Source: Catajapyx aquilonaris (lineage: Eukaryota). From it: 42,305 nucleotides of DNA. The DNA is taken from positions 1 to 42,305 of the forward strand of contig KZ538898.1 in assembly GCA_000934665.2 (NCBI GenBank). Reading direction: 5' to 3'. Of the stretch, positions 1 to 42,305 are shown one piece after another (the stretch's first letter is position 1; each line of letters opens with the position of its first letter). Under the pieces are notes generated by a model. It saw only the letters and a program-made list of their open reading frames with translations, did no database searches and was not told the origin of the DNA. Made by a program: the position numbers and the translations under genes.

Positions 1-1579
1 CTCAAAAGGGTGTCGCACTATGATGAACTTTAGGCAGTAAGTGAAAGCCTGTAAACATCATGTAAAGACAGAGCAACAATTAGGGGGGTGAAAAAAAGCC
101 ATTGTTATTACCTCTTTAGCAATTTCAGGTGGCAACTCTGGAATGACTTTTCTTGCCACCACATTTGGCTGCTCTTTGGAGTGTTTCAAGTAGTTCTCGG
201 AGAGACCACCAAGTCGTCCGAAATTGTACATCCAGGTGGTGGAAGCAGCTTTGTAGAGTGGACACCAGGCTAGTTTGTGAACTCTAGAAAATAATATATC
301 TTTGTTAGCAACTGGAACATTAGCTATGGGACACTGTACCTGTCGATGTAAAAGATGCTGTATGCAGGGGTTGGTGGATCGACAAAAGCGGGTGACATGT
401 GTGGTTGAGCGTACTTGCCAAGACTGTACTTGCGACACACATCCTTTACTAGCTGGCGGCGGCCATGCATCACATCTTCTATACTAACATGCTGCACAAA
501 TACATTTAATTAATTGCCTGGTGCCTCACATTACAATATATTTCATGCTGTCATATACTCAGATCCTTAGAAGAGGAAACTTGTTACTTAAGTTACTTAA
601 GTTACTTAAGTAAACAACAAGTTAGCCCCGACGCGACGTAAGTTACAAGACTAAATATATTGAGAGCTTAGACAAACATAATTATTATTGTCGTGCATCT
701 CAGCACAGAGCAATATTTATTCTTGGCGGTACACTTCACAAGTAGTCCACACTGAATAATAATAATATATAGTTATAGTGTATGAAGCAACCGGTTTGAA
801 GGACATGCATCACTCTTAAAATTTTAGAGTACTTTTCCACTCGATCTCTTGATTGATTTTCACTCAGAAGGAGTAATTATTTCACTCACTGAAAGAGATA
901 GTAGTCTCTCATTTATTTTTACTCTCGTTTCGAGTAATATTACACTCGATTTGAGTTAAAGTAAATCTTTGCCTAGGGAAATTCACTCAAAAAAATCTCA
1001 TTTTTTGAGTGACATTTTCACTCGATTTTTTGTCGTATCCAGCTCTGGGTAGTGCACCACAATCTGGCAAATATGAATTCATTACGAAATTAATCCAGAA
1101 GTGTACTATTCTGACAAGAGAAGAGATATTAACCATAAAAATACTCCGTATCTGATATCTGCTTCTTATCATGTCCGCACTCGATTATTTACAATGTTTG
1201 CATTTAACTAGGGGAGAGACAGAGTGGTGCTCTGCCCACGACGACGGTTATGGATTGTTGACTCCAGCAACCAGTGCAATGGCCCAATAGATTCTGCGGT
1301 AAACAAATCGCAATTATCCCATCGTGAAGTGGGGGAACAGTACAGTGCACCATCATGTCTAATTCTACCAACAGCAACATGTTAAAATTATTGTCGGTTG
1401 CTCAAAATAACTATAGAGTTAAACTTCACCTGATCTTCCAACTCAGGCAAAAAATGCCCGTCCTTGTTGAAGGTCGGAAATGTACAGTACAGGTACACCA
1501 CCAGACAGGTCGTGACCAGTATGCCCAAGAGAAGCTTCCGAGTCTGCAGTAAAGCCATGCTCTCCTCAGCTTCCACCAT
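1..1579 (-). CDS. Carbohydrate sulfotransferase (Sulfotransfer_2; CHST8-14/HNK-1ST family), 5' portion, truncated by the window edge
   Basis: Exons with GT-AG ends and consistent phase: 1579(or 1558)-1430, 491-340, 283-112, 48-<1. They encode a type II signal anchor (KLLLGILVTTCLVVYLYC), the 5'-PSB motif LAWCPLYKAASTTW and the start of the 3'-PB motif KFIIVRHPFE. Additional stem exons between 1430 and 491 are not excluded. Confidence 0.9.
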
Positions 1580-2066
1580 CCCTCCTGCAATGCGATGACC
1601 ACTCTGTTGACCACACCAAACTTTGGACCCACGATTGCATCTCCACTGTCTTCTTATCTTCTCGATGCTATACCTGGCTATACCTCTCAGCTCGCTTTCT
1701 CGTCACATACTAGCCTTGAACCTTCTCAGGAAAAAACTTGGCCTTGTAAGACACGCCCGTTTACAGTCTTGGAGGTAAAGGAATATGGACACTTTTGTCT
1801 CAAATATTTTGTCACCTCGTTTTTGGCTGCCTTTCGGGTCGCATATCGTTGGGTCGAAGTATGCTGTAATCTGGGCTACCGGGCAAACTAATTCGGCATG
1901 CAAAGCATCACTCAAGCTTGTAATGGCCGCCTTTCTGCCCCACTTTCACTTGTTGCCAAGACGGTTCAAAAGTCGATGAAACATATTTTCATCCCACACT
2001 CTTCTAACTACTGAACATTATGATTTTTTTATATAATAATTTTTGTCACAGTTTTTTCATTGCCGG

Positions 2067-2172
2067 TACCTCATCTGGGGTGGCCAGTCACGCCTGGGTT
2101 AGTGAAGTCGACTCATAATTATAATACAGGACTCCACTAACAGAGGCATGACTGGCCACCTCATATGAGGTA
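2067..2172. mobile_element. Short foldback element/MITE
   Basis: Imperfect inverted repeats TACCTCATCTGGGGTGGCCAGTCA... and ...TGACTGGCCACCTCATATGAGGTA, with TA at both ends. Confidence 0.6.
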
Positions 2173-2610
2173 ATAAAAAAAACCACATTATTTCGGTAGT
2201 AATGTGCCGGTGCACAATGAGCATATCTCATGTTCCCATTTTGGACACAATCAGTAGCATGCCCTTAATACTCTCCACCAAAATGCCATAGTCACATACC
2301 AGACCCAAATTAACGGCAATCCGGCATTTAAACTAAATGACCAATTACAGGCAATAAAATTTCGGACAAAAGCCATCATGCCACATGGAACTTGGCAATG
2401 AGCAAAAATCGTTTTTTATGTTGTTTTTTTTGCGCATCGATTTGTCCAACCAAAAGGTCGAGCCAAAGGTGGTGAATAAGAAGTGGGGTAAGAACAAGCC
2501 ACAAACACACGCACTGTCCCGCCATCAAAACAGTGGATCGAAACAGTGCAAAGCCTCATTGGTCAGCTCATACCTGGGAGACCAATGAGAACGGTCGCTA
2601 AGGAGAACTT

Positions 2611-5600
2611 ATGGGGAAGAGAAAAAAAAGTATTCCGGAAGAAGTTGGGTTGAAAACTTGGTGGAGTCAGTGCCCTTTCTCAGAACGTGTGTGTCCCAAG
2701 TGACCTGTGACGTAACCTACATGTGATCATGTTGTACGCAGGAGTGGTCAGTAATCCGAATGTGGATGACCTGCTGGACATCAACCTACGAGATGCATCG
2801 GGAAAGACAACGGACGACGATAGTGGGACAGGACATGCATCGGACAGCGATGGAGACTTAGCCCAACCAAGTGACGTAAGTGAACCTCATTTGAAAGCTG
2901 CTCAAGTAGAACTTTGCCAACCTTTAACAATGAGGAAGCAGGGGAATAGATTAAACGAGCAAACAATAATGTGCATTAATCGCTCACTGTCTGAACTTGG
3001 TACTAATTTTGCTTTCTCTTCACGGCTCATTGTATCTAGTTGACAAAGTTCTAAGTACAACAATGCTATTGTTCCGCCTCCGGTTTCTGTATGCGACACA
3101 ACGTGGCCTAATTTCAAAACATGGTTCAACACATAATTAGTGGTCAGCAAATATCAAAGCAGCCATATATTTTTTCAGTAACCTCCTTTGATTGCAGTCA
3201 TTATCCTATAAAAAATGTTCAATAGCCTATTTTTAGACCACTTATCCGCGTGTCAAACAGCCATTTGGACATGCTAGGCCTCGCACCAGAAAAAAAATGT
3301 GTCCTGAAAAATTCTAATTATAATAAATAATTATTTAAAAAACGCAGGAAAGCTTGAGCCTGGGAAAAGAGTGCAACTGTACCGATACTAGCGAGAGCTG
3401 TGGCACAGAAGACCCGATGTACATCTCGGAGGAAGAAGGACGAAGAAGCGAGCCCAGGTCGTACATTCGGAGGTGTCTGGAAAGACATGGAGGTATGCCA
3501 CCCACCAGAGAACAGGAGGAGATCCTCTTGCATTTAGCTAAATCAATGGACGACACCAGAGAGACGTATATAGAAGACGCCCTCATACTTTTCCAGGTCA
3601 GTCACTGCCACATCATGCAATCGGGGATGTTCGGAAATGTTCGGGTCATCTCGGGGATGTTCGGAAATGTTCGGGCCATCTCGGGGACGATCGGAAATGT
3701 TCGGGGCATCTCGGGGACGATCGGAAATGATCGGGGCATCTCGGGGACGATCGGAAATGTTCGGGCCATCTCGGGAAGTTCGCGACTTCTCGGGAAGGCT
3801 TATTTTATGTTAATGAATTACCATGTAATCAAGTCAATGGCACAGTAACTTTTAACTGTTATTGCAAGTATTATGAACTGATATTAGGCGGAAAATTAAT
3901 TTTCGATTCGCAGTTTTCCTTGAAGGTTCATCCAGCTTTTGACCTTCCACTTCTCATAATTTCCCAACGCGCTTTCGTGCAGCATTAAAAACCTCCCAAT
4001 GCACATTAATCAATCTCTTATCATAATCACATTACGTCATTACCACAAAATTATTCTCCAGCGTCATCAAACGAAGAGAGGCCCCCAGTCATTAGCAGGT
4101 TAAGCAGCTTTTAAGTGCTGCCAGTCCCCCCCTCAATGAATTATTCACACCCACCATTGATTATAACTTTGACAGCTTGAACCTATGTCGCAACATGATT
4201 TGATTGAATCAGGTGTTTTTCCCCCTCACCCCTTGTCCCCCCCACCTCACCTGTCCCACCTGAGTGTATAGGTATGACCAGGAGCCTTCCACCGACGGGT
4301 ACAGCCCATTGGGGCTTGGTCTATACTTCCTTCTATCGATTCTTCTCAAAAAAGCGTCTCAGTCCTTCCCTGGCCTCAGTTGATAGTCAGAACTTTTAGG
4401 AGCAGCAGGGGTACCGGGTTCGATCCTCGTTGAATCCTCGTGAATGTCACATGTGAATTTTTGTTGACAGGAGTTGTTGCCTCATCTGACTTCGAGTGGA
4501 CTGGAGTTGTGTACACAGCTGGTCGCACCTAGTGTGGTCCACTGTTTGGGTCATCGGCAACCACTGGTCAGACAGGTCAGTTCTGAAAACATAATTATAT
4601 TGTATAAACGGCTATATGTACAACAATCATCTTCGTACAGTCAGATATCAAAGCGATCGGAAGATATCGCATTTTCACATATTGAACCATGTGCGTGCCA
4701 AGAAAATCAGTGCAGTAAACTCATGTGTGCATTATTAACCTTCTTGACCCAAATCACGTGATGGTGATGGCAAGGTTAAAGTGCGAATGTTAACTATGGC
4801 AGGGATTAGTCGCCCATGTCATGACAAATCGGCATAAATGTGAGGTGCAAACGTTGTGGTTAAATGAATGAGTTAGTATAAACATTTGTGGTTACGTAAT
4901 TAAATCGATAGAGCTGGCTGTACTACGTGCGAATTGATTTTTTCATAACTGTCAACACCCATCAGGTTTAAGTCCAATTTGTTGATAACGTAAGCCCATT
5001 GAAACCACATGTTTCTTCAAGGGTCATGGTCAAGGTTTTTTTCGTTTATAATTCGCCTTAACGTATTTCCAACCGACAGACCTCGCTGACATCCCTCCAG
5101 CGGCTCCTCCAGCGGGTTCTTCAGCAACCTAGAGGTCTCCAGACAGCCCTAGAAGTACTGGTCAAGGATGGCATCGGGCACGAGGACCACGATGTATGTC
5201 GTGAGACCCTCCAGAGTCTGCCTTTCCTGGTGACTCCGGCCATGACCACTCAATCAGAGTCAATGGTCAATGTGATGGAAGCCCTAGCTCGAAAGCTGCA
5301 GGATCCAGCATTCAGAGACAGCAGCATGGCATCGCTCCAACTGATGAGAGAGATGGTCGGAGAGGACCAGATGACCAACTATCTGGACAATATGGAACCA
5401 CAACTTAGGGAAGAGTGTCGTGAACAGTTCAAGAAAGAAGAGGAGGAGATGGACAATCATGTTCTGACCTCATCGTTGGATGAAGATGAATCTGGACAGG
5501 TCAGTTGCATTGAACCATTTTGGTGAATTCTTGGTAGTGAGACAAAAGCACTGTCAGTCACTAGGGCATTTTTGGTGAAGTTCAGTAGCCCGCAGGTTTG

Positions 5601-8600
5601 TCGATACTTTTGTCAGGGACAGCGCATACATCTATCATTGTCAAACCTATCAAAGACTTTCACTACAATCACGTGCAATGTAGGCCTAAAAGTTTTATAA
5701 GCTGACAACTATTGTACTTTTTTGGCTCAATGAATACATTCGTTGTAAGGTCCGGTCCGGTGTCACTGTGTCAGCAACGTTTATTGAAACAGTAAGCAAT
5801 TTTTGTCGACAATGATTATTTTAACTCGTAATAACACGTAATAACTGCAGGTAAACAGTGATGAAGTGAACGGCGTCGAAAGTCAACCGGAGATGTCGGA
5901 AGAACCAGAACCACAAGAAGACCAGACTGGCGACAAATCTGAGCCTGAAGCGACAGTCGATGCTGAACCAGACGACAAATCAGAGGACGAGTCTGACCTT
6001 GTCATGGCTCCAAGCACGAACCAAGAACAGCAGAATTCGCCTGAAGAAGAGCAGCAGAATCCACCTGAAGAAGAACAGCAGAACTTACCTGAAGAACAGC
6101 CTCCTCCACCTCCCAAGTCGCCAACACAAAACCTCAGCACGTACAATCCTCGAAGAAGAAGAAGCCTGAGCGCCCATGCCCGATTGGGGATGATGACCTT
6201 TGACCCCAGCATCTCGACCCCTCCGTACCAATCTTTCGACGAGGGTCACCCAGTGGTCCAAGTCGGACCCGACAATGGAACCAGCCTGGCATTTGGCTTC
6301 ATATCGCCTGTCCTTGCCCACGAACTCGCGTGTAAGGTCAGTGATGCAGATTTTGTTCTACGTGATGCCCGTATTTATTTTGGGGAGACGACTGTACACA
6401 AAACTGCGCCACACAAATTAATCTACGCTGACGTGATTAAGTTGCCCAGTTAAAAATACAACCCTTACCCCGCGGAGTTTGTCAAACACCCTGTACAGTA
6501 CATACACAACTTTAACTAAAAGTTCCAAAATGACGTCATTATTGTAGGCCTACTAATCAACTTTTCGAATATAATATTAATAATTAATTCACAATAAATA
6601 ATTAATAACGATTAATTCACAAAAAGTCCGCTACTACAAGCAGCTACTGCTACTAAGTGAAGGCTAAAAGTAGCATAGCGTTAGACATTATGACGTCACA
6701 TCCGGACGGCCATTTTTGGCGCCATCTTAAAAATTCCAGTCGCACTTAAAACCCCCTCGTTAAATCCGTCTTAAAATTAATGACCCGCGAAAATGGTCGG
6801 ACATTTTCCTCCCCCCCCTTTGAGCCCTGCATATGTCTCGGTACGGTTTTTATTCCCCGTCTTCCTGTCCCCATTTCGCCGGTCATGGCGTGACGTCCCA
6901 CTTGTGCCCTTTCCCCCCCGCTTCAACTCGCGTGATTTCCAAGCTCTAAACAGTCTAACCCAACCCGGTTTCAAAAAAAAAAAAACTAAGCTCAAACCTC
7001 ACCATCTCCGGAAGCCTTTTCATGCAACAACAATCATTATAAATCGAAGCTCCTCTGGACCAATCATAATCGCCGCCTATCAGACCATGTAATTACTATT
7101 GACTCTATGGAAAGCAGGTTGCCTTCAAGTGGCTTATAATGAACAGGTTAGAATATTAGTTGACAAGAGGGTTACGCTTATAGGTTATGTAAAGCTGCCG
7201 TGCTTCCGTTGAGGTTCATAAATCTAGGGTAGGACCTTTTGGGAAGTCAACATTGTTGCAAGATGGAGGTGTTGAGCAAAGATTAATGTTGCGGTAAGGA
7301 GATGGATCCATGCCTTGGAATGGAATGAAGCTGGAGCATTAATAAGCTAATACTGTAGGTATACCTACAGTATTAGCTGTATGCACTGATTATATAGGCT
7401 TACTCATGATGGAGAAGCCGTTGGATAAAGTTTGGTGAAATAGTATCCAAAAAAGGAAGAACGGCATTGTCCGGCTCTGTCTGTCTGTCTGTGGACAGGT
7501 ATCAGGGCCTAAACCGTATGAGATAGCAACAAACTGTTTTCGGATTCGGATTCACCCTGATCGAAATATGCTTCATGGCCACCTTTTGGTGACTGGCCAC
7601 TCCAGGTTGTCCGATTAATCACACTTTTTTAAAATTATGATATGATATAGGTATATAAAATGTGGACGGTGCAGATGGCGCCACACAGATTAAAAATCAT
7701 ATGGGTAACATTAAATTCGCTCTCCGCTTTCATGTTTTTCCACCACCTTATGGACTTATGGGCAACATCGGACCATCATTCCCGCACCCTTTCATTCTCC
7801 ATATTTCAAACGCCCTGTACAGTGACATCAATAAACACTGAAGTATCGACTGTGCACCTGTGCATGTACCACCCCCCAAATAATAGTTAATAATCGAGCA
7901 AACCTGGGTCACGTATAGCCAGCACCAAAAGGTTATCAACATTTAGCATTACACCACAGCAAGATCCAATGTGCAATACGAAAAAACCCTTCGTCCTTCC
8001 TAGAAACCTCTGACCACTCCACACGTTCGTGGAAACATTTTTGGTCTGCACTTTATCACAAGGTATAGCGTGACCTGCACATTTCTTACCCCCACCAGAC
8101 TCACGGCATTTTTAAAAAAATAAAAAAAACATGGCGTCTGATCCCCCTCAGTATTTATATCATATGCTCTATTTGAATGTAAGAGATCGATTGGTCATTC
8201 CCAGGTCGTAGGCCATCTCTTGGTGGGACAGTCCAAGGGCACAGGGGCCATTAGCAAAAAGGTGCAAGATTCGCATCGATTTTACAGCTCCGATGTTTGT
8301 ATGGGCCAGACCCATTGACAAATTGCAGGCTTTGATTCTGATTACTCTTGAATGTACAGGGTGATTCGTAAATGGTCGAAATCCTGGTAAATGTGGCCCA
8401 TAAGTGCGATAAGCTGTTATTGATTGAGGTGGGTAAAAAAATGATTTGAAGGTGCATGCAAAGTTTTGATACGGATGATTAGAGGTGTCTGAAAGTAAAA
8501 ACGGTTGAACCTTGACCGCGTTTTAATGACGAAGAGGGTTTCATTAGCGTGTGCACTCGCACTTGATTAGTATCATTTTCCAGCTGCTCGACACTGGGAA

Positions 8601-11600
8601 ATGTCCCATCAGTAGTGAGCTGTAATTATTTGGGACGTTGTACTGCGGACATTGTTATAGTCTGATTGCAATTAGCTTAATGTACATGACGTTTGATGTT
8701 TTTGTGGTTCCAGGACGACTGGAGGATCCGAACACATGCTGTGACCCAACTGGATGCCCTCCTTCTTCAGCTGAAGGACCCATCAGTGCTGGCTCCTCAC
8801 CTAGGTCCATTTGTACTCCTCCTGGATGACCTGTTGGATGACCCACACTTGAAGGTGGTTCTGGCCACCCTGGATATGCATCAGAGGCTGGTTGATCTTA
8901 TGGGTGACCAGCTGAAACCTCATCTTCAACAATTGGTCCGCTCTCTTTGCAAGCATGTTGGGGAGGAACAGATGGCTCCAGCCAGGCAGAGCAGCTTCAG
9001 GGTGCTCAAAAAGCTCATGCAGGTCCGAACAATGCACTGTGTACTTAGTGTCGGGAAAGTGAAAGCAGAGGGTTTGAAATATGTATGGGCCACTTATGGG
9101 GTCGATACACCGCGGGCATCAGCAGAGGGGGAAATAGACATAGAGACTGGTTTTATAACAATTCTTTCAATACTTCTTGTCGACTTTATTACAACTGTTT
9201 CGGATTGCAGGTGGCGACACCTCAGACAATGATGGAGGTTCTGAGTGAAGGACTGACTGCGAAGAGTACCAGGAGCAAAGAAGCGGTGTTGAACATGATA
9301 ATCTTCGCCCTGCTGACCTTCCCCAGCTATGAGTTTGACCTGGGCTTCTGCGTGGAGGTGGTCAGTCCTCTTCTGCTTCACTCCAAGCGTCGGATCCGCC
9401 AGGCGGTGCTGGAGTGCATCGCGGTGGTGGCGCAGTTCCTGGGGCCATCCAATATGGCGCTGCTGTACCGGGCTGTTTCCAAGGTCGAAGGAAGCAATGG
9501 TTCCAACCAGAACGGGGGTGCCAATGAGGAGCGTGAGGGTCCGATGGTGGCTGTTCTGGCAAGATTGGCACGACGACAACTGCCCCGTTTGTCGTCTGAT
9601 GGTATGGTGCAATATAGCCTCCAGTTGCCTCCATCCAGAAGCACACCACCAGGGGCGGATGTTGACTGGATCATGGCTGGATCCGGTTCGTTTCTTCCAC
9701 CAGCATCTGCCAGGACTGAGCTGCCCTTGGAGGCCATCAGTGCCACGCCATCACAGTCATTCCCAGGATCTCCAGCCACTGGAAGGAGGTACTCGCAACT
9801 TCTATAATCAAGACTATACCGCAAAATCAAATTAGTAGAAACTTGGTCTACCATGCACTCGGTCCCTATACATTTCTTAAGATGACACACAAATAATTCA
9901 TACCTGGAGTCAGAGATTTGTCGCAGTACAGTACTTATGCGCACTTGTTGGCACAATTAAGCAAAGTGCGGCATTAGAAATTCATGTCACACACTGTGCA
10001 CTTTGTTGCCACTTATTATTTTCGCAAAGCCTTTACCTTCAAAATACTGTATACACCATAGGCCCTACTTTAGGCCTATAGTTACTAAATTAAACAAGCA
10101 CTCTTTTTAATTGTGGCAGATTTGCATTTGCTTCCACAAACGCATTCAGCTTTGAATAAGGATTGGTAAAAATAAATTTTTGCAAGAAGCTTATTCACAG
10201 TTTGGTAGGCTAAAGTAAAATTGAGATAAGCCTACACTATAGTATTTTACCAACGGCTTTCTGAATTCAAGCTCTGCAAATTCCATACTGCTTACAAAAG
10301 TGCACATAATTTATTTCAAAATTGCATCGACTGGTGTTTAATTTGCCAAATGGTGGCGTATAATCTCCACTGCAAGTGTACAATAAATATCTCGTGTTCA
10401 ATTGCGCTGTGTGATACCCTCGCAAAGCAAAATGAGTGTCAATGAGATGACACGAGTGGTTGCTTTTTGAACTCGTCGGCAAATCGCGTCATCCCGTTCA
10501 CCGCTATTGAGTCTCCGCTCTTTTAAATCGTGAAAATTTTGGTAAATTGACAGGTAATGAGGGATTGGCTGTAACAGAGGCTGAATTCACATTTAAAAAA
10601 AGGCACGTGTAAACAATTTACATGCCGGTACAGGCTTTTTCATTTGTGCATTAATTATCAAACGACAGTGCCAACATTGAAGCGGGTTCTGTTAATTTGT
10701 GCATAATGTATTCAGTGCTACATGTTGCCAACAATATCAGAACTAAAATGAACAATGTCAGTACTATTCTATTAAAAAGTGGTCAAGGGGTCATGGGACC
10801 GAGGTCATTTCGGGTCAGTTCTTCGCAGATTTGGGTGGCCCAACTTTCCAACAAATTTGAATCAGATCGGATGGAAACTACGGGAGGTATTAGCTATTTG
10901 AACTTTGACCCCTTAATGAAAGGCTTTGCGTATATCTTCGGCTCATTGTTACAGTACACCCTTATAACTCAGAATTCCACTGCATTTGATATGTGCTCTA
11001 CTGATAGGCTAGCGTCAAGTGTACTGTGCATTGGTATAGCAGTGCCCGCAGCTTGAAATTATGTCATCCGGAAACCAACAAGGCACCGGCTGTGTGCTAC
11101 ATAAGTAGTGGGATGTGCATAATACCCACTGCATAAGGCCAGCAGTATGGTGCACTATCCATAGAATTTTCAAGAACCACATGTAGGTCTACTATTTAAA
11201 GAGTCAATGGGACGTCCAGCAAATGACATGTCATTTGCTGGACGTCCCATACATGAGTGTTGCTGCATTACGCCAATTATTTAAACCTGCAGGTTTAAAT
11301 AATTGGCGTAATGCAGCAACACTCATGTATTTGCTGCTCTTTAATTGCCGCATAATGACTGCGTAATAAGCTAGTCATAATGTCTGAATTCGCATAGTAC
11401 TACAAAAGTTTTGCATCGGGGGAAAAGAGGCTTCATTACATAATAAACACGCAGCTTATGCGCATTAATCAACTCCATATACAATAGCTGTATCTCTTCC
11501 TTTATGCGCATAATTTTCTGTAACGTAATGAGAGACCCTTTTGGTACATTATAAATGGGGCAACCAATTTAATTTAGGTGCCCAGCCTTCAAAATGTACC

Positions 11601-14600
11601 TGCATGAAAAAAAGGTATGGAGTATGATGGATATTATAGCTCCGTGCAAAAGGATCGGCCGGTATCTTTCATCACGAGAGTGCCATACTTTCCGGTACCC
11701 GATCCATCATGTGCACCTGTGTACTATGCTGACAATATTGGGTGAAGGTCCATGATGGCACGGGTCATATCCTGAAAATATAGTGTAGCATGATTCAAAA
11801 ACTTAACAACAGTAGCCTATAACTACTTACTACAGCTTAAATAAATAAAGCCATTGAATTGATTCAAAACTTATGGTATTACTTACATTGTTGCAGGTAC
11901 CACCCGGCCCATTCAGCCCGCTCTTCCATTCCTCTTCCAAACTGTGGTGAAAGGTCACTCTCTGAGAGCACCCTACTTCTTCTAAGACATGCTGAAATGG
12001 TAAGTGCCTCTTATGGCCACAAAATGTATGTAATTTTTGAGTCAGGAAGCAGTTTGGAGGAAAAAGGACACATGAATCGATGGGGGCCGATGACCGCCCA
12101 TTTGTTTCAGGACGTTAAAAGACATGGAAGATTTACGGTCGCGTCGCTCACACTTGGGGGTTTCTCTTAAGAGATCGACCCGTAGCGACGACCTTCGTAT
12201 GCCAGAAGCGTGATGCATCTGGGCTGTCAGGGTATGGTTGCCTTGAGAGGGTTGGATCACGGCAGTTTAGATGTAGCGACATCTCTGGAAGGCGTCACTA
12301 AAGCTTGCCTCACCAAATTGTGGGCACTCATTTCATTACTACAGAAACAGCCAGCGGCAAAGGAAATTGGCGGTCAGGACAATTGGCGGTCGGGACTTTT
12401 GGCGGTAAAGGAAAATGTGTGTTGTCGGTAAAGGAAATTGGCGGTCAGTTGAAGTCACACAACTTCAATACTCGGTGGCGATTTGGGTATAACAGACCTC
12501 GGTTATAGAAGACTTTTTTCGCGACGGTCTGTTATATGCGGAGTCAGCTGTGTTATACATTTTTTAAACGAAAAGAATTACACGTACGCCTCTCATCTCC
12601 ATCTACACTACGATTATGCCATACATTATGCAGGCACTTCAGTTACAGCAAAACACGCCATGTAATTCATAGAGCATAATAAAGCACAACAATTTGCTAG
12701 CCGGCTTAACAACGAACAACTGGTTTTTGGGTGGGTGCTTCGCCGCATTCTTTCACATCTATTTCTGTCACACGTTATCGTAGGCCTTTATACAATATTT
12801 ATGCCGCCACAAAGCTCTATTTATGGCAATGCCGCCATTGTTTATAGGAGCTGGGAAATTCACAAACTGAAGTAAAAAAAAAACTGGTTCCACAACCAGA
12901 CATAATCGTCGATTGTCTCCAAAGTTGGCATTATCAGACCTAAATGTTTACGGAACTACTTGTATCTGTAGGAACGGGCATTGAACCCGAACGTACATTT
13001 ATCAATGTACACATTGAGTTACCTAAAAAAAATTACTTGCAATGTTGCCATATTGAAAGTGGGGTATCGTATTACGCAACCCGGTCCGTCACTTGCTTTA
13101 ATGACGTCTCTCATCCGGAGGCCCCTTATGGCGGCTGATTAGCGGTAATTGCCCCTACAGGAACACCAGGTCACGTGATCTGACATCATGTAGGCAACAC
13201 GCAAATCTCCTGCACTTTACAGCCAGATTTCAAGGCCGCTTGCAACTGCAATCTGACGCCATGCAGTTGCCATATATCATTTTCTTGTGTACTATTAGGC
13301 TCCATATAATTGCGCTCTAAAGTAAAATGTTTGGTACACGACAGCCCGTTGAATAATTTCGGTACGGCCATTTGTAAGGTGTAAATTATGCAAGTACTTG
13401 TCACTGCACTTTATCGATTTCAAGTACAGCTTTACACACGAAAGGCGGTACACACTGTATACGAAATAATCAATCTATAGGGTGATATTTGAATGATTGA
13501 TGATTTGATAATTTTTAATCCAGCGTTCGTCCATATTTAATACTTTTTTACTGCCGCATGAAACGCATGGTTCACGCACGTCATGCACGTCATTCACGTA
13601 ATCCTTGAAAGTTCAGGTGAAAGATCCCTTATTTCCAAGCCCAACCACCTGGGGGGGTCTCCTCTGAATATTATCCCCGAGTCATATTGATTGGCGCCCA
13701 ATGTGTGTCCCAAGGCCCGACTGATTCACCTGCAGGTTATAGTCTGTCACCTGGTGCGGGCCGGTGCGTTGATTCCGCATCTGGACGCGTAAGGTTGCAA
13801 GTGTGCGAAAGTGTCGTGTCTGATTGGACACTTTTTTTTTATTTTTTAAAAGTTTATACTGGTGCTGGTGTCACGTTAGGCGCCAATTGCGGTTAACAAT
13901 GTTTTTCTACCAACAATCTAGGTCACTCACATATCAGGCTTGTCTATGGAGTCTATGGAGACGTCCCCATGTGGCCCCGAGCAATTTCTTTACGACCCTA
14001 AAATAGCCTCCGCATTGTTATATTGCAAACGCAGGTCAATAACCAAGCCTATTGGACACATGACACTTTGCGCGTAATGAGACATTATTAGCAGGCAGAT
14101 TCAGAAACAATTGGTTTTAATCCGGGGTCACGGAAAGGAGGCGCCATTGTGTGAAACCTGAGATGGCGTAGGTCCGATTTCAGCAATTTGGCAAACAAAA
14201 GGGGAGTCCAAATTGGTTTTACTGGAAGAGCCATGGGTGTAGTGTTTCGGCGGAAATGGTCGATCGGTAGTATCACTTTAGGCCAGAGAAAAGGACTGTC
14301 CTTACCATCAAGTGGGATTGATTTCCAATGTGGCCTAATTTTGGGGCATATACGACCCATGTGTGCTGTGTGTGCTTTAGGTGGACGCCCCTTTTTGGTC
14401 TCTTATCAAAAGAGGCGAGACTCGATGGCCTGAATTCGCTGGGTGGACACGCGTGGACAGAGACGGGACAGAGGGACACTAATAAGTGTTGGTGACACAG
14501 GAAGTTGAGGCGTGACGAGGATCGGTTTTAGCGAAAGAGTGGGCGAGAAAACTATTAAACGGACTAGGGTTCGTTCATGCTTTCGCTAGCGTAAGCGTGA

Positions 14601-17600
14601 GCGAGAACGAGAAACATCTCGAAACCAGTTGGTCCGTGGATTCAATAGTTCGTTCACGCTTTCGCTGGACGTTTCTCGCAAGTGTGAGCGTGAGCGGGAA
14701 ATATCTCGAATCCAATTGGTCCGTGGATTCAATTGCTAATTAGGGCTTATTCACGCTTTTGCTGGACGTTTCTCGCCAGTGTGAGCGTGAGCGGGAAATA
14801 TCTCGAATTCAATTGGTCCGTGGAGTCGTCCGTGGATTCAGTGGACGAACAGGTTCGTTCACGCTTTCACTGGCTGTTTCTCGCAAGCGTGAATGTGCTC
14901 GAGAGCGTGAGAAACCAGTTGGTACGTGGATTCAATAGTTCGTTCACGCTTTCGCTGGACGTTTCTCGCTAGCGTGAGCGTGAGCGAGAAGCCGGTGACT
15001 TCTAGTCAACTTCTTTGCAACTGTTCAGTACTGGAAACAATAGGAAAATCTAAGCCTACAATGAACCAATGTCTCAGGTTATTGGCCCTCCCCAAACATA
15101 GTTATGTACATTCGGCCATTTTTACAACCAGGTTTGGCCTTTGACGAAATGATTGATCGGGACTTACAGGAGCGTGTTAGGTCCACCTCCCACTCCCCCC
15201 CAAACCGCGTGTCGAGGGTCAAATCCGGTAGTCATGCAACTCGCCATGACATCAAGCCATTTGCGATAAAAATCCGGTCTTATTGTTCAAGTGCAACACG
15301 TTTTTTTTTCCGTACCGGTAGTTTGTAGCGATGCGGTACCGGTGAAAAAGGTCCGCAAGATTGGGCTGCATAAGGGCAGGTCATCGTCCGGGGAGGAAGA
15401 GGAAGTGGTGGAGGAAGAAGAAGATGAGGAGGAGGAAGAGTGGGTCATTCCTGAAGACATGCTGACCAATCACAGGCGCTGGAGCACGCCTCCAATGTTT
15501 CCGGGCAACGGCTCGAACGCGACCGGACTGGCCGCCAAAAATGGGGCACACAGGTCAAAGGTCAAACTGCCCATCCTACATATGTCGCCTCTTAGCGTGA
15601 TCAGAAAGATTCGGAACAAGGCTGACACGGAGCAACATCAGGTATTGTTGTCATGCGGGGTCATGTGTCCTTTTTCCTCCGATTGTCTTTCACCTTGCTA
15701 GAGTGCTGTTGTCTGTAGTGATGCACATTAATCGCGTCATACTACTAGCGACACTTATTTCTGTTGCGGCAGAAGTGCAATTGAAGTGGTAGAGTGGGAG
15801 CCGTGCGAGAAAGAAATGGTAGTCCTTGCCAAGGACTACCATTTCTTACTCGCCCGGCTCGCACTTCAATTTGCACTTCTGCCGCAGGGGAAAGTGTCGC
15901 TAGCAGTATGACGGAATATATGTGCAGCACTGTACTTATTGCAATATTCGCAACAGGAGGAAGCCATGTTGGGTCCATCAGTCAAACTCCGTCCTCCATG
16001 GTCGATGAGCGATCCTTTAGCAACAATCCCTCAAAGAAGCATTCCTTCAGCACATCCAGGTAAAGTACCTCTAATTACACTTCCCAGCCATAGTCTCAAG
16101 GCTACCCTCATCTGAGGTCATTACTTTATTGGCCCGATCTAATAATATTACGGATCACCCATAATGACCCAGGGGATGTGGCAGTTGCAAGGCGAAATTC
16201 CCTTTTGACCATGGTTCCTAAGCATGCAACTTATCCATCGTCACCAGCCATTTTACCTCAATTACGCAATCCTTGCTCCACTTTTTCAATTAACGATTAC
16301 CATCAAATAAATCTATTACATCCAATGTTACAGCCGCTTGAATAGTAACAATCTGTATAGAAATACGCCTGAAAGTTATACTCCCCGTAATACAAGTGTG
16401 CGGCTGCATAGCTGTCAGGATAACAGTTTTTACGGGCACACTCCGGATGTAGTAGACCTTTTTACGGGCACACTTCGGATGTAGGAGACCAGAGTTCCAC
16501 GCCTCCCTGACGTTATTTTAACGACTTTTAACGTCAATTTCACGTCAAACCATCGCCTCAACGTTACAAGAGTCGTTACACTTCTTGACGTGAAATAGAC
16601 GTTAAAAGTCGTTATAATAACGTCAGGGAGGCGTGAAACTCTGGTCTACTATATCCGAAGTGTGCCCGTAAAAAGGTCCACTATATCCGGACTGTGTCCT
16701 TAAATAAATAACTGTTTCATACAAGATGAAGTGAATGGAAAATTCGGTTACTAATTTTTCCATTCACTTCATCTTGTTATTAATATTGAAGGTCACTGGT
16801 TATTATTATAACAGTGACCTTCAATATTAATAGCTGTTACAAATAATGCAACTAAGCTCTTTGGCCAAAATGGATATTAATTCGCACATTTTTATCAGCA
16901 TACCGACAGATGTACTTGAAGCTACAGAGGGCAGCGGAAAATACGGAAAAAGGTTGGTTTTTTTTTTTGGCAATATTTGTCGTTTGCGTTTCTTTTCCGT
17001 TAACGTGACGTTTGTTTCTTAACAGGTTACGTGCTTCTTCCGAGCAAGCTTTCTCCTGGGTATGTTGCGTCAGCCAATTCCCATCGAATGGTTTCCGGGA
17101 TGACATCAGGACCGCCGTTTACAACAGACGGAGTTGGATGGGGGCCATCTTTCTATGCGACACAACGAGGTAATAATATAAATAGTATGCTCCAACAATT
17201 GGACTGTCCGGATTGGTAATCATGGTGACCATTCAATTGTTGATAATAGGCCAATAATTGTTCCTGAAAAGGAACGGCAATTTTTTTCCGTCGTGGCAGT
17301 ACACAATGTTCGTGGCCGGATTACGAAAGCTGTCGACCACTTAAATCTACTGTTAGTAACCGCCACCCGAACACACCCAACGTTTATAGTTGCATCAAAA
17401 CAAAAATTTTATTATTGAAAGTAAGTTAAAATGTTAGATTCTATCAGTTAAACTCGTTTTTAGTCACATACTATTATGCGATTCACGAGTCCTGGCCTGT
17501 TANNNNNNNNNNNNNNNNNNNNNNNNNNNNNNNNNNNNNNNNNNNNNNNNNNNNNNNNNNNNNNNNGGGGGGGGGGGGGGGGGGACAACCAGGCCTGGAA

Positions 17601-20600
17601 ATACGACGATCCACCTATCCCTTGTCGAGACCGAACCCCGCACCAATGCAATGGCGAGAATGGCTACTCGCGAGAATAACGAGCATTCCAGGCCTGATGT
17701 CTTCCGCCGCTGACGTTGGGAGGAGGTGGGTGGAGCCTAACAGGCCAGGACTCGTGAATCGCATAATAGTGAACCCGTTGACAAAATTGGTTTGTCCAGG
17801 GCGAGTCATCGCATGACACCACACACTATTTTCCCTATTTTCCAGCACTGCCTGAGCTGATAGGTGCCGAGAGCAGCATGAGCGTGAACCGAGCCAGTTC
17901 GGCCTGGCAGCCCCGCATTCCGCCATTGGCCATCTTGGCCCCTGGAGAGGAAGTGACGTCAGCCAGCCGGGAAGGAGTGTCCATCCCTGAGGAGCGGGAT
18001 GAATCCGAGACTGGGAGCAGGGAAGACAGAGGACAAGTCCCTAATGACCACTCGCCCACTAGATGGGAGCAGGACTCTCAGGTACTCTCTCGGGCTAAAA
18101 TGTGTTAGTCATATATAGTCAGAGCGGGCAAGCTAACCGGAATTTTAGCTCAGCTAACTTCCGCTAACAGCTAATTCGGTTAGTAAACCATGGGCGGCGC
18201 TAAATTGCTAATGATAAGCAGCTAGAATGATTAGGGGGGTTTCCACTAACCTTTCTAGCTGTTAAGCATTAACGATTTGGTGATGTCCATGGTTTTTCTG
18301 AGCAAGTTAGCTGTTATCGAAAGTTAGCTGTGCCCACCTCTGTATATAGTTGCAGTCCTCTGCGAAGTTTAATTGCCATAAGAAACATTGTGGACAAACA
18401 GCACTGTTTTCATTGGACAGACGGAGAGCTCCAGCACAGGACGTGTACGGAGCAGAGACAGCAACAAGGAGAGGAAAGGAAAGACACGGAGGAAGGTGGT
18501 CGGAAGTGGTCGCAATAAGGACGCGTCTCCAGACGCCACGGACACCAGGCCTAGGAGGAGACATGTAGACAACGGACCGGACATTTCGGTGGCCACAGAC
18601 AACTGGACTCAGACCCCTAATACGGTGAGTAGTATACAAATGGAGCGGTGCACCAGAACCAACAATGGGACAAAGAGCCAATTTGCATAGAAGTTGATTT
18701 TATACCTAGTATCTACCAAGAGCTATAGTAACTTTGATTGTAGAGTAATCAACTAATCCGATTATATATTTAGTGCCAATCTTCCCTGTTTTTGAAACAT
18801 TAATTCATATAATATTACGTTACACTTATTATTACTATGAAGTTTAAACAACATAGAGCCCTAATTTATTAATAGACTATGCGGCGCCTTTGATACCTGA
18901 TTAACTGCATTGTTATTACCCGCGGTTGTAATTATAGCTATATGTTCGCTGTACAGTTTTTAATAATAGTCACTGAAAGAATGACCTTATTTATAGGGTC
19001 GTGACGAGAGGTCGCGAGAGACTGACAGTGGCATAAGTGTCAACAGCAGGGGAAGCGGACACCAGCCAGACGACAGGATACTGGCAATGCACATGTGAGT
19101 ATGCAGTTCCAGGTAGCGTCGCGACGCCTATAGAGCGTCGATCGTCGATTCGCGGCGCCCTCGACAGATGGCGAAGGAGCACTCGCTCTTGTATAGCACT
19201 AGTCTATTAAATGGCACATGATTGACCATGTTTTCCGGAGGGACATACTAGTTGCTGACAGGTCTTCAAGAAATGATTACACAACACCCTGTAAATGATG
19301 CAATTGCTGCAGCGTACGTCTGTCACATTCATGATTTCGCCCATGTTATTGATAGGCTGAACCAAAAACAAACGGAATAAGTCGGGGGGAAATAAAAATA
19401 TTGGCGTAACCTTTGCCCTTTTAAATGTGCAATTGTTGCGTAACCGGATGTCGCCAACTCGACAGCCAAATTGAGCAAAAGCTCGTATCCGGAGTCTGAA
19501 GATGGCTTTTTCCGGTCGTGAAAGAGAGACAACTGTGCGGTCGATACGTTTCATTCATATAGAGAAAACGGCGTCATTGGCTTCTTTCTTTGAAGTAGAG
19601 GAAAAGTCTAGAAGTTTCGTAGAAATCGTGCGATACTACGTCAAAGAAAAACTATAGGTGATAGTTCCGTCACCTGGCTCGAGTGCTGAGCCGTTTGAAC
19701 GAAACATTATTTTGCATATCCTCGTTGTTTTCTCTGAGTCATTTGGATTGGTTGGATTTGTGGTGTGAGACACCCCACATGATTCCCTCCAATCAATTTC
19801 TATAGCCCCCACCTATACAAATCCTATGTGACGCCAACGACGCAAAAGAAACCGGTGATTGGTAGCAGAGAAGCCAAGGTTACAAACCCGTTACTATGGG
19901 CTCTGAGTTTTTTGAAACATTGAGCGCGCCATCTTTTTCGCTCAGTTCGAAGCAGTATCGAGTTTTGAGTGGTCAGTTCCCTCGCAGTCGGCTACTAAGG
20001 GAATGGTCAAGGTCTGTCGATCGCGACTCAATGTTTATATGTTCAGCTGACCATTATCCATTATGCAGCCTGGAGAGTAGTAGTGTCCAGTGGTGGGGGA
20101 TATAGTCAAGGAGGCACGTGAAGTTTCGACCAGTTCGCGAGGATTGGGCTCGGGGTGAGGATCATGTGAGTGGTCACCTGTGGATGACCAAGGAGGGGTC
20201 AAGGTGTTGCGGCCTTATGGGAGGTCGCTCCTCCACCCCGGTCATTGAGCTCAAACCTGACCTGTGGTGAGTATACGGTGCAAATTATTTGAAGATTACC
20301 ACTATCAATATCTGATTAGGAGGGAAAAAATTCGATTGGTTGCAAAATATGGGAATAACAAATCGAATTTTAGCATCGATTTTGGGTCCCGATACCTGAT
20401 TTGACGGCCATTTTTCCCAGAGCAATGAATTAGTCAGTTAGAAAACTTCACAGCCGGTGACTCTCCTTGAAGATTATTTTTTTGAGTAGAGTTCACGCAC
20501 CTGATCGGAATTAGAGGCGGTCGATCTGGTGGTCAGAGATTGGTATCTGCCCTGCCATAATACGCACAGTGTTAACGGGGGTTCAAACGGGCGCCGTTGG

Positions 20601-23600
20601 TCTTTGCATTTGAGTTCGTCCGTCGTCCCTATGTACTGTACGTAGATAGAGAGAGAAAAAAAAACCCGTTGACATATCTAGGTAAAGGTGTGGTTATGTA
20701 TTCCGTCAGACAAGAAAACGAGGTCGATGATGAAAGGTGCTGCCGGATACCACCAAACTCACAGGGAAACTTCGATCGTTTGTATACGTAAGCCGGGGTG
20801 TCAACTTCAAACGATTGCCAGGCAACTTCCGTCGACCAAATGACGTATTACTTGTATGCGTATACACTGCAGTAATAATGATAAAGTGCAAATGTGATGT
20901 ACAGGGTGGTACCATTTGATTAGTAGACGGTTTGTAAGACACAAAAGGAAGATTTTTACCCGTACCCTAACGCCATTGAATTTTTTTCCGGGGCCCCTTT
21001 CGGTTAAGTATATTAATTTCATGCTATTTTCCACGGAACCATTGCTATATGTCGTTGAAGTCTCATAATAATTTATGGAAAGGGGGGGGGGGGTACTGTA
21101 ACCTGTCCAAGGCCGAACGTTATAATAATATTTTACGTCGTCAGTCGTGGGTATATCAATGAAAAGGTAATGTCGCCAGTTATGCAATGCAACCTGTACA
21201 CAGCACAGAAATTGACCTTACTGAACAGGGCTTGTGATGTATCCTATAGAGGCAGTTTTTACCGGGTTTTATTGTAATTACGAGGTGTTTCGAAGGATTA
21301 CTCTCAAGTTTTTCGGTACGCTGATAAAGATCCTGACCCATTCATAATTGAACAAGCGCGAGGCTCGTGCGGTGGTTACTCAGGATTTCCACGCAAAACA
21401 CCCCAGGACCATAAAACTATTACAGCGAACTTGCTATAATGCGATGGTGTACCAAGGCTATTCCAAATTGTCGGTACACGCTAGTACTGGCCCAATTTGT
21501 GGAAAAAGCAGCAGAAAGACGAGACCGTTTCTGCCATTTTTGAACTTACTTTGTAAATGGAGTAACTATTTACCCGCCGGAAGGAGTAAGGTAGCTCAAA
21601 TTAGCCTCCAAGTGAGGAGTGTCCCAAATATGGCGGAAGTCCGTTACCTGCAAGCTCAAGCCTAACGGTCGGCTTTTGCGACACCCCTCACTTGGAGTCT
21701 AATTTGAGCTTCAGGTCTGCTACCTTACTCCTTTCCGCTGGCTGTACCTCAACTAGCCTCTAACCAATCACGTTTTATTTCCAGGAGAGTGAAGGAAGTG
21801 GAGAACGGCATCCTCCAGAAGCCTGTGCTGGCCCGGTCCAACTCCAGCGGGAAGCTGAACGGTCTGCCCTCCCCGATCCCATCCCCTGTCCCTCCAGCAG
21901 CCATGGTCTACGGGCCAGCCTCCCCATCCCCGATGCAGTCCCCTCCGACCCCTCCTTCCTACGCCAAGTCCGAGGAGCCCTCCCCGCCCTCCTTTCGCCT
22001 CGGGGGCGGCCCCGCTTCCAGGAACCACCACCTGGCCAGCGTCCCCATCTCTTCCATGAACCTCCCATACCCTCTCAACCTCCCCATTCCTCATCCGCCC
22101 CCAACCAGGGTCCCCACCGGACCCATACATTACCAGACCCTTCAAAACGACCAGGACTTCCATCCGGACCAGGTACGTTTCAAATGGCCCGCCCTGATAT
22201 CGATATTCCATTTCACGACGTAAATCGATATTCCATTTTAATGTATATCGATATTTCCTATGACAGTATGTATCGATATTTCCTATGACAGTATATCGAT
22301 ATTTCCTGACAATATGTATCGATATTTTATTTCACGATGTGTATGATATTTCCTATGACAGTATATCGATATTTCCTATGACAGTATATCGATATTTCCT
22401 GACAATATGTATCGATATTTTATTTTAATGTGTATCGATATTCCATTTTAATGTGTATCGATATTCCATTTTAATGTATATCGATATTTCCTATGACAAT
22501 ATGTATCGATATTTTATTTCACGATGTGTATCGATATTTCCTGACAATATGTATCGATATTTTATTTCACGATGTGTATCGATATTTTCTGACAATTTGT
22601 ATCGATATTTTATTTCACGATGTGTATCGATATTCCATTTTAATGTGTATCGATATTTTCTCTCACTATGTGTATCGATATTCAATTTCATAATTGTATC
22701 GATATTCCATTTCACGATGTGTATCGATATTTTATGTCACAATACGTATCGATATTCCATTTCCCTAAGTGTATGTCACTATACGTATCGATATTTCAAT
22801 TTACAACGTATCGATATTTCTTGGCGGTGTATCCCGAGAAAACCCGCGCCACCGCACAAAATGAGAAATAACCCGGACCTAGGCCAGAATTTCTCCTCGT
22901 TTGGATGAATCCATATGTCGTGACTGACATCGTGGTCAGCACGTACAAAAATCCCTGGGCTATGGCAACGATGCTCGAGCAGGACGCACGTAAGCTGAAT
23001 GCCTAATGTGCCATTGGGGGCCAATCCATAATGTATTGAGGCACACACACGCGTCGTATGGCCAGTGCTTCCGCGCAATTTTGGGGGGAAACGATATGTG
23101 TCCCTTGAGAGTCGCCTCACCTCTCCGCACACGTGAAGGAATAAAGCACACTGGGGTTGTGATAAGGCTGATAAATGCTGGGGGAATTAATATTAACAGA
23201 GACGGAGTGACGAATGCGGTGGCTTTGATGAAATGGTTTTGATTGATGCGTACGTTGATGTGCGTCACTGATGCCATGGAAATGCAGGGGTTTGTGTGCT
23301 AGAATTTCATGACACAGGGGTTTACATGATATGGCTATCAAGTATACTGTACTGTACAGGGTTCATAAAGAAAAGGCATTACAAGTTAAGCAAAATTCTA
23401 TAAAGGCACAGGTACAGGTTTGCTGTGCCCTACAGTATTTGAACATGCAGTATGCACATTACCATAGCATATGTAAATACATTGTAATTGTTATGCTTGT
23501 TGAGTAGGTTTCTATGGCAATGTAGTTGACTAAAGAAGAAGGTTGTTCATACATGGCTGATTAGGTAATTACTGGTCCTTTTTCGACTCCTTGTCATTTT

Positions 23601-26600
23601 GAGGGTTTTGAATGCGGATTGTACGGTTTCTTTCAGCATGAAGCTGTTTATTTATACACAGGAACATACAAGATGTCTGCCATGTCGAATGTCACCCCGG
23701 GGGTGGATTCATAAATTGTCGTATGGTAAGTCACATTTTTGTCATGACCGGTCGTAACCATAGTTAGTTAATTATTAGCAACTATTGTTATCACCAGTTA
23801 TGATGAAAATTTGACTTACAACATTTGATGAATCCACCCCCTGGTTATTATTTGATGTTGTTATGTTGGGTGATCCGGATAGTTCTATTGTTTTATTACT
23901 TGCTTTATTACAACATGTGTGTGCCATTTTTAGTGCATAATTGGGGTTGACTTGCACAGCTTTCTTCATCACTGACTACTTCGTACAGGGCAAATGTCAT
24001 GATGATAGAGAAAGCTGAAGTCATACACTCATGAACATGTTGCATTCCAAAAGTGAATGCTATTTGGATGTTTAAAGCTACTTTCCCAGGGCTTTAAAGC
24101 GGTCAATAGCTCTTCCCGCAGTTATTGGTCCACTCACATTCACCCCTTCCACAGGCCTCCTCTCCCTTTAAGGCGTATCTTGTGACTTTGAAAACTCAGC
24201 TGACAAAGCCAAAGGACCATGAAATTGCTTGCAGAAATAGAAATAGCCTCAGTTGCCTTTGTTTGGCTCAGAATGGCCCCCATTAATCACAAACCCTATC
24301 AGATAATTTCCCCCCCTCTCCAGCACACTTTCTATTTCGGGATCTTCCACACCCTTCGCCCCTACTTCTCTCCTTTGCACGCCACCTGAACTTTGAATGT
24401 CATTAATTTCCTCTCGTTGATAACACCCCTTCAATTGAGCAGCATGTTTGAACTCTGCTATTGAGTGCGTAGCAGCGGATTATTATTAATGAGCGGATTG
24501 AACCCGAGTAAACTGATCCTACACATTGACGTTGGGAAAAGAAGGGAAGGAGGGTGTCTCAATTACCGATGACTGCTAGGTCTGCTCCCCGTTTGAGTCG
24601 GCTAAATCAGGCTTAGGAAAGTAGAGGCACCTACCCTAATGACATGCACAGCATGGAGTATCTGAAATAAATAATATTAGAAGATGCGACAAATACGTTA
24701 TCAACGTGATCATTACATCTGCAATCCAGATTACATGGCGTACGCCGTACAGTCAACTTGGGCAATCCAGCCAGCCTCAATGTAATTTTTCTCTCCTCAG
24801 GACCAAATTGCAATCATGGAGCGAGAGCGAGTGAAGAACTTGTACATAACTCAGAAAAACCAAACCCTTCGTGAGGTGGAGAGGCGGAAGTTTGAGCGGG
24901 AGAAGAATAAGTACCAGATGGGCAACAACCACGAGGTTCCAGACGTGCACTTGCCACAGGGTTTGCCCCTGGCGCAGTCGCCCCCACCTGTGAAGCACGT
25001 TCCAACCCCACTTCCACCGCCGTCCGGGTTGGGAGGAAGGTCCCGCACCAACGCCTCATTCCGCACCAGCGGCTCGTTCCGGAGCAAGGCGGCAAAGGAC
25101 CCCAGTCCCAATTCCACTGTCAGAAAGCGACCTCCACTGTCCCAGCCAAAAGGTATGCATTGACCCCAACAGTAGCTACTGACATCATGCCAGATAATTC
25201 TTTCTGTAATGTTGCATTTGTCACATTTGTATGCATTATGCGCTTTCTTTTAAAGCAAGGAGGGTATGACTTTTTTTTTACTAATTAACTGCACCTTTTC
25301 CTGCCACAGTGGCGAGGTCATCGTCTGAGGAGCCAATGGTCAACGCAGCCAGACTTTCAAACCGAGCGGAACCTTTCCCGTCGACTCTTCCCCCGTTCCG
25401 GCAGCCCCAGCAGGGCCTGCAGGCGTCCCTCAAGCAGATGGACAGTTCCGACTGGGAAGCCATAGTGGAAGGAGTGCAAGGCGTGGTACGGCTATCCAGG
25501 CACCATCTGGACCTCCTGCTCCCTGAAGTCCACACCGTCTGCATGCGGCTGTTGGACCACGCCAGGAACCTGCGGTCGCAAGTTACAAGGGCATCAGTAC
25601 AGGTGGGTTTGGCACAGAGTTACATGCGGTTACCTCCATTACCTCCACGTCATGTTCCAGGCTCTTGGGGAGCTGTTCGAAGCCCTACCTGGCCGCACCC
25701 TGGATGCAGAGCTGGAGAAAGTGGCATCGTGCCTCCTGCACAAGACCGGAGACACCAACCGGTTCATTCGTGAGGACGCCTTGGTCGCCCTGGAGAAAGT
25801 TCTGGCCTCGGTGGCCCCCCAGCGAGCCCTGGTCGCCCTGGTTCAAGAAGGGGTGTCCCACAGGAACGCGGTGGTCAGATGCACGGCAGCCCGGCTCCTA
25901 GCCCAGTGGGTGGAGAGGCTCGGAGTGGACAAGGCCATAACGGTGTCCCCGGAGAAGCTCTTCCCGGCTGTGGCCCACTTCGTGCAGGAGGGCAGCCTGG
26001 AGACAAGGACCCACGCCAAGCGCATCTACCAGATGCTCATGACCCACCCGGACTTTGACTGGACACTTCACAAGTACACCAATCCCAATGACTTGCGCAA
26101 CATGCACAAGACCTTGGAATCTCTCCGCAGGACGGTGCGCATATAAAAAAAAGAAAAAGTGACTCGTGAGATTTGTGTGATTTTTTTTTAAAAAAAGCAG
26201 AGGGAAAAGGAGTACCAGCTAAAAAGCCACCGTACAAGTACAGTATTACGTGACAAGTGAAAATGCTCTTGAAATGCCGGGTGTCAGTGTGCCCCTGAGG
26301 AGGTAAATCATTTTGATAAGTATTATGTGTGCAGCATTTCCAGGTTCCGGAATATGTTACAAGCGCTTGAACCAATCATTTCTTGCCCCCCATATTTATT
26401 ACTGTTTATACTCACTATTTTTATAGCCGTCGATTATTAGCATTCCTTCGTTGAAGACTGCTAAGAGTAAAATACTGGCGTCAGCCGCGTGGTACTTTTA
26501 AAGAAAGATACCGAACGATCATGATTATGACTGGGAAATTGCAGCCCACTCATTGTGTTTCGCCATTGGTACAATCATTAGTTAAGCATTTGAAGAGTGT

Positions 26601-28531
26601 CAAATATTTAAAGCATTGCATTATTCGTGGACGACTCTCTTCAACGCAGGGCAGTGGATTCAGAAAGAGTTTCTGCCTAGCACATCAGGGCAGTACCAGT
26701 AATAACTGACTTATTATTCATTCCCTAGCCGCAGGGAAGTGCCATCGTAAACTTGTCTTCACATTTTTGACAAAGTGGAAAATACTCCGTCCATACTTCA
26801 CGAAACCTGAGAATTGCAAGTCAGATGTTTTACAGTATACTCACTTTTTGTAACGAAGATTATACGAGACGGTCATTCCTGAAAGATGAAGGAGGCCTTC
26901 AAACTTGCTGCTTTGTCTTGAGTTGATACCTGCGTTAACAACAATGTTATCTGTTCCAATGTTACTAACGGTTCCAGAGGGTTAGTGGTCCGGAAACGCA
27001 TTGCCAATCAGTAAAATATTAAGCTACCCTCACTGTTTAACAGAACTGTTGTAGTAAATCCGTCCACTGAGATATTACAACCAAGGGATGTCCCTGCAGC
27101 ACAATATTTCTTTTTTCCCTTAGTATAGTGACGTAAACAAAAAAAAACTATTCGTATCATGTCGTATCCATCCATGTTACTCTAGTCAAATATTTGAGTG
27201 GAAGGATCAGGCAAAAGGGAGAGCTTCGTCGTTTGTTAGTTCCAGAGTGGTTAAGTCACCGGTGATGATTTAACTGTTAAAAAGAGTAATTTTGCAATGT
27301 TATTCTGTATACTTTCTGAAAAGGGAAGAGAGTGGAATAAATTTTAAGACGCACTCTCAACTTCCATTATTACAAACCCGTTACAACTTTCATGTGGCAT
27401 TACTTGAGAGGAGAACTACTGTTCTCCACAATATGATATTGAGTGAATGTGCATGAATCATTACTATTGGTTTTCCATATTGTATTGTTCTATTTCAAGG
27501 GTTGCGCAGTTATTTATTTTATGAAATATTACTTTTCGCGAACCATACACAACTGTGAAAACTAAGCAATTGCCAACATCACCGTAAAAATCCTCATATG
27601 ATCCTAACACTTTCTGTGGCCAAATTAAGTTGGGGGTAAAAAAAAAAAAAAGGTAACAAAAAGAGATTTTCAAATTAATATTTCTGTTCCATACAGTCTG
27701 CTGCTTTAGTAATACAAAGTTAATTTTTCTTGCTTCCTGAATTGTACAGCTATGAAAATCACCAGAGCTTTCATACACACATTTCAATTTCCTAATACGC
27801 ACAATGCAGGAAGCAAGAAAAATTCACCCTTGTTGCTTTTTGAAACGATTCAGTGGCAATCAAAATCAGGGGGTGGATTCATCAAATGCCGCAAGTCAAA
27901 TTTTCGCCGTAACCAGTCGTAACCATAGTTAGTTAATTTTTAGTAATTACGGTTACGACGAAAATTTGACTTGCGACATTTGATGAATCCACCCCCAGAG
28001 CTGCATGTTAATTTTGGGACTTGGTCAAACTCTTTCTAGAGATCCGCAGATGCCTCCTACACCCAGTTATCTGGCAACCCAAATGCAAGGGAGATTATAG
28101 GACGACACATCACCAGTGGAGTACGTACCATTAGCGGAAGGAATAAGGCTAATGGAGAAGGTACACCTAGCAAAGGCCGTAACGCTAATGGAGGAAGTAC
28201 CCCTAGTAATGGACAGGTCACTAGGAGCATCCCTAGCAATGGACGCATTACTAATGGAGGGAGTATCCCTAGCAATGGACAGATCACTAGAGGAGGAAGT
28301 ATCCCTAGCAGTGGACGCATTACTAATGGACGAAGCACTCCTAGCAACGGACACATTACTAATGGAGGGCACACCATTAGAAAAGGTCATAACTCTAACG
28401 AAGGAAGTACTACATCCCTATCGCTCCCTGTTATTGGGAAAAAAATGGAAGTGGTAATGGACAGTGGACAAATTGCCGATGGGAGTGCAGGTGGTGCAGG
28501 AAGTTTCTTCGGTGATGAGGATTTTTGGTAG
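2611..28531 (+). CDS. TOGARAM1: TOG array regulator of axonemal microtubules (crescerin/FAM179/CHE-12 family), about 1850 aa as modelled
   Basis: Phase-consistent exon chain: 2611-2686, 2742-2875, 3348-3596, 4471-4575, 5080-5499, 5851-6336, 8714-9022, 9211-9788, 11897-11999, 15170-15227, 15322-15641, 15957-16059, 17846-18081, 18421-18624, 20106-20266, 21785-22172, 24801-25152, 25310-25602, 25661-26134, 28040-28531. HEAT/TOG motifs include DDWRIR..LLDDPHLKVV, IFALLTFPSYEFDL, SKRRIRQAVLEC, SSDWE..NLRSQVTRAS and KTGDTNRFIREDA. AATAAA at 28582. The linker exons between 12 and 20 kb are less certain. Confidence 0.85.
3621..3795. repeat. Intronic tandem repeat with 30-bp period built from 10-bp TCGG.. 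subunits
   Basis: About five copies of TCGGGGACGATCGGAAATGTTCGGG(C/G)CATC immediately after the donor at 3597. Confidence 0.9.
4368..4436 (+). other. Degenerate tRNA-like Pol III promoter (SINE head or tRNA relic)
   Basis: A-box-like TGGCCTCAGTTG at 4371 and B-box GGTTCGATCC at 4417, at tRNA-like spacing. No convincing cloverleaf. Confidence 0.4.
7400..7620. mobile_element. Possible DINE-1/Helentron-like non-autonomous element fragment
   Basis: Short (TGTC)n microsatellite at about 7478-7492 in a context resembling arthropod DINE-1-like repeats. Resemblance only. Confidence 0.3.
11207..11330. repeat. Two abutting perfect palindromes (44 bp and 82 bp)
   Basis: 11207-11250 and 11249-11330 are each their own reverse complement with no spacer. 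Confidence 0.95.
14566..14990. repeat. Degenerate tandem repeat with an 80-105 bp unit
   Basis: About 4.5 copies of GTTCGTTCACGCTTTCGCTGGACGTTTCTCGC..GTGAGCGTGAGCG..TTGGTCCGTGGATTCAA. Confidence 0.85.
16422..16716. mobile_element. Foldback MITE with long (~120 bp) inverted arms
   Basis: Left arm ..TTTTACGGGCACAC..CGCCTCCCTGACGTTAT..TTTCACGTCAA pairs with right arm TTGACGTGAAAT..ATAACGTCAGGGAGGCG..GTGTGCCCGTAAAA. Each arm has an internal ~31-bp duplication. Confidence 0.75.
16721..16832. repeat. Two abutting short hairpins
   Basis: 16721-16777 (ACAAGATGAAGTGAATGGAAAA / TTTTCCATTCACTTCATCTTGT) and 16778-16832 (TATTAATATTGAAGGTCACTG / CAGTGACCTTCAATATTAATA). Confidence 0.85.
17470..17770. repeat. 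33-bp perfect inverted repeat enclosing an assembly gap (N 17503-17566) and a poly-G run
   Basis: 17470-17502 is the reverse complement of 17738-17770. Confidence 0.8.
18120..18342. mobile_element. hAT-family MITE with 8-bp target site duplication
   Basis: Imperfect TIRs CAGAGCGGGCAAGCTAAC / GTTAGCTGTGCCCACCTCTG; TSD TATATAGT at 18112-18119 and 18343-18350; internal GCTAAC/GTTAGC repeats. Confidence 0.85.
21571..21746. mobile_element. Foldback MITE with TA ends
   Basis: Arms ..GGAAGGAGTAAGGTAGC..TCAAATTAG.CTCCAAGTGAGG.GTGTC and GACACCCCTCACTTGGAGTCTAATTTGAGC..GCTACCTTACTCCTTTCC. Confidence 0.7.
22195..22820. repeat. AT-rich minisatellite with a ~19-23 bp unit and TATCGATAT core
   Basis: More than 25 copies of (G)TATCGATATT with variable spacers, beginning about 20 nt after the donor at 22173. 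Confidence 0.92.
23700..23840. mobile_element. PIF/Harbinger-like MITE, copy 1
   Basis: TIR GGGGTGGATTCAT..ATGAATCCACCCC, flanked by CCG/CTG. Same family as 27870-27995. Confidence 0.75.
27870..27995. mobile_element. PIF/Harbinger-like MITE, copy 2
   Basis: TIR GGGGTGGATTCATCAAATG / CATTTGATGAATCCACCCC with a perfect 3-bp TSD CAG. Internal GTCGTAACCATAGTTAGTTAATT is shared with copy 1. Confidence 0.8.
28148..28370 (+). repeat. Coding 36-bp (12-aa) repeat in the terminal TOGARAM exon
   Basis: About six units of the form (T/I)PSNG(Q/R/H)IT(N/R)GGS in the frame that is open from 28040 to 28531. Confidence 0.8.
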
Positions 28532-29365
28532 CAACCACATTTTTAGGGTGCTCAAATCATTTTACAATAGCAAAAATTTTTAATAAAGACTTATAATGTG
28601 AGATGTCTTGGTGAACCTGTAGGTTTCAGGTGAGGCAGCCATCATTACATTGCATGAAATGCGTACATTTTAATTTTGGTATCACAGGGCATTTCAGTTA
28701 AGCAAAAATTATAGGCCTGAACATGTCAGTTTATCATTGCGACGTGCAAGTGAATTTTAGCACCCACACCAAGTGTTTCTTTTTTTTGACCGTTGTCCAG
28801 TGAAGACGGGTCAAAATATCCCGTGGCCCACTTTGGCCATTAGAGCCATGATCAAATTGTTCTCGGCAAGTAACAGTTTGCAATTTGCAGCAGCCTCAAA
28901 CCCCACTTTGCTACATGGCAAGTGAATACTAATCACACGTTGCAAGTCTTGAAATGCTAATTACAGGCCGCAGTTTTCAAAACATTATTCAGGGAAAATT
29001 TACAGTAGCAGTCAAGTAAACGATGCAGACTGTAATATGTATGGGGAATGTGAAGCGTCCTGTGACCACATAAAACAACTATGAATCTGTACAAAAATAG
29101 CCAACTTGTCTGTAGGCAAATTCCGCTCAAAAATGTTCATGTAAAGTTCAACAATAACAATAATTTGTGTGGTCTCTCCGCTAAATTCCTAATCTTGTTT
29201 ATCATGCTGCACTGCTGTCGGAGGAAACAGAACAAAACCCACAAAAACAACTGCGAAAACTAATCGAAATTGTTACCACTTGAGATAGTTCTCTATGCAA
29301 TCTCAAACTTTGGAGGCGGAAGGCTCTGGTGATAACCACAGCACCACAGTGATACCTGTAAAAGT

Positions 29366-31011
29366 TCAACAAAGGTGTCCAGATTCCTTGGTCCGCAAGT
29401 GGACTTCCTTCATACTCTGAGGGTTCAACTGTCCTAAAGAATATCCACCTCCAAATGACTGTCCGCAGTCCCATCGCTCATCATGAATACGAGTGTGTGT
29501 AAAAGGAGACAACCACACGCCAAGGGACACGTCTTCCCCTTGAAAACACTGTAAATGTTCTGCATTTTTGGCTAACTGAGAGGTCAATTCAGAATCCAGC
29601 AAATACGCCGACCCACTTGCAAAAGGAGGGTAGGTTAACGAGGTGAAATGCCTCTCACGCCATTTACCCATTCGCTGGACGGCCCAGTTGAGACGAAAAC
29701 TTCCCCACCACATTTTGGACTGGTCCCAATGAATATGAGACAGTATGCTGGGGATCCAAAGGTACGTGTCATCATCAGCCTTTAATATAAAGCGTGGTGT
29801 ATTTGGCGTGGATGTGGCTGCCCTGAAAAGAAATTATCAGCATAAACAGACTGTTAGTCTTACACGCGTATCAAGGCAATATTAAATCATGCACAACTGC
29901 ACCATTGAAAAAACTTGATCAGCTTTAAGGGAAGGTTCCGGTACACATCCACCGCAGGTACTATGAGGAGATCGGAGTTGTCATCTGCCTCCCTCTGAAG
30001 GCGAGAGTCAATCTCCGTTTCAGCTGATGTCCACTTTATTTGCCGACTTGGTCTGCCAGCCAAGAAGGATCGCAATGCATCCAAATCTGTCGAAACAGTG
30101 TGTGAGTACACAAACTAAATTATCACAATTAACCAACCATACCAGCAAGTTTAAATGTGAAGCCGACTGGAACGCACGTATCCCGAGGCACTTTAAATGC
30201 ACCACCTTTGTCCACGACTAGAGGATAACTTATAAGCCCTGTTGTATCCGGTGGCCAAGAAAAACATCTGGAAGGATCCTCGCTGCCTTCTAGAACCACC
30301 ATCCCTTCAAATCCCTTTGGCAACATTATGTCTTTTCTATCCTTCTGGCCAGGTGAATATTCAGCCACCAGTTCACCCGAGCTCATCGCCATCTTCGCTG
30401 AGACGTTATAATGCAGCAGTGCATCGTGAATCACAAGTTTAGTCAGCACAACCGGATGGTGCACATAGAAAGTGAAACCCCACGCTGGTTCCAACATCTC
30501 CGTTCCAGGCGACGGTGCAAATTCACGGCTCTCAGACACATCTGCCCAAAAATCAAACCAATAACAACAACGCTCCTGAGAGTGAACGCCGCGACGTTAC
30601 CTTCAGGCAGCGTCACATTCCACCAACTGCACTCATACACTTCAGTCCTATCTTCAGGCGGAACACAACACGACTCTCCAACGACAAACACGCCCTTCAA
30701 GCGGACATCATACTTGACAAACCCCCACCACGTATCGCGTATGGACTCCCTCGCCTCGAAGTGATCTCGCGCTGACAGGACACCAACCAGGAGATGCATC
30801 GCTGGAAATGGAAACACCATAACGACTAGTGAGGCGACAATTACAGACAATTACAGAGCTTGTTAAATATATGTGCAGTATGTTTAAGTACATGCCAAAT
30901 ATTCATACAACAAGTGGTCATACATGTGTCGTGGTACCCCAACCGACTGGCCAGCATTGCAGAGGCGACCAGGAAGGCAACCAGTCCGATTTCACCGGCC
31001 GTCAACTTCAT
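29366..31011 (-). CDS. B3GALNT2: UDP-GalNAc:beta-1,3-N-acetylgalactosaminyltransferase 2 (GT31)
   Basis: Exons 31011-30924, 30801-30601, 30541-30143, 30086-29903, 29822-29366, phase-consistent. N-terminal anchor plus motifs VGVLSAR..R..IR.TW, CCVPPEDR...Y.C, LPKGFEG, DVYRNLPLKL, KADDD, WWGSFR.NWAV.R.GKW, YPPFASGS, QGEDVSLGVWL. Confidence 0.92.
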
Positions 31012-31074
31012 CCAGTCGCTGTCGGTCCAAATAATTAGGAAAATTATTGTTCATAATTATTTTTGTCATCTGAA

Positions 31075-31086
31075 GGCAGCCATCTT
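31075..31086 (-). promoter_or_regulatory. YY1/Pho-like AAGATGGCTGCC motif near the putative B3GALNT2 transcription start
   Basis: Minus-strand sequence reads TAAGATGGCTGCC about 70 nt upstream of the ATG. This motif is typical of housekeeping TSS regions. Confidence 0.4.
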
Positions 31087-31229
31087 AGATTTTTTGTTTA
31101 AAAAAAATCGGGCCGGAAAAAGCACAGCGGCTACCCGGCTGATCGGTGAATAGCTATTAGATTATACGGTACTGTAATGGCGCAACCCAGTGCGCAGCAT
31201 AGTTCGCGCATCGTGCAGGGTTGGAATTA

Positions 31230-33086
31230 TCAATGATTGTGAAGTGTGAAGGGAACGATTGTTTGCCGGTACCGGTACACCATTTCCAGCAAAATGGAGG
31301 CTACGGACACTATCAGTCCGACGCACCAGAAGAAGAATGGGGCGTGCAGGTCCTTGATTGTGTACACATGGAGCGTTGATGATGTCACCTTTGCGGTACC
31401 ACCGATTGTTTCGGAAGTCATAACGTGGTATCGCAAGTTCTCGTTGGTTTTCCACTTTTTAAACAGTCCTGATTCGAAAGTACGGGTCAAACTACGTGTG
31501 AGTCTGTCCGAGTATGGTTCGCCCTTTCCGAACACAGGTCCTCCGTACGCGTGAAGGAAACTGTCTGTGCTGAAAGACAACGAATGTTCCCACTCTCCTT
31601 GCCCAACATGGTATTTCTCCAGGACAGAAACACCGTCAACAAGCACACAAACAAAATCATACTTGTTACACTTCTCTAAGCATGCTCTACGTGTACCCAC
31701 ATCTTTCATATTGCCCTTCATCTCCGTGTATAACCGAGCACTTGCACTTTTTAGCAGAAAATCTGCGATGTTCTTCTCAGGGTTGGATGTCCCCCATGCG
31801 AATTTGGAGTTGACCAGTTCGGACACTGTTGTAGGTATGGGTTCAGTTGGTGGGCTTGTGAATATGGCGACCAGTTTGGTCTTGTAGGTGCAGCATATGA
31901 TCAGTGCGAATACAGAGAAGGATGCGAAAAACATGCGAAATTCGTCTGATGTTGGTGTGAATATGGGCTGTTCTATTAGTATGCGAAATAATAGATTGAA
32001 CGATCTGCTTATAGTGATTCGCTCCTTTCGTGCTAAAAGAACGTATATAAATAGAGCAGATATAATCAGTGTGAAAACAAGCGCAATCCACATTGTCCAA
32101 GTGTATGGAAACACCAGTACTTGCCATGTCCTGACAATTCGCGGATTACGTGTGGCGAAAAACGAATTGATATAAAACACAGGGTATGAATAATCCAGAC
32201 AGTTCACTAAATATTCGTCAAACAAAGTGTAATAAAGAAAGTTGATTTCCCTGTTCTTAAAGTGTCCCACAGCCATATTCGCAATACGGTTATTTTTGCA
32301 CAGATTTTCGTACTTGTCTTCGTTAAACAACACGACATTCACAGTAGCATTGAGCACTGCCTCGTACAGCAAGGCTACATTTTGTAGAAAGTTCAAGTCA
32401 GTAGAGAGTGTTACAGCTCTTGCTTGAGTCACATTCAAAGGCACGTAGAAACCGACTGTGAGTCTCTTACCATATAGACTTATTGAAGTGTCTGGATAAA
32501 AAATTGTCTCATTGTTGTGTGCTGCACTTAGGCTTAAAAGTGAGGGTTCACCCAAGGTGCAATAGAGACACACTGTTGATAGTGTCAGCCCGTTTGGTCC
32601 ATAAGATGCTGATAGTTTGAACTTTATGCCATCAAATGGTGGCTGGATGAGCGAATTTTGTAAGGTTTCGTTGGACAGGAACAAGAACTTGTCCCGTACA
32701 GTCTGTATCCGGACTAAAGATGCGATTTGGACGAATAGATCGCGAATATTGCGGCCACAGGACGCGATGACATAAAACACACATGATGTGTATGGTCTGA
32801 AACTAGGGTCTAACACTGCTTGCATTGTGTTAAATGAGTAGTCAGCCAGTGTGTAATTGCTCGTTTTGTTGATTGTTGTGGTCACTAATGTCACGTACTT
32901 GTTGTTCAGTTCAGAAAATGGGAGTTGCAATGTTCCGTCCCAGGCTATGACTTGGGTACATCCAGAAGCTTCTGTCCGATGCACTCTGTCCATAAACGAT
33001 GACACTATCTTATCCGGACGAATAGGTCTGAGTACAATGCTGTGACAATGTGCAGAAAGTAACGAACACATCAGTATGATCCACAT
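31230..33086 (-). CDS. Divergent ionotropic receptor (IR, variant iGluR chemoreceptor), single exon, 618 aa
   Basis: Signal peptide; DYSYP (S1); M1 PYTWTMWIALVFTL; M3 ending CTYKTKLVAIFTSP (equivalent of SYTANLAAFLT); S2 end FESGLFKKW; M4 preceded by IKDLHAPFFFWCVG. No introns. Confidence 0.88.
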   Translation of the reverse strand: MWIILMCSLLSAHCHSIVLRPIRPDKIVSSFMDRVHRTEASGCTQVIAWDGTLQLPFSELNNKYVTLVTTTINKTSNYTLADYSFNTMQAVLDPSFRPYTSCVFYVIASCGRNIRDLFVQIASLVRIQTVRDKFLFLSNETLQNSLIQPPFDGIKFKLSASYGPNGLTLSTVCLYCTLGEPSLLSLSAAHNNETIFYPDTSISLYGKRLTVGFYVPLNVTQARAVTLSTDLNFLQNVALLYEAVLNATVNVVLFNEDKYENLCKNNRIANMAVGHFKNREINFLYYTLFDEYLVNCLDYSYPVFYINSFFATRNPRIVRTWQVLVFPYTWTMWIALVFTLIISALFIYVLLARKERITISRSFNLLFRILIEQPIFTPTSDEFRMFFASFSVFALIICCTYKTKLVAIFTSPPTEPIPTTVSELVNSKFAWGTSNPEKNIADFLLKSASARLYTEMKGNMKDVGTRRACLEKCNKYDFVCVLVDGVSVLEKYHVGQGEWEHSLSFSTDSFLHAYGGPVFGKGEPYSDRLTRSLTRTFESGLFKKWKTNENLRYHVMTSETIGGTAKVTSSTLHVYTIKDLHAPFFFWCVGLIVSVASILLEMVYRYRQTIVPFTLHNH

Positions 33087-33719
33087 CGTCAGAAAATTTT
33101 CCGTGACTGCCCCAATTTTCCTTTACAAAGAATGTGGCCTGGCAATCACTAGAAATAATTAATAGAATGCACCATAGTCTGGCTGATAGTAGGAAAATAT
33201 TCGTCACGCCCCGTCTTTTCACGACGACACTATACGGGTGTGAAATATGGCATGTTTTGTTACGAATGTTCTTTTCTGAAGGTAGACTCTGACTTAGTCG
33301 ATTGTGACCTTCGGAACAATATTACATTTTGTGACTTACAAATTGACTTGCACGAACTTGCCCAGCAGACACCTCGTTACTGCAATGTGATCAGTCATTC
33401 TACGTGAAAGGCATATGTCGTGTAAATAAGCGATCATGATCTTTCTGGCTTTGTTTTGATAAGGCTATTGAGCCATCATGTGTATACCAAAATGTACACA
33501 ACAGAGGTGTTGCGGAAGAAATACTGTTGTCCACTTATGATGTTGACCGCTCGCCAATATTAGGGTTACACCACAATCAATGGGCCACATGCCCAAGGGA
33601 ATTTCACACATTAGGCAACAATGTTTGATAAGTTATGTAACCTACATGTGTACCATATGTATCAGAATTTTCAATGATGCACAACTGTAATAATATTCAG
33701 ACAAATTCATTCCCTTTTA

Positions 33720-34281
33720 TTAATCTGAATCCGATGAATCATGACCTGCATCATGATCTGCACCAATCTCTACCACATCATCGGGTTTCACTTCAGGGAT
33801 GTCAATATTGGGGTTGTAGACAATCTGTCCATGACGACTAACGATTGCAACTGTGAAACTCGTTCTGCTGACCCCCATGAACCTGCAAATGAATATAATT
33901 CTCCATAGCACACATTTTCAGTCAGATTTCCCATTCTCTGTTAACACATTACCTGCCGGACACCCTCCCAGGATCAATCCAGATGGTGAAATCAAGTGGT
34001 AGCCCAAGGTCCTTATAGGCAATCCCACACTCATTAGCTACCTTCTCAATCATGGAGTACTTAGGAAAGTACCTGCTGCTGAAAATGCACCTGTAACCCA
34101 GGCCCCTATCAGGGGTCTGGGGGTACCAGTGACCAGTGTACTTCTCCAGAAGCTTCTCCTTCATGAGTTGCTTAAACTTGTCTCTCACGACAGCGCCGCC
34201 TTCTTCCTCACCACGAAAACAACCATTCTTGACGATCATACGATATAAGAATTCAACCCCAGCGGTTACCTCTGCCTTCAT
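33720..34281 (-). CDS. BTG/Tob (APRO) family protein, BTG3/BTG4-like
   Basis: Exons 34281-33953 and 33882-33720. MKAEV...V.FL start, Box A KYTGHWYPQTPDRGLGYRCI, Box B LGLPLDFTIWIDPGRV. An in-frame upstream extension to 34347 is possible. Confidence 0.9.
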
Positions 34282-35001
34282 AGCCGGAGGTTCAGGTGGG
34301 TCAATGAGGACATAGTATGTGGTTGTTAAGGTGGGTGTCCTCAACATACTAGGAAATTAAACATACTCCATTGTAAATGAATTTGTGCCTACTACAAATG
34401 GTAAACCTAATTCATGCAATAAAGTACCTTAGATATGCTCAGAGCAACGCAGAGCGACGTTATCAATCTGCAGCAATGTGTGACCAAGTTGATGCCAACA
34501 GCAAACTGTCCAAAAACCAAAGAGGTAAAAGCGCCAAGCACGCCACCAGCGACGGTAAAAGCGCCAACCGACTCTGCAGCGGCCGTTGGGTGGAATTAGA
34601 CTTTCCCGCCATCCAATCAACCAAAGGCGGTTACGGTGATTATTTTTTTTAAATTAAACCTTGAAAGGAAGATGATGGTGATGTCATAAGATTGCATCTC
34701 TTGTTCTTATTAGCACAACCATGGTTATTCCCCTTCTCCATAACAGTTGAAACGAAACTGGATTTCTCTGAAAACATAATTTTTTTCAATCATTTATTTT
34801 GAACACACAAAAAAAGCGAGTAAAATCCCCGAGTTGGAGATGACTGTTTTTTTCGTTCAACTTTACATTGCCATATTGATGCAATGATTTGCATCAAGGC
34901 CCTGCTGAAGTGTGAGAAATAGCCACTATTTTAGCGAGACACGTTTACAAAATGTACTGCAATATAGAACAGCTCAATGTCAAAGTATACTCGGGGGTAG
35001 T

Positions 35002-36462
35002 TCATCCCTTTCTGTCCACAATTTTAGTGAGTAAGAATCTGCACAGATCCTGAATCTTTGGGTTCGTCATGTCTGAAATATCCTGGAGTATGGACATCCT
35101 GGAAGAGTCCTGGAACTCCCTGTAGATATCTGGGAGATGGAGGTCAGTGTAGAGGCTCTTCACTCGGGACACGTGCTGGGGGTCATCGGATCCGTAGCAT
35201 TCCTGCCATGTGAGAGACAAACACAGGGAGTGACTTTCTCGTGTCATATGTGTCCAGAAGTCATTTAGGGGAAGAAGTGTTGTGCCTGTACCTCTAGGAC
35301 CGTCCTTTGGTCGTGGTCCGCGTGCATGAGGGCAGTGACCACCAGCCAGGAGCACTTTCCCTCCTGGATGTCCGTCCCCACCTTCCCCATGACCTCTGGG
35401 TCACCGTAGCAGTCCAAGTAGTCGTCCTGGACTTGGAAGAGGTGCCCAATCTTCAAAAGGACATCCTCCACCTCGGAGTGACTTTCCTTATCAGACATGC
35501 CGGCCTGTGACGACAACAACCAAAATGATATAGGATGGGATAGGACACTATATAAGATGCTATACCATACACCCAACAGGTACCGGGAGGTAGAGGGTGG
35601 TACCCCATTGTTGGCTCGGATGACTCACCATGATCATGGCTAGTCTGGCTGGACCATAGAAGCAATAGTTCGAGGTCTTGTACTTGACTATTGTTGCGTA
35701 TCTCTCTTCAGTGAAGAGGTTGAGCTGGGGCTTGCTACCAGACGAGGTCAGGAGATCCAAGCAATGGCCCTTCTCAGTCTTGAACATTATCTGAGACAAT
35801 AGAGCATGTGAACCAACACTTCTAGAATACATCCGTCCAATCAGACGCTTCCATTAAATCATCATACCTCGTTCAAGAAATTTCGGCATTCCCTATAATA
35901 TGGCTGGTCTCGGTGGTACATCCTGAGGATGTGGAACGCCGACCTTTCCAAGAGCAAAGCGTCGTTGAATGCCTTTGGTCCCAACCCGTTGGTCAGATGC
36001 CAGCATGGACGGCCTCTTCTGGTCGTGGAATTGTCCATTACGTCATGGCCTATCAAACACGCTGTTTGAAACTGTATATGGAAGGAGAAAAATAAATTAA
36101 TAAAATCCATTGTTTGATATACCACGTTCTAGTTCGCTCTTCTCACCAGCTCGATGCTCCAGCCCATGATGTGGATCAATTTGGTGGTTTTGTCTGTGAC
36201 GCTTTGCTCCTCTGCCAGAATGGAAAACATTTTGGCCATCATCCTTCCACGGGTCGGTTGCCTTCCAAGATGGTTGTATTTTAACACCTGCAAAGACAAC
36301 AGTGAGATAGTGCATACATCAGTAAACTGGAGTCCTTACCTTTTTGATCCAGGTGTCTACCTCACTCAATCCTTTCTCGTTCTTCCCTGAGGAGGTCAAG
36401 GCCTGGATGACCTCAGAGGTCAGAGCCAGAAAGGCGTCCTGGTCGCAGTCCTTAGCTCCCAT
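35002..36462 (-). CDS. Farnesyl diphosphate synthase-like paralogue A (divergent active site), 347 aa
   Basis: Six phase-0 exons: 36462-36340, 36287-36147, 36071-35868, 35790-35629, 35504-35292, 35202-35002. [30 protein letters not shown] and KT are intact. The FARM reads HDVMD. Confidence 0.88.
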
Positions 36463-37611
36463 ATTCAGGACAAGGTCTGAAGTGATCGATGTTCGTCTGT
36501 TCCGACTCCCTCGCAAGACTGCTTCGGATCCAGTTTGGTTATCTGACTTTAAATAATCTAACCTCACGTGAAAGTGCGCCCTTGGATCTAACAAGAAGTT
36601 TTTACCTTTAAAAAAAATCATACTTGAATGTTCTTATGAAGTTGCTTCAGCGCGAAAGTGCTGCCATCAAACAGTACGTAAATATCTTTATCTCTCTAAT
36701 ACAAAGAAGCCTTATACTTGTATGAGTATATACCATCCTGTATAATATAGGGAAAGTACAGTATACATGTGTAAGAGAGATGCACTTACACACAAAAAAA
36801 AATCGGTTCTGCTGTTGTTGGTATTAAACTTTCAAAGAAGTATATATGAAGTCTTTCCTAAGATTGCATCTCTTGTTCTTATACCAACCATGGTTATTCC
36901 CCTTCTCCGCATCAGGAAACAGATATGAGTTTCTTTCATTTCTTTCATCATTTTTAAGAATAAATGTAAAATTCCCCCACGAAGGCGATGAGATTGTCAT
37001 CACCTCTTCACATGGCCATATTGATGCAATAATATAGATTTTAAGCTCTGTAAAAAATTGGGGAAATTCGTATTTATTTAGCAAGACACTTTTGCAAAGT
37101 GCACTGCGTAGCACATTTGAATTGCTCATCAATGCCAAAGTGCATTGAGCCTTAGTTAAGAATCACTGGGGGGGGATCAACCTATTTACATTTCAGTGCA
37201 TTGGCCACTTAATAACAGTTGCTCACATTCATAATCAAGCTGGCATTATACGTTTATACCAGAGCCTCGAGGCAGACTTGTCAAACTGAAGAAGTGTCGA
37301 AAAAAGTGTCAACATCCCTCTGGGTCTGCCTGATTTCAACTCTCTTTTTTGCTACATAATTTTTGGGCAATAATGCCAGGTCTTACGAGCTTATGATAAT
37401 TTCAATAACCTTCTTGCCAAAATATTTTTCCTAGAAATGACACAAGTTGCTTCATCAGGGATCATTTCTTATTAAACTGTTGCAGCATCAAATATCTTTT
37501 ATGGGGCACATGTTTACTACTGTAAGTAGCATATACTCATATAAAATTAAGAAACAATACGATCTTCTACATAGACACGATTAAAACATGGTGGGCTCCG
37601 ATGAGTAGTTC

Positions 37612-39106
37612 TCATCCCTTCCTGTCCACAATTTTATTGAGCATGAAGCTGCATACACACTGCAACTTTGAGTTCGTCATGTAGGAAATGTCCTGGAATA
37701 TGGACATCCTGGAGGAGTCCTGGAACTCCCTATAGACATCTGGAAGACTGAGGTCAGTGTAGAGGCTCTTCACTCGGGACACGTGCTGGGGGTCATCGGA
37801 TCCGTAGCATTCCTGGCATGTGAGAGACAAACACAGGGAGTGACGTTCTCGTGTCATATGTGTCCAGAAGTCACTTAGAGGAAGAAGTGTTGCGCCTGTA
37901 CCTCTAGGACCGTCCTCTGGTCGTGGTCAGCATGCGTGAGGGCAGTGACCACCAGCCAGGAGCACTTTCCCTCCTGGATGTCCGTCCCCACCTTCCCCAT
38001 GACCTCGGGGTCACCGTAGCAGTCCAGGTAGTCATCCTGGACTTGGAAGAGGTGCCCAATCTTCAAAAGGACATCCTCCACCTCGGAATAAACGTCCTTG
38101 TCAGACATTCCAGCCTGTGAAGACAACACGACCAAAAGGTCAGGGTTTGACTACGTATCCTTTAGCATCGCGTCATCGCGTCATCAAATAACTCACCATT
38201 TTCATTGCCAATTCGACAGGAAGACAAAATGAATAGTACGCGGTCTTGTACTTGACTATTGTTGCGTATCTCTCTTCAGTGAAAATGTCGAGCTGGGGCT
38301 TGCTTCCGGATGACGTCAAAAGGTCCAAGCACTGGCCCTTCTCAGTCTTGAAAATTATCTTGGAAAAACGAACATATCGAGCTAAATATTTCTCATCTAA
38401 GCATAATTATTAATTCATAAGGTATATGTGATAATTATTTCATATACTGTACATGACCTACAACAAGTACCTCGCTTAATAAGTCGACGCACTCGTCGTA
38501 ATATGGCTGGTCGCCGAGGTACTTTCCAAGGATATGAAAAGCGGCCATTTCCATGAGCAAGGCGTCGTTGAAGGCTTTTGGTCCCAACCCGTTGGTCAAA
38601 TACCAGCAGGTGCGACCTCTTCTGGTCTCAGAATTGTCCATTATGTCGTCTGCCATCAAACAAAATGCCTGCAACTGTGGGGAAACAAAAGCATTTACCA
38701 TCCATTAGTGATACTGATTAGCCACTTGTTAGGTCAATAAGTACGTATATTGGAATAGACATACCAACTCGATGCTCCAGCCCATGATGTGGGCCAGCTT
38801 GATATTTTCGTCAGTCACGTCTTCTTTCTCAGCCAGGACGGAAAATGCTTTTGCCACCATTGTGCCTCGGGTCATCTTACCTCCAGGCAGGTTGTATGTC
38901 AATACCTGCAATGCCAGCAATGTAAAAGATGTTGCATATATAGGCCTACATGGTCCATTTCAATTAAAAATTCAACTGCTCACCTTTTCGAACCAGGCAT
39001 CGAAGTCCCGCAAATTCTCATCTTCCTTTTCAGAAGATATCGAGCTTTGTATGACCTCAGAGGTCAGCGCCAAAAAAGAATCCAAGTTGCAGTTCTTGGC
39101 TTCCAT
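37612..39106 (-). CDS. FDPS: Farnesyl diphosphate synthase paralogue B, 347 aa
   Basis: Six exons: 39106-38984, 38905-38765, 38674-38471, 38358-38197, 38114-37902, 37812-37612. Motifs [58 protein letters not shown]. Confidence 0.92.
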
Positions 39107-39589
39107 ATTCGAGACAGGTCAAACGAAACCCTATTCCAATATGAGACTATGGTGATTCTGATGCAAGTCTCTGGATCGAAGTGATAAACTGTTTTATCCA
39201 ACTCCAGTATATACCCAGAATGGCGACCTTGATCTTTCAGAAAACATTTCTTACAATAAAAGCTGTATCATGATTGTTCTATGACGTTACGCCAACACTG
39301 CAAATCACGTGGATACTGTTTCTTTATTTCTCTTAGTGAGTATAAACTTATATCGATATGTAGCAAAGGACAACACCCACAGAGCGAAAATTACTAATGA
39401 GTATTGAGACGGCATAATTATTTATCGCCAACTCACTTCCTCTCCTGAACTTGACCACGTCCAGCCAAGGTGGAAGTGGATCGTCCAGAAAAAACAATCA
39501 AGGTCCATCACATGTGTAACTGAGATATTGCAATTTCAAACCTGGAAGAGCATAGGTTTTTTTATTTATCGACATCAGTACCACATGTA

Positions 39590-39810
39590 AAAAATGGCAG
39601 GTCCACATGAAAATGTGGATAACACTGGGGTATCAATGGCATGAGGCTCTGCAAATCATTGTATTTCGCTTGCGAAATTGGCAGTCGCCCTGGACACATC
39701 TCACGAGGTGGACCTGAAGGTGCTACCTCTTCACAACATCCGACGATCCCCATGGCTCATCAAAAGTGTTCCTGTGAAAGATGAGCTTGGGTTCGCTCCC
39801 AAGGATCTTC
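39590..39810 (-). pseudogene. Frameshifted C-terminal remnant of a DNA transposase (CMC/Chapaev-like)
   Basis: Translations KILGSEPKLIFHRNTFDEPW and, in another frame, LPISQAKYNDLQSLMPLIPQCYPHFHVDLP resemble the PISxxKxxDLxxL..IP..Y..FY..L tail of such transposases. Recognised from memory only. Confidence 0.5.
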
Positions 39811-41886
39811 TTCCCTCCGCTTTTCTGGCTTTTCTGAATAGGAAATAGGCATTTAGAGACATTTAGAGTTTTTGTAGGTATGAATTACGCAAAAAAGGAT
39901 TCGGCTTTCCGCTTTCGACGTGGATCTGCAAAAAGTCCGAAGGAACAAAAGTTTCAGAACACTTGGTATTCTTAGCTAGTCAAACTATCCTATGGAATAT
40001 GTAACTCGTTTTTGAAAAAAAAAAGTGGACCTTGATCGTTTTTCTCCCGAGGTCAGTCAATTATTCCCCTTGTTACGTGCAAATAAAATTTTCCCACATT
40101 ATATCTTTTTAATATATTTAAAAAACCTTAATGGCTGGACCTCCTATTTCGAAATCCTTTATTATATCAGATGCAGGGGTAAGAAAAAACACATGCAATT
40201 GCGGGGAGAGAAGGAAGGAAAACCCAGCCATATTTTTTTTATAATGCTGAAGTACACCTTCTTATCTTTTTATAACATTATCTCCATCAGAGTGAGTCTC
40301 ATTTATTCATTCCGCTGCCTCAGCCTGAGAGTGACTGAAACGTAACTATTACTCTATTAGTTACGGATAATGTCAGTATCATGCTTAAAATTAATTTTCG
40401 CCAACTTGCTAATTTCATAAATTGATGGTTTGCATTCAATTAGTATAACAACTGGAATTGGATAAGAAAGAGAACTGCCGGGCAGGTGGGAATTAATTAA
40501 TTCTGCTTACACTTCTGCGGGTAAAAACATCTGGCCTATAATTATTATTATGAAGTGGTTGCCAATAACTGCAAGGGCCAGAGGCGCAGTATTTTAAACC
40601 CCTTGTAAATTATTTAATGCTACATGGAACTAACTGTTTTGTGCTAATTGCAGAATAATTTTTTCACGTACTAAATTGTAACTTTTATTCAGCGGATGCG
40701 AATAGTTATTTATTCTTGTTCCTTTTCCTGCTGTAGATTGTTCTCTTTCCAATTCCGATTCCACTTTTGTCAGACTTTTCTACAATAATAGCAGTGCGTA
40801 TCATCAATCACATCCAGTCTTATCTGATCATACACTTCGTACAGTATAGCCTACCTTCAACAATGGGCATGTCGCTGGAAGAGTAACTGACCAATGAGAA
40901 GGAGCATTTCCTGGTAGAATAACTCTATGCAACACAATATTTGTCCATGGAAATTTATTGCTATTTCCATGTTCCTTATTAGGTCATTCGTAACTCATAA
41001 TGACCATTCATTTTGTCTTTGATTTGTTTTTGACCTCGGGGCAGTCAAATAATCAAAATCCTCAAAATAAATCAGTTTTTCCCAATCAAGTGGGGCTAAA
41101 TGTTGCTAGACCATCTCGGATTTTTCTGAAAACAATCACAGCTGTACACACCTATGCCGTAACATTGCATATCAAGTTTCTGCGAAATTGCGAATTACGG
41201 TGGGGATCAAAGACCAAATGAATTCCCATTATGAGTTACTTGTGTCCTAAGGAACACGAATATGACGATGAATTTCCATGGACAGAAAAAAAAGTCAAAT
41301 TTTGTTGCATAGTGTAATCTACAAGTAGTATAGGAGAGGCTTATTTGGATCATGTGATTAGCATGTTGATAGATTTATTAGGCTTTTTATGGCATACAGC
41401 AGCATTGGCTAAAGTAGGTTATGATGAGACGGCTATGTCAGCAATTGGTGACATTTCAAAAAATAATAAGGCACCTTCATTAAACTAGGACACTCCTCAC
41501 ATGGTATATCAACTTGGGAAGTCTCTCATTATCAATTGAATATGTTTTAAACGGCAGTAATGCAAAAAAAACCTGTCCTTCTTACACATGACATCAGCCT
41601 GTGTGTCACAGGCACTAATATTTTAATGCAGCATCGGTAAGCTTATTAAGCCGGCTTACAGGTATTAAGCAGGGAAAAAGTCCTTCATCACAACACTGCA
41701 AGTCCTTTTAAGAGCTTCTAGGGTTCTCATTTAGCTGATGAGGTAACACAGGACAGGAAGTATTGCAGGTTAGTTTCTGCCACAATAAATGCATCGTTGT
41801 TAATAATCGTAGTTAAACACGACAGGGTGGTGCACTGTGCTGTATTACTACTGCTACCATTGTTACAGGAAGACAATTTGCCAAGG

Positions 41887-42129
41887 ATGACTGGACGTAT
41901 CGCTTCATATTTGGAGAATGTGTATCTTCAGTACGAACTGTTATCAGGCCTGTATATGCTGGAGCCTCGGGAAAAACGCATGTTCAGTATCCTTTCACAA
42001 TCTTGTTCAGAGCATATATGGTGTAATATCATTTGATATGCGACTCTTTAACGCAAGTTAATAGATTCAACATTGCTGTTTCTGTTGGCCGTCAGCTTCT
42101 ATTCAGTCTTTGCCTATCTCCGAGAATAG
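41887..42129 (+). CDS. SPTSSA: Serine palmitoyltransferase small subunit (ssSPT), 54 aa
   Basis: Exons 41887-41986 and 42065-42129 encode MTGRIASYLENVYLQYELLSGLYMLEPREKRMFNSTLLFLLAVSFYSVFAYLRE. This matches the family motif YxQY.....LYMLEPxE+xxFN followed by a TM helix. Assignment to the A or B paralogue is not resolvable. Confidence 0.88.
41987..42064 (+). other. U12-type (minor spliceosome) GT-AG intron, 78 nt
   Basis: 5' splice site GTATCCTTT. Branch-site-like TCTTTAAC at 42045-42052 ends 12 nt from the intron end. No polypyrimidine tract. Confidence 0.85.
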
Positions 42130-42305
42130 CACCACACTCATGGACTCATATCTGCCGTTTAAAATCGCGAAGGGCTCTGAATTTGCATGAAATCTAATCT
42201 GGACTAATCCAGCATTTTGTAATGATACCAAAATACAGTTGATATTAACCAAATGTTAAGGCATGTTAATATTTGACAGAATTTTAAAGTGGCATTGGGG
42301 GGGGG

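Follow-up and report, generated by a model that had tools for sequence, protein, structure and literature searches.

The genome of Catajapyx aquilonaris contains two neighbouring FPPS-type genes, one of which has an altered active site, raising the question of whether that copy is still an ordinary FPPS, has taken on another function, or is being lost. We addressed this question in a window comprising the whole stretch of 42,305 nucleotides of contig KZ538898.1 (assembly GCA_000934665.2). The altered gene, copy A (35002..36462, minus strand), runs from ATG to TGA and encodes 347 aa in six exons (36462-36340, 36287-36147, 36071-35868, 35790-35629, 35504-35292 and 35202-35002). Copy B (37612..39106, minus strand) is a canonical FPPS gene, likewise of six exons (39106-38984, 38905-38765, 38674-38471, 38358-38197, 38114-37902 and 37812-37612) and 347 aa, with the motifs DDIMD, GGKMTRG, GQCLD, KTAYYSF and DDYLD. 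The two genes are arranged in tandem, head to tail on the minus strand, with B upstream and A 1150 nt downstream, and their proteins are 75.5% identical. They have the same exon lengths (123/141/204/162/213/201 nt, all multiples of 3), and all introns are phase 0 and bounded by GT..AG, the five of copy A measuring 52-124 nt. The reading frame of A is open over 347 codons, with TGA at 35004-35002. A preliminary description of this DNA had called A intact, with exon lengths shared with B and GT-AG splice sites, and the rebuilt exons, all five introns and the open frame bear this out. A tblastn search of A against the window matched only A and B and revealed no third FPPS copy. When the exons of copy A were scanned singly, exons 3, 4 and 5 each matched Pfam PF00348 (polyprenyl_synt) at or above its cut-off of 27 bits (E = 5.6e-12, 1.8e-06 and 2e-23, respectively), and the family profile thus assigns A to the trans-isoprenyl diphosphate synthase fold. 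Exon 3 of copy B matched canonical FPPS chains (PDB 1fps, 4p0v and others) at E ~1e-16.

A second in-frame ATG lies 159 nt 5' of the copy A start, with no intervening stop (36463-36621, minus strand), and its use would add 53 residues. Copy B has a stop 15 nt upstream of its start, so no comparable N-terminal extension is available to it. The annotated starts of both copies share the context GAATATGG, which makes the shorter ATG the more likely translation start of copy A. An AATAAA at 34793..34798 (minus strand), 204 nt past the stop codon, is a consensus match that may represent its polyadenylation signal. The genes surrounding the pair show no relation to terpenoid metabolism. Downstream of copy A lies a BTG-domain ORF (33949-34356, minus strand). 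Beyond it, ~2 kb downstream of copy A, comes an intronless 630-aa ORF (31230-33122, minus strand) whose ligand-gated ion channel domain (PF00060, E = 5.8e-09) marks a probable chemoreceptor gene of the ionotropic-receptor type. The other neighbours are a galactosyltransferase fragment, a TOG/CLASP-like exon and a serine-palmitoyltransferase small-subunit-like ORF.

We then compared the active sites of the two copies, and found every motif substitution that had been reported for A. The first Asp-rich motif (FARM; 36033..36047, minus strand) reads HDVMD in A and DDIMD in B, a change of Asp97 to His (CAT in A, GAC in B). In the IPP-diphosphate loop (IBM-1; 36246..36269, minus strand), A has LGRQPTRG where B has PGGKMTRG, so that Gly50 is replaced by Arg and Lys51 by Gln, while Arg54 is kept; at the Gly-Lys pair numbered G70/K71 in PMC10108439, A therefore has Arg-Gln, whereas B retains the canonical residues. 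The chain-length region 5' of the FARM (36048..36065, minus strand) reads TACLIG in A and AFCLMA in B. Position -5 is consequently Ala in A and Phe in B, and position -4 is Cys in both, which leaves A without an aromatic residue and B atypical at -4. The GQCLD of B is GHCLD in A (35755..35769, minus strand) through a Gln165His substitution at the equivalent of human Gln171. The KT helix (IBM-4; 35650..35679, minus strand) keeps its Lys, Thr and Tyr but carries Ala196Ser, Tyr197Asn, Ser199Cys, Cys201Tyr and Leu202Gly. IBM-1 and IBM-4 are the only IBM motifs in which A differs from B. RRG and KT are identical between the copies, and the second Asp-rich motif (SARM), DDYLD (35412..35426, minus strand), occurs in A in the context FQVQDDYLD and is identical in protein sequence to that of B. 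A thus has the SARM and the KT Lys and Thr of a canonical FPPS, although its SARM falls in a gene-conversion tract described below. Across the pocket, A retains Arg54, Gln90, Arg106/107, Lys194, Thr195, Tyr198, the SARM, Lys251 and the C-terminal Arg. Canonical eukaryotic FPPS (human and avian; PDB 1fps, 4p0v and others) agree with A in fold family and length and in the SARM, RRG, KT and C-terminal Arg, but also have a first FARM Asp, the Gly-Lys of IBM-1, the GQxxD Gln and an aromatic floor, all absent from A. Three key codons each differ from those of B by two nucleotides (GAC to CAT, AAG to CAA and GGT to AGG), which suggests that these active-site changes are old. Sequencing error as their source was rejected for the same two-base distance.

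The residues lost from A are among the best conserved in the family. In an alignment with 111 other FPPS, 58 columns were at least 90% conserved; B retains 57 of them and A 53, with column 335 differing in both copies. The losses specific to A (G50R, K51Q, D97H and Q165H) fall at positions at least 95% conserved in the 111 other FPPS, and among the 109-111 other sequences with a residue in those columns, none shares that of A. The FARM pattern DD[ILMV][EFMQ]D matched 98 of the 111 other rows, and the HDVMD of A departs from it. Among 201 FARM-context matches in 273 stored proteins, 195 had DD and HD was found only in A's own exon; the remainder comprised two further true variants (SD and ED) and three off-target matches. 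One FPPS-like protein with a non-Asp first FARM residue (SDIMD) is the 259-aa P0106. The LQAFFLV segment normally present is missing from it, and the sequence may stem from a gene that is degenerate or was wrongly predicted. IPP-contact residues are kept at 13 of 17 positions in A and 16 of 17 in B; of the 111 other rows, 80 have 16 or 17 of them and 15 have no more than 13.

The changes in A are also concentrated in the pocket. Taking the FARM and IBM motifs as defined in Table 1 of PMC10108439, 32 motif positions lie within exons 1-4, and 12 of these differ between A and B. When B was compared with its transcript-derived relative P0170, only 2 of the 32 motif positions differed, against 102 of 172 other positions (Fisher p = 8e-9). 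This contrast suggests that, in A, the pocket has escaped its usual constraint or come under a different one, with constraint persisting elsewhere in the protein. Among changes polarised to A, 14 of 30 fell in the most conserved third of columns, compared with 3 of 11 for B, a contrast that is indicative only, as the polarisation rule favours conserved columns.

The roles of the altered positions have been described in other FPPS, and human numbering equals the A/B number plus 6, consistently at both Asp-rich motifs. Asp103, Asp107 and Asp243 of human FPPS hold three Mg ions (PMC3343387), and the first and last FARM Asp have been described as essential for catalysis (PMC7953025). Lys71 and Arg74 in the numbering of PMC10108439, which are residues 51 and 54 in A and B, bind the IPP diphosphate. 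In the human enzyme, the Gln171 side chain normally forms a hydrogen bond with that of Asp103, the first FARM Asp (PMC5643135), so that both members of an interacting pair are His in A (residues 97 and 165). Copy A has 13 His in total and B has 6. All seven extra His lie at sites that differ between the copies, including 47, 97, 113 and 165 near the pocket, and seven gains in 85 differing sites are more than a 2% background would give (binomial p = 0.0017).

To gauge selection, we estimated substitution rates between the copies. In exons 1-4, dS was 0.73-0.97 and dN/dS 0.21-0.25 across four methods (NG86, LWL85, YN00 and ML), values unlike the dN/dS near 1 that had been put forward as the mark of a decaying pseudogene. 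Pairwise estimates from two coding sequences with dS near saturation average over the whole history of the pair, and a recent loss of function in A would be compatible with them. Introns 1-4 and both flanks align at only ~50% between A and B and are essentially unalignable, indicating that the duplication is old. In a relative-rate comparison of exons 1-4 with P0170 as outgroup, 25 changes were unique to A and 9 to B (p = 0.006); A was the faster copy with 10 of 10 outgroups, 6 of them at p<0.05. Splitting dN by this 25:9 ratio gives, by simple arithmetic, an omega of ~0.3 for A and ~0.1 for B. Copy A has thus evolved ~3x faster than B, with the excess concentrated in the pocket motifs. When we placed 100 neutral substitutions in exons 1-4 by simulation, only 2.3% of 4000 runs remained free of a stop. 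These results suggest that selection on A is relaxed or altered, yet far from neutral. The preliminary description had taken A for an intact FPPS paralogue with a rewired active site, and dN/dS and the motif counts agree in showing a maintained duplicate, not a decaying one, whose changes are concentrated in the substrate and metal pocket.

The 3' part of the two genes has been homogenised. A gene-conversion tract pairs A 35140..35477 with B 38087-37750 (minus strand), with 12 differences in 338 nt and flanks that differ by 17-30%; its longest identical run is 70 nt. The tract spans most of exon 5, the whole of intron 5 and the first 63 nt of exon 6. Intron 5 is identical at 84 of 89 positions (94%), compared with ~50% for introns 1-4, and dS between A and B declines steadily from 1.4 in exon 1 to 0.2 in exon 6. 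Together, these gradients suggest repeated exchange between A and B, biased to the 3' end. Both the SARM and the following Lys fall inside the tract, and their identity to B is therefore not independent evidence of selection or function in A. The SARM had been described as untouched; it is indeed identical to that of B, but it belongs to a tract shared with B, and the identity has little bearing on selection. Conversion from B could mimic constraint throughout the 3' third of A. Unique changes in exons 5-6 numbered 0-2 in A and 3-6 in B, with fewer in A for 10 of 10 outgroups. Since conversion, the exonic part of the tract has accumulated six synonymous differences and one non-synonymous difference. 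If A alone had been evolving neutrally, 5.5-10.9 non-synonymous changes would be expected there (Poisson p = 0.027 to 0.0002), the range reflecting a neutral rate taken from the intron or from synonymous sites.

We next placed the pair among its relatives. A first tree (quick method, LG+G4) contained 113 rows, namely A, B and 111 stored proteins of 320-480 aa, 109 of which aligned to B over at least 280 residues. A and B were sisters (support 100) on a long stem of 0.46, next to P0170, within the arthropod part of the tree and away from the mite rows; in the ESM Atlas, the nearest cluster to P0170 is in Arthropoda. A second, careful tree (LG+C20) was built from 44 of the 113 rows, comprising the arthropod clade and a few outgroups with 69 rows omitted, and was restricted to the columns of A residues 11-210, leaving the converted region out. 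A and B were again sisters (100/100), with a stem of 0.58 and branches of 0.35 for A and 0.10 for B, a 3.5x difference. Conversion might in principle make an older paralogue look like a sister of B, but this explanation of A was rejected, as exon 1-4 columns by themselves still give the sister grouping at 100/100. The canonical termite FPPS P0174 (Coptotermes) is 50% identical to B, and A and B form a separate clade. The sister grouping indicates that the duplication is lineage-specific and separate in origin from those in Lepidoptera and Blattodea. The phylogeny proposed in the preliminary description accordingly supports a lineage-specific origin, from a tree in which lepidopteran type-1 sequences are absent.

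Searches for closer relatives returned distant FPPS only. Two large protein libraries contained no relative closer than ~53% identity to B over its length. In a protein-representative library, exon 3 of A gave 748 matches, the best 50-60% identical over the exon, with A, B and close relatives absent. Homologous-protein searches yielded five candidates, none significant, for exon 3 of A among longer proteins, two matches of 46-52% identity for the A+B exon-3 alignment, and, for exon 5, 1183 matches without close relatives, the best 56-74% identical over 71 aa. Metagenome contigs contributed two loci of 47% and 63% identity, the latter over 24 residues, and no useful relatives. Across these protein-library and metagenome-contig searches, no other genome yielded an orthologue of A.

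Having established that A is a diverged duplicate, we compared it with insect IDS-type terpene synthases (MhTPS, PsTPS1 and others; PMC6140472, PMC10108439), the class to which it had been provisionally linked. As described in the passages of these papers used here, such synthases resemble A in their origin from FPPS duplicates, in their non-aromatic -4/-5 positions and in having IBM-1 as a hot spot of change. They keep both FARM and SARM (PMC6140472) and lose most IPP contacts, with ~10% kept and four or more IBM motifs affected (PMC10108439); A shows the reverse. Of the three marks, A has only the non-aromatic -4/-5 residues (Ala and Cys). Its first FARM Asp is His, so that only one of the two Asp-rich motifs is whole, and with 13 of 17 contacts kept it has undergone no widespread loss of IPP residues. 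Two TPS-like tephritid-type rows in our alignment keep 6 of 17 IPP contacts with DD intact, and all long-branch FPPS-like insect rows among those listed (n = 7, including these two) have DD in the FARM. The proposal that A is a terpene synthase is weakened by this pattern, the opposite of that in known synthases; such a reading of its sequence is possible but not favoured.

Closer parallels exist among FPPS paralogues with a defective FARM. Lepidopteran type-1 FPPS has NDxxE instead of DDxxD and His/Gln at -5/-4, and CfFPPS1 of Choristoneura fumiferana was inactive alone with several metals and synergistic with CfFPPS2, which suggests a heterodimer (PMC7953025). Like A, type-1 FPPS exists beside a more conventional copy, has its first FARM Asp replaced and is non-aromatic at -5/-4. 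Its FARM is NDxxE whereas that of A is HDxxD, and the lepidopteran pair is old and very divergent, whereas A and B are sisters (100/100) of 75.5% identity and independent origin. Neither the missing IBM-1 Lys nor the Gln-to-His substitution of A is mentioned for type-1 FPPS in the portion of PMC7953025 drawn on here. Having neither NDxxE nor His/Gln at -5/-4, and compared in a tree without type-1 sequences, A is analogous to type-1 FPPS rather than a member of it. Blattodea carry an FPPS duplication older than the group itself, and in a termite genome the two copies lie in tandem (PMC13143122). The FPPS-like member (EneoA) has a FARM and SARM unable to bind metal, and the recombinant protein was without IDS or TPS activity (PMC13143122). 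The authors went no further than to conclude that their FPPS-like proteins are unlikely to take part in terpenoid synthesis. These genes resemble A in their tandem position with a canonical FPPS and in a disrupted metal motif. They differ in that both motifs are disrupted, whereas A has one altered FARM residue and an intact SARM kept by conversion, and A falls outside their clade. A literature search found no paper that mentions HDxxD together with 'diphosphate synthase'. On sequence grounds, A appears to be a third, independent and younger FARM-defective FPPS paralogue, with a different FARM change and an intact SARM.

Overall, copy A is very probably a live, selected gene that is no longer an ordinary FPPS. 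We tentatively prefer the interpretation that it encodes a catalytically impaired FPPS subunit or partner subunit. A would have originated within this lineage through tandem duplication of the canonical gene B and been kept as a folded protein under purifying selection, while its active site was specifically remodelled and ordinary Mg-dependent IPP condensation presumably lost or crippled. As a pseudoenzyme, it could pair with itself or with B and alter the activity or product of B. Since FPPS functions in dimeric form and the scaffold and most substrate contacts are preserved in A, that of an impaired subunit is its most likely role. The partner role, which the preliminary description had also raised, is modelled on that suggested for lepidopteran type-1 FPPS and fits the inactive FPPS-like genes of cockroaches and termites. 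With 13 of 17 IPP contacts, the other FARM Asp residues, the SARM and both catalytic Lys still in place, A could have residual or altered catalysis.

Three other explanations make different sense of the same substitutions. The strongest of them, which we nevertheless regard as doubtful, is that A is a neofunctionalised enzyme on the FPPS scaffold, either an IDS-derived terpene synthase or another diphosphate-ionising activity, in which the paired His97 and His165 may favour Co, Mn or Zn at the metal site. The Ala and Cys at -5/-4 are a mark of IDS-type terpene synthases (PMC6140472), and Gly70Arg, the loss of Lys71 and Ser219Cys resemble changes in predicted TPS-like papilionid paralogues (PMC10108439). 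The conversion of two interacting residues to His among seven His gains in 85 differing sites (p = 0.0017), in a protein otherwise under purifying selection, would also fit a new chemistry. Against this, the characterised IDS-type synthases, as excerpted from these sources, preserve FARM and SARM at the expense of IPP contacts, whereas A has given up the FARM Asp and kept 13 of 17 contacts. All seven long-branch FPPS-like insect rows listed keep DD, HD is confined to A among the 201 FARM-context matches, and the Cys that IDS-type enzymes have after RRG is retained. A more specific form of this idea is improbable: an independent arthropod recruitment of the FPPS scaffold in which the first FARM Asp and the Gln of GQxxD became two His, joined by His at 47 and 113, creating a new transition-metal or acid-base site with a chemistry unlike that of FPPS or FARM-retaining IDS-type TPS, while conversion with B preserved the SARM half.

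It is rather unlikely that A has recently lost its function and entered early decay, its open frame and low dN/dS reflecting past function and patching by conversion from B. The loss of four residues otherwise invariant in 109-111 FPPS, a branch 3.5x that of B (0.35 vs 0.10) and the coincidence of its best-conserved part with the conversion tract would fit such decay. However, stops, frameshifts and splice-site losses are all absent, 53 of 57 highly conserved columns are intact, and the active-site codons, two nucleotides from those of B, point to old changes. Non-synonymous changes have been deficient since conversion, and in exons 5-6, also outside the tract, A has fewer unique changes than B. 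We also consider it improbable that A still works as a prenyl diphosphate synthase of changed character, making a longer or shorter product, using another metal or having little activity. The retained Arg54, Gln90, Arg106/107, Lys194, Thr195, Tyr198, SARM, Lys251 and C-terminal Arg would suit such an enzyme, and Ala at -5 would open the chain-length floor, much as a Phe-to-small substitution turned MhFPPS into a GGPPS (PMC6140472). Yet the first FARM Asp is described as essential (PMC7953025), the IPP-binding Lys is gone, and the residues that A has at these sites are found in 0 of 111 other synthases.

The two proteins also differ markedly in charge. Copy B is unusually acidic, with a pI of 4.61 and a net charge of ~-23; the core pI of 109 other FPPS goes no lower than 4.79. 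Copy A has a pI of 6.12 and a net charge of -5.4. At the 85 sites where they differ, A has 9 Arg and 7 His, and B has 17 Asp or Glu. This contrast could be relevant to a preference for hetero- or homodimers. Copy B has a peculiarity of its own at -5/-4 (38653-38658), where Phe-Cys replaces the usual two aromatics, P0170 having Phe-Phe. A non-aromatic residue at -4 makes an aphid FPPS bifunctional for GPP and FPP (PMC7953025), and by analogy copy B may release GPP.

FPPS duplicates have been the raw material for the repeated origin of insect pheromone and defence terpene synthases, and FARM-defective FPPS paralogues are kept in at least two lineages, moths on the one hand and cockroaches plus termites on the other. 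The A/B pair is much younger, at 75.5% identity, with few pocket changes and conversion ongoing, which would make it a tractable system for the role of 'dead' FPPS copies. It could also show the order of substitutions as an FPPS leaves primary metabolism. If A does modulate B, this would bear on how the supply of sesquiterpenoid hormone precursors is controlled in Catajapyx aquilonaris.
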